Origin: Terracidiphilus sp.
GTDB lineage: Bacteria; Acidobacteriota; Terriglobia; Terriglobales; Acidobacteriaceae
Direction of reading: 5' to 3'
DNA length: 63,495 nucleotides
Assembly (NCBI GenBank): GCA_035604995.1
Contig: DATNHL010000287.1
Location: forward strand, 1 to 63,495
Below the pieces are notes generated by a model. It saw only the letters and a list, made by a program, of their open reading frames with translations. It had not been told where the DNA came from and made no database searches. The first letter of the stretch is position 1. Each line of letters starts with the position of its first letter. Shown piece by piece: positions 1 to 63,495 of this stretch. Both the position numbers and the translations under genes were made by a program.

Positions 1-105
1 CCCTCCCCCACCCGGATAATAGAGACTGCTCTGGGACTCTTCGTCCGCTCCTTTGGCTCGCTCGCGGCAGATCCCTCAGCGGTCACGAGCGGGAGCGCCC
101 AAGCC

Positions 106-2679
106 ATGAAACCCATTTCCATCGTCCTGTCGCCCACGCGGAGCCGCCCCCTGAACGTCTTTCTCGGGCTGCTGCTCACGCTTGTCGCGCTCCTTCTGCT
201 CCTCTCCCTCGCCACCTGGCACGCCTCCGATCCCTCTCTCAACACAGCCTCAGGAGAGGCTGGCCCCCACGCAGTGGGCAACTGGATCGGCCTCTTTGGC
301 GCCTGGCTCAGCGATTCGCTCCTTCAGTCCCTCGGCCTCAGTGCCTTCCTGCTCCCCATCTGGCTTGGCGGCCTCGGCTGGACCTGGATGCACTCCCGCG
401 CCGGCGGCTCGGCCTGGCTGCGCTGGACCGGAACCCTGCTCGCTCTCGTCTTCCTCCCCGCCGTCTTCGGCCTCCTGCCCTGGCACTGGCGCTGGCTCCA
501 TCTGCTCCCCGTCGAAGGCGTCGTCGGCCGTCTTATCTCGTCGCTCCTGGTCGGCTACGTCAACATCCAGGGCGCCTGGCTCATCGCCGGCATGCTCGCC
601 GCCGCCGGCCTCTACTTCGCCTCCGCCGTCAGCTTCTGGGCCCTCAAAGAGACCATTCAGGAACGCTGGATCCAAGTCATGTCCTGGCACGACCGCTACC
701 GCAACTGGCGCGAAGAGCGGGCCGAGCGCAAAGCCGAGTTCCAGGCACAGCGTGAGGCCGAGCAGCACGACCTCGCGGAGATCGACTCCTCCCAAGCCGA
801 AAAACACCCCAGCCGCTTCGCCAACTTCTTCCGCCGCAACCGCGTCAGCGAGCACTACCTCGACGGCGCCGCAGTTGAAGACATCCCCGCCTTCCAACGC
901 GCCCCCCTGACCTCCGCGGAAGACGAAGCCCCGGCTGAACCCCGCAGGCCCAGCATCTGGGAGCGCTCCGCCACCGAGCCGCCCGCCCCTGACTCCGGCG
1001 TCCCCATCCTAAGGCCTCGCTCCATCGGCCTCGAAGCCATCCCCGCCCCAGCAGCAGCCCCGGCAGCCGTTCAACCCCAGCCGGGTGCCCCAGCTCTCGC
1101 TTCTGAGACCTGGGAGACCACAAAACCCGCCACCCGCGCCCCCCAGCCCATTGCCATCCACGGCCGCGCCGACGCCGAAGTCCGAACCGCCACCGTCGCC
1201 CCCAAGTCCGTCTCCGGCTTCAAGCTCCCGCCCAGCACCCTCCTCAACACCGGCGAAGCCCCCCTCGCCGTCCGCGAAGACATGCTCCGCGAAGAGGCCC
1301 GCGTTCTGGTCGAAAAATGCGCCGAGTTCGACGTCCGCGGCCAAGTGGTACAGATCAATACTGGGCCAATGGTCACCACCTACGAGTTCAAGCCCGAAGC
1401 CGGCGTCAAGTACTCCCGGGTCACCGGCCTCGCCGACGACCTCTGCCTGGCCATGCGCGCCGAATCCATCCTCATCGAGCGCATGCCCGGCAAATCCACC
1501 GTCGGCATCCAGGTCCCCAACCACGACCGCGAGACCATCCACCTCCGCGACGTCCTCGAGAGCGAGACCTTCGCCCGCTCCAAAACCCGCCTTACCGTCG
1601 CCATGGGCAAGGACATCAACGGCCGCATCGTCCCCGCGGATCTCGCCACCATGCCTCACCTGCTCATCGCCGGCTCCACAGGCTCCGGCAAATCCGTTGC
1701 CATCAACGCCATGATCATGAGCCTGTTGTTCCGCACCACTCCCGCCCAGGTTCGCCTCATCCTGGTCGACCCCAAGCGCGTCGAGCTGGGCATGTACGAA
1801 GGCATCCCCCACCTCCTCACGCCCATCATCACCGAGCCCAAGCTGGCCGCCAACGCCCTCCGCAACGCCGTTCGCGAAATGGAGCGCCGCCTCAAGCTCC
1901 TCGCCTCGCGCAGCGTCCGCAACGTCGACCAGTACAATAAATTATTCGAAAACCCCATGCCCTCGCTCTTCGACGAAGAGGAAGACAACGAGCCGCTCCC
2001 CTTTATCGTCATCATCATCGACGAACTAGCCGACCTCATGATGCTCGACCGCGCCAACGTCGAGGAGTCCATCACACGCCTCGCCCAGATGGCCCGCGCC
2101 GTCGGCATTCATCTCATCCTCGCCACCCAGCGTCCCTCGGTCGACGTCATCACCGGCCTCATCAAGGCCAACATCCCCACCCGCATCAGCTTCCGCCTCG
2201 CCACCAAGGTCGACTCGCGCACCATCCTCGACACCAACGGCGCCGAAGCTCTCCTCGGCCGCGGCGACATGCTCTTCCTGCCCCCCGGAACCAGCCGCCT
2301 TATGCGCCTCCACGCGCCCTATGTCAGCGAGAAGGAGACCGCCGCCGTCGTCGACTTCTGGAAAGCCCAGGCGGAAGCCGAATATGTGCAGGGCTTCCTC
2401 GAGTCGCCCAAGGACGAGCGCGTAGCCCCCGACGGCTCCAACGCCGACCCCGACGAAAACGACCCCATGTTCGACGACGCCGTCCGCCTCGTCTTCGAAT
2501 TCGGCAAAGCCTCTACGTCCCTCCTTCAGCGCCGCCTGCGCATCGGATACGGCCGCGCCGCCCACCTGATCGACTTGATGGAGCGCGACGGCCTCGTAGG
2601 CCCCGCAGACGGCAGCCGTCCCAGAGAATTGCTAAAAGCCCCCGGCTGGCTCCACGAAGTTCCCGCCGCCATCGATTAA
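106..2679 (+). CDS. ftsK: DNA translocase FtsK/SpoIIIE
   Basis: N-terminal TM helices, Pro/Ala linker, Walker A GSTGSGKS, IIIDELADLM, ATQRPSVDVITG, gamma domain SLLQRRLRIGYGRAA. Confidence 0.97.
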   Translation: MKPISIVLSPTRSRPLNVFLGLLLTLVALLLLLSLATWHASDPSLNTASGEAGPHAVGNWIGLFGAWLSDSLLQSLGLSAFLLPIWLGGLGWTWMHSRAGGSAWLRWTGTLLALVFLPAVFGLLPWHWRWLHLLPVEGVVGRLISSLLVGYVNIQGAWLIAGMLAAAGLYFASAVSFWALKETIQERWIQVMSWHDRYRNWREERAERKAEFQAQREAEQHDLAEIDSSQAEKHPSRFANFFRRNRVSEHYLDGAAVEDIPAFQRAPLTSAEDEAPAEPRRPSIWERSATEPPAPDSGVPILRPRSIGLEAIPAPAAAPAAVQPQPGAPALASETWETTKPATRAPQPIAIHGRADAEVRTATVAPKSVSGFKLPPSTLLNTGEAPLAVREDMLREEARVLVEKCAEFDVRGQVVQINTGPMVTTYEFKPEAGVKYSRVTGLADDLCLAMRAESILIERMPGKSTVGIQVPNHDRETIHLRDVLESETFARSKTRLTVAMGKDINGRIVPADLATMPHLLIAGSTGSGKSVAINAMIMSLLFRTTPAQVRLILVDPKRVELGMYEGIPHLLTPIITEPKLAANALRNAVREMERRLKLLASRSVRNVDQYNKLFENPMPSLFDEEEDNEPLPFIVIIIDELADLMMLDRANVEESITRLAQMARAVGIHLILATQRPSVDVITGLIKANIPTRISFRLATKVDSRTILDTNGAEALLGRGDMLFLPPGTSRLMRLHAPYVSEKETAAVVDFWKAQAEAEYVQGFLESPKDERVAPDGSNADPDENDPMFDDAVRLVFEFGKASTSLLQRRLRIGYGRAAHLIDLMERDGLVGPADGSRPRELLKAPGWLHEVPAAID

Positions 2680-2718
2680 CCAAGCGACGTCTCTCTCTCC
2701 GTTCCCATCTCACAAGCC

Positions 2719-2798
2719 TGGGTGCCCCATCCTTCCGCGCATTCTGCGGAAGGGTGGGAAACCACGGACCCAATCCGGCCGCTTTGAAAGGGCACGGC
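2719..2798. repeat. REP-like palindromic intergenic repeat (composite)
   Basis: Hairpin cccatccttccgc/gcggaagggtggg, then tgggaaaccac and gctttgaaagggcacggc; related degenerate copy at 3197-3270. Confidence 0.65.
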
Positions 2799-2917
2799 CT
2801 CCCGCCCTGGGTTGAAACAACTTTGGCCAATGCCGAAGCGGTCGCCGTAAAATACGCGAGACCGGGAATCCAAAATGGAAATCCCCGGTCAATCACTCAC
2901 ACAAGGAGGTCGACGCA

Positions 2918-3184
2918 ATGCCCAAGGTTAAGCACACATTTCCCCCCTTCACGTCGCCTTTTGGCGCCGAGGTCACGGAGGTACTCGTGGATGGCGCAGG
3001 CTGCGGGTGGACCAAGGACAAGGCCGGAAAATGGCAGTGCACACCAAAGAAAGGCGGAGATTGTGACCGCAAGGAATGGACCGATGATGGATGCCGGGTC
3101 GAGCTCACCATCATGGGAACAAGAAAGAGGTTCACCATCATATACAAGTGCATGTGCCAAAACTCAATCGAAGACGCTCTCTAG
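2918..3184 (+). CDS. Small Cys-rich hypothetical protein (88 aa, 6 Cys)
   Basis: Strong SD (aaggaggt) just before ATG; protein-like composition; no recognised family. Confidence 0.6.
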   Translation: MPKVKHTFPPFTSPFGAEVTEVLVDGAGCGWTKDKAGKWQCTPKKGGDCDRKEWTDDGCRVELTIMGTRKRFTIIYKCMCQNSIEDAL

Positions 3185-3196
3185 CAGCGCAGACGA

Positions 3197-3270
3197 AGGG
3201 TCTCCCAGATCTCACTTCTCAGGCCTGGGAAACCACATCTCACGATGAGATTGCTTTGAGGGGTACGGGC
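3197..3270. repeat. Degenerate copy of the REP-like composite repeat
   Basis: tgggaaaccac (3226-3236) identical to 2755-2765; gctttgaggggtacgggc similar to 2781-2798. Confidence 0.5.
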
Positions 3271-3436
3271 TGGTAGGTCAGGGTTTTGACCCTGACACTT
3301 GAATCAACCAGAATGATCTGGAAATCACCCCGCGCGGCGAGGCCGCGCTTACCATCTCCTATAGGCTTTTCAGTATCTCGTCTACCGCAGCGAACGAAAC
3401 GTGGGAACCCACAGCCATCAATTCAGTCAATTCCCA

Positions 3437-3937
3437 ATGAACCTGACCCTCTCCCTGGCCGCCCCCGCCGATGCCCCCGCGCTCACCGTGCTTCATGCCG
3501 CGGTCGCCGCCGACCTCACCCTGCGTCACGGCCCCGGGTTCTGGTCCCATGCCCCAACTGAAAGAGGCGTCCTTTTCAGCCTGCAACACGCGCGCATCAT
3601 CATCGCGCTCGAAGGCCAAACCATTGTCGGAACCCTGCGCCTGGCCACCAAAAAGCCCTGGGCCATCGACGTCAGCTACTTCACGCCGGTGAAGAAGGCG
3701 ATCTACCTCACCGGCATGGCGGTCGTTCCCAGGTTGCAGCGCCGGGGAATTGGCCGCCAACTCCTCAAGGAAGCAGCAGCCCAGGCCCGCGCCTGGCCCG
3801 CCGACGCCATCCGTCTCGACGCCTTCGACGCCGCTGCCGGCGCCGGCCCCTTCTATGCGCGCTCCGGCTTCCGCGAAACCGCCCGCGTAATCTACCGCAA
3901 AGATCCCCTCATCTATTTTGAGTTCTTGCTGAGTTAG
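3437..3937 (+). CDS. GNAT family N-acetyltransferase
   Basis: Motif A MAVVPRLQRRGIGRQLL and FYARSGF; start set to ATG 3437. Confidence 0.9.
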   Translation: MNLTLSLAAPADAPALTVLHAAVAADLTLRHGPGFWSHAPTERGVLFSLQHARIIIALEGQTIVGTLRLATKKPWAIDVSYFTPVKKAIYLTGMAVVPRLQRRGIGRQLLKEAAAQARAWPADAIRLDAFDAAAGAGPFYARSGFRETARVIYRKDPLIYFEFLLS

Positions 3938-4097
3938 TCCCTCCTCCCCACTCACTTCAGGCTTTAATCTGCCCTTCTGCGTCAGCCCTCCAGGGCCGCG
4001 AGTTCCCCACCCCTTCTGGCCTGCCGCCCCATCACTTATCGGATGCTGTCCGCTCAATTTTCGCTTGTCCGCCGCTCTCAAGTGGCAAACTGTATTC

Positions 4098-4883
4098 ATG
4101 CTTGAGATCATCACACCGCGCGAACTGCCTACGGTGCTCCTCATCGACGACGACATGGTGAGCCGGGAAGTGATGGCAACCATGCTGACCATGAGCGGTT
4201 ATGCCGTTCACACTGCGGCCGACGGCGAAGCGGCCCTGGCTCTGCTGGCCGGCGCGGAGTGTACTCCCGGCGTCATCCTCATGGACGTCCAGATGCCCGG
4301 CCTGAGCGGTCTCCCGTTGATTCAGCAGCTTCGCGCCAGATGCCCGGCCCGCCTTTACGTCATCAGCGCCAGCGGCACTCCGGAAGAAGTCATTGCCGCT
4401 GCCGACGGATTCATCCTCAAGCCCTTCCCGCCGGAAGCCCTCACCCGGATGATTGAAGAGCACGAGACCCAGTTGCGCCCTCCCGCCGCACCCGGCCTCG
4501 ACCCCGAGGAAACCGTCGTCAACCCCGAAACCCTGGCCCAGCTCCGCGAGATGATGCCGGAAACCGCCGTCCGCCAGATCTTCGAAGCCATCCTCGCCGA
4601 CCTCGGCCGCCGCATCGCCGCGCTCAAGGCCGCCATCGCCAAAGAGGACTGGCCTGAAACCCGCCGCATCGGCCACGCCATCAAGGGCGGCGGCTCCATG
4701 GCCGGCGCCGTCCAACTCGCCCGCCTCGGAGCGGCCATCGAGTCCGGCTCCCTCGACCCCGCAGTTAACCAACTGGATAACAGCTCCGTCATCCTCGCCG
4801 ATTTGCAGTCCGCCGCCGCCAACCTCCGGCGTATGCTGGATGCTGAATTCAAAGCGCAAAAGACACCAGACGCTGGAGGTTAG
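4098..4883 (+). CDS. Response regulator receiver + Hpt domain protein
   Basis: VLLIDDD, ILMDVQMPGLSG, FILKPF; C-terminal GHAIKGGG Hpt histidine motif. Confidence 0.88.
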   Translation: MLEIITPRELPTVLLIDDDMVSREVMATMLTMSGYAVHTAADGEAALALLAGAECTPGVILMDVQMPGLSGLPLIQQLRARCPARLYVISASGTPEEVIAAADGFILKPFPPEALTRMIEEHETQLRPPAAPGLDPEETVVNPETLAQLREMMPETAVRQIFEAILADLGRRIAALKAAIAKEDWPETRRIGHAIKGGGSMAGAVQLARLGAAIESGSLDPAVNQLDNSSVILADLQSAAANLRRMLDAEFKAQKTPDAGG

Positions 4884-4891
4884 CGAATCCC

Positions 4892-5554
4892 GTGGAAAAG
4901 CCCATCCGCATCGTACTGGCTGACGATCATCCTGTAGTCCGCATCGGCGTGCGCAACATGCTCTCGGAGAAGGACGGCTTTGAGGTGATTGGCGAAGCCA
5001 CCGACGGCGACGAGGCCATCACCCAGACCCTCGAACTGGAGCCCGACATTCTGCTGCTCGACGTGCAGATGCCGCGTCTGCCCGGCCTCGAGGCCATGCG
5101 CGCCATTATGAACGGAACCCCCACGGTCAAGATTCTTCTGCTCACGTCCACCATCACCACGCAGCAGATCATCGAGGCGCTGCACATCGGCGCCCGCGGC
5201 ATCGTGCTCAAAGACGCCCTGGCCAGCCACCTGCAAACCGCGATTCGCACCGTATTCGGCGGCGATTACTGGATCGGCGGCAAGCGCGTGGTCAACCTGG
5301 TCAGCGCCCTGCACGACCTGATGCAGCAGGCGATCGTGCCGCAGCGCAAGACCTACGGGCTCACCCCTCGCGAATTGGAAGTTGTCGGCTGCATCGTGGA
5401 AGGCTGCTCGAACCGCGACATCGCCAAGCAGTTCACTCTGAGCGAAGAAACCGTCAAGCGGCACCTGTCCAACATCTTCGACAAGACAGGTGTTTCGACA
5501 CGCCTGGAGCTGGCCCTGTTCGCCATCGCCCACCACCTGGTCGAGCCGCAGTGA
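4892..5554 (+). CDS. NarL/FixJ family response regulator (REC + LuxR HTH)
   Basis: IVLADDHPVV, LLLDVQMP, LTPRELEV...SNRDIA...TVKRHLSNIFDK. Confidence 0.95.
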   Translation: MEKPIRIVLADDHPVVRIGVRNMLSEKDGFEVIGEATDGDEAITQTLELEPDILLLDVQMPRLPGLEAMRAIMNGTPTVKILLLTSTITTQQIIEALHIGARGIVLKDALASHLQTAIRTVFGGDYWIGGKRVVNLVSALHDLMQQAIVPQRKTYGLTPRELEVVGCIVEGCSNRDIAKQFTLSEETVKRHLSNIFDKTGVSTRLELALFAIAHHLVEPQ

Positions 5555-6256
5555 CAGGCGCCAGGGATCAGTTGTCAGCCGCCCCGAGCCTCATTTGGGG
5601 CTCGCTGAAGACCGCTGGAAGATGGCCGCTTTCTGGCTGCAAAATGCCCGGTGCAACTCGCTGCGCGGCGCTCGAAGCGGACGGCTTTGGGCTCGTTACT
5701 CATTGATACACTTCTCTTGCAGGTGACTCGCATAACCGTAGTGTTCCAGGCACCGATTTCTTCTGTATCGTTGCTTCCTGGCAGCCGGTTTTGTGCAAAG
5801 TGGCCGGTACCAGGCTACCGATTTTCTGCAAATTGGTCCGTTTCATGCCGCAGTTTTTGGGTAAAGGTGTGCTCTGGACGACCCGAATCACGACACACGC
5901 AGCTGATAAGCCAACAGATTTGCGGCAAAGGTCGTGTGCTTTTGACGACCTTGCGCAGAGGTTGGGATGCGCAGCCGCCAGGGCCTGCCAGCGGTGATTC
6001 CGTGCTTTCTGGCCAGGCTCGCATTTCATGGGCGGGCGATCCATGGATAAACTACCAAGTGGGTAACCTTGCCAGAGCAGGGAAGTTTCCCGATGCACCG
6101 GAGATGCGGATTGTGAGTGCTCAGCTGCCACGGCTGTGCATTGATGGGGAATTGGTGTTGCACTCAAGCGCCCGTGAAATGATGTTGTCGAGCAGTTGAA
6201 GACGGCTCTCTCTGCGCGTCATGACAGCGGATTCTTGAAGGATGGGAGAAGGTCGA

Positions 6257-8722
6257 ATGAAAAATGACCGAAAGCACCACCGCAGGACCGCAGGTTTCCG
6301 GTTGGAGACAGTCTGGCAGGATCTTCGCTACGCAGCCCGCCAGTTGCGGCGAAATCCGGGCTTCGCGCTCACCGCGATTCTTACGCTCTCGCTGGGCATA
6401 GGCGCCAGCACTGCGGTTTTCAGCGTCGCCTATGGCGTCCTGATCGATCCGTTCCCCTACAGAGATGTGCATACGCTGGCCACCCCAAAGCTGTGCTCGC
6501 CCGAGTTTGAGGAGTGCCGTTGGAGGGAATACACGCCTGCGCAGTTCAATGAAATCGCGGAACACACCGACATCTTCAGTGGCATTACTGCGTCCACGAT
6601 CAGCGACGTTGTGCTTACCGGGGAGTCGGAACCGCAACGGCTCCGCGGCAACTACATCACGCCCAACACTTTCGATGTGCTTGGAGTTCAGCCCATGCTG
6701 GGCCGCGGCACAAGACAGGACGATGTTCTCCCCAATCACGAAGAAGTTGCTCTCCTCAGCTACCGCTATTGGCAGGCTCATTACGGCGGAAGCCGCTCGA
6801 TCCTCGGACGCACCCTGAACTTCTCCGGGCATCCCCGCACCATCATCGGGATTATGCCGCCGCGCTTTCTCTGGCGTGGAGGCGATGTTTACCTCCCCGT
6901 CCAGATGACGAACGACTATGAAGTACAAGGGCAACGCTACTTTGCTCTCGTGGGGCGCCTGAAGCCAGGCGTGACCGAGGCCCAGGCAACGGCTGAACTG
7001 CAGCCGGTCTTCGATGACTTTTCCAAGACATCGCCCTTCGTCTTCCCGAAGAACCTGCGCGTGGGTATCCTGGCCTTCGACGAGATGTTCAAATCGAACC
7101 TCGCCAGCACCCTACACCTTGTGCTGGGCGCCGCGTTTGTACTTCTGTTCATAGCCTGCGTCAATGTCTCAAGTCTGCTGTTGGCTCGCGCTGTTAACCG
7201 CGAGCGCGAGTCTGTGATTCGCGCCTCGGTGGGCGCGTCGCGGCAGAGGCTGATCCGGCACGCGCTTACGGAATCTCTGTTGCTGGCATTGGCCTCCATG
7301 CCGGTAGCGCTGGCCTTCGCCTATGCCGGATTGAAAGCGACGCTGCTGATTGTCCCGGCCGAGACCATCCCCGACGAAGCGGTCGTTACCATGAACATTC
7401 CCGTGCTGCTGTGCTCGCTCGGCATTGCGTTGGCCACCGTGGCCATCTTCGGCCTGGCGCCCGCGTGGCATAGCGCAAGCCCGCACCTGGCCGTGGCCCT
7501 GAACCATATTCGGTCGTCGGGCGGACGCGCACAGCGGCGCTTGCTGAGCGGTTTTGTCGTCACCGAGATCGCACTGTCCCTGGCCCTGCTTATGGTCGCA
7601 GGACTCATGGTCCGCTCCCTCATCGCGGTCGAGAGCATACCTGTGCCATTCGCTCCCGATCGCACGCTGATGATGTACCTTCCTCTGGCCGCTGCACACT
7701 ATCCCACCCCGGAGAGCCGCGCGGTCTTTCTCCGCGAGTTGCTCGATCGCGTTCAGGCGGTTCCCGGCGTAACCACGGCCACGGTGGATGCGGCCTTCCC
7801 CTTTATGGACATGGACGGCGAACGCGTGCAGGTCGGCGGTCAGCCATTGGACAAACGCATTGTGTCGCTCCATCTCACCGGTCCGGAGTATCTTGCGCTT
7901 TCCGGCAGAAGCATGCTGCAAGGGCACTTTCTGGACGCGCGAGAAATCTCCGCACAGTCGCATGAGGCCGTCATTTCCGAGAACTTTGCTCGCCGCTACT
8001 TTGCCGGCGAGAATGCGGTGGGCCAGACCATCCATTTGCCGGAGTTCAAGCCCGATGGCAAGAACAAGCTGCCGAACGACGCCTTCACCGTTGTCGGAGT
8101 CATGAGCGATTTGCCCTTCTTCATCGACGCCAGAGAAGATTATCCCCACATTCTGCTGCCCTATACCGTGGCCCCCGCGGCTGCCAGCACCCTCATCGTA
8201 TCCACGTCCCTGCCGGCCGGCGAACTCATGAACCCCGTGCGCAGGATCGTTTATTCCATCGACAAGGAACAGCCCACCGTGGATGCGATGACCCTTCGCC
8301 AGATGCTCGATATGTATGGCTACGCCGGCCCGCGATTTTCCTTGGCGCTCTTCGGAACATTCGCGGCTTCCGCACTGCTGCTGGCGTTGGTCGGTGTTTA
8401 CGGAGTTCTCTCCTTCATCACTTCGCAGCGCACGCAGGAGATCGGCATTCGCATGGCGCTTGGCGCCAACCGCGCCCAGGTCATGTGGATGGTGCTGCGC
8501 CAAGCCCTCGTGCTGGCGCTCCTGGGGGTGGCCGCGGGGCTTCCACTGGCCTTCGTCGCCGGTCGATTCTCCAGAGGGGAACTGATTCAAACCTCACAGC
8601 ATGATCCGTTGGCGCTCATTGCGGCGATCTGCATCCTGCCGCTGCTGGCTGTGGCGGGGACCTACCTGCCTGCTCGACGGGCTGCCAATATCAATCCGGT
8701 CACGGCTCTGCGCTCCGAGTAA
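6257..8722 (+). CDS. ABC permease, duplicated MacB/FtsX type (ADOP-like), stand-alone
   Basis: QDLRYAARQLRRNPGF start, two periplasmic+FtsX modules, EIGIRMALGA, PARRAA...ALRSE end. Confidence 0.93.
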   Translation: MKNDRKHHRRTAGFRLETVWQDLRYAARQLRRNPGFALTAILTLSLGIGASTAVFSVAYGVLIDPFPYRDVHTLATPKLCSPEFEECRWREYTPAQFNEIAEHTDIFSGITASTISDVVLTGESEPQRLRGNYITPNTFDVLGVQPMLGRGTRQDDVLPNHEEVALLSYRYWQAHYGGSRSILGRTLNFSGHPRTIIGIMPPRFLWRGGDVYLPVQMTNDYEVQGQRYFALVGRLKPGVTEAQATAELQPVFDDFSKTSPFVFPKNLRVGILAFDEMFKSNLASTLHLVLGAAFVLLFIACVNVSSLLLARAVNRERESVIRASVGASRQRLIRHALTESLLLALASMPVALAFAYAGLKATLLIVPAETIPDEAVVTMNIPVLLCSLGIALATVAIFGLAPAWHSASPHLAVALNHIRSSGGRAQRRLLSGFVVTEIALSLALLMVAGLMVRSLIAVESIPVPFAPDRTLMMYLPLAAAHYPTPESRAVFLRELLDRVQAVPGVTTATVDAAFPFMDMDGERVQVGGQPLDKRIVSLHLTGPEYLALSGRSMLQGHFLDAREISAQSHEAVISENFARRYFAGENAVGQTIHLPEFKPDGKNKLPNDAFTVVGVMSDLPFFIDAREDYPHILLPYTVAPAAASTLIVSTSLPAGELMNPVRRIVYSIDKEQPTVDAMTLRQMLDMYGYAGPRFSLALFGTFAASALLLALVGVYGVLSFITSQRTQEIGIRMALGANRAQVMWMVLRQALVLALLGVAAGLPLAFVAGRFSRGELIQTSQHDPLALIAAICILPLLAVAGTYLPARRAANINPVTALRSE

Positions 8723-8751
8723 CCGCGGATCTCATTCGAGGAGTATTCATC

Positions 8752-9657
8752 ATGAAGATCGCATTTCTCGGCCTGGGCAAGATGGGCGCACCCATGGCCC
8801 GCCGTCTGCTTGAGGCCGGTCACGAACTCACGGTGTGGAATCGCACCGAAGGGCGCGGCGCGGCGCTGGTGGCCGCTGGAGCCATTCTTGCCGCCACTCC
8901 CGCGGAGGCCGCGCAGAACGCCGACGCGGTGCTCACCATGCTCTTCGACGATGCGGCTCATGAATTGGTGCTGTTCGGGGACGAGAGCGTGGCGTCCTCC
9001 GGCGTGGTGGACGCTCTGCGGCCGGGGGCGCTGCACATTGCGCTGTCGACCATCAGCGTTGCGCTTTCGGAGCAGCTGACGGCCGAGCACACACGCCGGG
9101 GCCAGCTCTTTGTGGCCGCACCGGTGTTTGGACGGCCCAACGTGGCGGAAGAGGGCCGCCTGTGGATTGTGGCTGCGGGGGCGGATGAGGCTATTCGCAT
9201 GGCGCGGCCGCTGCTGGGGCCACTCTCTCGCGGCATCTCCGTGATTGGGCCCGAGCCCCGCATGGCGCACGCGTTGAAATTGGGTGGAAACTTCCTGATC
9301 AGCGCGATGATTCACTCGCTCGGCGAGTCGTTCGTCTACGCCGCCGGACAGGGGATCGATCCGGAGGTGTTTCTGGAGACCGTGAACAGCGCGCTGTTCC
9401 AGTCACCGTTTTACGCGGCTTACGGTAAGGTGATGCTGCACCCGCCCAATGAGCCCGGCGCCACCATCGATTTGGGCGCGAAGGATTTGCGGCTGCTGCG
9501 CGAGGCTGCGGCGGAGCGGCGCACCAGTCTGAGCTTGGCCGACAACCTGGCCGAGATCTTTCGGCAGGCGCAGCGGGCCGGGCTGGCGGGCGAGGATTGG
9601 GCCGTAGGCCAGTACCGCATGGCTCAAAGACGCGGCCAGGGAGCAAAGAACCTGTGA
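8752..9657 (+). CDS. NAD(P)-dependent oxidoreductase, beta-hydroxyacid dehydrogenase family
   Basis: IAFLGLGKMGAPMA, VWNRT, APVFG, LKLGGN. Confidence 0.9.
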   Translation: MKIAFLGLGKMGAPMARRLLEAGHELTVWNRTEGRGAALVAAGAILAATPAEAAQNADAVLTMLFDDAAHELVLFGDESVASSGVVDALRPGALHIALSTISVALSEQLTAEHTRRGQLFVAAPVFGRPNVAEEGRLWIVAAGADEAIRMARPLLGPLSRGISVIGPEPRMAHALKLGGNFLISAMIHSLGESFVYAAGQGIDPEVFLETVNSALFQSPFYAAYGKVMLHPPNEPGATIDLGAKDLRLLREAAAERRTSLSLADNLAEIFRQAQRAGLAGEDWAVGQYRMAQRRGQGAKNL

Positions 9658-9704
9658 TCGCGGTCTCTGACAAGGATCACGGAAATCGCACTAAGATAGG
9701 AACC

Positions 9705-10481
9705 ATGAGCCTGAAGGGAAAGATTGTCTTCATCACGGGAGCCAGCGGCGGGATTGGCGCGGCTACCGCACTGGCCTTCGCGGCCGAGGGAGCGCGGCTG
9801 CTGCTGGCCGCGCGGCGCGCCGGAAAACTGGCCGAAGTGGCCTCGGCGGCGCTCAAGCGCGGCGCCCCCGCGGTGCACTCGTTCCACCTGGACGTGCGCC
9901 ACTACCGCGCCGTGCAGGACGCGATCGATTGCCTGCCGGAGGAGTGGGCTGAGATTGACGTCCTGGTGAACAACGCCGGTCTCAGCCGTGGTCTGGATAA
10001 GCTCTATACCGGCAAGATTGAAGACTGGGAAGAGATGATCGACACCAACGTGAAGGGGCTGCTGTACGTCTCGCGCGCGGTTGTTCCTGGCATGGTGGTG
10101 CGGGGGCGCGGGCACGTGATCAACCTGGGCTCGACGGCGGGGGATATCTCGTATCCCAATGGGGCGGTTTACTGCGGCAGCAAGGCCGCCGAGCGGGCCA
10201 TCAACGACGGGCTCCGTGAGGACCTGCTTGGGACGCCGGTCCGCGTGACCAGCGTGGACCCCGGCATGGTGGAGACGGACTTCAGCCTGGTGCGCTTCCA
10301 CGGCGACGAGGATCGGGCTGCCAGGGTTTACAAGGGGCTGACGCCGCTGACGCCCGAGGACGTGGCCGATGCCATCGTTTGGGCCGCGGGCCGGCCGGCA
10401 CATGTGAACATTGCCCGCATCGGCATGACCTCGATTCACCAGGCCAATTCCCTGCTCTTCCACCGCGAGACGCAGTCCTGA
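9705..10481 (+). CDS. Short-chain dehydrogenase/reductase (YdfG-like)
   Basis: TGASGGIG, LVNNAG, YCGSK (YxxxK), PGMVETDF. Confidence 0.93.
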   Translation: MSLKGKIVFITGASGGIGAATALAFAAEGARLLLAARRAGKLAEVASAALKRGAPAVHSFHLDVRHYRAVQDAIDCLPEEWAEIDVLVNNAGLSRGLDKLYTGKIEDWEEMIDTNVKGLLYVSRAVVPGMVVRGRGHVINLGSTAGDISYPNGAVYCGSKAAERAINDGLREDLLGTPVRVTSVDPGMVETDFSLVRFHGDEDRAARVYKGLTPLTPEDVADAIVWAAGRPAHVNIARIGMTSIHQANSLLFHRETQS

Positions 10482-10547
10482 GCGGAAGGACTATCCGGGC
10501 TGAGGGCCGCAACCCTGTCGACGGGGTTCTGCCGCGCGGCGATCTTG

Positions 10548-10814
10548 TTAGTTCATTGCCTCGATCTGCGCCTCGATCTGCGTCAGAGCCGCTTCCAGCG
10601 CTGCCCGCCGGGCCGGGTTCGAGGTCCTCTGCGACAGGATGTTTTCCCGCTGCAGATGGAGCGCCTGCTTCTGCCGTTCCTTCACGGAGCGGGCCTGGTC
10701 CGCCACACGCCGCTGGTCTTCGCTGACAAACTCATTGCCGGCGCCGGCCTCCGGTTGCTGCAGTGCATTTGCCATCTGATCCTCCACGGATTTACTTTCC
10801 CAACCACGAGCCAT
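10548..10814 (-). CDS. Hypothetical helical protein (MARGWESKSVEDQ...)
   Basis: Fills the gap between SDR and MDR genes; charged, coiled-coil-like composition. Confidence 0.75.
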   Translation of the reverse strand: MARGWESKSVEDQMANALQQPEAGAGNEFVSEDQRRVADQARSVKERQKQALHLQRENILSQRTSNPARRAALEAALTQIEAQIEAMN

Positions 10815-10894
10815 ATCTTCATTCTACGAGGGCGTGGCCGCATTGCGTCCCGCGGAATGGAAGTTCATGCCCCCGGCAAGCTGGAGAATTCCTC

Positions 10895-11905
10895 ATGCGC
10901 GTTTGGCAGATTTCGTCGTTTGGCGTTGATTCTTTGGAGTTTGTGGAGCGGCCCACCCCCTCGCCCGAGGCCGGCGAAGTACTGGTCAAAGTGCGCGCGA
11001 TTTCTTACAACTATCGCGATCTGCTGGTCATCAAGGGGCTCTACAACCCAAAATTGAAGCTGCCGCGCATTCCCTGCTCCGACGGCACGGGCGAGGTGGC
11101 GGCGGTGGGGGAGGGAGTGACGGCGTGGAAGCCGGGCGACCGGGTGGCCGCCATCTTCATGCAGAACTGGCTGGACGGGCCGCCCACCGCCGCCAAGAGC
11201 CGCCGCGCCCTGGGCGGCGACATCGACGGCATGCTGACCGAGTACGTGGTTCTCAAGGAATCGGGCCTGGTGGCCATCCCCGAGCACCTCAGCTTTCAGG
11301 AGGCCGCCACCCTGCCCTGCGCGGCCGTCACGGCCTGGAACGCGCTGTCGGTAGGCGATCTAAAGCCCGGCGCCACCGTGCTCATTCAGGGAACCGGCGG
11401 GGTCTCCATCTTTGCCCTGCAACTGGCGCGGCTTCGGGGCGCGCGCGTTCTGGGCATTTCATCGAGCTACGAAAAGCTTGAACGCGCTTACTCGCTGGGC
11501 TTGGACGCGGGCCTCAACTACAAAGAAAACCCGGATTGGGACCGCTGGGCGCTGGAGGAAACCAGCGGCGAGGGAGTAGATCTGGTGGTGGAAGTGGGCG
11601 GCGTGGCCACTCTGCCCCGCTCGCTGCGCGCTCTGCGCATCGGCGGCGCCATCGCCCAGGTGGGCGTGCTCACCGGCCCGGCCGATTCCAGCCCGTTTCC
11701 TGTCTCCTCCGTGCTCCACAAGCAGGTCCACCTGCAGGGCATCTATGTCGGTTCGCGGAAAGACTTCGAGGACCTCAACAAGGCCATCACCCTGGCCGTG
11801 CTGCGCCCGGTTGGCGAGAATTTCCACTGGTCGCAGGCCCGCGAGGCGCTGGCCCGCATGGAAGAGGGCAGCCATTTCGGAAAGCTCGTCCTGACTGTGG
11901 GCTGA
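10895..11905 (+). CDS. MDR family NAD(P)-dependent alcohol dehydrogenase/quinone reductase
   Basis: SYNYRD, PCSDGTGEV, LPCAAVTAWNAL, QGTGGVS, HFGKLV; SD ggaga before ATG 10895. Confidence 0.92.
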   Translation: MRVWQISSFGVDSLEFVERPTPSPEAGEVLVKVRAISYNYRDLLVIKGLYNPKLKLPRIPCSDGTGEVAAVGEGVTAWKPGDRVAAIFMQNWLDGPPTAAKSRRALGGDIDGMLTEYVVLKESGLVAIPEHLSFQEAATLPCAAVTAWNALSVGDLKPGATVLIQGTGGVSIFALQLARLRGARVLGISSSYEKLERAYSLGLDAGLNYKENPDWDRWALEETSGEGVDLVVEVGGVATLPRSLRALRIGGAIAQVGVLTGPADSSPFPVSSVLHKQVHLQGIYVGSRKDFEDLNKAITLAVLRPVGENFHWSQAREALARMEEGSHFGKLVLTVG

Positions 11906-11970
11906 GGCGCGGATCGGGGCTCATCGGCCGCTTGTTGTGTGGTCCACGGCGCACGGCAGAGGTGCGAGCG

Positions 11971-13572
11971 TCAGTCCATCTTTCCAGTAAACTGCTCACG
12001 CAACTCCCGCCGGAGCACCTTCCCGGTGTGATTCATCGGCATGGCGCCGGGCGAGAGAATCCAGATGCGGCGCGGAGCTTTGTAGGCGGCGAGGTTCAGG
12101 CGGCACCAGTCGAGCAGGTCGCCGGCGCTGGCCTGGGAGCCCTGCATCAGTTCGACCACTGCCACGGGAATCTCGCCCTTCTCCTTGTGCGGCAGGCCGA
12201 AGGCGGCGGCGCGGGCCACGGCCGGATGGGCCATCATGGCCTCTTCCAGCTCGCGGACGTAGACCGAGTAGCCGCCGGACTTGATGACGTCTTTCATGCG
12301 CCCGACGAGGCGGATCAATCCCAGACGGTTGCGGGTGGCCAGGTCGCCGGTGCGCAGCCAACCGTCGGCGGTGAGCAGTCCCTCGCTGTCGCTCCGATCC
12401 TTCCAGTAGTGCGGCGAGAGGCCGCGGCGGCGGATCTGGCACTCGCCCGTCACGCCGGCTTTGACCGGCCGCCCGCTCTCGTCGGCCACGCGAATGTGAA
12501 ACGGCGGCACGGGGAAGCAGAGGTCGCCGCTGCCGGGCAGGAAGGAGAGATCGATCCCCATCATGGCCAGGCCGCCCAGTTCCACCATGCCGTATCCGTT
12601 GATGAGCACGGGCGGGATGCGGCGGCCAAACGGGAGCCTGAGCAGGGCGCCGAACTGGCGCATGCGCTCCCGGACTTCAGAGGGCAGGTGATCGCTGGCC
12701 GAGAGCCACAGGCGCACGCTGGCCAGGCGGGCGGGGTCAGGGTTGCTGTTGACCAGGCGAGCGAACATTGTGGGCACGCCGACGATGGCGGTGACGCGAA
12801 GTTGTTCGGCAAGGTCGAGCGCGGAGGCAACGTCGAAGCGATCGAGGACGCAGCCGCGAATGCCGGCCATGAGGCCGTAAAGGGCGATGCTGACGGCCAT
12901 GATGTGGGACCAGGGCAGGGCGATGAGGGCCAGGTCCTTGTGTCCGAGGAAGAGGCCAGCCAGCACCGAGGACGAGCGCGCCCCGAGCAGCGCCCGGCTG
13001 GAGAGCGCTGCCCCTTTGGGAAAGCCGCTGGTGCCGGAGGTGTGAAAGACGGCCACGGTGGCGCCTGGGTCGATGGCAGCCGGCGGGAAGGACGCGCCGG
13101 CGGCGGCCGGGCGCAGGAAGCCCGTGAGCGTCTCGTGCTCGTCGTCGGACTGGATCCAGGTGCGCACATTCAGCGCCTGGCGGTCCTGGATGTTGCGCTC
13201 GAAGACCGCCTTGTCGGTGACCAGAATCTCCGTGCCGCTGTTGACGAGAATGCGGCGCACCTCCGCCACGGTAAGCATGGGATTGAGCGGAACCGCGATG
13301 CCCCCGGCGCGGACAACGGCCAGGAACCAGTGCAGGCACAGCCGGTCGTTGGTGCGATAGATGGCGACGGGCTCCCCCGGAGCGAGCGCGACCGTGCGGC
13401 GGAGAAACGCGTCGAGGCCGCGGATGCTGGAGTGGAGCTCGGCGAGCGAGTAGGAGCCGTTTTCGTCTACCGAGACTTCGCAGTCCCCCCTGCGCCGGAC
13501 CAGCTCATCGACCAGGTTGGCGACCGTGACGCTGCGGTCGCGCGAGAGTTGAAAGCGTTCGAAGATGTTCAT
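11971..13572 (-). CDS. AMP-dependent acyl-CoA synthetase/ligase
   Basis: HTSGTSGFPKG, GYGMVE, WLRTGDL, GRMKDVIKSGG, TGKVLR; ATGA overlap with upstream reductase. Confidence 0.92.
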   Translation of the reverse strand: MNIFERFQLSRDRSVTVANLVDELVRRRGDCEVSVDENGSYSLAELHSSIRGLDAFLRRTVALAPGEPVAIYRTNDRLCLHWFLAVVRAGGIAVPLNPMLTVAEVRRILVNSGTEILVTDKAVFERNIQDRQALNVRTWIQSDDEHETLTGFLRPAAAGASFPPAAIDPGATVAVFHTSGTSGFPKGAALSSRALLGARSSSVLAGLFLGHKDLALIALPWSHIMAVSIALYGLMAGIRGCVLDRFDVASALDLAEQLRVTAIVGVPTMFARLVNSNPDPARLASVRLWLSASDHLPSEVRERMRQFGALLRLPFGRRIPPVLINGYGMVELGGLAMMGIDLSFLPGSGDLCFPVPPFHIRVADESGRPVKAGVTGECQIRRRGLSPHYWKDRSDSEGLLTADGWLRTGDLATRNRLGLIRLVGRMKDVIKSGGYSVYVRELEEAMMAHPAVARAAAFGLPHKEKGEIPVAVVELMQGSQASAGDLLDWCRLNLAAYKAPRRIWILSPGAMPMNHTGKVLRRELREQFTGKMD

Positions 13573-14675
13573 GCAACTGGAACCGGTTTGCGGCCCCATT
13601 CGCTGGCCACGCAGTAATGAAAGAGGCGGTCTAGATAGTCGAGCACCGGCGGCGGCGTAAGGCCGGCGGGGCCGAGCAGGCGCTCAGCGTTGGTGGTGTC
13701 GAATTGCATGCGCATGGTGAAGTAGTCGCGGTAGGCGCGGCCGTCGCGCAGCACGCGGCGCTTGCGCCCCCATAACGTCATGAACAGTAGCGGGCGCACC
13801 AGGGCGAAGAATAATTTCGGATCGACGTAGCGCGCTTCCGGCGCGTTGAAGTACTCCGCTGCGCGCTGCGCGATCTCGTGGATGGTGGCGCTGCCGCGCG
13901 GCCCGGCGCAGAGATGGACCGTGCTGCCCATGGCTCCTTCGTCAAAGGCTAGGCGCGCCACCGAGGCGGCGACGAAGTCGACCGGCACAATGTCGAGCAC
14001 GGCATCGGGATAGCCGGGCACAGTGCGCCACAGGCGGCGCGCGTAGATCTTCAGCGGCCAGTACATCATTTTGAAACTGGAGGTGACGCCGGTGCGCGAG
14101 TCGCCCACGATGATGCTTGGACGCAGGATGACGCCGGGGAGTGAGCCGAGCCGGGAGCGGACCAGCGCCTCAGCCTCGGCCTTGGTCTGCTCGTAGGTGT
14201 TGCGGTAGCCCTGACCGACGGCCAGCTCGTCTTCGCGCACTAGGTCGGAGCGCTCGCCGGCCACATACGCCGTTCCGACGTAGGCCAGGCTGCGGAGTTG
14301 GCGCGCGCCGGCGGCGAAGTCCAGAATGCGGCGCGTGCCCTCGACGTTGACGCGGCGGGCTTCGTCCAGCGAGTGGTCGAAGCGCACGGTAGCGGCGGAG
14401 TGAATCACGCGCGTGGTCTCTGCGGAGAGCCGTTGCCAGGCCGCGTCGTCCAGACCGCAGTTGGGCTGGCTCACATCGCCGGAGAAGACTTCCACGCGGT
14501 GGCGCTGGTCCGCGGGCACGATCGCATCGGTACGCTGCCGGCCGGATTGGCTTGCGGTGGAGCGGATGAGCAGGGCAAGCTTGGCGTCGGGCTGACGATC
14601 CAGCAGTTCACGCACCAGGCGCGCGCCCAGAAAACCGGTTGCGCCTGTGACAAGAATCAGTTCTTCGTTCTTCAC
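13569..14675 (-). CDS. Thioester-reductase / fatty acyl-CoA reductase-like extended SDR
   Basis: LVTGATGFLG, IHSAATVRF, YEQTK (YxxxK), LRPSIIVG, VPVDFVA; GTG start chosen after SD gaggt. Confidence 0.88.
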   Translation of the reverse strand: MKNEELILVTGATGFLGARLVRELLDRQPDAKLALLIRSTASQSGRQRTDAIVPADQRHRVEVFSGDVSQPNCGLDDAAWQRLSAETTRVIHSAATVRFDHSLDEARRVNVEGTRRILDFAAGARQLRSLAYVGTAYVAGERSDLVREDELAVGQGYRNTYEQTKAEAEALVRSRLGSLPGVILRPSIIVGDSRTGVTSSFKMMYWPLKIYARRLWRTVPGYPDAVLDIVPVDFVAASVARLAFDEGAMGSTVHLCAGPRGSATIHEIAQRAAEYFNAPEARYVDPKLFFALVRPLLFMTLWGRKRRVLRDGRAYRDYFTMRMQFDTTNAERLLGPAGLTPPPVLDYLDRLFHYCVASEWGRKPVPVA

Positions 14676-14985
14676 TCGGGAGACGACCTCAGGATGCAAA
14701 CGACTCGAAGACCGGGAAACGATGACCTTTTGGATGCGGAAATGACAAGCAGACCTCTGCCTTAGTATAGCCCGGGAGGCCATTCCGGCCGGGCGCGAAG
14801 CTCGCGAGGTCGAGGTCAAGCCTTCCGACCCAAAACGCCCCTGTGCCTCCCGAATCGAACTCCACCCCGTTGTTCACCGGGTTTTCACCGTCCTGTCACC
14901 GTCCGCCTCTCCCATCAAGCTGTATCTTGGAAGCATCTTACCGAGTAGAATTAGTTCCCCGCCTCCGCGGGGAACGGAGAGCCCC

Positions 14986-17481
14986 ATGAGCGAGATTCCT
15001 GCCGTGAAGCTGTGGCATCCTGAATCGCAAAAACACCAGCGCACCGCCCTCGGCGTTGAAGCCCTGGCGCAGTCTTTCCTGGACAACCTGTTCTTTGTGC
15101 AGGGCCGCTCGACGGAGCGCGCCACGGTGAACGACCTTTACATGGCTCTCGCCCACACGGTCCGCGACCGGCTGGTGGAGCGCTGGATTTCGACAGTGAA
15201 GAACTACCAGGCGCAGGATGTGCGCGTGGTCTGTTACCTTTCGGCCGAGTTCCTCACCGGCCCGCACCTGGCCAATAACCTCATCAACCTGGGCATTTAC
15301 GACGAGACCGAGCAGGCCATGCGGCAGCTTGGCCTCGACTTGAATGTGCTCATCGAGCAGGAAGAAGAACCGGGCCTGGGCAACGGCGGGCTGGGCCGTC
15401 TGGCCTCCTGCTTCATGGATTCCCTTGCTACCCTCGACGTTCCCGCCATCGGCTATGGGATTCGCTATGAATATGGAATCTTCGACCAGCAGATTCGCGA
15501 CGGCTGGCAGGTGGAAACCACCGACAAATGGCTCCGCCTGGGCAACCCCTGGGCCCTGGAACGGCCGGAGGACGCCTTTGAGGTAAAGCTGGGCGGGCGC
15601 ACCGAGTCGCATACCGACGCCAAGGGCCGCATCCATGCCAACTGGATTCCCCAGCGCGTCATCCGCGGCATTCCGCACGACACGCCCATTCTCGGGTACA
15701 AGACCAACACCGCCAACACCATGCGCCTCTGGTCCGCGCAAGCCGTCGAGAGCTTTGACTTCAGCACCTTCAACACCGGTGACTTCTTCGGCGCCGTCGC
15801 CGACAAAGTGGACTCGGAGAATATCTCCAAGATTCTCTACCCTAACGACGAGGGCTATCAAGGCAAGCAGTTGCGTCTGGAGCAGCAGTTCTTTTTCGTC
15901 TCCTGCTCGCTCCAGCACATCGTCAAGATCCAGGGCCATGCAAACCGGCCCCTGGCCGAGCTGCACCGTAGCTTCGCCATCCAGATGAACGACACCCACC
16001 CAGCTATCTCGGTAGCCGAGCTCATGCGGCTCCTGGTCGATGAGCACGGGATGGAGTGGGACACCGCTTGGAACGTCACGCAGCACACGCTCTCCTACAC
16101 CAACCACACCCTGCTGCCCGAGGCCCTCGAGCAATGGCCGCGCCGCCTCTTCGGTGCCCTGCTGCCCCGCCACCTTGAGATCGTCGACGAAATCAACCGC
16201 CGTCACCTGGAAAACGTCCGCCAGAAGTTCCCCGGGGACGAAGACCGGGTCCGCCGCCTCTCGCTCATCGATGAAAACGGCGAAAAGTACGTCCGTATGG
16301 CCCACCTCGCCTCCCTCGGCAGTCATGCTATCAACGGCGTCGCCGAGTTGCACACCGAGCTGCTCAAGACTCACGTCCTGCGCGACTTCTACGAACTGAC
16401 CCCGGAAAAATTTTCCAACAAGACCAACGGCGTCACGCCCCGCCGCTGGATGGTCCTCGCCAACCCCGGCCTCACCCAGCTGCTCACCGCCCGCCTCGGC
16501 CACGGCTGGATTCACGACCTGGACAAGCTGCGCCGCCTTGAGCCCCTCGTCGACGACCCCGAGTTGCACGAGGAGTGGCGCGCCATCAAGCTCCAGAACA
16601 AGGTCAAGCTTGCCACCTATATCCAGGACCATCTCGGCATCGGCGTCGATCCTGCCTCCATGTTCGACGTGCTGGTCAAGCGCCTGCATGAGTACAAGCG
16701 CCAGCACCTGCAGGTGCTGCACATCCTCACGCTGTACAAGCGCATCCAGCAAAACCCCGACGTTGAAATCGTGCCCCGGACTTTCCTCTTTGGCGGCAAG
16801 GCCGCGCCCGGCTATCGCATGGCCAAGCTGATCATCAAGCTGATCCACAGCGTGGGCGAGGCCACCAACTCCGATCCGCTGGTGCGCGGGCGGCTCAAGG
16901 TCGTGTTTCTGCCCGATTACAGCGTGAAGCTGGGCCAAAGGGTCTATCCCGCGGCCGACTTGTCTGAACAAATCTCGCTGGCCGGCAAGGAAGCTTCAGG
17001 CACCGGGAACATGAAGTTCGCCATGAACGGAGCACTGACCATCGGCACCCTGGACGGCGCCAACATCGAGATACGCGAAGAAGTGGGCGCGGATAACTTC
17101 TTCCTCTTCGGACTTACTGCGCCGGAGGTGGAGCAGCGCAAGCGCGAGGGCTACCATCCTCGCGACATCTATAACTCGAACGCCAACCTCCGCGAGGTCC
17201 TCGACTCGCTCTCAGGCGGCGAGTTCTCCCACGGAGACCGCACGCTGTTCGAGCCTCTGGTGGGTGGACTTCTCAACGGCGATGACTACATGCTGCTGGC
17301 CGATTACCAGTCGTACATCGACTGCCAGGACCGCGTCAGCGAGGCCTACAAGAACCACGAAGCCTGGACCCGCATGTCGATCCTCAATGTGGCGCGCATC
17401 GGCAAGTTTTCCTCCGACCGCTCCATCCGCGACTACTGCGCCGACATCTGGAAGACCTGGCCGGTGAAGATCCAGTTATAG
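14986..17481 (+). CDS. glgP: Glycogen/maltodextrin phosphorylase
   Basis: GLGNGGLGRLASCF, QMNDTHP, KRLHEYKRQHL, EASGTGNMK (PLP lysine), IGTLDGANIE. Confidence 0.97.
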   Translation: MSEIPAVKLWHPESQKHQRTALGVEALAQSFLDNLFFVQGRSTERATVNDLYMALAHTVRDRLVERWISTVKNYQAQDVRVVCYLSAEFLTGPHLANNLINLGIYDETEQAMRQLGLDLNVLIEQEEEPGLGNGGLGRLASCFMDSLATLDVPAIGYGIRYEYGIFDQQIRDGWQVETTDKWLRLGNPWALERPEDAFEVKLGGRTESHTDAKGRIHANWIPQRVIRGIPHDTPILGYKTNTANTMRLWSAQAVESFDFSTFNTGDFFGAVADKVDSENISKILYPNDEGYQGKQLRLEQQFFFVSCSLQHIVKIQGHANRPLAELHRSFAIQMNDTHPAISVAELMRLLVDEHGMEWDTAWNVTQHTLSYTNHTLLPEALEQWPRRLFGALLPRHLEIVDEINRRHLENVRQKFPGDEDRVRRLSLIDENGEKYVRMAHLASLGSHAINGVAELHTELLKTHVLRDFYELTPEKFSNKTNGVTPRRWMVLANPGLTQLLTARLGHGWIHDLDKLRRLEPLVDDPELHEEWRAIKLQNKVKLATYIQDHLGIGVDPASMFDVLVKRLHEYKRQHLQVLHILTLYKRIQQNPDVEIVPRTFLFGGKAAPGYRMAKLIIKLIHSVGEATNSDPLVRGRLKVVFLPDYSVKLGQRVYPAADLSEQISLAGKEASGTGNMKFAMNGALTIGTLDGANIEIREEVGADNFFLFGLTAPEVEQRKREGYHPRDIYNSNANLREVLDSLSGGEFSHGDRTLFEPLVGGLLNGDDYMLLADYQSYIDCQDRVSEAYKNHEAWTRMSILNVARIGKFSSDRSIRDYCADIWKTWPVKIQL

Positions 17482-17508
17482 GGCGCCGGGAACGGTCTTC
17501 CAAGGGTG

Positions 17509-17564
17509 GACCATTTTACGATGAGTCGTAAAATGGTCTGGACTTTTTTACGACTCATCGTAAA
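17509..17564. repeat. Nested palindrome/inverted repeat downstream of glgP (terminator or binding site)
   Basis: 13-bp stem gaccattttacga/tcgtaaaatggtc with 4-nt loop; inverted copy ttttacgactcatcgtaaa at 17546-17564. Confidence 0.7.
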
Positions 17565-17753
17565 TTGCTCCTCATGAGCATTACGCGGTTTCAGGCCACA
17601 ACTCGGAGCGGGCATTCTGACTCGCACCTACGAATGATCTTCGTCTTCGCTGCGTGCCTTGAAGCTCCCAACAGGCTCTCGGTTCCATGTCCGCCGTTCT
17701 CCGCCGCAGTGCGATAATCTCGAATACAGGCACTCTTCCCTCCCCAGCACCGG

Positions 17754-17876
17754 GTGAATCCCTTGATCGTCGAAATTGAAGCGCTGACCAAAATCCATGA
17801 GCCCAGGCGGCGCGTGGTGGCCGTGGACGGCATCGACCTCGAACTGAAACAGGGCGAGGTTTTTGGGCTGCTCGGG
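17754..17876 (+). pseudogene. 5' fragment of ABC transporter ATP-binding gene
   Basis: LIVEIEALTKIH...VAVDGIDLELKQGEVFGLLG breaks off before the GxGKT part of Walker A. Confidence 0.7.
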
Positions 17877-18052
17877 ATGACAGCTCATTTGTTTACCAGG
17901 CATTTAAACAGGAGTGATGGATTCCGATGCAACCCAGGACCGCTCCGGGAAATACCGACCAAAATTGACAGGGACGGTCACATTTTGGAGCGGCGGGTGT
18001 CTTATAAGTTGTAATCAGGTTACAGCCCTTCCGGCGTATCATCCCCCGGCGT

Positions 18053-20386
18053 ATGATCAAGGATAGTTTGGGCATCTTGCCGTACTTTGAACAATTCGCA
18101 GTTGCTTCGCCTACGAAACATAAGAGTGGGGATAAGTGTGCGCACTCGTGCCGCCTTAGTCCGCCGCTGAGGGCCGTTGCCCTGCTTCTGGCCCCGGCGC
18201 TGCTGGTGGCGGCAGGCTGCACCAACGTGCGCGTGGCTGCCGACCCCTCGAATTCGAGCTTTTCCATCTCGCCCGGAACCGGCTCCATCGACACTAATTG
18301 CACCGGCTGCAACACGACCAGCTCCCAGGGCACGTCGGTGGAGCAGTTCACGGCCATGCTGGCGGGCGGAGGCGCGGCGGCCGTCATCTGGTCGGTGAGC
18401 GGCGGCGACGCGAACAGCGGGCCCGGCACCATTACCGCCGCGGGCCAGTACACGCCGCCCAGCTACCTGACCGCCGACCGGGTGCAGGTGGTGGTGACGG
18501 CCACGCTGAACGCAACCACCACGGCAACCTCGGTGCTGTCCGTGACGCCGGGATTCCTGCAGCCGCTGACGCCGGAAAACGCGGCCCTGGGCCCCAACGG
18601 GCAGACCACCATTACCGCCTACCTGGCTGAGGCCGGCGGCGAAACTGGAATCTCCTTTGCCCTTGCGGGCTCTGCCTCGGGCTCGTCGGGCGGGCAGGGA
18701 TCGCTGGGCTCGACCAGTTGCCAGCGCGGTGCGCAGGCCTTCACCTACTGCACCGTCACCTACTCGGCTCCGTCGTCGATTGCCTCCACTGTCGTGACTT
18801 ACGTGGTGGCTACGGTGGGCGCGTCCGCCTCAAAGGCCAATGCGGAGGTGCTGCTGAATACCGCGGGCGTCGCGAGCACCCCGGCTAGCCACCAGGCGCA
18901 ACTGGCGGCGCCGGTGGAGCTCGGCTCCACGGGCGGCAACAACATCGACTACGACACGCAGGGCAACCAGGTTGCCGACTGCTGCGGCGGGACGCTCGGT
19001 TCGCTCATTGAAGACGGCAATGGCCGCGAGTACCTGCTGAGCAACAACCACGTGCTGGCGCGCAGCGACCAGGCCACCGTGGGCGACACCATTGTGCAGC
19101 CGGGGCTGATCGACAACAACTGCGTTCCCTACGGCGACGGGCCCGGCACTGCATCAATCGGCTCGCTGACCAGTTGGCTGCCGCTAAGCTCCGCCACCAC
19201 CAATGCCGACGCGGCCATCGCGCAGGTGACGGCCGGGGCGGTGGATGCGACGGGCAGCATTCTGGAGCTGGGCACGCGGCAGGCAGACGGCACATTGGCC
19301 GCTGCTCCGCCCGGCATCTCCTCGACAGGCGGGAAGGGCGAGACGGCGAGCCTCAGTCTGAACGTAGCCAAGAGCGGGCGCACTACTGGTCTCACGTGTG
19401 CCAGCATCTCGGCGCTCGCCCTCGACGTCAACGTGGACTACTTCACGGACTGTGCGGAAACCAAGCCCTACGTGACCAAGACCTTTACCAACCAGTTGGC
19501 CATCACCGGCAACCAGTTCAGCGATGCGGGCGACTCGGGTTCGCTTGTGGTGGATACTGCAAATTCCGAGCCGGTCGGCCTGTTCTTCGCCGGAGGAGTG
19601 GATGGCGCTGGAGTAAGCCAGGGCATCGCCAACCCCGCGCCCGACGTACTGAAGGAGCTGAGCGCGCAGGGCGGCGGCATCAGCTACGCCTTCGTGGGCA
19701 CGGCCGATCATGCGGTCAGCTGCCTCAACTACGGCGACAACACGGTGGCCGCAGCGCAGACGCGCACACTCAGTGACTTCGAGGCAGTGCGCAGCCAGTT
19801 GGCGCTGGCGCAGGCGCGGATGCTGGTAAACCCATCGGCGGGAATCCTGGGTGTGGCTACCGGAAGGAGCACCGATCACCTCGGCGAGGGCGCGGTGCTT
19901 GTGTTTGTGGACGAGAACATGGCCACGGCCGCGCCCGCAACGGTCGACGGCGTGCGCTCGCTGGTGATTCCGACCAATGCCCGGGCGGTGGCACTGGGCT
20001 CAACTCCGCAGACGCCTCTCGAGGCCGCTCCCGCTGCTCTGCCGGCAGCAGTGCTGAACGCTGCGGTGGCCGTCAAGCAGCAGGTGGCGCGCAACCTGAT
20101 GCGGGAGAATCCAGCCTTCTTCGGCGTGGGCGTGGGCCAGAGCCTGGACAACCCCAAAGAAGCGGCGTTGGTGATCTATGTAGACCGCAAGAAGCTCCCC
20201 CCGCAACTGCCGGCAACCGTGGCCGGGCTGCGCACCCGCTACCTGGTGATGGACCGCCTGCACGTGACGCGCTCGTACGCGACGCCGCTCCAGTCCAGAT
20301 CGCACTGTATGGCCCATACGACGGGCAGAGCGACGGGCTTCGGTCCTCTCGACCTGGAAAGGCCCCGGAGCTTGAAGCTGAACTGA
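18053..20386 (+). CDS. Secreted/lipoprotein trypsin-like (Nal1-type) serine protease with Ig-like N-terminal region
   Basis: Lipobox LVAAGC; triad motifs LSNNHVLA, ADAAIA, FSDAGDSGS; KSGRTTGLT; exact start uncertain. Confidence 0.8.
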   Translation: MIKDSLGILPYFEQFAVASPTKHKSGDKCAHSCRLSPPLRAVALLLAPALLVAAGCTNVRVAADPSNSSFSISPGTGSIDTNCTGCNTTSSQGTSVEQFTAMLAGGGAAAVIWSVSGGDANSGPGTITAAGQYTPPSYLTADRVQVVVTATLNATTTATSVLSVTPGFLQPLTPENAALGPNGQTTITAYLAEAGGETGISFALAGSASGSSGGQGSLGSTSCQRGAQAFTYCTVTYSAPSSIASTVVTYVVATVGASASKANAEVLLNTAGVASTPASHQAQLAAPVELGSTGGNNIDYDTQGNQVADCCGGTLGSLIEDGNGREYLLSNNHVLARSDQATVGDTIVQPGLIDNNCVPYGDGPGTASIGSLTSWLPLSSATTNADAAIAQVTAGAVDATGSILELGTRQADGTLAAAPPGISSTGGKGETASLSLNVAKSGRTTGLTCASISALALDVNVDYFTDCAETKPYVTKTFTNQLAITGNQFSDAGDSGSLVVDTANSEPVGLFFAGGVDGAGVSQGIANPAPDVLKELSAQGGGISYAFVGTADHAVSCLNYGDNTVAAAQTRTLSDFEAVRSQLALAQARMLVNPSAGILGVATGRSTDHLGEGAVLVFVDENMATAAPATVDGVRSLVIPTNARAVALGSTPQTPLEAAPAALPAAVLNAAVAVKQQVARNLMRENPAFFGVGVGQSLDNPKEAALVIYVDRKKLPPQLPATVAGLRTRYLVMDRLHVTRSYATPLQSRSHCMAHTTGRATGFGPLDLERPRSLKLN

Positions 20387-20440
20387 TTGCCGGGCAGCGA
20401 GACTCTGCGCATCTTCTGCGTGGGAGATTTGCTGTGTTCC

Positions 20441-20929
20441 CTATCCAGCCACCTGCCCGTGGCCGAGCCAGCGGCGGAGGTAGGCGGCCTGACCGACGTG
20501 ATAGGACTCGTGCAGAGCCAGAAAACTGACCACGCCGCTCAGCTTTCCGTCGAAGTTCGGAATCCTCTCAGGACCGGGCGCCGACAAAGCCTCGGGAGAT
20601 GCGTCTTCAAGCGCCGCATTCAAAGACATCGTGACCTCCTTCCAGGCGAGGACCATCTCCTCTGGCGATGGATACTCGCCGGGTGCGGCAAGCTTTGCCC
20701 CTCGTGCAAACAGCGGCAACCAGGGCCGGGACCAGGACGAGCCAAGGAGCCCGAGGACGTTGGCTCGAGCCCAGATGATGTGTCCGGCGATCCAGATCAT
20801 CGGATTCACGGATTCGCTTGGGCGGGTCTGCCATTCTTCAGGGGTGAGGCCCGCGAAACTCTTCTCGAAGAGGTCGGCATTGAGGCGATAACTTCCGGCG
20901 GCGTGGACAATCTGACTGGCTACGGGCAT
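20441..20929 (-). CDS. DinB/YfiT family protein
   Basis: NPMIWIAGHI and LHESYHVGQ His motifs; SD aaggaga. Confidence 0.88.
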   Translation of the reverse strand: MPVASQIVHAAGSYRLNADLFEKSFAGLTPEEWQTRPSESVNPMIWIAGHIIWARANVLGLLGSSWSRPWLPLFARGAKLAAPGEYPSPEEMVLAWKEVTMSLNAALEDASPEALSAPGPERIPNFDGKLSGVVSFLALHESYHVGQAAYLRRWLGHGQVAG

Positions 20930-20999
20930 TGGCGATTCTCCTTTAAGAACTGTTGTGGCCACGGGCTGAGGCACACGTCCGACTGCTGCTTGGACAAAT

Positions 21000-21776
21000 T
21001 TACAGATGGACGGCGCGCGGCATGGGAAACACTTCGTAGCGGAATCCCTTGCCGGCCAGCATCACGGGATCGTTGGCGGTGAGGCCCTCGACCTCCGCCG
21101 CGTCGGATACCCGCAGGAGGCCCATGCCCCAGCCGCCGGCCGGGTCGGCAACGGGGCCGAAGGCGATGATCTTGCCCTCGGCCATCTTCCCTGTCCAATA
21201 AGCGACGTGCGACTGCATGAGGGCGCGTTCATCGGCGGTCATGTCCTGCATGAAGCTGAGACGCGGCGCGAGCAGCTTGAAGAGGAAGTAGTGTACGGCC
21301 GCAGGGGCCGGGCGAAGGTCGGCCTGAAGCCAGCCAAGCACGCGGCGCCAGCCGGAGGTGTGTGCGTTGCAGGCTGCAACGCGGCCGGCAAAGCCCTCGT
21401 GATGCAACGTGAGCCGGGTTCCCTGCTCCAACGGCTCCAGCAGGTAGGTCACGCGCGTCTCGTTGGGAGCATCCCAGTCTGCGCGCCAGGTGAAGACCAG
21501 CTTGCGGGGAACATCGACCTCGGCAAACTCGCCCTCTACTTTGTAGGCTCGCCCGTCGGCCATGCGACCGCCGGCGCGCCACTTGCCGTCGGGGCGTACA
21601 TCCGCCTCCCAAAGCGTGGTCCGGTGGTCGTTGTCAGAACCCCACCAGCGCAGGACGTCCTTGGCGCGCGTGAGCGCCTCAAAGACCCGCTCGGGGGCGG
21701 CGGCGATCTCGACCGTCGCCAAAATGATTCCATGCTCTTTGTCCGCAATGACGCTGGGTCCCATGGCCAAACTCAT
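21000..21776 (-). CDS. SRPBCC (AHSA1) domain fused to YciI-like domain
   Basis: IAAAPERVFEALT...KLVFTW...TRLTLHHEGF; C-terminal MQSHVAYW...FGPVADP...NDP. Confidence 0.85.
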   Translation of the reverse strand: MSLAMGPSVIADKEHGIILATVEIAAAPERVFEALTRAKDVLRWWGSDNDHRTTLWEADVRPDGKWRAGGRMADGRAYKVEGEFAEVDVPRKLVFTWRADWDAPNETRVTYLLEPLEQGTRLTLHHEGFAGRVAACNAHTSGWRRVLGWLQADLRPAPAAVHYFLFKLLAPRLSFMQDMTADERALMQSHVAYWTGKMAEGKIIAFGPVADPAGGWGMGLLRVSDAAEVEGLTANDPVMLAGKGFRYEVFPMPRAVHL

Positions 21777-22129
21777 TCCGATCCTCCTGTTTCCTTTTCA
21801 AGATGACGCTTCAGGCGGGTAAGGCTTGCCTGCCAGAACACTCGATACTCCTCGATCCACTGAGCGACGTCGCGCAGGGGCTCCGGCTCGAGGGAGTAGC
21901 GCCGCTCGCGGCCGCAGCGGCGCTCCCTGACCAGGTGAGCCGAGCGCAGGACGCGCAGATGCTTGCTGACGGCGGGGCGGCTCTGGCTGAAATCCGACGC
22001 CAGCGCATTGACCGCAACCGGACCACCCCGCAGCCGGTCGAGAATTGCGCGGCGCGTGGGGTCGGCGATAGCCCGATAAACATCGGGAGAAATGGCTTTA
22101 GCCGGCGCATGTTGAAGATACGTAACCAT
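21773..22129 (-). CDS. ArsR/SmtB family transcriptional regulator
   Basis: YRAIADPTRRAILDRL, SRPAVSKHLRVL; ATGA overlap with SRPBCC gene. Confidence 0.92.
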   Translation of the reverse strand: MVTYLQHAPAKAISPDVYRAIADPTRRAILDRLRGGPVAVNALASDFSQSRPAVSKHLRVLRSAHLVRERRCGRERRYSLEPEPLRDVAQWIEEYRVFWQASLTRLKRHLEKETGGSE

Positions 22130-22168
22130 ATGGTTACGTAATATTGCATCTGAATCCGGGCTTGTCAA
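22119..22168 (-). promoter_or_regulatory. ArsR operator (22-bp perfect palindrome) and sigma70-like promoter
   Basis: tacgtaaccat-atggttacgta at 22119-22140 covers the start codon; minus-strand TTGACA at 22168-22163. Confidence 0.75.
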
Positions 22169-22245
22169 CAGAGAATTTCAGGCCGGCTCGAACCGGGAAG
22201 ACCGACGCACTGGCCCCCAGGCGCTTGGTTTGCGCAACTGGCGGT

Positions 22246-22287
22246 AAAAAAACGGAAAGGGCGAAGCGGTTCGTCCCGCCTCGCCCT
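22246..22287 (-). terminator. Rho-independent terminator of blaI/M56 operon
   Basis: 12-bp stem agggcgaagcgg/ccgcctcgccct (one GU on minus strand) followed by a T-rich tract on the minus strand. Confidence 0.6.
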
Positions 22288-22320
22288 GTATTTCCGGCTT
22301 GCAAGTCGTGTTGCGTGAAG

Positions 22321-24477
22321 CTATTCCACCGGTCGCGCCTTGCCGTTGTGCAGGCTCTGGTCGATGATGGACTTCACCTTGCGATCGGCTTCCTCGGCCA
22401 GCTTTCCCTGCTGCTCGCCCAAGCGGCCCTGCTCCTCGCCCAGCTTGCCCTGCTCTTCGCCGAGCTTGCCCTGCATTTCGCCAAGGTGGCCCTGTTTCTC
22501 CCCCATCTCGCCTTGCAATTCGCCCAACCGGCCCTGAATGTCGCCGATCTTCTCTTCGATCTCGGCCAATTCCTCCTCGCTGACGGTGCTTCCCTTCTTT
22601 GCGTCGAGCTTGGCCACGGCTTCGTTCAGGCGGGCCATCTCTTTGGAGATGTCGGGAGTGGGCACGCGGGCCTGCTCCTGTTTGCGGCCCATCTCTTCCT
22701 GCTGACGGCCCAGCTCCTCCTGCTTCTTCCCCAGCGCTTCCTGCTGGCGGCCGAGCTCCTCCATGGGCTTGTACATGGCTTCAACCTGGCCAATGATCGC
22801 CGGGTCGTCGATGAAGTACGACTTGCCTTCATGAGTGAACCAGAGGAACTTTCCTTGGGTCAGTTTGCGGATTTTGTTGATGTCCTCCCGCGTGCTGTTG
22901 TGCCAGTCTCCGGAGAAGGCCACGCGGTCGCCCGGACCGGTAACCAGCACCCACGAATCGCCATCGGAGGAGTACGAGTAGGAGTAGCTGGGGCTGATGG
23001 TGGCGCCCTTGCCGCTGGTGGCGATGGTGTAGGTGTTGGTCCTGGTTCGAGTCTTGAGGATCAAGTGCCCGGTGGTCACGGTCGAATTCTGGTCATCGGC
23101 AGAGAGATCGATCTCCGCCGGCGGAGGCGGTGCATCCGCAGGGGCTCCAGGAGGAATCGTGGCAGCCGCTGGAGCGGGCGGCATCGGAGGCGCGGCCGGA
23201 TCAGCCGGCGCGGGCGGGGCCTGATCGGCGCTCATCGCCGGCGCGGACGGCGCTGCAGCAGGAGTCGGAGCCGGATTGGGAGCTGCGGCCGGATTGGGGG
23301 CTGAAGCCGGCGCCGGGGGCGGCGGCGCGGCCTGGCCGGATGCGGCGGCCTCCACGCGAACCAATGCGGTGGCTGCGAACAGCGCTGCTGGAACCAGCAG
23401 CACAGCCAGCAACATGCGGCGGCGGCTGGCGGCAAAGGCCTGGCGGAAACGGGATTCATCGAGGAAACGTTCCATGCGTTGGGAGAGATTGCTGCTGCGT
23501 GCCATGGCGACTCCTATGAGGGTTGGGCGCGGCAAGGCCGCGAATTCAAGCAGAAGCTGGGCGTATGAGGTGCGGCTGGCGGCTTCTTCCAGGCCGGCGC
23601 GGTCGCTGATGGCTTCGCCCAGGTCGGAGAGCTTGCGTTTGAGCCACCAGCCCAGGGGGCTGAACCAGAAGATGGCCGCGTAAAGGCAGGCCAGCAGTTG
23701 CAGATAAAAGTCTCCCTGGCGGACGTGGGCGCGCTCATGGGCCAGCACGATGCGCTGTTTCTCCGCGGCCCAACCTAGACAGTCAGCCGGCAGAATCACG
23801 CCCGAGCCGATGGTGACCGGGGAGGCAACGGAAAAACTGAAACGCAGACGCAGACCAGCGCCCGGATTGTTCTCAGGATTTGGCCCCAGGCCTGCCTCGA
23901 ACGGCTCGGAAGCCAGCCAAAGCCTTGCCGCCATGGCGAGACCGTAGAGCATGCGAATCAACAGCACGGCGCAGACCGCCAGATAGAGGAAAGTGGCCAG
24001 CATTCCCGGAGCCGGGAGACGGAAGCGCGATTGCGGCGCGGCACTGATGGAAAGCTCCGGAGCGGTTTGGAATTGAGCCTCAACATGCTGAACCTGGGAG
24101 TCCGAAGCGAGCTTGCCGGTTGAAATGGTGGGCGCCGGGAAACGGTCACCAGCGCCCCGCTCACGCCGAAGCGGCGCGGAGAATTTTGGCTGCGCATCCG
24201 GAAATTCGGCAGCAGGCGCGGACGACTGCCCAGCCACAGCGATTGGCGAGGATTCCGGCGTCGTTCCCCACGAGATTGCCGGGACCCGTACCGTCAGGGA
24301 GGTCGGCAGCAAGTGCCAGCGCATCACGAGCGGCATGGCGGCGGCGCAGGCCAGGACCAGCCCCCAGGCAATCTTCTGCGCCGGCACGTTGCCCACGCGG
24401 AAGAGGCACAGCCCGGCCCAGACCGTCAGCGCCACGACGAGCGCCCGTAATGCAGCTTCAATCAACACTGGAATCAT
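22321..24477 (-). CDS. BlaR1/MecR1-like M56 metallopeptidase with Pro/Ala linker and coiled-coil C-terminus
   Basis: TM segments, LAHERAHV (HExxH), FWFSPLGWWL, EAISD; heptad LGEEQGK repeats. Confidence 0.9.
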   Translation of the reverse strand: MIPVLIEAALRALVVALTVWAGLCLFRVGNVPAQKIAWGLVLACAAAMPLVMRWHLLPTSLTVRVPAISWGTTPESSPIAVAGQSSAPAAEFPDAQPKFSAPLRRERGAGDRFPAPTISTGKLASDSQVQHVEAQFQTAPELSISAAPQSRFRLPAPGMLATFLYLAVCAVLLIRMLYGLAMAARLWLASEPFEAGLGPNPENNPGAGLRLRFSFSVASPVTIGSGVILPADCLGWAAEKQRIVLAHERAHVRQGDFYLQLLACLYAAIFWFSPLGWWLKRKLSDLGEAISDRAGLEEAASRTSYAQLLLEFAALPRPTLIGVAMARSSNLSQRMERFLDESRFRQAFAASRRRMLLAVLLVPAALFAATALVRVEAAASGQAAPPPPAPASAPNPAAAPNPAPTPAAAPSAPAMSADQAPPAPADPAAPPMPPAPAAATIPPGAPADAPPPPAEIDLSADDQNSTVTTGHLILKTRTRTNTYTIATSGKGATISPSYSYSYSSDGDSWVLVTGPGDRVAFSGDWHNSTREDINKIRKLTQGKFLWFTHEGKSYFIDDPAIIGQVEAMYKPMEELGRQQEALGKKQEELGRQQEEMGRKQEQARVPTPDISKEMARLNEAVAKLDAKKGSTVSEEELAEIEEKIGDIQGRLGELQGEMGEKQGHLGEMQGKLGEEQGKLGEEQGRLGEQQGKLAEEADRKVKSIIDQSLHNGKARPVE

Positions 24478-24914
24478 GGTCTTCCCCCTTTTGCCCGCTC
24501 CTTCGGGGCTTTGGGATCAGCGGCATTCTTCTGGGCCATGGCGATCCGATCGGCCAGGCGTTGCAACTCGGCCCGGTCCAGGACCTTCGAATCCACCATC
24601 CCCACCAGCAGCGCCTCGACCGAGCCCTCGCAGAACCAGTCCACAATGCGCTTGACGGCGCGGCCGGCTACCCGCTGCCGCGACTGGGCCGGACGGTAGA
24701 CAAAGGTACGCTCCTCGACCGAATGCGCCAGGTAGCCCTTTTCTTCGAGTCGCCTGAGTACGGTTCGGATGGTCGAGTCCTTGAGCGGCCGGCCAAGCTC
24801 CTCGCGGACCTGGTCCGCGGTAACTTCGGCCCTGCGCCAGACAATGGAGAGAATGCTGCGCTCCAGTTCCCCCAACTCCGCCGGATCGTGACCTGCTCGG
24901 GTGTTACTATCCAT
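24474..24914 (-). CDS. BlaI/MecI/CopY family repressor
   Basis: LGELERSILSIVW, STIRTVLRRLEEKGYL, FCEGSVEALL; ATGA overlap with M56 gene. Confidence 0.93.
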   Translation of the reverse strand: MDSNTRAGHDPAELGELERSILSIVWRRAEVTADQVREELGRPLKDSTIRTVLRRLEEKGYLAHSVEERTFVYRPAQSRQRVAGRAVKRIVDWFCEGSVEALLVGMVDSKVLDRAELQRLADRIAMAQKNAADPKAPKERAKGGRP

Positions 24915-24934
24915 AGTGTTACTGACTGTAACAC
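24901..24934. promoter_or_regulatory. Putative BlaI-type operator
   Basis: Palindrome gtgttac-tgact-gtaacac (24916-24934) next to the start codon; second gtgttact half-site at 24901. Confidence 0.65.
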
Positions 24935-25066
24935 ACAAGAAAGGTGAGCGCGCAAGAACTTTCTTGCGAATTTTTCTCGGGGTGCAGGCCAAGGGGGCGC
25001 CTTCGTGGATTGGCAGCGAAGATTCTCGAGGAGGCTAATTCCGTGCCGTCAGGTCACTGATGCTTG

Positions 25067-25089
25067 ATAACCCAATCGGTTTGGGTTAT
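25067..25089. promoter_or_regulatory. Palindromic operator of DUF4160/DUF2442 pair
   Basis: ataacccaa-tcggt-ttgggttat immediately before ATG 25091. Confidence 0.6.
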
Positions 25090-25090
25090 T

Positions 25091-25354
25091 ATGATCCAAA
25101 TCGGTTCGATCCGGTTCGACGGCGTAAGGTTTGTGGCGTACACAATGGACCACGAGCCTCGGCATGTGCATGGTTTCTACGCCGAGGTGGAGGTGATCGC
25201 GGATCTTCGCCCAGACGGGACGGTGTCGCTGGCAAACAGGACTGATGCCATCAGGCCGAGCAAGGGAAGCAAGTCGGATGTGCACCATGTTTTGACGGTC
25301 GCCGCAAATCACTTTGACGAACTTGTATCTGTTTGGGAGAAGCATCATGGCTGA
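25091..25354 (+). CDS. DUF4160 family protein (putative toxin)
   Basis: YTMDHEPRHVH motif, terminal W; overlaps DUF2442 gene. Confidence 0.8.
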   Translation: MIQIGSIRFDGVRFVAYTMDHEPRHVHGFYAEVEVIADLRPDGTVSLANRTDAIRPSKGSKSDVHHVLTVAANHFDELVSVWEKHHG

Positions 25355-25778
25355 GCATGAAGTGATGACAACCGATGCCGAGATTGAAGCCGCGCTGGAG
25401 AGGGCGAAGCTCCACGGCAACGACCCATGCGCGCAAACCGTCGAGCACATCCCTCGGCTCAACCTGCTCATCGTCGGGCTCAGCAACGGCCGCCGGCTCG
25501 TGCTTCCGATAGAAGATCTGCAGGGGCTGGGCAGGGCCACGCACAAGCAGATTCAGAATTACGAATTGCTCGGCCACGGAACCGGCATCAGCTTTCCAGA
25601 GATTGACGTTGACCTCTATGTTCCCGCCCTGATCGAAGGCGTGTATGGAAACCGCCGTTGGATGGCGGAGTTGGGCAAGAAGGGCGGGAGGGCCAAAACT
25701 GAGGCCAAACGGCTGGCTGCCAAGGCAAACGGCGCCAAGGGTGGAAGGCCAAAGAGAACCGCCGCGGCCAACACCTAA
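25347..25778 (+). CDS. DUF2442 family protein (putative antitoxin)
   Basis: GTGISFPEIDVDLYVPALIEG, C-terminal ANGAKGGRPK. Confidence 0.85.
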   Translation: MAEHEVMTTDAEIEAALERAKLHGNDPCAQTVEHIPRLNLLIVGLSNGRRLVLPIEDLQGLGRATHKQIQNYELLGHGTGISFPEIDVDLYVPALIEGVYGNRRWMAELGKKGGRAKTEAKRLAAKANGAKGGRPKRTAAANT

Positions 25779-25876
25779 GCAAAGTAGGACAGTGCCCCTG
25801 GGATTGGCCGGGTGCCAGCTTCGCGTGTTCCTGTTTTGCTTATTGATCCGGCCCCAAAGGATTGCATCACACAAAA

Positions 25877-25918
25877 AGCTGTCATCCTGAGCGTAGCGCA
25901 GCGGAGTCGAAGGATCTG
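25877..25918. repeat. REP-like repeat (GTCATCCTGAGC...GAAGGATCT type)
   Basis: gtcatcctgagcgtagcgcagcggagtcgaaggatctg; its end matches 17870-17885 in reverse at 15/16. Confidence 0.7.
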
Positions 25919-25997
25919 TGGTTGCCTTTGCCTCTCCCAGTTACAACCCAATAGGGCCGGATCAATAGCGCCCCTGCTCTGGGTGTTTTCTGTGACC

Positions 25998-26924
25998 ATG
26001 AGCGAGGTATCCATATTTTCCGGAGTCATTCGAGACGAAATTGCACACACGGAATTGCTCTTCAATCTGCTGCGTTGCTCTGACGCGTTCTTGGCGCAAT
26101 TCTATTATTTTATAACTCGAAGAAGACTCCCTGAGGGAGAGCGGAAGATATACAGTCAGCTCCGCATGGGAGATGACGGGCGCCCCGACATCGTTTTCGA
26201 CTTCGGCGAAAATGTCCCAAAGGTCATCGTCGAGGTCAAAGTTCGAAGCAGTTGTCTCCCGACCGCTCTCCAGATCAACAAGGCAAGCGGCTCTGGCTAC
26301 AGGAATCGGGGCGAGGTGTACTTTCTAGTGCCCGGTGGCTGGAAGCATCGCGACGAGGTCACCCGAAGCGAGATGCGCCTATGAGAGGATCTTGTGGCGT
26401 GTCTCAGGACACAAGCGGACTTCAAGGGTGACGCCATTCTTCATGAGTATCAGCTGCTGCTGGACCGGGAGTTCCCTTCGATAAGCTTTAACGGGCCGGA
26501 AAGGAAAGTGATGAACGCGGACGATCTACAGAGCTTCATAGCTTCAGCCATCAAGCTGCACAAGGTTGTCGACTCGCTTGCGCAGCGGTTCCAAAATCTG
26601 ACCATAGAAGGTCAGAGGCTTACGACAGAAGGGGAAATATCAGATTCAGAGTACGGCTAATACATCAAGAACAAAACCAAAAACGAGTATCTTCTATGGT
26701 TTGGGATGTGGAGCAATTACGGGTTCCTGCTTGGCGCAGGCTACCAGACTAAGTGGCATCCCTTGAGAGGCTTCGAGGGGTTCGTCCCTGACGAAAAAGG
26801 TGATTGGCAGCTGAAATCGCTAAACGACCTTGTGCTCAACGAAGCCGAGGGTGTTGATGTGGTCCAGTCGGCGTATGATCGGCTGGAAGCCGTCCTCAAA
26901 AAAATTCTTTGCGCTAAGATTTGA
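25998..26924 (+). pseudogene. PD-(D/E)XK nuclease-like gene with two in-frame stops
   Basis: GRPDIV...IVEVK motif; three track ORFs lie in one frame, split by TGA 26382-26384 and TAA 26658-26660; lower GC. Confidence 0.75.
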
Positions 26925-26960
26925 GGCATGCTTCAACCCGGCGTCAGAAGTTTGGCCTTC

Positions 26961-27239
26961 CTACGCCGCCCGATTGAAAGGCTCGATCTTTGGCCGCTTC
27001 TTTTTGGAGGCTTGCCACAAGTCGTAGTCGGTTTGCAGTTCATACCAGATTGCAGCGTGGGTTCCGAGAGCGGCAGAGAGACGCAGCGACATATCGGCAG
27101 AGATGCCCGCCTTGCCGTTCAGCACGCGGGAAAGCGCCGCGCGGGATACCTGCAAGTGCTTTGCGGCAGTGGTTACGTCTATGTCTCCCAGGAACTCCCG
27201 AAGCACCTTCCCTGGGTGCGGCGGATTGTGCATGCGCAT
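26961..27239 (-). CDS. higA: HigA family antitoxin (XRE HTH)
   Basis: MHNPPHPGKVLREF, AKHLQVSRAALSRVLNG, LQTDYDLW; SD aggagg. Confidence 0.95.
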   Translation of the reverse strand: MRMHNPPHPGKVLREFLGDIDVTTAAKHLQVSRAALSRVLNGKAGISADMSLRLSAALGTHAAIWYELQTDYDLWQASKKKRPKIEPFNRAA

Positions 27240-27252
27240 CACGCTATTCCTC

Positions 27253-27531
27253 CTAGTGGTAGTCCTGGTAGTCAACGAGAATCACGTTCTCGCCTTCAAA
27301 GGCGAATGTCAATCGCCAGTTGCCGTTCACCTTCACTGCCCAATGGTTCTTCAGGTCACCGCGCAAGCGGTGCAATTCCCATCCCGGCGCATCCATATCT
27401 TTTGCAGTCCTAGCTCGATTCAGCTGAAATAGCTGCACTGACAGCTTTACTGCATGAGAGGGCTGAATCCCAGCTTTGCTTCCGGTCAAGAAGAACTTCT
27501 CAATGCCGGTGTGCCGGAAGCTCTTGATCAT
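27253..27531 (-). CDS. higB: HigB family toxin (RelE/ParE superfamily)
   Basis: MIKSFRH, LHRLRGDL, VKVNGNWRLTF, DYQDYH; toxin-first order. Confidence 0.95.
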   Translation of the reverse strand: MIKSFRHTGIEKFFLTGSKAGIQPSHAVKLSVQLFQLNRARTAKDMDAPGWELHRLRGDLKNHWAVKVNGNWRLTFAFEGENVILVDYQDYH

Positions 27532-27658
27532 ACTGTATAGTGGAGCGCGTCACTCCTCAGAAGTCAAGTGGTAATTCCGAAACCCATCCTCGATCCCGGT
27601 ATCGGCACTGCCGAGTTTGGGCCTTGACGCACGGTCTTCCTGTTTCGAGAAATCACCC

Positions 27659-29527
27659 TCAGGCCGTGGCTGCGGCGGCCAGCTTGGCCGGGGCGGCCAG
27701 GTTGGGATCGTCGGGGATGAAGATCTGAAAGACGGTGCCGGCGGTCTGCCCCGCAAGCGCCGTACGGCTGCGCAGGCGCACCAGCCCGTGGTGCTTGACG
27801 ATAATCTCGTGGCTCACCCACAGACCCAGGCCGGTTCCGGTCACTTCCTTCGTGGTGAAGAAGGCCTCGAAGGCGCGCTCGCGGACCTCCGGCTCCATCC
27901 CCGTGCCGGTGTCGGCCACCACAAAGCGGACTCCGGTCTGTTCCGGGTCCTTCCAGTTGCGCGAGCGCCGCGCGCGAATCGCCAGCCGTCCACCGGCCGT
28001 GGTGGCATCGATGGCGTTGCCCACCAGGTTGGCGAAGACCTGGCGCAGCTCCCCGGCAAAGCAGAAGAGGTCCATCTCCGCGTCGTAATCCCGCTCCACC
28101 TGGATGTTCAGCGTACTCAGGCGGCCGTTGTAGAGGCTGAGCACGGAGTCCAGCAGCTCGCCCAGGTTGGCGCGCGTGGGCAAAGTGGATTGACGGTAAA
28201 AGCGCAGCGTTTGCTGGGTAATCTCGGCAATGCGCTGGGCTTCGTGCTGGGCCATGGCTACGTAGTTCGATGCCGTGTCCTCAAGCTGGCAAAAGTTCTC
28301 GAGCAGGAAGAGCAGGTTGGTGATGGCCTCGAGCGGATTGTTGATCTCGTGGGCGATGGAAGCAGCCAGGCGGCCGGTTGCGGCCAGCTTCTCCGTCTTG
28401 CGCAGGGCTTCTTCGCTGCGCTTCCGGTCGCTGGCGTCCAGCACAATCACACCCACCCAGCGCACCTGCTGGGGATTGGTCCTGACTGGATAGGCGCTGG
28501 CCAGCCAGGTCCAGCCCCGCTTGAGCGGACCGCCCTGCCCGCTCAACTCCAGGTTGCGCACCGGTCCCTCTTCTGCAAAGACGCGCAGCACGGTGTTTTC
28601 CAGCTCCTGCGCCACCGGCTGGGGCAGCAGTTCCGGCAGCGTGCGCCCCAGGTGGCGGCTCAGGCTCACTCCGGTCATATCCGCAAAGACCTGGTTGACC
28701 CGCACAAACCGGCAGCGGCGGTCAAAGAAGGCCAGCCCGATGGGCGCGTTGGCCAGCATCGAATCCAGCAGAGACAGGGTGTCGTTGAGCCCCGACCGCT
28801 GCTCCGCAATGGAAGCCACCATGCGGTTGAACGCCTCGATCAGCTCGCCGATCTCGTTGTGCACCGCCACCGGAAGAGGAAAATTGTCGCTCTGCTCGGG
28901 CGCGTTCATCAGCGCGCGCGTGCCCCGGTGCAGGATAGCCAGCGGCTGCGAGATGGAACGGGCCATCAACAATACCAGCAGGGCCGAAGCCACAATCCAA
29001 ATCCCGCCGAAGATGAAAGTGCCGCGCAGAACCGAGTTTAGCTGTTGAAAATCCCAGGCGCGATCTGACTCCACCCAGGCGAAGCCGCGCAAGTCGCCGC
29101 CAGTAACAATGGGCTTGACCCCCTCCCATCGATCTCCTTGAAAGACAAAGACTCGCGGTTCGTTCGGGGCGACGAGCGGAATCTGCGCACGCTCGGCCGG
29201 ATCAAGCGTAGTCGTCTCCGGCTCTCCCTCGCTGACAAAGAGAACATTGCCGGCAGGGTCAGTGACTTTGGCAAAAGACACGCTGGGCGCCTCGCCCATC
29301 ATCTTCACGGATAACCCAACCCAGCCGGGCCGCTGTTGTTGCAGAGCCTCGGAGGCCTGCAGCGCCATGGAGTTGGCCTCATGCGCCAGCCGTTGCAGCA
29401 TGTGCTCGTGCACTTCGTGAGCCTGCTGGCGAATCAGCAGCGCCGCAAACAGGCCGATCGAAAGCGCCTCCAGCAGCACCAGGCCTGCCAGCATCTGCCA
29501 CCGGATTGTTCGCGGCCACCAGCGCAT
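27659..29527 (-). CDS. Membrane sensor histidine kinase (HAMP-PAS-HisKA-HATPase)
   Basis: Two TMs, HAMP EIGELIEAFNRM, H-box IAHEINNPL, DTGTGM, FFTTK, GTGLGL. Confidence 0.93.
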   Translation of the reverse strand: MRWWPRTIRWQMLAGLVLLEALSIGLFAALLIRQQAHEVHEHMLQRLAHEANSMALQASEALQQQRPGWVGLSVKMMGEAPSVSFAKVTDPAGNVLFVSEGEPETTTLDPAERAQIPLVAPNEPRVFVFQGDRWEGVKPIVTGGDLRGFAWVESDRAWDFQQLNSVLRGTFIFGGIWIVASALLVLLMARSISQPLAILHRGTRALMNAPEQSDNFPLPVAVHNEIGELIEAFNRMVASIAEQRSGLNDTLSLLDSMLANAPIGLAFFDRRCRFVRVNQVFADMTGVSLSRHLGRTLPELLPQPVAQELENTVLRVFAEEGPVRNLELSGQGGPLKRGWTWLASAYPVRTNPQQVRWVGVIVLDASDRKRSEEALRKTEKLAATGRLAASIAHEINNPLEAITNLLFLLENFCQLEDTASNYVAMAQHEAQRIAEITQQTLRFYRQSTLPTRANLGELLDSVLSLYNGRLSTLNIQVERDYDAEMDLFCFAGELRQVFANLVGNAIDATTAGGRLAIRARRSRNWKDPEQTGVRFVVADTGTGMEPEVRERAFEAFFTTKEVTGTGLGLWVSHEIIVKHHGLVRLRSRTALAGQTAGTVFQIFIPDDPNLAAPAKLAAAATA

Positions 29528-29605
29528 AACAGAGGACTCAAGCCCCGACCGACCGATCATCCAGAGTTGCCGGCATTGGCGCACAACCGGCGTCTCGTCT
29601 TCGCT

Positions 29606-30631
29606 TTATGCTCTTAGCTTCGATGCGAGCGCCTGGGCAATCTGCCGCCCGTGAAAGCGCCCGTTTTCAATAAATATCTCGTTCGTGCGCGAGCCGGCCA
29701 CGATCACTCCGGCCAGGTAAATGCCCGGTACGTTGCTCTCCAGCGTCTTCGCGTCGCAAACCGGCCGCCGGTCTTCGCCCTTGAATTGCACTCCCAGCCG
29801 CTCAAGAAAATCGAAGTCGGGGTGGTAGCCGGTCATGGCAAAGACAAAGTCGTTCTTGAGGGTCTTGGGCCCGACGGGGGTCTTGAGGAGCGCGGTGTCC
29901 TGAGTGACCTCGACGACCTGGGAGCTGAACCAGGCTTTTATCTCGCCAGCCTTGATGCGGTTTTCAATGTCCGGCTTGATCCAGTACTTCACATGGCGGT
30001 GGAGTTCGGGATCGCGATGCACCAGCGTGACGCGCGCCCCGCTGCGCCACAACTCCAGCGCCGCAATGGCTGCCGAGTTCTTCCCCCCGATCACCACCAC
30101 GTCCATGCCGAAATACGGGTGGGGATCGTTGTAGTAGTGATGCACCTTGCTCAGGTTCTCGCCCGGAACGCGCAGGTAGTTGGGCAGATCGTAGTAGCCC
30201 GTCGACAGCGCCAGCTTGCGCGCCTTCAGCGTACCGTACCGGCCAAAGCGGTCTTCGGTGTGGACGGTGAAATCGCCATCGGACCCCGTCACCCGGTCCA
30301 CGCGGTGGTATTGGCGCACATCGAGCTTGTAGTAGACCGCCACCAGCCGGTAGTACTGCAGCGCCTCGTTGCGGCTGGGCTTGGGGTTAGGGCTTGGAAA
30401 GGGAATATCGCCGATCTCCAGCAGCTCCGGCGTGGTGAAAAACGTCATGTGCGCCGGGTAGTGAAACAGCGAGTTGCAGACGCACCCCTTATCCACCACC
30501 ACCGCCCGCAACCCAACCTTCTGCGCCTCAATCGCGCAGGCCAGCCCGGTGGGCCCCGCGCCCACCACGAGAAGGTCGAAGATTTCGGTTTGCTGTCCCG
30601 CTGCCTGCGATTCCTGATTCAAGTCGTTCAT
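29606..30631 (-). CDS. ypdA: YpdA family FAD-dependent (bacillithiol) disulfide reductase
   Basis: VGAGPTG, NSLFHYP, TGYYDLPN, IGGKNSA, FIENGRFH. Confidence 0.88.
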   Translation of the reverse strand: MNDLNQESQAAGQQTEIFDLLVVGAGPTGLACAIEAQKVGLRAVVVDKGCVCNSLFHYPAHMTFFTTPELLEIGDIPFPSPNPKPSRNEALQYYRLVAVYYKLDVRQYHRVDRVTGSDGDFTVHTEDRFGRYGTLKARKLALSTGYYDLPNYLRVPGENLSKVHHYYNDPHPYFGMDVVVIGGKNSAAIAALELWRSGARVTLVHRDPELHRHVKYWIKPDIENRIKAGEIKAWFSSQVVEVTQDTALLKTPVGPKTLKNDFVFAMTGYHPDFDFLERLGVQFKGEDRRPVCDAKTLESNVPGIYLAGVIVAGSRTNEIFIENGRFHGRQIAQALASKLRA

Positions 30632-30744
30632 GGCTATAGCTTAGGGCATCTCGCACATTTCCTGTCAGCCCCGCCCGGTTAATCCGCCCGATTCCTCTCA
30701 GGATGGTAGAATGATAGAATCAAATGCTAGAAGGGTATAATGAC

Positions 30745-31017
30745 ATGGCTCTGAGCATCAAGAACGAGGAGACGGAGCGAGTTGTCCGGGAGTTGGCAAA
30801 CCGCAGAGGATTGAGCCTGGTGACCGCAATCACTCAGGCCGCGCAGGAGACTCTCGAGCGGGATAAAGCACGGGCTGAGTGCCCCAGCGGAAAACAGGGC
30901 CTCGCCGCCTGGCTGATGGACATCGCGCGCGAAACCGCGCCGCTCATGAACGATGGCCGCACAACCAAAGAACTCTTCGACGAACTTTACGATGAAGAGA
31001 CAGGCCTGCCCAAATGA
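30745..31017 (+). CDS. vapB: VapB-type antitoxin (Rv0623-like)
   Basis: MALSIKNEETERVVRELA...LYDEETGLPK; ATGA overlap with vapC. Confidence 0.88.
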   Translation: MALSIKNEETERVVRELANRRGLSLVTAITQAAQETLERDKARAECPSGKQGLAAWLMDIARETAPLMNDGRTTKELFDELYDEETGLPK

Positions 31018-32315
31018 TCATCGATTCGTCGGCATTAATTGCCATCCTGCGGAATGAACCCGAAGCGCAAGCCTTCTCTGAAGAAATTGAATTGGCGCAA
31101 TCGGTTCGCATCTCCGCTGCATCCCTCTTTGAAGCGTCCATGGTGGCGGATAAGTTTGGCAGTCCAATATTGAGTGCCCGATTTGACGAAACAGTCGAGC
31201 ACTCAAAGATGATCATCGAGCCGTTCACCGCCGAGCAGGCTCGGATTGCGCGCCAGGCTTACCGCGACTACGGCAAAGGCAGCGGCCACCCCGCCAACCT
31301 CAACTTCGGCGACTGCTTCAGCTACGCCCTCGCCCGCGACAAGCGCGAACCCATCCTCTATAAGGGCGACGATTTTGTGCACACGGACCTGCGGCCGGCG
31401 GTGCAGCAGCCGCAATTTCCGCAAAAGGTGGTGAATCCGATGGGCCAAAGGCCGATACTTGCCCTCGATACGAGCGTATTGAACCGACTTGTGAAGGACC
31501 CTGATCCCGAACCGTTTATTGCCGCGATCTTGTCAAGCTATGCGATCCGGATTCCAGAAATGAGTTACGGGGAAATTGTCGCCACACGCAATCCCGAAGT
31601 CAGAAGGAAATTACACGATATTTGTCGCCGCCTCCTGGGTGTGGGAGTGTGCATAATGCCTGCCCACTGGGTAGCGGAACGCCACATCAAGCAGTTCCAT
31701 GAAAGCCCCGAGAACTACAACTGGCTCAAGGTTATGGCGCGTGCCACGATTATCGAGGAAGAGATCCAGCGCCCTGAGTTTGTAAATGATGCTGCCCTAG
31801 TCGAACAGCAGGCGACAGAACTGCGTCGGCTTCAAGATGAGTTCGAGGGCGCCTTTCAGAGGTCCAGCAGAAAGACAGGCGTACCGACCACATTTCGCGA
31901 ATGGCTCCTTGAGAGTCGGGCAGAGGGCGGCTCATTTTGGAATACCGCGAGGGGCCTTTATGTGGCAGCTTTCCGTTCAAATCCAACAGCAGAAACTAGC
32001 AGAGTCCTTGCTAACCCTCCCGACGAGGCAACTCTGAAGACCTTCCTAGAAGCTTGCCCGCCTGTAAGAGCAATGGTTTATGCGCTGGAACTTACTCACT
32101 ATGACCGGAGCCTGCGCCCAGTGAATAGGGGACCGGCGTACAAGGCTGGGCGGAACGATCAAATGATGGCGGTTTTCTTGCCATACTGCGATCAGTTCTT
32201 GACGGATGATGGCGACCAAGTGAAATGCTTGCGGGAGGTAGCCTCCAGCGCGGGTATTCCGGTCAACGTTCGATCATACGATGAGTTCTGTTCAAGCCTA
32301 ATCTTGGGAGGCTGA
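31014..32315 (+). CDS. vapC: VapC PIN toxin fused in frame to a second PIN-like domain
   Basis: MIIDSSAL...LNFGDCFSYALA...YKGDDF (about aa 1-130), then LALDTSVLN...NDQMM...FLTDD. Confidence 0.82.
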   Translation: MIIDSSALIAILRNEPEAQAFSEEIELAQSVRISAASLFEASMVADKFGSPILSARFDETVEHSKMIIEPFTAEQARIARQAYRDYGKGSGHPANLNFGDCFSYALARDKREPILYKGDDFVHTDLRPAVQQPQFPQKVVNPMGQRPILALDTSVLNRLVKDPDPEPFIAAILSSYAIRIPEMSYGEIVATRNPEVRRKLHDICRRLLGVGVCIMPAHWVAERHIKQFHESPENYNWLKVMARATIIEEEIQRPEFVNDAALVEQQATELRRLQDEFEGAFQRSSRKTGVPTTFREWLLESRAEGGSFWNTARGLYVAAFRSNPTAETSRVLANPPDEATLKTFLEACPPVRAMVYALELTHYDRSLRPVNRGPAYKAGRNDQMMAVFLPYCDQFLTDDGDQVKCLREVASSAGIPVNVRSYDEFCSSLILGG

Positions 32316-32422
32316 TCCCGAACCGTTTCTCTATTAATGACCACCTCATCACCCGCTGCGTCTCCCTTCCCGGGGACTTCTATTTGCCGAGTTGTATTCT
32401 GATACCGAAAGAGGGAGCCGCC

Positions 32423-33949
32423 ATGACCGTCATCCGCCAGGAAGATTTCATCGCCAGTGTCGCCGGCGCGTTGCAGTACATCAGCTACTACCATCCGGTG
32501 GATTACATCACCAGCCTGGCCAAGGCCTACGAGATCGAGCAGTCCCACGCCGCCAAGGACGCAATCGCGCAGATCCTCATTAACAGCCGCATGTGCGCCG
32601 AGGGCCACCGCCCCATCTGCCAGGACACCGGCATCGTCAACGCCTTCGTGAAAGTCGGCCTCGATGTCCGCTTCGAGCCCGCCCCCGGCGAAGAAGCCCT
32701 CGACCTCCAGCAAATGGTCGATGCCGGCGTGCGCCGCGCCTATCTTGACCCCGACAACAAGCTCCGCGCCTCCATCCAGGCCGACCCGGCCGGCAAGCGC
32801 ATCAACACCAAAGACAACACGCCGGCTGTCGTTTCGGTCGAGCTGGTCAAGGGAGACAAGGTCGACGTCACAGTAGCGGCCAAGGGCGGCGGGTCTGAGG
32901 CCAAGAGCAAGTTCGCCATGCTCAACCCTTCGGACTCGGTGGTCGAGTGGGTGCTCAAAACCGTGCCCACCATGGGCGCGGGCTGGTGTCCGCCGGGGAT
33001 GCTGGGCATCGGCATTGGCGGCACGGCGGAGAAGGCGATGCTGCTGGCCAAGCAGTCGCTCATGGACCCCATCGATATTCAGGATCTGATTGCCCGCGGC
33101 CCCGTGACCACTGCCGAGAAGCTGCGCGTCGAGGTTTACGACAAGGTGAACCGGCTGGGCATTGGCGCTCAAGGCCTGGGCGGGCTGACTACTGTGCTGG
33201 ATGTGAAGGTGCTGGACACGCCGGCACACGCGGCGAACCTGCCGGTAGCCATGATTCCCAACTGCGCCGCCACGCGGCACGCCCACCTTGTGCTGGACGG
33301 GAGCGGGCCGGTTTATCTCGATCCGCCCAGCCTGGAAGACTGGCCGAAGCTGACCTACGACGTCTCCGGCGCCCGCCGCGTGAACCTGGACACGGTGACC
33401 CGCGCCGAGGCCGCCACATGGAAGCCGGGCGAAGTGCTTCTGCTGACCGGCAAGCTGCTCACCGGCCGCGACGCCGCCCACAAGCGCATGACCGACATGC
33501 TCAGCCGCGGCGAAAAGCTGCCCGTCGACTTCCGCGACCGCTTCATCTACTACGTGGGCCCGGTGGACCCGGTGCGCGAGGAGGTGGTCGGCCCCGCCGG
33601 CCCCACGACCGCCACGCGCATGGACAAGTTCACGCGGCAGATGCTGGCCGAGACGGGCCTGCTGGGCATGGTGGGCAAGGCGGAGCGGGGCCCGGTCGCC
33701 ATCGACGCCATCCGCGAGTTTGGCGCGGTCTACCTGATGGCCGTGGGCGGGGCGGCCTACCTGGTTTCGAAGGCCATTTACGGGTCGCGCCTCGTGGCCT
33801 TCGGCGACCTCGGCATGGAGGCAATCTACGAGTTCGACGTGCGCGAGATGCCCGTGACCGTCGCCGTCGATTCCAAGGGCACCAGCGTCCACCAGACCGG
33901 CCCCGCCGAGTGGCAGCAGCGCATCGCCGGCATTCCGATACTGCAGTAG
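32423..33949 (+). CDS. fumA: Fumarate hydratase class I (Fe-S)
   Basis: RPICQDTG, AKGGGSE, GWCPPG, PNCAATRH, GPTTATRM. Confidence 0.93.
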   Translation: MTVIRQEDFIASVAGALQYISYYHPVDYITSLAKAYEIEQSHAAKDAIAQILINSRMCAEGHRPICQDTGIVNAFVKVGLDVRFEPAPGEEALDLQQMVDAGVRRAYLDPDNKLRASIQADPAGKRINTKDNTPAVVSVELVKGDKVDVTVAAKGGGSEAKSKFAMLNPSDSVVEWVLKTVPTMGAGWCPPGMLGIGIGGTAEKAMLLAKQSLMDPIDIQDLIARGPVTTAEKLRVEVYDKVNRLGIGAQGLGGLTTVLDVKVLDTPAHAANLPVAMIPNCAATRHAHLVLDGSGPVYLDPPSLEDWPKLTYDVSGARRVNLDTVTRAEAATWKPGEVLLLTGKLLTGRDAAHKRMTDMLSRGEKLPVDFRDRFIYYVGPVDPVREEVVGPAGPTTATRMDKFTRQMLAETGLLGMVGKAERGPVAIDAIREFGAVYLMAVGGAAYLVSKAIYGSRLVAFGDLGMEAIYEFDVREMPVTVAVDSKGTSVHQTGPAEWQQRIAGIPILQ

Positions 33950-34086
33950 CAGGGATCAGGGATCAGGGGTCAGAGAACAACAGGCAGCAAAGGCATTGAA
34001 AGAGCCAGCAGGGAGACGAGGTCTTGCAAATTCCTCGATCCTGCTGGCTCTTGACTGATCCCTGACCCCTGATCCCTGACCCCTGC
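33950..34086. repeat. Heptamer-built inverted-repeat element enclosing a hairpin between convergent genes
   Basis: 17-bp IR cagggatcaggggtcag (33957-33973)/ctgacccctgatccctg (34062-34078); inner 13-bp stem aagagccagcagg/cctgctggctctt. Confidence 0.75.
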
Positions 34087-34091
34087 TTTTC

Positions 34092-34856
34092 TCACTGCTT
34101 CCCGACTCTGTAGACCAGCCCGATGGTATAGCCCAGGTTGTTCTGCAGACTGGAGCCGAAGCCGGTCAGGTAGTACTCCGGAGCGACTCGTAGTCCGATG
34201 CTCGGCGACATGTTGAACTCGACAAAGATGCTGGCGCTGGCGGCAAAGGTGGAAGTGCTCGGGTAGAGAACGCCGAGCGTGCCATACCCGTTGGTGTCGC
34301 CCGTGAAGTTGCCGTGCGTAAACCCGCCCATCACGCGGCCGGAGACGGAATAGCGGGGTTGCAGATAGAAGCGGTAAGTGGGTCCAAGCAACACAGCGTA
34401 CTGGCTGATGGTTGGCTTGGTAAGTCCCACATCGCCGGCAGGAGGATTCCCCTGCTGGGGCTCGATGAACGGGGTGCCGTAGTAGCCGCGTCCGTCCAGC
34501 GTTGCGCCCAGGCGCTCATTGAAGTAGCGCGTAAAGCCGCCATTCCAGGCGTACTCGTTCACCTTCTGCAGCACTGGGCCCGGCGTAAAGCGCAGATACC
34601 CCGCGCCGACATACCCCTCGTAGAGATGATCGTAGGTCTCGTGGATGGCCGCCGCCCGGCGCTGTTCGCGCCGCGCCCTGATGCGCGCCTGCACGCTAAT
34701 TTGAGGCTGCGTCTGGGACTGCGACTGGGCCGTCGTGGGCGCCTGCTGGTCCGCGGGCGCGGGGTTGCTGCTCGAACTTGAGCTCTGGGCATGTACAACG
34801 GGGATCAATGCAGACGCGAACGCCAGCAAAAGGGCAAGACGGCGAAAAGAATACAT
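34092..34856 (-). CDS. Secreted outer-membrane beta-barrel-like hypothetical protein
   Basis: Signal peptide ending VHA-Q, Gly/Tyr-rich alternating strands, C-terminal GLVYRVG. Confidence 0.75.
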   Translation of the reverse strand: MYSFRRLALLLAFASALIPVVHAQSSSSSSNPAPADQQAPTTAQSQSQTQPQISVQARIRARREQRRAAAIHETYDHLYEGYVGAGYLRFTPGPVLQKVNEYAWNGGFTRYFNERLGATLDGRGYYGTPFIEPQQGNPPAGDVGLTKPTISQYAVLLGPTYRFYLQPRYSVSGRVMGGFTHGNFTGDTNGYGTLGVLYPSTSTFAASASIFVEFNMSPSIGLRVAPEYYLTGFGSSLQNNLGYTIGLVYRVGKQ

Positions 34857-35117
34857 CGGTATCGGGTTTCCTCCACGGGAGTACGGAAGCACACCACCGC
34901 TCTTGAGCAGCGCTTCCCCCAATAGGTATTAAAACATCTTGGGGGAGCCTTGTGGGTGAACCTGTACTGCTTTGGACGCATTGCGGAGAGTTTCGCGGCG
35001 AATTCACCGGGAACAATCGCGGTCCCTGCCGTATGCATGACGTAAAATTCATCTCACGATCAGCCCGCAAACAATGCAAATGCTCTAGGATGAAGACCAA
35101 AGGAGTGGCTGACAAAC

Positions 35118-35699
35118 ATGGGTCGAATTCTGCTGGGAATCGTTCTTGGAGTCATTCTGGTGCCGGTCGCGGTGATGGCGTGGTTTCATTTTGGCAGCGT
35201 GCCGGTGGCCGTGGCAGACCCGCCCTTTCCCCAGGAGCGCACGCTCACCCACGTGCCGCTGAACGCGCGCATCGACCGTGAACTCATCAAGACCCCGCCC
35301 ATCCAGGCCGATGAAGCCGCGTTTGTCGCCGGCGCGCAGATCTACCGCGACCAGTGCGCCGCCTGCCATGGACTCCACGGCAAACCCTCCTCCTTTGGCG
35401 CGCACATGTATCCCGACGCACCGCCGCTGTGGGAGCCGCACCACCATGGGTCGGAGACGATGATGGGAGTGAGCGACGACCCGCCGGGCGAAACCTATTG
35501 GAAGGTGGCCAACGGCATCCGCCTCACCGGCATGCCGTCGTACAAGGAGATCCTGACCGACACCCAAATGTGGCAGGTGAGCCTGCTCCTTGCCAATGCC
35601 GACAAGCCGCTGCCCCCGGCTGCTATCGACATCCTCAACGGCGCAGCGCCCCACCCGGCTGCACCCGCCGCAGGCAGCGCTCCGGCCGCAAAGAAGTAG
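35118..35699 (+). CDS. Membrane-anchored c-type cytochrome
   Basis: N-terminal TM, CAACHG heme motif, NGIRLTGMPSY axial Met. Confidence 0.9.
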   Translation: MGRILLGIVLGVILVPVAVMAWFHFGSVPVAVADPPFPQERTLTHVPLNARIDRELIKTPPIQADEAAFVAGAQIYRDQCAACHGLHGKPSSFGAHMYPDAPPLWEPHHHGSETMMGVSDDPPGETYWKVANGIRLTGMPSYKEILTDTQMWQVSLLLANADKPLPPAAIDILNGAAPHPAAPAAGSAPAAKK

Positions 35700-35775
35700 C
35701 CGCGGGGACTGCTTATGAGCGAAGATTGGAAGCAGAGACGGAATCGTCGCGGATGGATTGGAAAGTGGTGGAAGA

Positions 35776-35904
35776 TTGAGCGTACTTGACTCGCTGCGCA
35801 AGGGATTCGGCTTCCTGCTGATGAGCTTTGGCATCTCCAGCCCGCCAAAGAAGCCCAACCCCGCGGCAAAGCCCGCGCCCAAAGCGGAAGACAGCAAGGG
35901 TTGA
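35776..35904 (+). CDS. Candidate small protein (42 aa, TTG start; not in ORF track)
   Basis: MSVLDSLRKGFGFLLMSFGISSPPKKPNPAAKPAPKAEDSKG; host-like codons, purine-rich upstream. Confidence 0.5.
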   Translation: MSVLDSLRKGFGFLLMSFGISSPPKKPNPAAKPAPKAEDSKG

Positions 35905-36021
35905 AACTTCCCCGCCTCGCGCACAAGAGCTGGAAGATCGTGCAACCGGACGCGCCCCTGGCTCCTCAAATGGAGTGAGCGGCAACTCACCGCTCGACGG
36001 TGCTTCACGAGGTTCTTCCCC

Positions 36022-36204
36022 ATGACCACTGGAATAAAGAAAAACTTCCTTCAGGCATTCTGGGACTTTTTTGTGCTGTTCAGCGGCATTTCGACGGCCT
36101 CCAACCTCTCCCGCACCCAGGGCCACACCGTGCGCAACCGCGGGTTGTTTCTGTTTCGACCAAGGGCCGAGAGGCAGACAAACCGCACACCCGAACCCCG
36201 CTGA
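36022..36204 (+). CDS. Candidate small protein (60 aa)
   Basis: SD-like gaggt upstream; amphipathic FLQAFWDFFVLFSGIS segment. Confidence 0.35.
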   Translation: MTTGIKKNFLQAFWDFFVLFSGISTASNLSRTQGHTVRNRGLFLFRPRAERQTNRTPEPR

Positions 36205-36243
36205 CTCACCCGCAAAGCGCGCAAATTGTTAGAATCGAGGCAT

Positions 36244-37290
36244 ATGAGCATCACCCGCCAACAGGCCCTCGACCACTTCCGCTCCCCTGACCTCATCGGC
36301 CTGGGCTTTGAGGCCGATGCCGTGCGCCGCCGCCTGCACCCCGAGGGCGTTGTCACCTACATCATCGATCGCAACATCAACTACACCAACTTCTGCACCG
36401 AGTACTGCACCTTCTGCGCCTTCTACCGGCCGCTCAAGGGGCCCACGGCCAACGAAGGCTACATCCTCGACTTCGAGAAGATCTACGAGAAGATCGCCGA
36501 GACCGTTGAGATGGGCGGCACAGGCGTGCTGATGCAGGGCGGCATCCATCCCGACCTGAAGATCGACTGGTTCGAGCGCCTCTTCACCGGCATCAAGCAG
36601 CGCTTCCCGCAGATCTGGCTGCACTGCCTCTCGGCCAGCGAAGTGCTGGCCATCGCCGAGTACAGCAATCTGAGCCTGCGCGACACCATCGCCCGGCTGC
36701 GCGACGCCGGCCTCGATTCCATCCCCGGCGGAGGCGCCGAGATCCTCGACGACGACGTGCGCAAGCGCATCGCCCGCCTCAAGTGCCGCACCGAAGACTG
36801 GGTCAGTGTTCACCGCACCGCCCACCAACTCGGCATGCGCACCACAGCCACCATGATGTTCGGCGTAGGCGAGACATTCGACCAGCGCATCAATCACTTC
36901 GAAGTGGTCCGCCGCCTGCAGGAGGAAACCGGCGGCTTCACTGCGTTCATCCCCTGGAGCTTCCAGCCCAAGCACACCGCCCTCGGCGGACGCGGCTGGG
37001 AAGAAGCTACTTCGGTTGAATACTTAAAGGTTCTGGCTATCTCAAGACTCTATCTCGATAACATCGAAAACGTGCAGGCCAGTTGGGTAACTCAGGGCCT
37101 GAAAGTGCTTGAAGTAGGCCTCCACTTCGGTGGCAACGACGTAGGCTCCGTGATGTTAGAAGAAAATGTAGTCAAAGCCGCCGGCACAAGTAATTGCACC
37201 ACCGAAGAAGAACTAAGAAGAATCATCCGCGACGCCGGCTTCAAGCCCGTCCAGCGCGATACGCTCTACCGGACGATGTTCCTGAACTAA
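36244..37290 (+). CDS. mqnC: Cyclic dehypoxanthinyl futalosine synthase (radical SAM)
   Basis: IDRNINYTNFCTEYCTFCAFY, QGGIHPDL, IPGGGAEIL, GNDVGSVMLEENVV. Confidence 0.92.
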   Translation: MSITRQQALDHFRSPDLIGLGFEADAVRRRLHPEGVVTYIIDRNINYTNFCTEYCTFCAFYRPLKGPTANEGYILDFEKIYEKIAETVEMGGTGVLMQGGIHPDLKIDWFERLFTGIKQRFPQIWLHCLSASEVLAIAEYSNLSLRDTIARLRDAGLDSIPGGGAEILDDDVRKRIARLKCRTEDWVSVHRTAHQLGMRTTATMMFGVGETFDQRINHFEVVRRLQEETGGFTAFIPWSFQPKHTALGGRGWEEATSVEYLKVLAISRLYLDNIENVQASWVTQGLKVLEVGLHFGGNDVGSVMLEENVVKAAGTSNCTTEEELRRIIRDAGFKPVQRDTLYRTMFLN

Positions 37291-37421
37291 GTACACTCCG
37301 GGCGGTTATCCCGGCCGTATAACTGACGGCCTTTGATGCAGAACCGTTCGGTGTTAAGCCCCGGCCTGCCTGCTTTCAGAACAATCCCGATCCCCAGCAA
37401 ATAACTGGTAGCCTGGCGATC

Positions 37422-37907
37422 TTAGGAACCAGTACGGGCGCGCGCCGCGCGAAACACGGCCACCATGTGCCAGCCTATGTTGGCAAATACAGCCACCAGG
37501 AACAGCGGCACGATCAGCGGCGACAGGCTGGCCCGCCCATTCCGCACCGACACGAGAATCGCCCACTGAATATAAAGGAACAGGCAGGCCAGTTCCGCCT
37601 TGAGGCAGCCAATCATCTGCAGCGTCAGCGCCTCGAGCAGGGGCCGGTTCACCGGCGTCACCCGCACCGGAAAGTTGAAGGCCGCGGGAAACAACGCCAC
37701 CAGCGAAATGAACAGGTACAGGCCCGTGGCCGCCACGGGCAGCAGCCACAGCGCGCCCGGGGGGCCCCATGCGTTGGGCTCGCCCGCGGCGTTGAAGTGT
37801 GTTGGGATGCGGCCCGGCAACTGGCCGGGCCCGGCCAGGGCGCGCCAGGTAATCCACCACAAAACTGCGAGGGCGCCCAGGGAAATTGCCTCAAAAGTCT
37901 TGCGCAT
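37422..37907 (-). CDS. DUF1648 domain membrane protein
   Basis: LPGRIPTHFNAAGEPNAWG motif, about 4 TMs. Confidence 0.85.
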   Translation of the reverse strand: MRKTFEAISLGALAVLWWITWRALAGPGQLPGRIPTHFNAAGEPNAWGPPGALWLLPVAATGLYLFISLVALFPAAFNFPVRVTPVNRPLLEALTLQMIGCLKAELACLFLYIQWAILVSVRNGRASLSPLIVPLFLVAVFANIGWHMVAVFRAARARTGS

Positions 37908-37928
37908 CGGAACCCTTCCCGCCGGGAG

Positions 37929-38022
37929 TGTATCGAATCCGGACACAGATTTGTACGAAAACGAGCCAGTTGTGTGTACTGATTCGAGACATTCGCCCAT
38001 CGGCGTGCCGCGAATCGGGACA
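37929..38022. promoter_or_regulatory. Array of four related 17-bp TGT-N11-ACA-like boxes
   Basis: tgtatcgaatccggaca (37929), tgtacgaaaacgagcca (37952), tgtactgattcgagaca (37975), tgccgcgaatcgggaca (38006). Confidence 0.55.
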
Positions 38023-38043
38023 TTCCGGACAAACCAACCAGGC

Positions 38044-38802
38044 CTAGCCGAAGCGCGCCCGCTTGACCGTCTGGCGGAAGTCTTCGCCGGTCATCTCCAC
38101 CCGAACGCACATCTCCGCCAATCGCGACCTCATGCGGTCGCCGATGCGGTCGCCCAGCGTCTGTTCCCGTGCGGCGCGTTCCGCTTCCGTCTGCGCTCCG
38201 CCACCGGCCGGCAGATCGGGATAGTTGGTGGTGATGATCGTGGTCTGCCTGTCGTTGTACCGGGTATTCAGAATCAGGGCGACCGTGTCCCAGACCCACT
38301 CGTTCGGCTTCTGCGCGCCCAGGTCGTCCAGCACCAGCACCTCGGCGGCAAACACCGGCTTCAGCAACTCCAGTTCGGTAGTGTTCACCTGCGGGTTGTA
38401 GCTGTTCTGGATGTTTTTCAGCAGTTCGCGGTAGTCGCAGAACAGCCCCTTCACCCCGCGCTCCTGCACCAGCCGCCGCAGCACGCCCACGGCCAGATGC
38501 GTCTTGCCCACGCCGATGGAACCGGTAAACAGCAGCCCCTTGCCCGCCGTGTCCACCGGGTAGGCCTCGACGAATTTGCGGGCGGTCAGGTGGGCGCGGC
38601 CCAGCGAGGGGTCGGCCCCGCGGAAGGCGGTCTCATAGCCGTCCAGCGTGTAATGGCGGTAGCGCTCGGGGATATGCGCAGCGGCCAGCCGCCGTTCCTC
38701 GCGCACCATCTCCTGGCACTCGCAGGGGCGCGAAACCCACTGCCCGGCGGCATTCACCACCCGCACCAGGCCCACTCCATCGCAGATCGTGCAAACACTC
38801 AT
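38044..38802 (-). CDS. DnaC/IstB-like AAA+ ATPase (probable helicase loader) with N-terminal Cys cluster
   Basis: CTICDG...PCEC, Walker A GSIGVGKT, LVLDDLG, TIITTN, RMRSRL. Confidence 0.88.
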   Translation of the reverse strand: MSVCTICDGVGLVRVVNAAGQWVSRPCECQEMVREERRLAAAHIPERYRHYTLDGYETAFRGADPSLGRAHLTARKFVEAYPVDTAGKGLLFTGSIGVGKTHLAVGVLRRLVQERGVKGLFCDYRELLKNIQNSYNPQVNTTELELLKPVFAAEVLVLDDLGAQKPNEWVWDTVALILNTRYNDRQTTIITTNYPDLPAGGGAQTEAERAAREQTLGDRIGDRMRSRLAEMCVRVEMTGEDFRQTVKRARFG

Positions 38803-38956
38803 CTGGATTCAAGCCTAGCGCACCCGGCCTGCGCGTGCTGCGGTGCAGGTCCGGGGACCGGATGTGGAAAAAGCTCCTATCGCCCCTGCCCCCTCAATCC
38901 CCTACAATCGGAACCGCAAAGGAATTCGCAATCGCAACGCAAACGGGAGGGATTAA

Positions 38957-39778
38957 GTGAAAACGGCACTTCGGCAGCTCGCTTCGATGGGTATCGTCCT
39001 GGCTGGTCTGGCATTTCTGGCAGGCACAGTCCGCCTGGCCGCGCAGGAACCTGGCAACTTGCCGGAGACCGCGGCGCCCCCCGCGGCCAAGCCCGCCCCG
39101 CCAGCACTCTCGCCCAGCGGCCATCCGCTGAACGACTACTGGATCGCCCACGACAAGCAGCTATTGAACGACTTCGGCTGGCTGGCCCGGTTCAAGGAGG
39201 CAAACGTGAAGCTGGCGCCGCCCGCCCCAGGCGAAAACCGCGTGGTTTTCATGGGCGACTCGATCACCGAGGGCTGGCATCTGGCCGACTCCTTTCCCGG
39301 CAAGCCCTACATCAATCGCGGTATCAGCGGGCAGACGACCCCGCAGATGCTGGTCCGCTTCCGTCAGGATGTGATCGCCCTGCAACCCAAAGTGGTGGTC
39401 CTGCTGGCCGGCACCAACGACATTGCCGGCAACACCGGCCCCATGACCCTGGAAGAGACCGAAGACAACCTCGCCTCCATGGCCGAGCTGGCCTCAGCCA
39501 ACGGCATCAAAGTCATCCTCTGCTCCATCCTGCCCGCCTTCGACTATCCCTGGCAGCCCGGCCTCACCCCGGTGCCCAAGATCCTCGCCATCAACAACTG
39601 GCTGCGCGCCTACGCCGCCGAACACGGCCACGTGTATGTGGACTACCACACCGCCATGAAGGATGAGCGCGACGGGCTGCCGGAGAAGCTGAGCCATGAT
39701 GGCGTGCATCCGAATCCGGCCGGCTATGCGGTCATGGCGCCGCTGGCCGAGGCGGGGATTGAGAAGGCGCTGAAGTAG
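38957..39778 (+). CDS. SGNH/GDSL hydrolase, secreted
   Basis: Signal peptide, FMGDSIT, NRGISG, GTND, DGVHP. Confidence 0.93.
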   Translation: MKTALRQLASMGIVLAGLAFLAGTVRLAAQEPGNLPETAAPPAAKPAPPALSPSGHPLNDYWIAHDKQLLNDFGWLARFKEANVKLAPPAPGENRVVFMGDSITEGWHLADSFPGKPYINRGISGQTTPQMLVRFRQDVIALQPKVVVLLAGTNDIAGNTGPMTLEETEDNLASMAELASANGIKVILCSILPAFDYPWQPGLTPVPKILAINNWLRAYAAEHGHVYVDYHTAMKDERDGLPEKLSHDGVHPNPAGYAVMAPLAEAGIEKALK

Positions 39779-39780
39779 CC

Positions 39781-39890
39781 GGGAACAGGGATCAGGGAAC
39801 AGTTTCCGCGGGACTATCTGGCATCGATTGCTGACCTCAAACGCTGGAGGCGGAGAGGTTCTTCCTGGTCCCTGTTCCCTGATCCCTGCC
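39781..39890. repeat. Heptamer-built inverted-repeat element
   Basis: 17-bp IR cagggatcagggaacag (39786-39802)/ctgttccctgatccctg (39872-39888). Confidence 0.75.
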
Positions 39891-39896
39891 TTGGTA

Positions 39897-40069
39897 GTGG
39901 GTCGGCTTGAATTTCGGTCGGCTCCGCGTTCTTCAGGAACAGGCGCACGGCCCGTTCTCAGGGCAGGTAACCCTCCTTTTCGACACAGGTTGCCGGGTGC
40001 CCCGGTCACGTCCGCCGCGGCGGGAGACCTGGGAGGGCCAACCGTCGGAGCATGGAAAGGGGCACCCAC
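39897..40069 (+). ncRNA. Putative structured ncRNA (~173 nt; 6S-like size, family unassigned)
   Basis: Nested pairings gtgggt/acccac, gctccg/cggagc, ggccc/gggcc, tctcagg/cctggga, ggtaacc/ggttgcc; GU pairs favour + strand. Confidence 0.5.
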
Positions 40070-40189
40070 AAATCTCCTGGCGCGCGAGCGCCGTCTGCCC
40101 CACCGCAGGTGGTTGCGTACAATTACCCTTCTTTAGCGCACAATGGTCCATAGACGGCTGAAAAAGGCTGGATGAAGGGCGGAAAGGGG

Positions 40190-40278
40190 GGTACCCCCCC
40201 ATTTTCGTCCCAACCCCATGAAAACAAGCAGGTTACACCATTAACGTCCTTTTTCTCCTCTGAAAACAAAGGACTTAC
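40190..40278. repeat. Dispersed element with 42-bp-phased 18-bp motif (copy A)
   Basis: 47-bp block 46/47 identical to 62342-62388; motifs at 40219 and 40261. Confidence 0.85.
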
Positions 40279-40466
40279 GCGTTTTTGAGATTTTGAAAAC
40301 CTGCTCCCGAGCCCGGAAATCAGGCCCGAGGGCCATCCTTCCCATCGGTGAGGCAGGCCGCCAAATCGCAAACTGAGTCACTGCCCCTGCCTTCGGTCAA
40401 TTGCTAAACCGCCCAATTCCCCCTACAATGGAAGAGGAAGATTGCAGGAAAGGTCTGTCTCTAGAG

Positions 40467-40703
40467 ATGCCCAAGGAAAAGATTCATCCCAAATACGACG
40501 CAGTGCGGGTTATGTGCGCCTGCGGAAACCATTTTGAGACCCGTTCGACCCATAAGGGCGACATTCACGTGGAAATCTGCTCGGCTTGCCACCCGTTCTT
40601 TACCGGCAAACAGCGTCTGGTTGACACGGCGGGGCGCGTAGAGCGGTTCCGGCGCAAGTACGCCAAGGCGGGCGAGGCAACGGCAGCTACGGCAGCCAAA
40701 TAA
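40467..40703 (+). CDS. rpmE: 50S ribosomal protein L31 (Zn-binding type)
   Basis: [28 protein letters not shown]. Confidence 0.97.
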
Positions 40704-40735
40704 CCCGAGCCGATTCAGCCGGACGAGCACGATTG

Positions 40736-40762
40736 GACCTCCGCCGCGGCGGAGGTCTTATT
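40736..40762 (+). terminator. Terminator hairpin after rpmE
   Basis: Perfect palindrome gacctccgcc-gc-ggcggaggtc followed by ttatt. Confidence 0.6.
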
Positions 40763-40804
40763 GCGTTGATGTGTAATGGATTCAGTGCAGAAAGCAGAAC
40801 GACT

Positions 40805-41143
40805 ATGCCAAATGCGAAGCGCCCGATTCAATCCGCAATCACGATTGGCGGTACGCCGCTGATCTGGCATCTGCACCGCGAGCAACAATACACCACTGAA
40901 CACATGACAAAGGGCCTGGCGATTCATGTACGGGTTGTGGAGGGAGCGCACCGCGAGCTTTTTCTCGAATATCCGGTGGTACGAAGGCAACTGAAGGATT
41001 ACTCAATGGACAGGTTAAACGCGCGGCCAACCATCGCCGCCGCTAAAGTTGCCGCCCACATTCGAGAAGCGATGGCGGCAGGCTGGGATCCGGGCTCGCG
41101 TGGCAAGCCGTTTGTGTATCAAGTGTCCGAGTTGCCGAATTGA
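40805..41143 (+). CDS. Hypothetical protein
   Basis: Protein-like ORF between rpmE and dusB ending AMAAGWDPGSRGKPF. Confidence 0.7.
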   Translation: MPNAKRPIQSAITIGGTPLIWHLHREQQYTTEHMTKGLAIHVRVVEGAHRELFLEYPVVRRQLKDYSMDRLNARPTIAAAKVAAHIREAMAAGWDPGSRGKPFVYQVSELPN

Positions 41144-41160
41144 TCTGGAAGGCATAAATC

Positions 41161-42522
41161 ATGGCTGGCAAAGGTTTTACCGTGCGGAAGGAGTGGGACA
41201 ACCCCATCGACCACCCCATGCCCGCGGAAGCGCGGGTACCGGCGGAGGTTCGCCTGGGGCCGGTTGTAGTGGCTCCGGCTACTGTGCTGGCTCCCATGGC
41301 TGGGGTCACGGACACGGTCTTTCGACGGTTTATTCGGCATGCCAGCTTGTTTTCGGCGGGCGCGCAGGCTGAAGGAGCGGGTCTCACCGGCATTGGGACG
41401 CCCGAAAAGCCTACCTCGGGGGCTAAAGCCCCGGAAGTTTTTGCCGGATCAATGTACGGGCGGAAGCCCGTACCCTTCGACCCCTCAGACGACAGTCAGA
41501 CAGGGACTCTAATCGACTCCGCCGTCACCAACGCCCAGTCAGGCTGTGGCCTGCTGATGACCGAGTTCACCTCGGCGGACGGCCTGGCGCGCATGCGCGA
41601 GTCCAAGCGCCGCCGCTATCTCACCTTCTACGACGATGAGCACCCCATCGGTGCGCAACTGTTCGGCTCCAATGCGGAGACGCTCGCGGAGGCGGCGCGC
41701 ATCGTCGAGCAAACCGGCTTCGACCTCGTGGACCTGAACCTGGGCTGCCCGGCCAAGCGCGTGGTGGGCTGCAACGGAGGATCGGGCCTGCTCCGCGACC
41801 TGCCCAAAATCGCCGAAATCTTCCGCTCCGTGCGCAAGGCCGTCTCCATCCCCTTCACCGTCAAGTTCCGCATGGGCTGGAACGAGAAGCAGATTGTATG
41901 CGTGGAGCTGGCTAAAATGGCCGAGGCCGAAGGCCTGGCGGCCGTGGCGCTGCACGCGCGGACGCGCGAGCAAGGTTACAGCGGCCGGGCGCAATGGGAG
42001 TGGATCGCCGCAATCAAGCAGGCCGTCCGAATTCCAGTCATCGGCAACGGCGACATCCGCACCCCGGAGGACGCGGCGGCCATGGTGGCCGAGACCGGTT
42101 GCGACGCGGTGATGATCGGCCGCGCCGCGCCTGCCAACCCATGGATCTTCCGCCAGATCGCCCAATACACCGCCACGGGCACGTACGAGCGGCCCACCGT
42201 GGAAGACCGCTACCGCATGATTCGCGCCTATTTCCAGATGCTTCTCGACGAGCAGGAGGCCACCAGGGACCTGCCGCGCAGCGAGCGCATGGGCGAGACA
42301 GCCGGCAAGATGAAGCAGTTCGCCACCTGGTTCACTCACGGCGTGCCGGGTGGAGCAAAGCTGCGCGCGGCCATCTACCACGCCCGCACAGGCACTGAAG
42401 TGCTGGGCCAGGTGGAGCAGTTTTTTGCGGCGCGCCGTGCGGAGGGCTCGAGCGAGGCGCCCAGCCCGGAGCCCGAGGACGACACGCACGGGTTCCCTGA
42501 AGACGCGCTGGTTTGCGAGTGA
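41161..42522 (+). CDS. dusB: tRNA-dihydrouridine synthase (DusB family) with internal insertion
   Basis: LAPMAGVTD, QLFGS, DLNLGCP, VKFRMGW, HARTR, GNGDI, VMIGR. Confidence 0.92.
   Translation: MAGKGFTVRKEWDNPIDHPMPAEARVPAEVRLGPVVVAPATVLAPMAGVTDTVFRRFIRHASLFSAGAQAEGAGLTGIGTPEKPTSGAKAPEVFAGSMYGRKPVPFDPSDDSQTGTLIDSAVTNAQSGCGLLMTEFTSADGLARMRESKRRRYLTFYDDEHPIGAQLFGSNAETLAEAARIVEQTGFDLVDLNLGCPAKRVVGCNGGSGLLRDLPKIAEIFRSVRKAVSIPFTVKFRMGWNEKQIVCVELAKMAEAEGLAAVALHARTREQGYSGRAQWEWIAAIKQAVRIPVIGNGDIRTPEDAAAMVAETGCDAVMIGRAAPANPWIFRQIAQYTATGTYERPTVEDRYRMIRAYFQMLLDEQEATRDLPRSERMGETAGKMKQFATWFTHGVPGGAKLRAAIYHARTGTEVLGQVEQFFAARRAEGSSEAPSPEPEDDTHGFPEDALVCE
41404..41478. repeat. REP-like palindrome doublet inside dusB coding sequence
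   Basis: Hairpins ggggc-taaa-gcccc and gtacgggc-ggaa-gcccgtac; read as 25 in-frame codons. Confidence 0.7.
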
Positions 42523-42638
42523 GAGAGTCCTGAAGCCACTCCTTTTGTCGCACCCGTGTCGCCGCCGAAGTTGCGCATCGCGAGTATTCCAGAGCGAACC
42601 GGGTATATAGTGAACTCATTCCCCCAGAAGGGTTCGCA

Positions 42639-45548
42639 GTGCATAGGACGGCGCTGAAGCTGAGCAGCATCTTGAAGACCTGGATGTGCGGTCTGGCCGC
42701 CCTGGGGCTTGCCGCATGCGCATGCCTGGGCCAACAGTTCAGCTTTCGCACCATGACCGAGGGGCTGGGCAACCTGAACGTCAACTGCATTGCGCAGGAC
42801 CAGTCCGGCTACCTGTGGGTGGGCACGGAAAACGGCCTCTACCGCTACGACGGGCGGGAGTTCCGGCAGTTTGGCGCGGCCGACGGCCTCCGAGGCCACG
42901 TCATCCAGAGCCTGTTCGCCGGCCCGGATGGGACCCTGTTTGTGGGCACCCCCACCGGCATCTACCTTGGTCAGGATGCTCGATTCAGCCAGGTGCATCC
43001 GCCGGCTCCGGTAACAGACTTCTCGCAGAGGATCGGCACAGTCTTCGCGGCTCTTGCGCCGGGCCAGGTCGTGACGGCGGATCGCACCGGCGCATTCCTG
43101 CTGCGCCGCATGGGCGCGGGCAACTGGGCTGCCGAGCCCCTGCATCTGGAGGGCGCGACGATCTGGAGCGTGCTGGCCGCGCCGCAGGGCGTGCTCTGGT
43201 ACGGCTGCGATGCCGATCTGTGCCGGCTTGAGAACGGCAAAACCACCCACCTGCGCGCCGCGCTCAACCTTCCTGAAGATCGCTGGCTTCATCTGCGCCT
43301 GGCCCGCGACGGCCACGTCTGGATGCGCGGCTCCACGTACCTGGGCGAAGTCATCCCGGCTGAGAACCGCTTTGAGGCGCACCCGCTTCCCGGCCTCTCC
43401 AACAGCACGCCCAACGCGGAACTGACCGAGGACGCAAAAGGACGGATTGTCGCTTCGCAGGGGCCTGCCCTGGGACTGTGGGAAAACGGAAATTGGCGCA
43501 TGGTGACGGCCATCAACGGCCTCTCCCGCTACGACATTTCAGAGCTGTTTGTGGACCGCGAGGGTTCGCTCTGGATCGGGGTTGTCGGCCACGGCCTGAT
43601 GCGGTGGGTGGGGCAGGACCAGTGGGAAGCTTACACCGCGGCCAGCGGATTGAGCGACGATATTATCCGGGCCTCGCTGCGCGACCGCACCGGCCGCCTC
43701 TGGATCGGCACCGAATTCGGGCTCGATACTCTTGCTCCCGGCGCAAACACCCCCAAGGCCTGGCAGGCGCCAGGCATCCAGACGACCCGCTCTGCCTCGC
43801 TGGCCGAAACCGCGGACGGCGCGGTCTGGATGGGTTCGGCGGCCGGCAGCCTGGTACGCATCGCCCCCAAAACCCTGGCTGGAACCCAATGGAAGGTCCC
43901 GGTGGTTTTTCGCGTCCTGGGCGATGGCGGCCATCGTGTGTGGGTAGCCACCGATGTCGGCCTCTACGTGGCGGATGCCATGGCCGCAGACCACTCTCCG
44001 CGCCTGGTCGAAGACCCGCGCCTTGCCCCGCAGCGGCAGCGCTTCACCGACCTTGCCCTGGATCAGAGAAATCGGCTGTGGGCTGCAACCGACACAGGGC
44101 TCTACCGGCTCGATGATTCCGGCTGGCACGCAATCGATCCCGGACTTTCCGGCGTGACCCCTTACCAGATCGCCGCCGACACAAGCGGAAACTTGTGGGC
44201 ATCCGGAGCTTTTCCCGGCGTGATGCGCCTGCGCATTGCCGGCGACCGGGTCGTCGAGTCGGAGCACGTTGTCCGCCCGCACCTGCTCTCCGAGCAGGCG
44301 GTCTCGCTTCTGGTCGACCATCGCGGCTGGTTGTGGGTGGGCCAGGACGCCGGGTTGACCGTCTACGATGGCCGCGCCTGGCGCAGCTTTACCCAGGACG
44401 ACGGGCTCATCTGGAACGACGCCAACAGCTATGCGCTGGCCGAGGATCGGGACGGCAGCATGTGGATCGGCACCTCCGGAGGCCTGTCTCACTTCATCCA
44501 GCCGCAAGCGGTTGCCTCAACGCCGCCGGCGGCTCCCGTGCTGTCCCAAATCACTTTTGGCGCGGAGTCCATCGCCGCCCAGGCCCGGGTTCCCTGGAGC
44601 GCCAGTCCACTTGCCATCACGATCTCTTCCCTCAACTATCGGGATGCTAGCCATGTGCGCATCCGCTACCGCCTGCTGGGGGTAGAGTCGGACTGGGTGG
44701 AAACGGCGGAGCGCAGCGTGCGCTACCCTCGCCTGGAGCCCGGAGCTTACCGCTTTCAGGCCGTCGTCGTGGATGAAGCCGGCGGCGCGGATTCCCCGGT
44801 GGAAGAAATCTCTTTTGTCATTACTCCGCGCTGGTGGCAGAGCGGACCGCTGCGGCTGGCATTGATCCTGGCCCTGGCGCTGGGCGTGGTGCTGGCGTGG
44901 CGCTGGAGCGTCCATCTGCTGGTCAGCCAGAAGCGGTACCTGGAACACGCCGTCAAGCACCGGACCGAAGATCTGGAACGGGAAAAGAACGAACTGCTCC
45001 GCGCGCGTGAACAGATGCGTCACTTTGCCGAGCACGACGATCTCACCGGCCTGTGGAATCACCGCATTATCCTCGAGCGTCTTCATCAGGAGGTGGACCG
45101 CTCGCGCCGCGAGGCTGTGCCACTAAGTGTGATCCTGGCAGATCTCGATCATTTCAAGAACGTGAACGACACCTATGGCCATCCGGCGGGCGACCTGGTC
45201 CTGAAGCGTGTCGGCGCAATCTTCCAGCGCTCCGTGCGCTCCTACGACTGGGTGGGCCGTTACGGCGGCGAAGAGTTCCTGCTCATTCTTCCCGGCTCCG
45301 GCTTTGCCGGCGCGCGCGTTCGCGCCGAGGAACTGCGCCTCGCGGTGCAGGCAGCCTGCGTCGATGACGGCGAGACAGTCATCCCCATCACCGCCAGCTT
45401 CGGCGTGGCGTCCGGCTTTCCATCCGACTACGAGGCGCTGATCCATGCCGCCGACGCCGCCTTGTATCGCGCCAAGAACAACGGCCGCAACTGCGTCATC
45501 GCCACGGAGATCCAGCCTGCGGCGAGTGCGGAAGAAGCAAAGGGATAG
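42639..45548 (+). CDS. Diguanylate cyclase with periplasmic two-component-regulator beta-propeller
   Basis: Repeated DxxGxLWVGT blades, Y_Y_Y-like domain, TM, DLDHFKNVND, RSYD I-site, GGEEF; start uncertain. Confidence 0.93.
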   Translation: MHRTALKLSSILKTWMCGLAALGLAACACLGQQFSFRTMTEGLGNLNVNCIAQDQSGYLWVGTENGLYRYDGREFRQFGAADGLRGHVIQSLFAGPDGTLFVGTPTGIYLGQDARFSQVHPPAPVTDFSQRIGTVFAALAPGQVVTADRTGAFLLRRMGAGNWAAEPLHLEGATIWSVLAAPQGVLWYGCDADLCRLENGKTTHLRAALNLPEDRWLHLRLARDGHVWMRGSTYLGEVIPAENRFEAHPLPGLSNSTPNAELTEDAKGRIVASQGPALGLWENGNWRMVTAINGLSRYDISELFVDREGSLWIGVVGHGLMRWVGQDQWEAYTAASGLSDDIIRASLRDRTGRLWIGTEFGLDTLAPGANTPKAWQAPGIQTTRSASLAETADGAVWMGSAAGSLVRIAPKTLAGTQWKVPVVFRVLGDGGHRVWVATDVGLYVADAMAADHSPRLVEDPRLAPQRQRFTDLALDQRNRLWAATDTGLYRLDDSGWHAIDPGLSGVTPYQIAADTSGNLWASGAFPGVMRLRIAGDRVVESEHVVRPHLLSEQAVSLLVDHRGWLWVGQDAGLTVYDGRAWRSFTQDDGLIWNDANSYALAEDRDGSMWIGTSGGLSHFIQPQAVASTPPAAPVLSQITFGAESIAAQARVPWSASPLAITISSLNYRDASHVRIRYRLLGVESDWVETAERSVRYPRLEPGAYRFQAVVVDEAGGADSPVEEISFVITPRWWQSGPLRLALILALALGVVLAWRWSVHLLVSQKRYLEHAVKHRTEDLEREKNELLRAREQMRHFAEHDDLTGLWNHRIILERLHQEVDRSRREAVPLSVILADLDHFKNVNDTYGHPAGDLVLKRVGAIFQRSVRSYDWVGRYGGEEFLLILPGSGFAGARVRAEELRLAVQAACVDDGETVIPITASFGVASGFPSDYEALIHAADAALYRAKNNGRNCVIATEIQPAASAEEAKG

Positions 45549-45553
45549 GACGG

Positions 45554-46897
45554 CTATGGAATCGCCAGCGGCAGCCGTATCGTAGCCCGTGCCCCGTCGC
45601 CGTCCTCACGGTTCAGCAAGCCGATCTCGCCGCCGTGGGCGCGGGCGATCTGCTGGGCCAGCGCCAGCCCCACGCCGCTCCCCGCGGGCTTGGTGGTGTA
45701 GAAGGGGACAAACAGATTCTCGGTGTTGGCAATGCCCATGCCGCGGTCTTCAATGGTGACCAGCAGCACCGCCTGATCGACCCGCCAGAAAGCGCGCACC
45801 GGCTGAGCGCCGTTGGCCAGCGAGGCGTCCGCCGCGTTGCGCAGCAGGTTGATGAACATCTGCTCCAACTGATCCGGATCGGCGTCGAGCACCACCGGCG
45901 GACCCGCCTCAAGCACGACCGGCAACCGCTGTTCCAGCAGCACCACGCGCTCCAGCAGCGGCCCCAACGCTACCGGCTTAAACTGCGGCGGAGGCAGCTG
46001 CGCCAGCAGCCGGTACGACTGCACAAACCGGTGCAGCGCATCGGCGCGGCTCTCCACTACGCCCAGGCCGCGGCGAAAATCGCGCAGCGTGGCGTCTTCG
46101 CCCTGCATGTTGTCCACCCGCGCCAGCAGACTGCCGGCGATGGACTTGATGGGCGCCAGCGAGTTCGAAAGCTCGTGGCCGAGCACGCGAATCAGCCGCT
46201 TCCAGGCGATCTGCTCCTCTTCCTGCAACGGCAGGCTCACGTCGGCCAGCAGCAGCAGCGTGTGCGGCACGCCATCCTGGCGAAAGACGGCCCGGCGCAG
46301 CAGCCAGCGCGTCGGCTTTCCGCCGAACGAGTGGATGCTCTGGTCCGGCGCCGCCAGCAGTTCCTCCAGGCACAGTTCGCGGGCCGTGCGGCCGAAACAG
46401 CGGGCATGGGTCAGGCCCAGCAGCTTCACGCCGGCATTGTTCACGAGTTGCAGAAGCTTCTCGCGATCGAAGGCAAACAGAGGCGCATGCATCACCTCGA
46501 GAATGCGTGCCAGCAGGGCCGTTGCTTCCAGCGAACGCACGCGCTGCTTCTGCAGCAGGTCGGCCAGCAGGTTCACCTCAGCGGCCAGTTCACCGAATGC
46601 GTCCTGGGTGCCGGCGCCGCGCGCGCGGAACGAGTAGTCGCCCTCGCGCAGCGACGAAACCACATTGGAGAGCGTTTGCAGCGGCCGGACCAGCCCCTCA
46701 ATCAGCGCCGCGGCCACCACGGCCATGTAAATCAACAGGCAGCCGATCAGCAGCAGCGCCGGCGCCATCGAGATCGCCTTCTCGTAAAGAAATACTGCGG
46801 CAAAGATCAGCGCGGGTAGCGTCAGCAGCAGACTATAAAGCCACGCCCGGCGGACAGCCGAGCGTTGCCGCCGGCGTTGAATCCTCTCAGAGGCCAT
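45554..46897 (-). CDS. Sensor histidine kinase (NtrY-like)
   Basis: TMs, LGHELSNSLAPI, INLLRNA, DRGMG, FYTTK, GSGVGL. Confidence 0.92.
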   Translation of the reverse strand: MASERIQRRRQRSAVRRAWLYSLLLTLPALIFAAVFLYEKAISMAPALLLIGCLLIYMAVVAAALIEGLVRPLQTLSNVVSSLREGDYSFRARGAGTQDAFGELAAEVNLLADLLQKQRVRSLEATALLARILEVMHAPLFAFDREKLLQLVNNAGVKLLGLTHARCFGRTARELCLEELLAAPDQSIHSFGGKPTRWLLRRAVFRQDGVPHTLLLLADVSLPLQEEEQIAWKRLIRVLGHELSNSLAPIKSIAGSLLARVDNMQGEDATLRDFRRGLGVVESRADALHRFVQSYRLLAQLPPPQFKPVALGPLLERVVLLEQRLPVVLEAGPPVVLDADPDQLEQMFINLLRNAADASLANGAQPVRAFWRVDQAVLLVTIEDRGMGIANTENLFVPFYTTKPAGSGVGLALAQQIARAHGGEIGLLNREDGDGARATIRLPLAIP

Positions 46898-48254
46898 ACT
46901 TTTCAATGCGGCGATACAGCGCGGCGCGGCTCAGCCCCAGCGACTCCGCGGCCTGGGAGATGTTGCCGTCGCAGCGGCGCAGCACCTTGCGGATGAGCAG
47001 CGCTTCCACGTCGTCGATGCTCATGTTCTCAAACGACTGAGGAGCCGACCTGGCCGCCGCAATGGCCAGGTTGGCGGGCTCGATCTCCTCGCCGCGGCAC
47101 AGCAGCACAGCTCGTTCCACCGTATGCTCGAGTTCGCGCACGTTGCCCGGCCACGGATAGTGCATCATCTGCTGCATGGCCGCGGCCGAGAAGCCGCTCA
47201 CCTGCTTGCGGTACCGCGTACGGCTGCGGTTCAGAAAGTGCGCGGCCAGCAGCGGGATGTCCTCGCGCCGGTCGCGCAGCGCGGGCAGATGAATCTCAAC
47301 CGTGTTGATGCGGAACAGCAGGTCTTCGCGGAAGTTGCCCGCCTTGGCCTCCTCGTGCAGCAGGGCGTTGGTGGCGGAAAGTATGCGCACATCCACGCGC
47401 CGCGTCTGCGAAGAACCCACACGCTCCAGTTCGCCCGTCTCCAGCACGCGCAGCAGCTTGCCCTGCTGCCGCAGCGGCACGTTGGCAATCTCGTCCAGAA
47501 ACAGCGTCCCCCCGTTGGCCAGTTCGAAACGCCCGATGCGGTCGGTGCGCGCGTCGGTGAACGCGCCCTTCACGTGGCCGAAGATTTCGCTTTCGAAGGT
47601 CCCTTCGGGCAGCCCGCCTGCGTTCACGGCCACCAGCGCCATCCTCGAACGCGGCGAAGCCGCGTGCAGCAGCTTGGCGACGATCTCCTTCCCGGTTCCG
47701 TGCTCGCCGGTGATGAGCACGTTGGCGTCCGATGGCCCCACTTGCGCAATCAGTTCCAGCACCGGCTGCATCGACGGCGCGCCGGCCACAAACTCCGGCA
47801 TGCCCTCGGCGCGCAGTAGGCGATTCTCCAGTTCCAGCTGCCGTGCGCGGCGCAGCGCCGAGTGCAGTTCTGCATGCACGCGGATCAGCGAGATCAGCCG
47901 CTCGTTCTCCCACGGCTTCTGGATAAAGTCGCGCGCCCCGCGCTTGATCGATTCCACCGCCAGGTCGATGTTGCCCCACGCGGTCATCACGATCACCGGC
48001 AGCCGCGCATCGTACTCCTGAATGCGCGCCAGCAGGTCCAGCCCCTCCTGGCCAGAGGTTGTGTCGCGCGTGTAATTCAGGTCGATCAGCAGCACATCGT
48101 AGTCGCTCTGACCCAGCGCTTCCATCAGCAGTTGCGGCGACCGCACGCAATCCACCGCCATCCCCTGCGGAGCCAGCAGCAGCTCGACCGCTTCCAGAAT
48201 GTGCGGTTGGTCGTCGGCAACCAGGACACGAGTTCGTTCTTGCTTACTTGGAAT
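46887..48254 (-). CDS. Sigma54-dependent response regulator (NtrC family); probable ATT start
   Basis: REC (RVLVADD upstream of first ATG), GEHGTGKE, GAFTDA, LFLDEI, WPGNVREL, Fis-type HTH; SD ggagg 6 nt before ATT 48254. Confidence 0.9.
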   Translation of the reverse strand: MPSKQERTRVLVADDQPHILEAVELLLAPQGMAVDCVRSPQLLMEALGQSDYDVLLIDLNYTRDTTSGQEGLDLLARIQEYDARLPVIVMTAWGNIDLAVESIKRGARDFIQKPWENERLISLIRVHAELHSALRRARQLELENRLLRAEGMPEFVAGAPSMQPVLELIAQVGPSDANVLITGEHGTGKEIVAKLLHAASPRSRMALVAVNAGGLPEGTFESEIFGHVKGAFTDARTDRIGRFELANGGTLFLDEIANVPLRQQGKLLRVLETGELERVGSSQTRRVDVRILSATNALLHEEAKAGNFREDLLFRINTVEIHLPALRDRREDIPLLAAHFLNRSRTRYRKQVSGFSAAAMQQMMHYPWPGNVRELEHTVERAVLLCRGEEIEPANLAIAAARSAPQSFENMSIDDVEALLIRKVLRRCDGNISQAAESLGLSRAALYRRIEKYGL

Positions 48255-50223
48255 GGTCCGCCTCCACTACGCCCGCCTTGGCGTCGGCGATTGAAATTCC
48301 GTACTCCTCCAGAACCGACCCCTTAGCGCGCCGCACCTCGATGCGCGCTTTCTCGTACGCGGTCTCCGCGGTCACCAGCGCCGACTCGGCCAGGGCCAGG
48401 TCGTGCTCGGCCGCGAGCGTCTGCTGGTTCGATCCAGCCCCGAGTTTCTGCTCCTTCTGCATAATATCCAATGTCTTTGCGGCAAGGTCGCGTGCCTTGC
48501 GCGCCGCATCCACGCGGCTGGCTCCCTGCTCCAGCGCGTAGCGCGCGTTCTGTACCTCGATGCGAATCTGTTTCTTCCTCTCCTCAAGGTACACCTGCGA
48601 CTGCCGGTACTCGAGTTCCGTCCGGTATTGGTCGGCCTTGGCGATGCGGTTGCGCAAGGGAACGTTCAGCTGCAGTCCCACCTGGTACTCCGGCGAGGAA
48701 TAGTTCAAAGCATTCTCCACCGTTCCACCGAAGCCGCCGGGGGCGTTGGTGGGGGTGGTGCTCCGAGGGTTGGGCGTGCCGCCATACCCGGTGCCGGCAT
48801 AGAAGCCGTACACCGAGAGCGAAGGCAGCAGTGCGTTGCGCGCGGTCTTCCTGCTCAGCTCGCTGTTCTGCAGTACCAGGCTCGACTCCAGCAGCTCTAC
48901 GCGATTCTTGAGCGCGTCGCCAATCATATCCTGCACCGGCTCGGTGATGGCCTGCACCGGATTGCCAATGTGGTCTGTTGGTACCACCGGCATCTCCTGC
49001 AGGGTCGGATCGTCGAGCGAGCGGGTGATGGCGTTCTTCATGTAAAGCTCTTGCAGCTCGAGATTGGTGCGGGCCACGGTCAGATCCTGCTGCCGCGTGG
49101 CCAGCTCTCCCTCCGATTTCAGTACGTCCATCTCCGGAATCGCCTGCAGCTCAAGCTGCTTGCGGCTCGTATCCAGCGTCTCGGTGGCAAAGGCCACGGA
49201 GTGTTCCTGCACCTGCTCGTCATCATAGGCGCTCACCAGGTCCCAGTACAGATCGCAGATCTGCGTCACGGTCGCAATCACCTGCGCTTTGAACGCAATG
49301 TCGGAAACTTTCTGATTAGTCCTGGCTATGCGCAGATACCGCAGGTTCGGCCCCAGCCCGAATCCGGCCAGCAGTTGCTGCTGCATAAAGACCTGCACGT
49401 AAGAAGTCAGCACCGGGTTCAGACTGATATTGGGGCTGTTTGTAGTTTGGCGCTCGTTGTTCCATACAACCTGCAAGCTGCCTCCCACTGGAAACGCCTG
49501 CTGATAGGAAAAATTGCCCAGAATGGTGTTCTCGTGGATGACCGGGATGCCGTAGAGCGTCTGGTTGGGCAACGTCTGCGCCAGATGATCCACATAGGTG
49601 TTGGCAGAGATATACGGATCATATGTGGAAACCGAAGTGCCCGTGCCGAGAGTGGAAGTAACCAGGCCCGAAGCGCCTGCTCCTGCGCCGCCCGCGCCGC
49701 CTGAGGTGCCGCCTGCGCCCGCACCGGCGCCGCCGCCGAAGACGCCCACACCAGCGCCGCCGGGCGTTCCGGACACGACACCGGTGTTGACCCCGCGCAC
49801 CGAGCCGCCCGCCTGCGTGCGCAGAATGTCCATCTGCGCGATGGGTATGTTGTAGCGCGCGATCACCAGGTCGAGATTGTTTTCGAGAGCGAGATCGATC
49901 GAGTTCTGCAGCGAGAGATAGAGCTTGCCGTCCCGCACCAGCGCATCGAGCCGGGGTGAATTCGCCAGGCTGGGCGGCGCTACCGTCGTGCCGCGATAGG
50001 CGTTGACCGGATTGCGCGAGGGCCGCAGCATCTCGTTGAAAGGAATCTGCCCGGCTCGAACTTGCCCAGGCGCCGGCGCCGCATCCGTTGCGGGCGCTTG
50101 CGGGGCGGGCGCTGTGGGTTGCTCGAAGGCCGGCTCAGCGGCAAAGGCCAGGTTCACCTGCAACAACAGAATCGCGGCTGCCGCCTTCATCGACCGCGCC
50201 GAATTGGACTTGACTTGATTCAC
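48244..50223 (-). CDS. TolC family outer membrane protein
   Basis: Signal peptide, LALENNLDL, two OEP-like helical repeats, efflux operon context. Confidence 0.88.
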   Translation of the reverse strand: MNQVKSNSARSMKAAAAILLLQVNLAFAAEPAFEQPTAPAPQAPATDAAPAPGQVRAGQIPFNEMLRPSRNPVNAYRGTTVAPPSLANSPRLDALVRDGKLYLSLQNSIDLALENNLDLVIARYNIPIAQMDILRTQAGGSVRGVNTGVVSGTPGGAGVGVFGGGAGAGAGGTSGGAGGAGAGASGLVTSTLGTGTSVSTYDPYISANTYVDHLAQTLPNQTLYGIPVIHENTILGNFSYQQAFPVGGSLQVVWNNERQTTNSPNISLNPVLTSYVQVFMQQQLLAGFGLGPNLRYLRIARTNQKVSDIAFKAQVIATVTQICDLYWDLVSAYDDEQVQEHSVAFATETLDTSRKQLELQAIPEMDVLKSEGELATRQQDLTVARTNLELQELYMKNAITRSLDDPTLQEMPVVPTDHIGNPVQAITEPVQDMIGDALKNRVELLESSLVLQNSELSRKTARNALLPSLSVYGFYAGTGYGGTPNPRSTTPTNAPGGFGGTVENALNYSSPEYQVGLQLNVPLRNRIAKADQYRTELEYRQSQVYLEERKKQIRIEVQNARYALEQGASRVDAARKARDLAAKTLDIMQKEQKLGAGSNQQTLAAEHDLALAESALVTAETAYEKARIEVRRAKGSVLEEYGISIADAKAGVVEADHSK

Positions 50224-50924
50224 TTGGCGCCAACCTCCGTTGCCCTCGGCTCAACTGCCTCGTCGCGCGTGAGCCAGCCGTCGCGCAGTTCCAGGATGCG
50301 CTTGCTGTAGCGAGCGTTCTCTTCTGAATGCGTCACCTGCACAATGGTTGTGCCCTGCCGGTTCAGCTGGCAGAACAGCTCCATGATCTCCCGCGCCTGC
50401 GTCGAGTGCAGGTTGCCCGTGGGCTCATCGGCCAGCAGCAGCGCCGGCGCGTGCACCACCGCGCGCGCAATGCCCACCAGTTGCTGTTGCCCGCCGGAGA
50501 GCTGGTTGGGATACAGGTCCTTCTTGGCCACAATCTGGAAGCGGTCCAGAATGTCGGCCACCATGCCCTGCCGCTCTTTCGCAGGCAGGTTCTTGTAACT
50601 CAGCGGTAAGTCGATGTTCTCCGCCACAGTCAGGTCGTCCAGCAGGTGATAGCTCTGGAAGACCATGCCGATGCGCTGCCGCGCCAGGTCGGCGCGCTGC
50701 TTGCGGTTGAGCTTGTGCGCTGGCGATTCGTCGAACCAGTACTCGCCCAGCCATCCGTCATCCAGCAGCGCCAGCACATTCAGTAGCGATGACTTCCCTG
50801 CCCCCGACGGACCCATCACGGTGACAAACTCGCCCTCGTTGATAGTCAGCCGGATCTGGCGCAGCACCCAGGTTTCGGTGTGCCCCGTCTTGTAACTGCG
50901 TTCTACATTTTTCAGTTCGATCAT
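50220..50924 (-). CDS. ABC transporter ATP-binding protein (MacB/LolD type)
   Basis: [28 protein letters not shown]. Confidence 0.95.
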
Positions 50925-50934
50925 GGTTTTCTTG

Positions 50935-53403
50935 TTACTCCGATCTGAGAGCTTGCACGGGGTCAACCGCGGTGGCTCGGCGTGCGGGCAGCCACGCGGC
51001 AAGGAAAGAGGCAGCGGCCAGAACAACAACGACCGAAGAGAAGGTGAGGGCGTCGTGCGATTGCACTCCATAGATGTAACTTTGCGCCAGCCGCGCAGCG
51101 AACCAGGCAGCGAGACCGCCGAGGGCGAGTCCGGCGGCGACGAGCACGAGGGCACGGCGGAGGATGAGCGAGAGAATATTGCCTTGCGGCGCGCCGAGCG
51201 CGATGCGCAGGCCGATCTCGCGGGTGCGCTGGGCGACGTTGAAAGAGAGCAGGCCGTAGAGGCCGACCGAGGCGATCAGCAGCGCCAGGCCCGCGAAGGC
51301 CGCAAGCAGATGCGCGATGAGCGTCTGCGAACCGAAGGAGTCTTCGACAGCTTGATGAATCGATTTCACTTCAGTGGTTGTAGCGTCTGGAGCAACTTCG
51401 TGCAACACTTTGTCGAACTGCGTGCGCAGCGCGTCGGCGGGAATGGCGGCACGGATAGCCACCTGCATGAAGGCGGTGGCGATGCCGTAGAGCGGCGTTC
51501 CAGGCTCCATCTGCGCGAGACAAAAGTAGATCTCCGGCTTGGTCGGATCGACGACCGTGTGTTGCCTGGTGTCTCCAATCACACCTACGATGCGCATGGC
51601 GGAGAAACGGCCCTGCTTGCCCAATCCGTAGGTGTGGCCGATGGGGTCCGCGCCGGGAAGGAACTTGTTGACGAAGGCCTGGTTGACGACGACCACCACG
51701 GGAGCGGAGGCAGTGTCGTCTTCGGTAAAGAAGCGTCCGCGGACCATGGGAATTCCGAGAGCGTCAACGAGGCCGGCGGAGGCCAGGCGTCCGTCCGCAA
51801 ATGGGGCCTTGTTACGCGGAACGACATTGCCGTCGAGCGACCCGCCAATCCTGACGTTCATCTCGCTGCGCAGCGGCAGCACCGAGCTGAGCGCTGCGAC
51901 CTGCACGCCGGGAATGGCGTGCAGACGCTCCAGCAGCGGCATATACGACGTGCGGACAATGTTGGCCTGCATATGCGGGTCACCTGGTTCCTGCCGTGCC
52001 GAGCCGTTGAGGATGATCCCGCCCGTCAGCACGTTCTGCTGGGTGAAGCCGAGCGGCACCTGGCGCAGGGCGTGAATGGTGCGCAGAAAGAGGCCGGCGC
52101 CGACGAGAAAGACGAGCGTGAGCGCGAGCTGCGCAACCACCAGAACCTCCCGGATCCGGTTCTGCCCGGCCGACGCGGTGCTGGTAACGCCGTGCAGCGA
52201 CTCCTGCACATTGCGGCCCGAGGCGCGTAGCGCGGGGATGATGCCGGTGATTGCGGCCGTAATGAGCGTAAGCGCGGCCAGTGCGGCCATCACGCGCCAA
52301 TCCACATGGATGGTGGACGTGAGCGGCAGATGCCGGTCAATCTGCCGCCAGAGCAATTTGATGACGGATTGACCCGCCAGCATGCCCGCCAGCGCGCCAA
52401 TGCCGCTCAGGAGCAGGCTTTCCACGATGGACTGCTGAAGCAAACGCATGCGGCTGGCGCCCAGTGCGCTGCGCACGGCGTGCTCGCGCATACGCGCGAC
52501 GGCGCGGGCCAGCATGAGGCTGGCGACGTTGAGGCAGGCCAGCGCCCAGATGCCGAAGACGACAACGTAAAGCAGCAGCAGCGGCTCACGCGCTTCGCTG
52601 TTCAACGACTGTTGGTAACCGCTCACTTTTACGCGCGTGGGCCAATTGAAATCCGCGGGAAGTCCTTTGGCGATGACCGCCTGGGCGCGATTGAGGTGAT
52701 CGGTCAGTTGGGCTTGCGTCATGCCTTCCGGCAAGCGGGCAAAGACGTCGCCCTCCATCGCGGCTTCGCTGCCCATTGCCGAGTGGCTTGCCTGCGGAAT
52801 CGCAGCCGGAGACCAGGTCTGCATCGGATCCCCGAACGGGAACGAAAAGCGGCGCGGCATGACGCCCAGAATGGTGTAGGTTTCGCCGCGAATGGCCAGC
52901 GTCTTGCCTGCAATCTGTGGATCGCCCAAGTAGAGCTTGCGCCACACATCTTCTCCCAGCAGAACCACGCGGTTGCGGCCAGGCTCGTTCTCTTCGGGGC
53001 GAAACACGCGGCCCAGCAGGGGTTGAACTCCCAACATTGGCAGCAGGCCGGAGTCCACCTCGGTGCGCTCAACCTGAATGCGGCCGCCGGGGCCGGTGAT
53101 GCTGGCGTTGGACTCGCTCAGGGAAGCCCCCATTTGAAACCCGCGGCCCACCGCATCGCGCAGCTGCAGCATGTTGGCATAGTTCATGTTGAAGTAACAC
53201 GTGGGGCACACAAAGCCGACCCTCACAATGCGATCCGGCTGCGCGTAAGGCAGCGGGCGGAGAAGAATTCCGTTCAACACTGTGAAGACGGCGACATTGG
53301 CTCCCAGCCCGAGCGCCAGCACGGCGATTGCGGTCACGGCGAAGCCCGGCGACTTGCGCAACTGGCGCACTGCGTAGCGAATGTCCTGAAGCAGCGTGTT
53401 CAT
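50935..53403 (-). CDS. ABC permease, ADOP-like
   Basis: QDIRYAVRQLRKSPGF, EIGLRIALGA, PARRA...ALRSE. Confidence 0.93.
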   Translation of the reverse strand: MNTLLQDIRYAVRQLRKSPGFAVTAIAVLALGLGANVAVFTVLNGILLRPLPYAQPDRIVRVGFVCPTCYFNMNYANMLQLRDAVGRGFQMGASLSESNASITGPGGRIQVERTEVDSGLLPMLGVQPLLGRVFRPEENEPGRNRVVLLGEDVWRKLYLGDPQIAGKTLAIRGETYTILGVMPRRFSFPFGDPMQTWSPAAIPQASHSAMGSEAAMEGDVFARLPEGMTQAQLTDHLNRAQAVIAKGLPADFNWPTRVKVSGYQQSLNSEAREPLLLLYVVVFGIWALACLNVASLMLARAVARMREHAVRSALGASRMRLLQQSIVESLLLSGIGALAGMLAGQSVIKLLWRQIDRHLPLTSTIHVDWRVMAALAALTLITAAITGIIPALRASGRNVQESLHGVTSTASAGQNRIREVLVVAQLALTLVFLVGAGLFLRTIHALRQVPLGFTQQNVLTGGIILNGSARQEPGDPHMQANIVRTSYMPLLERLHAIPGVQVAALSSVLPLRSEMNVRIGGSLDGNVVPRNKAPFADGRLASAGLVDALGIPMVRGRFFTEDDTASAPVVVVVNQAFVNKFLPGADPIGHTYGLGKQGRFSAMRIVGVIGDTRQHTVVDPTKPEIYFCLAQMEPGTPLYGIATAFMQVAIRAAIPADALRTQFDKVLHEVAPDATTTEVKSIHQAVEDSFGSQTLIAHLLAAFAGLALLIASVGLYGLLSFNVAQRTREIGLRIALGAPQGNILSLILRRALVLVAAGLALGGLAAWFAARLAQSYIYGVQSHDALTFSSVVVVLAAASFLAAWLPARRATAVDPVQALRSE

Positions 53404-53440
53404 TCCTCGTCTCCCCCGGGGGAAAATCATTCCGTGCGCG

Positions 53441-55933
53441 TTACTCGGTTCTCAGGGCCTGCATGGGTTCAATGGATGCAGCGCGCAGTGCCGGCATCCA
53501 GCTTGCCGCCAGCGTTGCGGCCACAATGGCGAACGCAGCCAGCACCGCGGCCTGCGCGCCGTTCATCACAATGCTTTGCGTTGTGCTGGCTGGGTCGACG
53601 CCCGCATCGCTCAACAACTGACGGATGGCTGGGCGAATGAGCCAGGTGCCGGCCAGCCCCAGCGCAACTCCAACCAGCGCGACGGCCAGTCCGCGCCCAA
53701 GAAAGGTGCGCAGGATGTGCATGCGATCCGCGCCCAGCGCCATGCGCACGCCGATCTCGCGCGTCCGCTGCGTGACCTGGTAGCTGAGCAGTCCGAACAG
53801 ACCAATCACAGTGAGTACAAGCGCAAATCCGGAGAAGCCGCTGGCCAGCAGCGAGAAGAAGCGCGGCGCTTCGATGGTCGAGTCGATGACGGCCTGCATG
53901 GTGGTGAGTCGCGCCACGGGAATCTCGGGGTCGGCGCGCTCCACGGCCTGCTGCGCGGCAGCCGCAATGCTGACGCGGGCCGCGGTGCGCACCGCAAACG
54001 TAGTGGGAAACCAACCGTTGATGGTGCCGGTAAACTCGTCGGAAAGCTGCACCATGGGGCCATAGATCTCTATGCCCTGGCTCTCCACCAGCGAGTGCAT
54101 CTGCACGTCCGGAACCACGCCCACCACGCGCCAATCCTTTCCGTTGCCAAGACGGATCGCCTCTCCAATCGCCGAGCGGCCCGGCCACCATTTTTTCGCG
54201 GTGGTTGCGCCGATCACCACCACCGGATCGCCCCCGGCGCGGTCGCTGCCGGCGATGTCTCTGCCGGCAAGAAGCGGGATGCCCATGGTCTGGAAGTATC
54301 CCGGTGTGATGGCGCGGAATTCCACAGTCTGGCGCAGGTCCCGCCGGTCTGAGGGGTAGGCGCCCATGTTGAGTCCGCGATCCAGGGGTAGGCCGTTCAC
54401 CGCCGCTGCATTGTCAACACCCGGCGCGCGGCGCAACTCATTCAGCACGGTCGAGACAAACTGGATGGTATGCTGCGTGTTTGCGTACCGGTCGCCCTTG
54501 AGCGTGACTTGAAAGACAGAGAGCTGTTTGGGTACTACGCCCGAGGGCAGTGTGCGCAGTTTCACAAAAGTTCCCAGCAGTACCGAAGCCGCAGAGACCA
54601 GCACCATCGCCAACGCGATCTGGGCAACCATCAATGCGCGGGACAGGCGCGCATGAGAGACGGTTTCGCCCAGCGACGGACCGCCAAGACGCATCTCCCT
54701 GCACCTGGTGCGAAGAAGGATAGCGGCGGGAAGCAGGGAAAACACGCCGGTGGCGGCCAGCGCCAGCCCAACCACAACGGCGCTCACAAGCCATACGCTC
54801 GGTTCGCCGCGCAGATTGGGAATGGCGAGAGGCGACGCATGCAGTAGTACGAATGTAGCCGCTCGTGCTACCGCTATGGCGAGCACGCCGCCGCCCAGCG
54901 CCAGCAGCAGTCCCTCCGCGGCCAGCAGGCGCGCCAGTTGTGCGCGCGTAGCGCCGAGTGCGGCTCGCAGCGCAATCTCGCGCGAACGGCGCATGGTGCG
55001 CGCCATCATCAGCCCGGCCAGATTTAGGCAAGCCACCAGCAGAACCGCCAGCACGGCACCCATCACGGTGAGCAGACTGCGGCGCACATCGCTCACCATC
55101 ACGTCCTGCAGCTTCCAGGCCCGGAACTCGTGGAGGGATCTGGCGCGGTCGAGCCATCCCTTGTACATCGGGTACTGCTGGTGGAAGGGCTGCTGCAAAG
55201 CCGCCAACTGCTGCTGCACCTTGTCGAGCGTGACTCCAGGCGCCAGGCGCGCGATCATCTCGTAGTTGTCGCCATCGTACCCAGGATCCTTCGGACTCAG
55301 TTGTAGTGGCTGCCACAAATCGGGCGTACCCATCACGCCAGGCGCGGTTTCCGCCGTCACCGCAAAACCCGGGGGCATTACCCCCACCACCGTAAACGTC
55401 TCCTGGTTGACGCGGATCGCGCGTCCGACGATCGCGGGATCGCGGCCGAACACGCGCGCCCATAGTCCGTCGCTCAACACGGCGGCCCGCGCGCCGTTGG
55501 GGCGGTCTTCCTCCGGCGTGAACCCGCGCCCCAGTGCCGGCATCACTCCCAGCGTTCTGAAGTAGCCCTCCGAAACGCGCAAGGCATTGATCTGCACCGC
55601 ATGTCCGCCGCCCACGGAGAGATTCACCGCCGGCCCCGAGTCGTCCATCACTGCAACCGACGAAAATCCCGGCACATGATCGCGCACAAAATCCGCGGAA
55701 CTGCCGGCCTGTTCGGCATTCGGCTTTTCATGCGGGAAGGTGAACGCTACCCCCACCAGTCGATCCGGATCGACATAGGGCAAAGGTTCCACGAGGACGG
55801 TGTGAATGACCCCATAAACAGCCGCGGATGCGCCCAGTCCCAGCGCCAGCGTGATGACCGCGGTCAGCGTGAATCCCGGCGACTTGCGCAACTGCCGCAG
55901 CGCGTAGCGAATATCCTGGAGCAACTGGGTCAT
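53441..55933 (-). CDS. ABC permease, ADOP-like
   Basis: [31 protein letters not shown]. Confidence 0.93.
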   Translation of the reverse strand: MTQLLQDIRYALRQLRKSPGFTLTAVITLALGLGASAAVYGVIHTVLVEPLPYVDPDRLVGVAFTFPHEKPNAEQAGSSADFVRDHVPGFSSVAVMDDSGPAVNLSVGGGHAVQINALRVSEGYFRTLGVMPALGRGFTPEEDRPNGARAAVLSDGLWARVFGRDPAIVGRAIRVNQETFTVVGVMPPGFAVTAETAPGVMGTPDLWQPLQLSPKDPGYDGDNYEMIARLAPGVTLDKVQQQLAALQQPFHQQYPMYKGWLDRARSLHEFRAWKLQDVMVSDVRRSLLTVMGAVLAVLLVACLNLAGLMMARTMRRSREIALRAALGATRAQLARLLAAEGLLLALGGGVLAIAVARAATFVLLHASPLAIPNLRGEPSVWLVSAVVVGLALAATGVFSLLPAAILLRTRCREMRLGGPSLGETVSHARLSRALMVAQIALAMVLVSAASVLLGTFVKLRTLPSGVVPKQLSVFQVTLKGDRYANTQHTIQFVSTVLNELRRAPGVDNAAAVNGLPLDRGLNMGAYPSDRRDLRQTVEFRAITPGYFQTMGIPLLAGRDIAGSDRAGGDPVVVIGATTAKKWWPGRSAIGEAIRLGNGKDWRVVGVVPDVQMHSLVESQGIEIYGPMVQLSDEFTGTINGWFPTTFAVRTAARVSIAAAAQQAVERADPEIPVARLTTMQAVIDSTIEAPRFFSLLASGFSGFALVLTVIGLFGLLSYQVTQRTREIGVRMALGADRMHILRTFLGRGLAVALVGVALGLAGTWLIRPAIRQLLSDAGVDPASTTQSIVMNGAQAAVLAAFAIVAATLAASWMPALRAASIEPMQALRTE

Positions 55934-55971
55934 CACGTTTGTTCTCCGTCGGTTGTTCCGGTCCTCCACTC

Positions 55972-58464
55972 CTATTCGGCGCGGAGGGCCTGCATCGGTT
56001 CAATCGATGCGGCGCGGCGTGCGGGAATCACTGAGGCCGCCAGCGCCAGCAGAAAGATCGCAATGGCCGCCAGGATCAGGACCAACGGGTCCAGCGGATC
56101 CACCTGGAACAGCAGCGAACGCAGCAGGCGCGTGGCAAAAACCGCCGCCACGGCTCCGATGGCGCATCCCGCCAGCCCCAGCTTGGCGCCTGAGGTTAGA
56201 ACCAGCCCCATCACGTCGAAGCGTTGCGCGCCCAGCGCCAGGCGAATGGCCATTTCCTGCGTGCGCAGCGCGGCGGAAAAGGCGATGACGCTGTAGATGC
56301 CCAGGAGAGCCAGCAGCACGGCCACTCCGGCAAAGCAGGAGATGAGCATCGCGTTGAAGCGGCGCGACGCCTGCCCCTCCGCAATCACTTGTTCCATGCT
56401 CTCCACCTGAGTCAGCGGCAGCTGCGGATCGATGGAGCGGACGGTCGCGCGCAGAGAGTCCGCCATCTGCTCCGGCGGCAGCATCGTGCGCAACACAATA
56501 CTGCCAAAATTGGCATTCAACATCTCGGGACGCGCCAAAGAGCCGTACGAAGCTACATTCTGACTGGCAGGCTGATAAATCTGCGCCTGCGTATCTGCGT
56601 CGGCCGCGGTCTGCTTGATATCTCCGACCTCTCCCACCACCGTCATCCAGGGCGTGGGTGAGTCGGGCACGCCCCAGCGCACGCGCTTGCCGATGGGATC
56701 CTGGCCGGGCCAGTAGTGCTGCGCCAAGGTCCGGTTCACCACCGCCACCAGCGGAGCCCGCGCATCGTCGGCTTCGGTAAAGTCGCGGCCGCGCAACAGG
56801 GGAATGCCCACGGCGCGGAAGTAGTGGCCCATCACCTCGTGGGAATTCCAGGAAACAATCATGCCGGCGCCCTTAGGCGGAACATAACCCTCGGCAACAA
56901 AGAAGCTGACGCCGTCATCTCCAGCAGCGGGCAGTTGCGGGGTGACTCCCACCGACTCCACACCCGGCAACTGCTCCAGCTTGCGCAGCAGTGCGCCATC
57001 GAATCCATCCACGGCGGCCTGCGTCGAGTATTGCTGCGAGGGCAGACCGTATGCGGCGGTCAGCAAGTGATCGGTGCGGAATCCCAGGGGAACCGAGCGC
57101 ATCTTTTCAAAGCTGCGCAACAGCAACCCGGAGGCAACCAGCAGCACCAGTGCCACCGAGACCTCCGCCACCACCAGCCCCGAGCGCAGCCGCGCATGCC
57201 CGCTGCCGGCCGTTCCGGTGCGCCCGCCCTCCTTCAGTGCATCGTTGACGGCAGTGCGCGCGGCGGAGAGAGCCGGAACCAGACCACACAGAAGCCCTGT
57301 AACCACGGCTAGGAACATTGCGAAAGCTGCCACCTGCCAGTCAAGACCGATGGCACTGATCCGCGGCAGCGTCTCCGGAAGAAAACTCACGCCCACCTGC
57401 AGCGCAGCCGACGCCAAAGCCAGTCCCAAAAGACCGCCAGCCAGACTCAGGGTCAGCGTCTCCACCAGGGTTTGGCGCAGAATGACCGATGCGCTCGCGC
57501 CCAGTGCCAGTCGCACCGAGATCTCGTGGCGGCGGCGGATTACCCGCACCAGCAACAGTCCGGCCAGATTGGCGCAGGCAATGAACAGCACCACCACGAC
57601 GGCCAGGAACAGCGTGCGGACCAGGGGCCTGGCCTGCGCAACCGTGCTCTCCCCAAGCGGCTGCACCGCCGGATGAATTTTCAAGCCGCCCATGAACGCG
57701 GGGAAGCCGCGCATGATCTCCTGCGCCGTGCGCCCTGCATCCTGCTCGGCCTGCGCCGCGGTCACGCCCGGCTTCAGCCGCCCCACCATCTGAAACTCCC
57801 AGCCCGCTGCGTTATTGATTTCCAACTGGGTAATGCTCATCGGCACCCAAAGCTCGCTGCGGCTTAACTGCCCCGGAACCAGCGGGAATTCAAAACCGCG
57901 CGGCATCACGCCGATGATCTCGTAGGGATTGCGATCCAGCAGGATCTTCTGACCCAGCATGTGCGCATCGTCGTGGAACCGGCTGTGCCACATCTGGTAG
58001 CTCACCACCGCCAGCTGCTGTCTGCCCTCGTCCTCCTGCTGCGTAAACGCGCGCCCCAGCAAGGGCGAAACGCCCAGCACCGGAAACATGCTGGCGGTAA
58101 GCCGCGCGCCGTTGATCTGCGCCGGGTCGCCCGCGCCGGAGAGTTCATAGCTTCTTGCCTGGTAAGCGCCCAGGCTGGAGTAGCTGCTCATATCTCGGGT
58201 ATAGGCGCGAAGCCCCGCAGCCGTAGTGCCGGGCGCTCCGCTGCCAACGCCCACTCCCTCCAGAACGTCGCCTTGCGTCACCAGCCGGCTCGGCTCGGGA
58301 AACGGCAACGGCCGCAGCAGCACCCCCTCCACGATCGAGAAAATCGCGGTGGTAGCGCCGATGCCGAAGGCCAGCGTGAGCACCGCCGTGAGCGTGAACC
58401 CCGGTGACGTGCGCAACTGCCGCAGCGCATAGCGCACGTCCAAAAGCAAGGTGCGGAAATACAT
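55972..58464 (-). CDS. ABC permease, ADOP-like
   Basis: [31 protein letters not shown]...ALRAE. Confidence 0.93.
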
Positions 58465-58466
58465 GG

Positions 58467-59186
58467 CTACGCCTCCACTTCTTCGGTGAGCTTTTTGAGC
58501 TCATCCTCAGAAACCACCTTTCCGTCGAAGAGATGCACTTCGCGCTGGGCGTGCTTGGCAAAGCGCGGATCGTGCGTCACCATGCAGATCGTCGAACCCT
58601 CGCGGTGCAGATCGGCCAGCAGGTGCATCACCGCTTCGCCGTTCTTCGAGTCCAGGTTGCCCGTGGGCTCGTCGGCCAGCAGGATCGACGGCGACCCGGC
58701 CAGCGCACGCGCCACGGCCACGCGCTGCTGTTGACCGCCGGAGAGTTGCGCCGGATAGTGCCGCATCCGGTGCGCCATGTTCACCCGCTCCAGTGCATCC
58801 TTCACGCGCGTCTTGCGCTCCGCCGAGGGCATGCCCGCGCGATACGTCAGCGGCAGCTCCACGTTCTCCTCGACCGTCAGGTCGCCGATCAGGTTGAAGC
58901 TCTGGAAGATGAAGCCGATCTCCTGGTTGCGAATCCGCGAGCGGTCGCCGAAGCTCAGGTTCTCAACCGGATTGTTGTTGAGCAGATACCGGCCGCCGGT
59001 GGGCGTGTCCAGCAGCCCAAGAATGGAAAGCAGCGTGGACTTGCCGCACCCGGATGGACCGGACATGGCCACGTACTCGCCGCGCGAAATGGTGAGGTGA
59101 ATGCCGGAGAGCGCGTGCGTCTCCACTTCGTCGGTGTAGAAGATCTTGGTCAGATCCTCAATCTCAATCAGCTTGTCGTTCGCCAT
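58467..59186 (-). CDS. ABC transporter ATP-binding protein (MacB/LolD type)
   Basis: [34 protein letters not shown]. Confidence 0.95.
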
Positions 59187-59259
59187 CCTGTCCCCCTTGT
59201 GTGGTTTGTCTGTTGTCCGTTGCCGCTTAAGTTCGGAATTCACAGTTCGCAGTTCGTCG

Positions 59260-59295
59260 TCCCTGGTCCCTGTTCCCTAATCCCTGTTCCCTGCC
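59260..59295. repeat. Tandem heptamer repeat (tccctgt type)
   Basis: tccctgg-tccctgt-tccctaa-tccctgt-tccctgc directly after the MFP stop codon. Confidence 0.7.
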
Positions 59296-59298
59296 TTT

Positions 59299-60567
59299 TT
59301 ACTCCAGCCGTATCCGGTCCACGCCATCCTCGCGCGACATATCGGAGAGAATCACCTGGTCGCTTTCCTTCAGCCCCTCGAGCACCTGGATGCTGTTCAC
59401 CGAGGCCCGTCCCACCTTTACCGGCACGCGCACCGCGCCCTTGCCGTCGGGATCGATCTTGAACAGGCTCAGCGTCGAGTTCTCGTTGCCCAGCGCCGGC
59501 CGCCCCACGTAGAGAACATCGTTCAGCTTCTCCAGATCGATGGTCCCGTCCACGCTCAACTGCGGAACCGCGCCCGGAGGAAGCGGCCCATCCAGTGCTA
59601 CGTCAACCGTGCGCGTTCCGTTCACTACGGAGGGATCAATTCTGGTAACGTGCCCCGGAATAATCCCGTTGTGCGTGTCAATCGAAGCCGGCTGGCCAAT
59701 CTGGATGTCACGCGCCTGCGTCTCGGCAATCTGCAGCGCCGCCTTCAGCTTGTCGCGCTGGATCACCTCGGCCACCGAGGTCCCCGTGCTCACGTGCTGG
59801 CCCACCTGGACCGGAGTCGCCAGCGGCGCCAGCACCCCGGATATTCCGGCCCGCACCTGCAGTGCCGCGGTCTGCTTCTGATAAAGGTCCAGCAGCGCCT
59901 TGGCCTGGTCAATCTTGGTCTGCGACGACGCCAGCTGCACCTCGATCGCCTTCTGGTTTACGTCCAGCTGTTCCTGGCTCAGTTTGTGCTGCGCCGTCAG
60001 CTGGTCGGCCTTGTTTCTCGACGCACTCGAAACTAGGCCGGAGACCACACCCAGCTTATAGAGAGCCTCGTCGGTCTGCGCCTGCAGCTGGTCCTGCGTA
60101 TAGTCGGAGTTCACCTGCGCGGCCGCGGCCTTCTTGTCCATCAGCGTGCTTTGGAGCGTGGCCTGCAGGCTCTTGTAGTCGGCCTGCGCCGCCTTCAGCG
60201 CCAGCTGTGCGTTCAGCAGCTCCTGCTCCAGTTGCGGATCGTTCAGGTCCATCAGCACCGTATCCGGAGTCACCTCCGTGCCCGGCAACACGCGGATCCG
60301 CACCACCGTCGCATCGGTCTGCGCCGGAATCAGCTCAATCGAGTCCTCGCGCGGTACAAGACTGCCCGTCGACCCCCTCACCTGGCGGATCATGTTTCCG
60401 CGCTTCACCGTATCCGGCCAGATAGTGGAGCGGTCCACAGTAGGCGCAGCCGGTTTGAGCCGGGAAACGGCAACTACGGCAACAATTAAAAGCACCGCGG
60501 CGACGCCAGCCCATATTGCGTACTGGCGCATCTTCTTTTTCTTCAAGTCTGGCCTGGCGATATCCAT
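59299..60567 (-). CDS. Efflux periplasmic adaptor (MacA/HlyD family)
   Basis: MDIARP start, single TM, long coiled coil, VRAGISGVL, VKVGR...VLEGL. Confidence 0.92.
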   Translation of the reverse strand: MDIARPDLKKKKMRQYAIWAGVAAVLLIVAVVAVSRLKPAAPTVDRSTIWPDTVKRGNMIRQVRGSTGSLVPREDSIELIPAQTDATVVRIRVLPGTEVTPDTVLMDLNDPQLEQELLNAQLALKAAQADYKSLQATLQSTLMDKKAAAAQVNSDYTQDQLQAQTDEALYKLGVVSGLVSSASRNKADQLTAQHKLSQEQLDVNQKAIEVQLASSQTKIDQAKALLDLYQKQTAALQVRAGISGVLAPLATPVQVGQHVSTGTSVAEVIQRDKLKAALQIAETQARDIQIGQPASIDTHNGIIPGHVTRIDPSVVNGTRTVDVALDGPLPPGAVPQLSVDGTIDLEKLNDVLYVGRPALGNENSTLSLFKIDPDGKGAVRVPVKVGRASVNSIQVLEGLKESDQVILSDMSREDGVDRIRLE

Positions 60568-60580
60568 CACGCCGGGTAGT

Positions 60581-60596
60581 AGCACTTGCCGTGCCA
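60581..60596 (-). promoter_or_regulatory. Sigma54 (-24/-12) promoter of the export operon
   Basis: TGGCAC-GGCAA-GTGCT with canonical GG/GC spacing. Confidence 0.8.
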
Positions 60597-60690
60597 AAGG
60601 AGTCCCAGGAATACCCGCTGAAAACAAAGCACTTCAGCCGGAATTCCCGCTCCGCCCCGCCGTTCGGACTGACCGTTTCCGCTCCGCCGG

Positions 60691-60706
60691 TGTCCGATAT
60701 CGGACA
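60691..60706. promoter_or_regulatory. Enhancer (UAS) palindrome TGT-N10-ACA
   Basis: Perfect 16-bp palindrome tgtccgatatcggaca about 120-135 bp upstream of predicted +1. Confidence 0.7.
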
Positions 60707-60721
60707 GTTGCAGCCAACGCC

Positions 60722-61957
60722 TCAGCCCCGCTCCACCGCCATCGCCACCGCGTTCCCCCCGCCCAGGCAGAGCGCCGCAATCCCCTTCGCCTTCCCGTAG
60801 CGCCCCATCGCGTAGAGCAGCGTAGTCAGCACCCGCGCCCCGCTCGCGCCGATCGGGTGCCCCAGAGCCACCGCTCCCCCATGCACATTGACCCTGGCCG
60901 CATCCAGCCCCAGGTCGCGGATCACCGCCAGCGCCTGCACGCTGAAGGCCTCGTTCAGCTCGAACAGCTCCACCGCATCGAGCCCCCAACCCGCCCGTGC
61001 CGCCACCTTGCGCACCGCCTTGATCGGCGCCAGGCCAAACCACTCCGGCGCCCCCCCGCTCGTTGCCTGCGCCCGAATCACCGCCATCGGCTTCAGCCCC
61101 AGTTGCCGCGCCCGCTCGGCGCTCATCACTACCAGCGCTGCCCCGCCGTCGCTCACGCCCGGCGCATTCCCGGCCGTCACCGTGCCGCCCTCCTGGAAAG
61201 CCGGCTTCAGCCGCGCCAGAACCTCCACCGTGGTCTCGGGCCGGATGGCCTCGTCCGCGCTGAAGATCGTCGCCGGCGCGCCCTTTTTCGCCGACGGAAT
61301 TTCAACCGGCACAATCTCCTCGCGGAAGAGCCCCTGCGCCGTAGCCGCCGCGGCACGCCGGTGCGACTCGGCCGCAAACGCGTCCTGCTCCTCCCGAGCG
61401 ATCCCGTATTTCGCCGCAATCAGCTCCGCGCCCACGCCCATGTGGAAGCCGTTGTACGCCTCCCAAAGCCCGTCGTAGATCATCGCGTCCACCAGCGCCC
61501 CGTTGCCCATCCGGTAGCCCGCGCGCGCCTGCGGCAAGAGATACGGCGCGTTGGTCATCGACTCCATCCCGCCCGCAACCACGATGTCCGCATTGCCCGT
61601 CTCTATCGCCTGCGCCGCCAGCGCCACAGCCTTCAGCCCCGACCCGCAAACCTGGTTCACCGTAAACGCGCTTGCCTCGGGCGACAGTCCCCCGTAGATT
61701 GCCGCCTGCCGCGCAGGATTCTGCCCAAGCCCGGCCTGCAGCACGCACCCCATGATGCATTCGTCAATCTCCTCGGGCTTGAGGGCAACTGACTCGCCGG
61801 AATGACGACCGGCCTTTTCAGAGCATGCGAGCCCCGCGCGCCGCACCGCCTCGCGCACTGCCAGCGCCCCCAGCCGCGGCGCAGCAAACGACTGCAGCGA
61901 CCCCTGGAACTTTCCCACCGCCGTTCGCGCCGCCGAAACAATCACAGCTTCTCTCAT
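60722..61957 (-). CDS. Acetyl-CoA C-acetyltransferase (thiolase)
   Basis: [31 protein letters not shown]. Confidence 0.95.
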
Positions 61958-62341
61958 GCTTCCAACTCCGCGAGCAGGTCTGCCCGCCCCGAGCATCTTA
62001 CCGCCCGCGCCGCACCCGCCGCCAGTACCACAAAACCAGCGAATCGTTGGTCAGTTTCCGGATCGGAGAAAATCCGCCCGGGCGGGAAGAATACCTCGAC
62101 AAGTCATCAGACCCGTTGTCGCCGGTTGCTCGGGGAACCATCCGGATTGTCGCGTTACCTGTGGTTCTGCATTAGTGCTCGTCGCCTGGTTTCTCGCGTT
62201 CAATTCTTTTTCCCGCATTTGCAGATCATTCCGCTCCAACCGCGCACAATGGGTCTTGTGAGGATGAGCCATGGAAATCATTGACGCCCCCGTTGACGCC
62301 GCTGTCATGCCTCTTGTTTCGCCGTCTATTCTCCCCACCCC

Positions 62342-62472
62342 GGTACCCCCCCATTTTCGTCCCAGCCCCATGAAAACAAGCAGGTTACGCAAAAAATGAC
62401 CTCCTTGCCCTATCGAAATAAAGGACTTACGTCTTTCCCGCTTTTTGGCCTTTTCGAAAACAAAGGACTTAC
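62342..62472. repeat. Dispersed element with 42-bp-phased 18-bp motif (copy B)
   Basis: Motifs at 62371, 62413, 62455; shares 47-bp block with 40190-40236. Confidence 0.85.
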
Positions 62473-62597
62473 GGGCGGCTCAACCCGCGAAATCGCCGAT
62501 TCCTGGCGCATTTGTGCCCCTCCGCCGGCGATTTGCCGGCCGGAACAGTATTGATCTTGATCCTCGCGATTCGCCGTCGCTCTAAGCGACGGCGGCG

Positions 62598-62855
62598 ATG
62601 ATGATGCAGGCGCTAGATGCGGTGGTTGAAGCGGACGAACTGGACGCTATCAAGGAGATCGCCAACATGATTGCGGGCACGATCAAGTCCTCGTTGCCGT
62701 GGCCCTACTCGATGACGGTGCCGGAGTCGGCGGTGGAGCGGGAGGGGCTTTGCGGCCCGGCGGCGGCAACGGAGGACGCGCTGGTGGTGGCCTAACGTCA
62801 CGCGGCCGGCGGGCTGTTGGTGCGGGTCTGGGAGCAGGAGTGCACGGAGGGATAA
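62598..62855 (+). pseudogene. cheX: CheX-like phosphatase remnant
   Basis: DAIKEIANMIAGTIKS (ExxN motif); 5' part missing; in-frame TAA at 62793-62795. Confidence 0.6.
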
Positions 62856-63153
62856 GCGGTTAGAGAGAAAAGGGGTCTCCGGGCCGGCGCGAGCCAACAG
62901 CGATAACCCAACACTTTGGCCGCCTGAAGCGCTCGCCGCAGGTGTATTTTTTGTATTTCCTTATTGATTCTTTATCGGATTCCTCTGTATGTTGGATCAT
63001 GGAACTTCCCTTGCACACATACCATCCTTGTAGACACCCCAAGAAAAAATAATCAATTGTGCTTTCATGGGCGCCCGCTCATTTGCACTTATTCGACCCT
63101 TTACCGGGCGCAAGACACGACAACTTGACCTGCATTCCTGGAGGAGAGACGCA

Positions 63154-63495
63154 ATGGCGCATCGATTGACTCGAAGTGTATTTACGCCCCTGCTATTGGC
63201 GGCGGCGGTGTTGTTTGGATTGCCGGGCACGGTGATTGGCCAGACGTTCCGCGGCGGGATCAGCGGCACGGTCACGGACCAGTCGGGGGCGGTGGTGCCG
63301 GGAGCCCAGGTTACGGCGGTGGAATCGGCCACCAATACGTCGTACAAAACGGTGAGCTCTAGTGCCGGAGAGTTCTCTTTTGCGAACATTCCGCTTGGAA
63401 GCTACACGGTTTCGGTGACGGCTTCCGGTTTCAAAAGCGAGAAGGTGGACAAAGTGCCGGTAACGGCGGGAGCGACCTATTCTCTCCCCATCAAG
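63154..63495 (+). CDS. TonB-dependent receptor / carboxypeptidase-regulatory-like domain protein (partial, runs off window)
   Basis: SD ggaggag; signal peptide, then QTFRGGISGTVTDQSGAVVPGAQV...GSYTVSVTASGF. Confidence 0.88.
   Translation, partial: MAHRLTRSVFTPLLLAAAVLFGLPGTVIGQTFRGGISGTVTDQSGAVVPGAQVTAVESATNTSYKTVSSSAGEFSFANIPLGSYTVSVTASGFKSEKVDKVPVTAGATYSLPIK

What the first reader, a model, noticed from the sequence alone, without database searches (positions are those of the whole stretch)
62342..62472. 18-bp motif in an exactly 42-bp-phased array with unique 24-bp spacers, present at two loci
Seen: three copies (TGAAAACAAGCAGGTTAC 62371, TCGAAATAAAGGACTTAC 62413, CGAAAACAAAGGACTTAC 62455) sit exactly 42 bp apart with unrelated 24-nt spacers, behind a leader GGTACCCCCCCATTTTCGTCCCA. 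The same layout recurs at 40190-40278. 42 bp is 4 helical turns. The motif resembles the IHF consensus WATCAA-N4-TTR but has one extra central base. Inference: a phased docking array for a DNA-bending/nucleoid protein, or a cas-less repeat-spacer RNA array. I do not recognise it as a described element.
Basis: partly seen in the sequence, partly recalled or inferred. Interest (0 to 1): 0.8.

Follow-up and report, generated by a model that had tools for sequence, protein, structure and literature searches.

The report
Phased IHF-like array on mobile cassette
The 42-bp-spaced motif array is one end of a roughly 300-430-bp DNA element scattered at 58 places in this soil bacterium's genome, whose longest copies carry a small gene of unknown function; the element is likely mobile and the array likely docks the host's DNA-bending protein IHF.

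Summary
The array is real: three sites exactly 42 bp apart. It is not a two-locus oddity and its spacers are not unique. It is the right-hand module of a dispersed element with 58 multi-site copies in this genome; site spacing is almost only 41-44 or 51-52 bp (4 or 5 helical turns). Each copy reads: promoter-like 32-bp box, variable interior, C-rich block, 2-3 IHF-like sites, decaying tail. Long copies carry a 118-aa four-helix gene with no Pfam, PHROG or fold match (110 of 150 genus genomes); a sister subfamily sits directly behind a tyrosine integrase (24 of 25 loci). The window's two copies lack the gene. The box occurs 0-70 times per genome across the genus, two filled/empty site pairs were found, and copies avoid divergent promoter gaps, so the family is likely mobile. 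It has no terminal inverted repeats or target duplications here, and the mobilising enzyme is unidentified. Site cores diverge 1.5% against 27% for spacers, which points to a protein-binding platform, likely for IHF (untested). A CRISPR-like RNA array is not supported. Seven literature searches found no description.

The parts
62153..62584 (+). 432-bp unit shared at 96.5% identity with a copy on contig C292 (and, up to a contig end, C231); the most recently duplicated form of this copy
   Evidence: contigs from other runs begin at 62153/62159 and end at 62584
62219..62250 (+). Left box of the element: TTGCAGATCATT-N11-GCGCACAAT; promoter-like (last hexamer varies as xAxxxT like a sigma-70 -10 element; 20 bp after TTGCAG); promoter activity is inferred
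62260..62273 (+). Ribosome-binding-site-like GAGGA and ATG, remnant of the gene start; opens a 42-codon frame (62271-62399) whose length is not kept in frame between copies
   Evidence: sequence; box-to-array distances of 136, 137 and 138 bp all occur
62333..62370 (+). C-rich block and T-tract leader; follows the stop codon of the four-helix gene in long copies; hot spot for a nested 123-bp MITE in other copies
62371..62388 (+). IHF-like site 1
62413..62430 (+). IHF-like site 2 (42 bp after site 1), T-rich stretch upstream in the family profile
62455..62472 (+). IHF-like site 3 (42 bp after site 2), T-tract upstream
62473..62584 (+). Weakly conserved tail with no sharp family-wide end; abuts a 5'-truncated cheX remnant
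40079..40112 (+). REP-like unit ending in the hairpin CCACC-GCA-GGTGG, directly abutting the left box of the second copy (21 of 64 boxes have it)
40113..40144 (+). Left box of the second copy
40186..40218 (+). G/C block (palindromic GGGGGGTACCCCCC) and leader of the second copy
40219..40278 (+). Two IHF-like sites 42 bp apart (second copy, between a GDSL-lipase gene and rpmE)

Best explanation
The array is the right-hand module of a gene-less short copy of a dispersed, genus-specific cassette (promoter-like box, four-helix gene in long copies, C-rich block, two or three phased sites); the cassette is likely a non-autonomous mobile element, and its sites likely bind the host's IHF-type heterodimer, whose in-phase bends would fold the element end into the nucleoprotein complex needed for copying or exchange by a still unidentified recombinase. 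Shown: the family, its anatomy, the 4-or-5-turn spacing, selective conservation of site cores, presence/absence at orthologous sites, replacement of one subtype by another at the same address, and the tight coupling of the gene's sister subfamily to a tyrosine integrase. Inferred: IHF binding, promoter activity, that the array serves mobility, and that the four-helix protein is an accessory of recombination. A 42-bp period leaves room for tandem 35-bp IHF footprints on the same helix face.
For: Family: 58 multi-site copies; 48 of 58 have the strict left box 106-502 bp upstream. Long copies with the gene between box and array: C342 (intact), C339 (frameshifted), and in relatives L020, L099, L101. 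Phasing: 99 of 100 intervals are 41-44 or 51-52 bp; one orthologous pair differs by exactly one 42-bp unit. Selection on sites: nearest-neighbour divergence 15/1008 in cores, 86/630 in the five central bases, 516/1932 in spacers; anchored only on box and leader, 57 of 57 first sites (55 distinct arrays) are within one mismatch of the core. IHF: five HU/IHF paralogues, one best matching IHF-beta (112.8 bits, cut-off 115) and one IHF-alpha (80.2, cut-off 111); AT-rich tract 11-17 bp upstream of sites 2 and 3 in the 42-bp type, as for strong IHF sites (PMC8421141, passages); perfect WATCAR-N4-TTR sites at the same downstream position in L055 and mixed with the AAAGGACTTA form in a sister array on C42, C76, C177. 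Mobility: box count 0-70 per genome, 120 of 150 genus genomes, reversed-pattern control 0; filled/empty pairs with both flanks syntenic at L227/C245 and L221/C31, 2 of 16 loci; enriched in convergent gaps (19/49 vs 132/845, p 2e-4) and depleted in divergent gaps (3/49 vs 281/845, p 2e-5); 8 of 18 elements of relative G062 sit where G000 also has one, but only 1 of the 8 is collinear throughout. Recombination link: 24 of 25 loci of one tyrosine-integrase family carry the four-helix gene directly downstream, mostly with an overlapping stop/start.
Against: No site matches the IHF consensus perfectly although the genome has 35 perfect sites elsewhere; both IHF-like paralogues score below the curated cut-offs. 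No terminal inverted repeats or target duplications over a mismatched-pair control in 54 copies, no sharp right end, and no recombinase beside any short copy. The integrase-linked genes form their own clade (22 rows, support 96, quick tree), their loci have no TTGC box, and that integrase was found in only 19 of 150 genomes and not in several box-rich ones such as G090 and G062, so it is not shown to be the mobiliser. Most long copies in the genus lack the 42-bp array (exact double pattern in 3 of 150 genomes), and in G111 and G155 the array plus G/C block lies in the opposite orientation to the box, so the array is an exchangeable module. The two empty sites are at 69-81% identity, so insertion cannot be told from deletion at base resolution. 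Gene orientations come from my own rough gene caller.
Confidence: 0.55

Rival explanations
1. Whatever their origin, the arrays are now kept by the host as nucleoid-organising or transcription-insulating IHF/HU platforms at gene ends; mobility is past history.
For: Cores stay conserved even in copies whose spacers differ by 30-50% from their nearest neighbour; 8 of 18 G062 elements are at addresses also occupied in G000; multiple IHF sites promote DNA bridging in vitro (PMC8421141, passages).
Against: 30 of 150 genus genomes have no box match and counts range to 70; subtype and orientation change between lineages; neither window address is occupied in the five relatives checked; a MITE inserts into the C-block of 7 copies.
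Confidence: 0.17
2. The sites are bound by the element's own four-helix protein (as an operator, packaging-site or directionality factor), not by IHF.
For: The motif departs from the IHF consensus in a fixed way; the gene is physically linked to the array in long copies; the fold is unassigned, so DNA binding is not excluded.
Against: The same AAAGGACTTA form occurs in a sister array without this gene; many gene-bearing loci have no such array, and integrase-linked loci show none in the sequence read; no helix-turn-helix or terminase match in Pfam, PHROGs, NCBIfam, PDB or BFVD. The TTGC box, present upstream in 29 of 30 gene loci and again downstream in 8, is the better candidate target for this protein.
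Confidence: 0.13
3. The cassette has no mobility system of its own and spreads only as cargo of other elements (REP/REPIN units, IS-derived MITEs) and by homologous recombination or gene conversion between copies.
For: In G155 the box-plus-array module lies inside terminal inverted repeats with matching CT(T/A)AG flanks in 2 of 6 copies examined; 21 of 64 G000 boxes abut a REP-like hairpin; subtype swaps at one address fit conversion; 21 of 58 C-blocks match a G-quadruplex pattern on the other strand.
Against: None of the 7 Y1-transposase hits in G000 has that hairpin within 700 bp; no transposase beside three further G155 inverted-repeat ends; pure cargo would not explain why site cores and phasing are conserved.
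Confidence: 0.13
4. A cas-less CRISPR-like repeat-spacer array processed into ~42-nt RNAs.
For: Repeat plus spacer length of 42 bp; a promoter-like box upstream.
Against: Spacers are homologous by position across 58 loci; never more than three repeats; the three repeats differ in a fixed order; no Rfam match; folding is no better than shuffles (z +1.39); one RNA-library contig spans 62331-62520 unbroken (depth 3, could be DNA).
Confidence: 0.02

Closest known systems
Correia/NEMIS 155-bp element of Neisseria (IHF-site-bearing MITE; PMC2229807, passages seen)
   Same: Dispersed intergenic non-coding repeat with an IHF site and promoter-like sequence; the IHF site has been proposed to aid transposition.
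   Different: Correia elements have 24-bp TIRs, TA target duplication and one IHF site; this family has no TIR/TSD in G000, 2-3 phased sites, and a long form with its own gene.
BIMEs/REP clusters of enterobacteria, including IHF-binding types (PMC3184786, passages seen)
   Same: Mosaic extragenic repeats that bind IHF, favour convergent gene ends and are linked to recombination.
   Different: BIMEs are built from palindromic REP units; this element is not palindromic or structured, is polar, has a fixed module order, and REP-like units only abut some copies.
Tyrosine-recombinase attachment sites with several IHF sites (lambda attP type) and integrase-plus-small-helper elements such as Tn554 TnpB/TnpC (recalled, not looked up)
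   Same: Multiple phased IHF-like sites; a small helical protein gene translationally coupled to an integrase.
   Different: No core or arm sites identified in the short copies; the box-linked genes are a separate, faster-evolving group without integrase; no sequence match to known helper families.
CRISPR arrays
   Same: Short direct repeats at a regular period behind a leader.
   Different: Spacers are conserved, not acquired; 2-3 non-identical repeats; two alternative periods; no cas1 found in the 75%-complete assembly.

Membership tests
MITE (Correia-like) | Terminal inverted repeats | tested here: not met
   54 copies: longest box-side/tail-side inverted match mean 7.6 vs 7.7 in mismatched pairs. 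One G155 sub-lineage does sit inside TIRs.
MITE (Correia-like) | Target-site duplication | tested here: inconclusive
   No excess of long direct repeats, but short TSDs cannot be seen without exact ends; empty sites too diverged.
MITE (Correia-like) | Many dispersed non-coding copies, filled and empty sites | tested here: met
   58 copies; two filled/empty pairs.
MITE (Correia-like) | Cognate autonomous element with a transposase | tested here: inconclusive
   Long form carries a non-enzyme-like four-helix gene; no transposase family match.
REP/BIME/REPIN | Built of palindromic, stem-loop-forming units | tested here: not met
   Fold z-score +1.39, 183 of 200 shuffles fold as well.
REP/BIME/REPIN | Same repeat flanks a RAYT/Y1 transposase gene | tested here: not met
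   0 of 7 Y1 hits have the box or the adjacent hairpin within 700 bp; assembly 75% complete.
IHF binding site | WATCAR-N4-TTR consensus | tested here: inconclusive
   1-3 mismatches, none perfect in the 58 arrays; perfect matches in related arrays.
IHF binding site | Upstream A/T tract | tested here: met
   AT fraction 0.6-1.0 at 11-17 bp upstream of sites 2 and 3 in the 42-bp type; site 1 has its T-tract at 18-21 bp.
IHF binding site | Binding and sharp bending by IHF | not testable with these tools
   Needs EMSA, footprinting or circular permutation.
CRISPR array | Unique, foreign-derived spacers | tested here: not met
   Position-specific spacer consensus across copies; 24-nt spacers were too short for the phage/plasmid BLAST tool and were not searched.
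CRISPR array | Known CRISPR repeat family or cas genes | tested here: inconclusive
   No Rfam match; no cas1 in a 75%-complete genome.
Xer/dif-type module | Box equals an arm of the genome's conserved dif site | tested here: inconclusive
   The one dif-like site in G000 was found in 0 of 120 other genomes of the order; the true dif was not identified.
Phage terminase small subunit/pac cassette | TerS-like sequence or fold | tested here: inconclusive
   No significant match in PHROGs, PDB sequences, Foldseek PDB/BFVD or VIA-align (best Z 7.2, rmsd 3.3, 82 aligned, an unrelated ribosomal protein).

The most novel reading that the evidence does not exclude
A new class of one-gene selfish cassettes in Acidobacteriaceae: a four-helix protein with no known relative, which in one branch is the obligate partner of a tyrosine integrase, has in the other branch gone solo with its own promoter and recruits a host recombinase to an IHF-wrapped, helically phased end, so that gene-less derivatives spread to dozens of sites and swap with one another without terminal repeats or a transposase.
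Probability: 0.2. Interest if true: 0.8.

Novelty: new variant of a known kind. Interest (0 to 1): 0.52.

Why it matters
It defines an apparently undescribed repeat family, present in most sampled genomes of an abundant soil/peat genus, and ties it to an uncharacterised protein family of 1151 clusters that is also the constant partner of an integrase. It gives a ready test of how a small element without terminal repeats spreads, a natural series of IHF-type sites phased at 4 versus 5 turns, and a handle on the binding specificity of acidobacterial IHF paralogues. It does not reveal a new RNA system and says nothing specific about the neighbouring thiolase, rpmE or TonB-receptor genes.

Tried and rejected
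Rfam: no match in the window. Structured RNA: not supported. RNA-library contigs: sparse, depth 2-4, one study; cannot show transcription or processing. Empty-site search in four DNA runs: no contig joining the flanks among the rows shown; no contig spans the whole repeat either, so the pairing of left and right flanks in the window assembly is not independently shown. G062 comparison: five elements absent from G000, but each with other DNA or a deletion in its place, so no clean ends. dif/XerC-arm idea: not supported. Protein searches: no Pfam, PHROG, NCBIfam, PDB or plasmid match, no relatives in viral contigs, Atlas neighbours only hypothetical Acidobacteriota proteins, no fold match. The one viral-contig hit for the double-site pattern is a chance match in AT-rich coding DNA. 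A recalled zinc-finger/LLYGLQ protein motif was not found in G000 or the held loci. Literature: seven full-text searches listed no paper on this element; subscription journals and supplements were not seen, and a supplementary repeat or MITE catalogue (for example of the preprint 10.1101/2024.01.18.576219, seen as a listing only) could hold it.

Full report
OBSERVATION. The three 18-mers are at 62371, 62413 and 62455, exactly 42 bp apart, behind the leader at 62342; the second locus has two sites at 40219 and 40261. The window is contig C287 of a 3.71-Mb, 62.5% GC assembly that is 75% complete. A PWM trained on the genome's own 165 regex hits finds 175 sites at score >=16 against 3 after local shuffling, and all 92 successive distances up to 150 bp are 41-44 or 51-52 bp. 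At a looser per-site threshold there are 58 clusters of two or three sites and 27 single sites; 99 of 100 intervals are 41-44 or 51-52 bp and one is 22. The spacers are not unique: each position has its own consensus, and C292 holds a 432-bp copy 96.5% identical to 62153-62584.

ANATOMY. 48 of 58 arrays have a fixed-length 32-bp box (TTGCAGATAATT-N11-GCGCACAAT) 106-502 bp upstream. Its last hexamer varies as xAxxxT across the genus, as a sigma-70 -10 element does; the 20-bp distance from TTGCAG is long, so promoter activity is inferred, not shown. Then come an RBS-like/ATG remnant, a variable interior, a C-rich block with a T-tract, the array, and a tail that fades over about 100 bp without a common end. 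The left end is sharp, and 21 of 64 boxes abut a REP-like hairpin. The longest copies carry a 118-aa ORF between box and C-block (C342 intact, C339 frameshifted); the same layout occurs in relatives (L020, L099, L101). The window's copies are gene-less short forms.

THE GENE. A profile finds 1151 clusters at 50% identity; Atlas neighbours are hypothetical Acidobacteriota proteins. It is in 110 of 150 genus genomes but only 3 of 250 genomes drawn from the phylum, all in the same family. AlphaFold gives four helices at pLDDT 89.5 with no significant fold, Pfam, PHROG, NCBIfam or PDB-sequence match. Of the 30 best genus loci, 29 have a TTGC box upstream, 18 a C-block after the stop and 8 a second TTGC box downstream. 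A second subfamily lies directly behind a tyrosine integrase in 24 of 25 loci (the 25th is near a contig end), with no TTGC box; these 22 distinct proteins form one side of a branch with support 96 in a quick tree of 71 rows and 108 columns. The integrase was found in 19 of 150 genomes and not in several box-rich ones, so it is a hint about the protein's role, not the demonstrated mobiliser.

SELECTION AND THE LIKELY LIGAND. Among 42 three-site copies, nearest neighbours differ at 15/1008 core positions, 86/630 central positions and 516/1932 spacer positions. Because these copies were picked by the motif, I repeated the test anchored only on box and leader: of 64 boxes, 57 had a leader, and all 57 first sites (55 distinct arrays) are within one mismatch of the core. 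An orthologous pair differs by exactly one 42-bp unit. Conserved cores at whole-turn spacing point to protein binding on double-stranded DNA. IHF is the best candidate: its consensus is WATCAR-N4-TTR, it covers 35 bp and strong sites have an upstream A-tract (PMC8421141, passages seen). The sites here are 1-3 mismatches from that consensus in either register and never perfect, but sites 2 and 3 of the 42-bp type have an AT-rich tract 11-17 bp upstream; related arrays carry perfect sites (L055; C42, C76, C177). The genome has five HU/IHF paralogues, one closest to IHF-beta and one to IHF-alpha, both below the curated cut-offs. Binding is untested.

MOBILITY. The box occurs in 120 of 150 genus genomes at 0-70 copies, with no reversed-pattern hits. 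The exact 42-bp double pattern is rarer: 3 of 150, and 16 loci in 8 genomes of the whole GTDB collection, all titled Terracidiphilus or Acidobacteriaceae. Two of those 16 give filled/empty pairs with G000, both flanks syntenic and about 400-430 bp extra in the filled form (L227/C245, L221/C31); at 69-81% identity the breakpoints are unresolved. Neither window address is occupied in five relatives, though synteny is only partial. Of 20 regions taken from relative G062, 18 hold an element: 8 at an address also filled in G000 (only 1 collinear throughout, the rest with a different subtype or left part), 5 absent from G000 with other DNA or a deletion there, 5 uninformative. With my own rough gene calls, copies are enriched in convergent gaps (19/49 vs 132/845) and depleted in divergent gaps (3/49 vs 281/845), as expected for tolerated insertions rather than promoter elements. 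Against a classical MITE: no excess of inverted or direct end repeats in 54 copies. In G155 a related module is enclosed by terminal inverted repeats with matching CT(T/A)AG flanks in 2 of 6 copies, and in G111 and G155 the array is inverted relative to the box, so modules are reshuffled and at least one lineage rode on another element's ends.

RNA READING. No Rfam hit, folding no better than shuffles, conserved spacers, at most three repeats, no cas1 in the incomplete assembly, and one unbroken low-depth RNA-library contig over the array (weak). Not supported.

MECHANISM. Most likely (0.55): a non-autonomous cassette whose phased sites bind IHF and fold the end into a recombination complex, so that copies with intact, in-phase sites keep being copied or exchanged; the enzyme is unknown and the four-helix protein is a probable accessory. 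Rivals: host-kept architectural platform (0.17), sites for the element's own protein (0.13), passive cargo plus gene conversion (0.13), CRISPR-like RNA (0.02).

KNOWN SYSTEMS AND NOVELTY. It works like IHF-site-bearing bacterial repeats (Correia elements, BIMEs; PMC2229807 and PMC3184786, passages seen) but fails their membership tests (no TIRs, not palindromic). Seven full-text searches listed no description; supplements and subscription papers were not seen. The scan's own index had nothing for this genome or these sequences; a word search returned a report of a similar Acidobacteriaceae repeat in front of a cysteine-rich gene and several phased arrays in other phyla, which are unchecked leads and suggest that dispersed phased arrays are a recurring kind. 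Verdict: new variant of a known kind, interest 0.52. Caveat: no contig in the laid runs spans the whole 432-bp repeat, so the thiolase-to-cheX junction of this particular copy could be an assembly join; the family-level results do not depend on it.

Noticed in passing
G000 C32:11450, C80:2623, C138:4979, C153:35347, C218:15357, C285:8685, C300:1921, C308:9264: A 122-123-bp MITE with 13-bp inverted ends (CATRRGCGCTAAG) and about 11-bp flanking direct repeats; 7 of 8 complete copies sit in the C-block of the element, in both orientations. An IS4-family origin is a recalled guess, not tested.
   Followed up: partly
G000 C42, C76, C94, C177 (minus strands): A sister array without the left box or gene: C-rich block, then IHF-type sites spaced 40-52 and 29 bp, then a promoter-like sequence pointing back through the array. 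In G115 (L178-L180) a G-rich block precedes the start of a Cys/His-containing ORF, as in earlier finding e1-5264095; identity of the families was not tested.
   Followed up: partly
L122/L183 (G000 C187:700-3650), L184, L108: A small integrative element at the 5' end of sucC: tyrosine integrase, four-helix gene and several short ORFs. The integrase's apparent N-terminal arm-binding part and its core lie in different reading frames in both genomes read, which may indicate a programmed frameshift.
   Followed up: partly
L068, L077, L079, L081, L120, L121: In one branch the four-helix gene is followed by a small ORF that looks like a ribbon-helix-helix protein; only a weak DUF6364 hit (E 0.018) for the one tested.
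   Followed up: partly
G111 (L133-L162), G155 (L163-L168): Recent expansions (70 and 24 boxes) in which the array and G/C block are inverted relative to the left box; in G155 enclosed by terminal inverted repeats with CTNAG flanks.
   Followed up: partly
window 62598-62795: 5'-truncated cheX remnant directly after the element; relatives have the intact upstream part, and a different gene upstream of the thiolase, so this copy marks a rearrangement breakpoint or an assembly join across the repeat.
   Followed up: partly
window 60619-60637: A single IHF-like site (PWM score 18) just past the 3' end of the thiolase gene, with no partner.
   Followed up: no
G000 C46, C78, C138, C181, C235: Perfect IHF consensus sites directly after what look like tRNA 3' ends (read by eye).
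   Followed up: no
L090 (G062 C13:150200-150600): An element copy interrupts a short ORF that follows an apparent antitoxin-like gene; G000 has a deletion at the same place. Gene identities were not tested.
   Followed up: no
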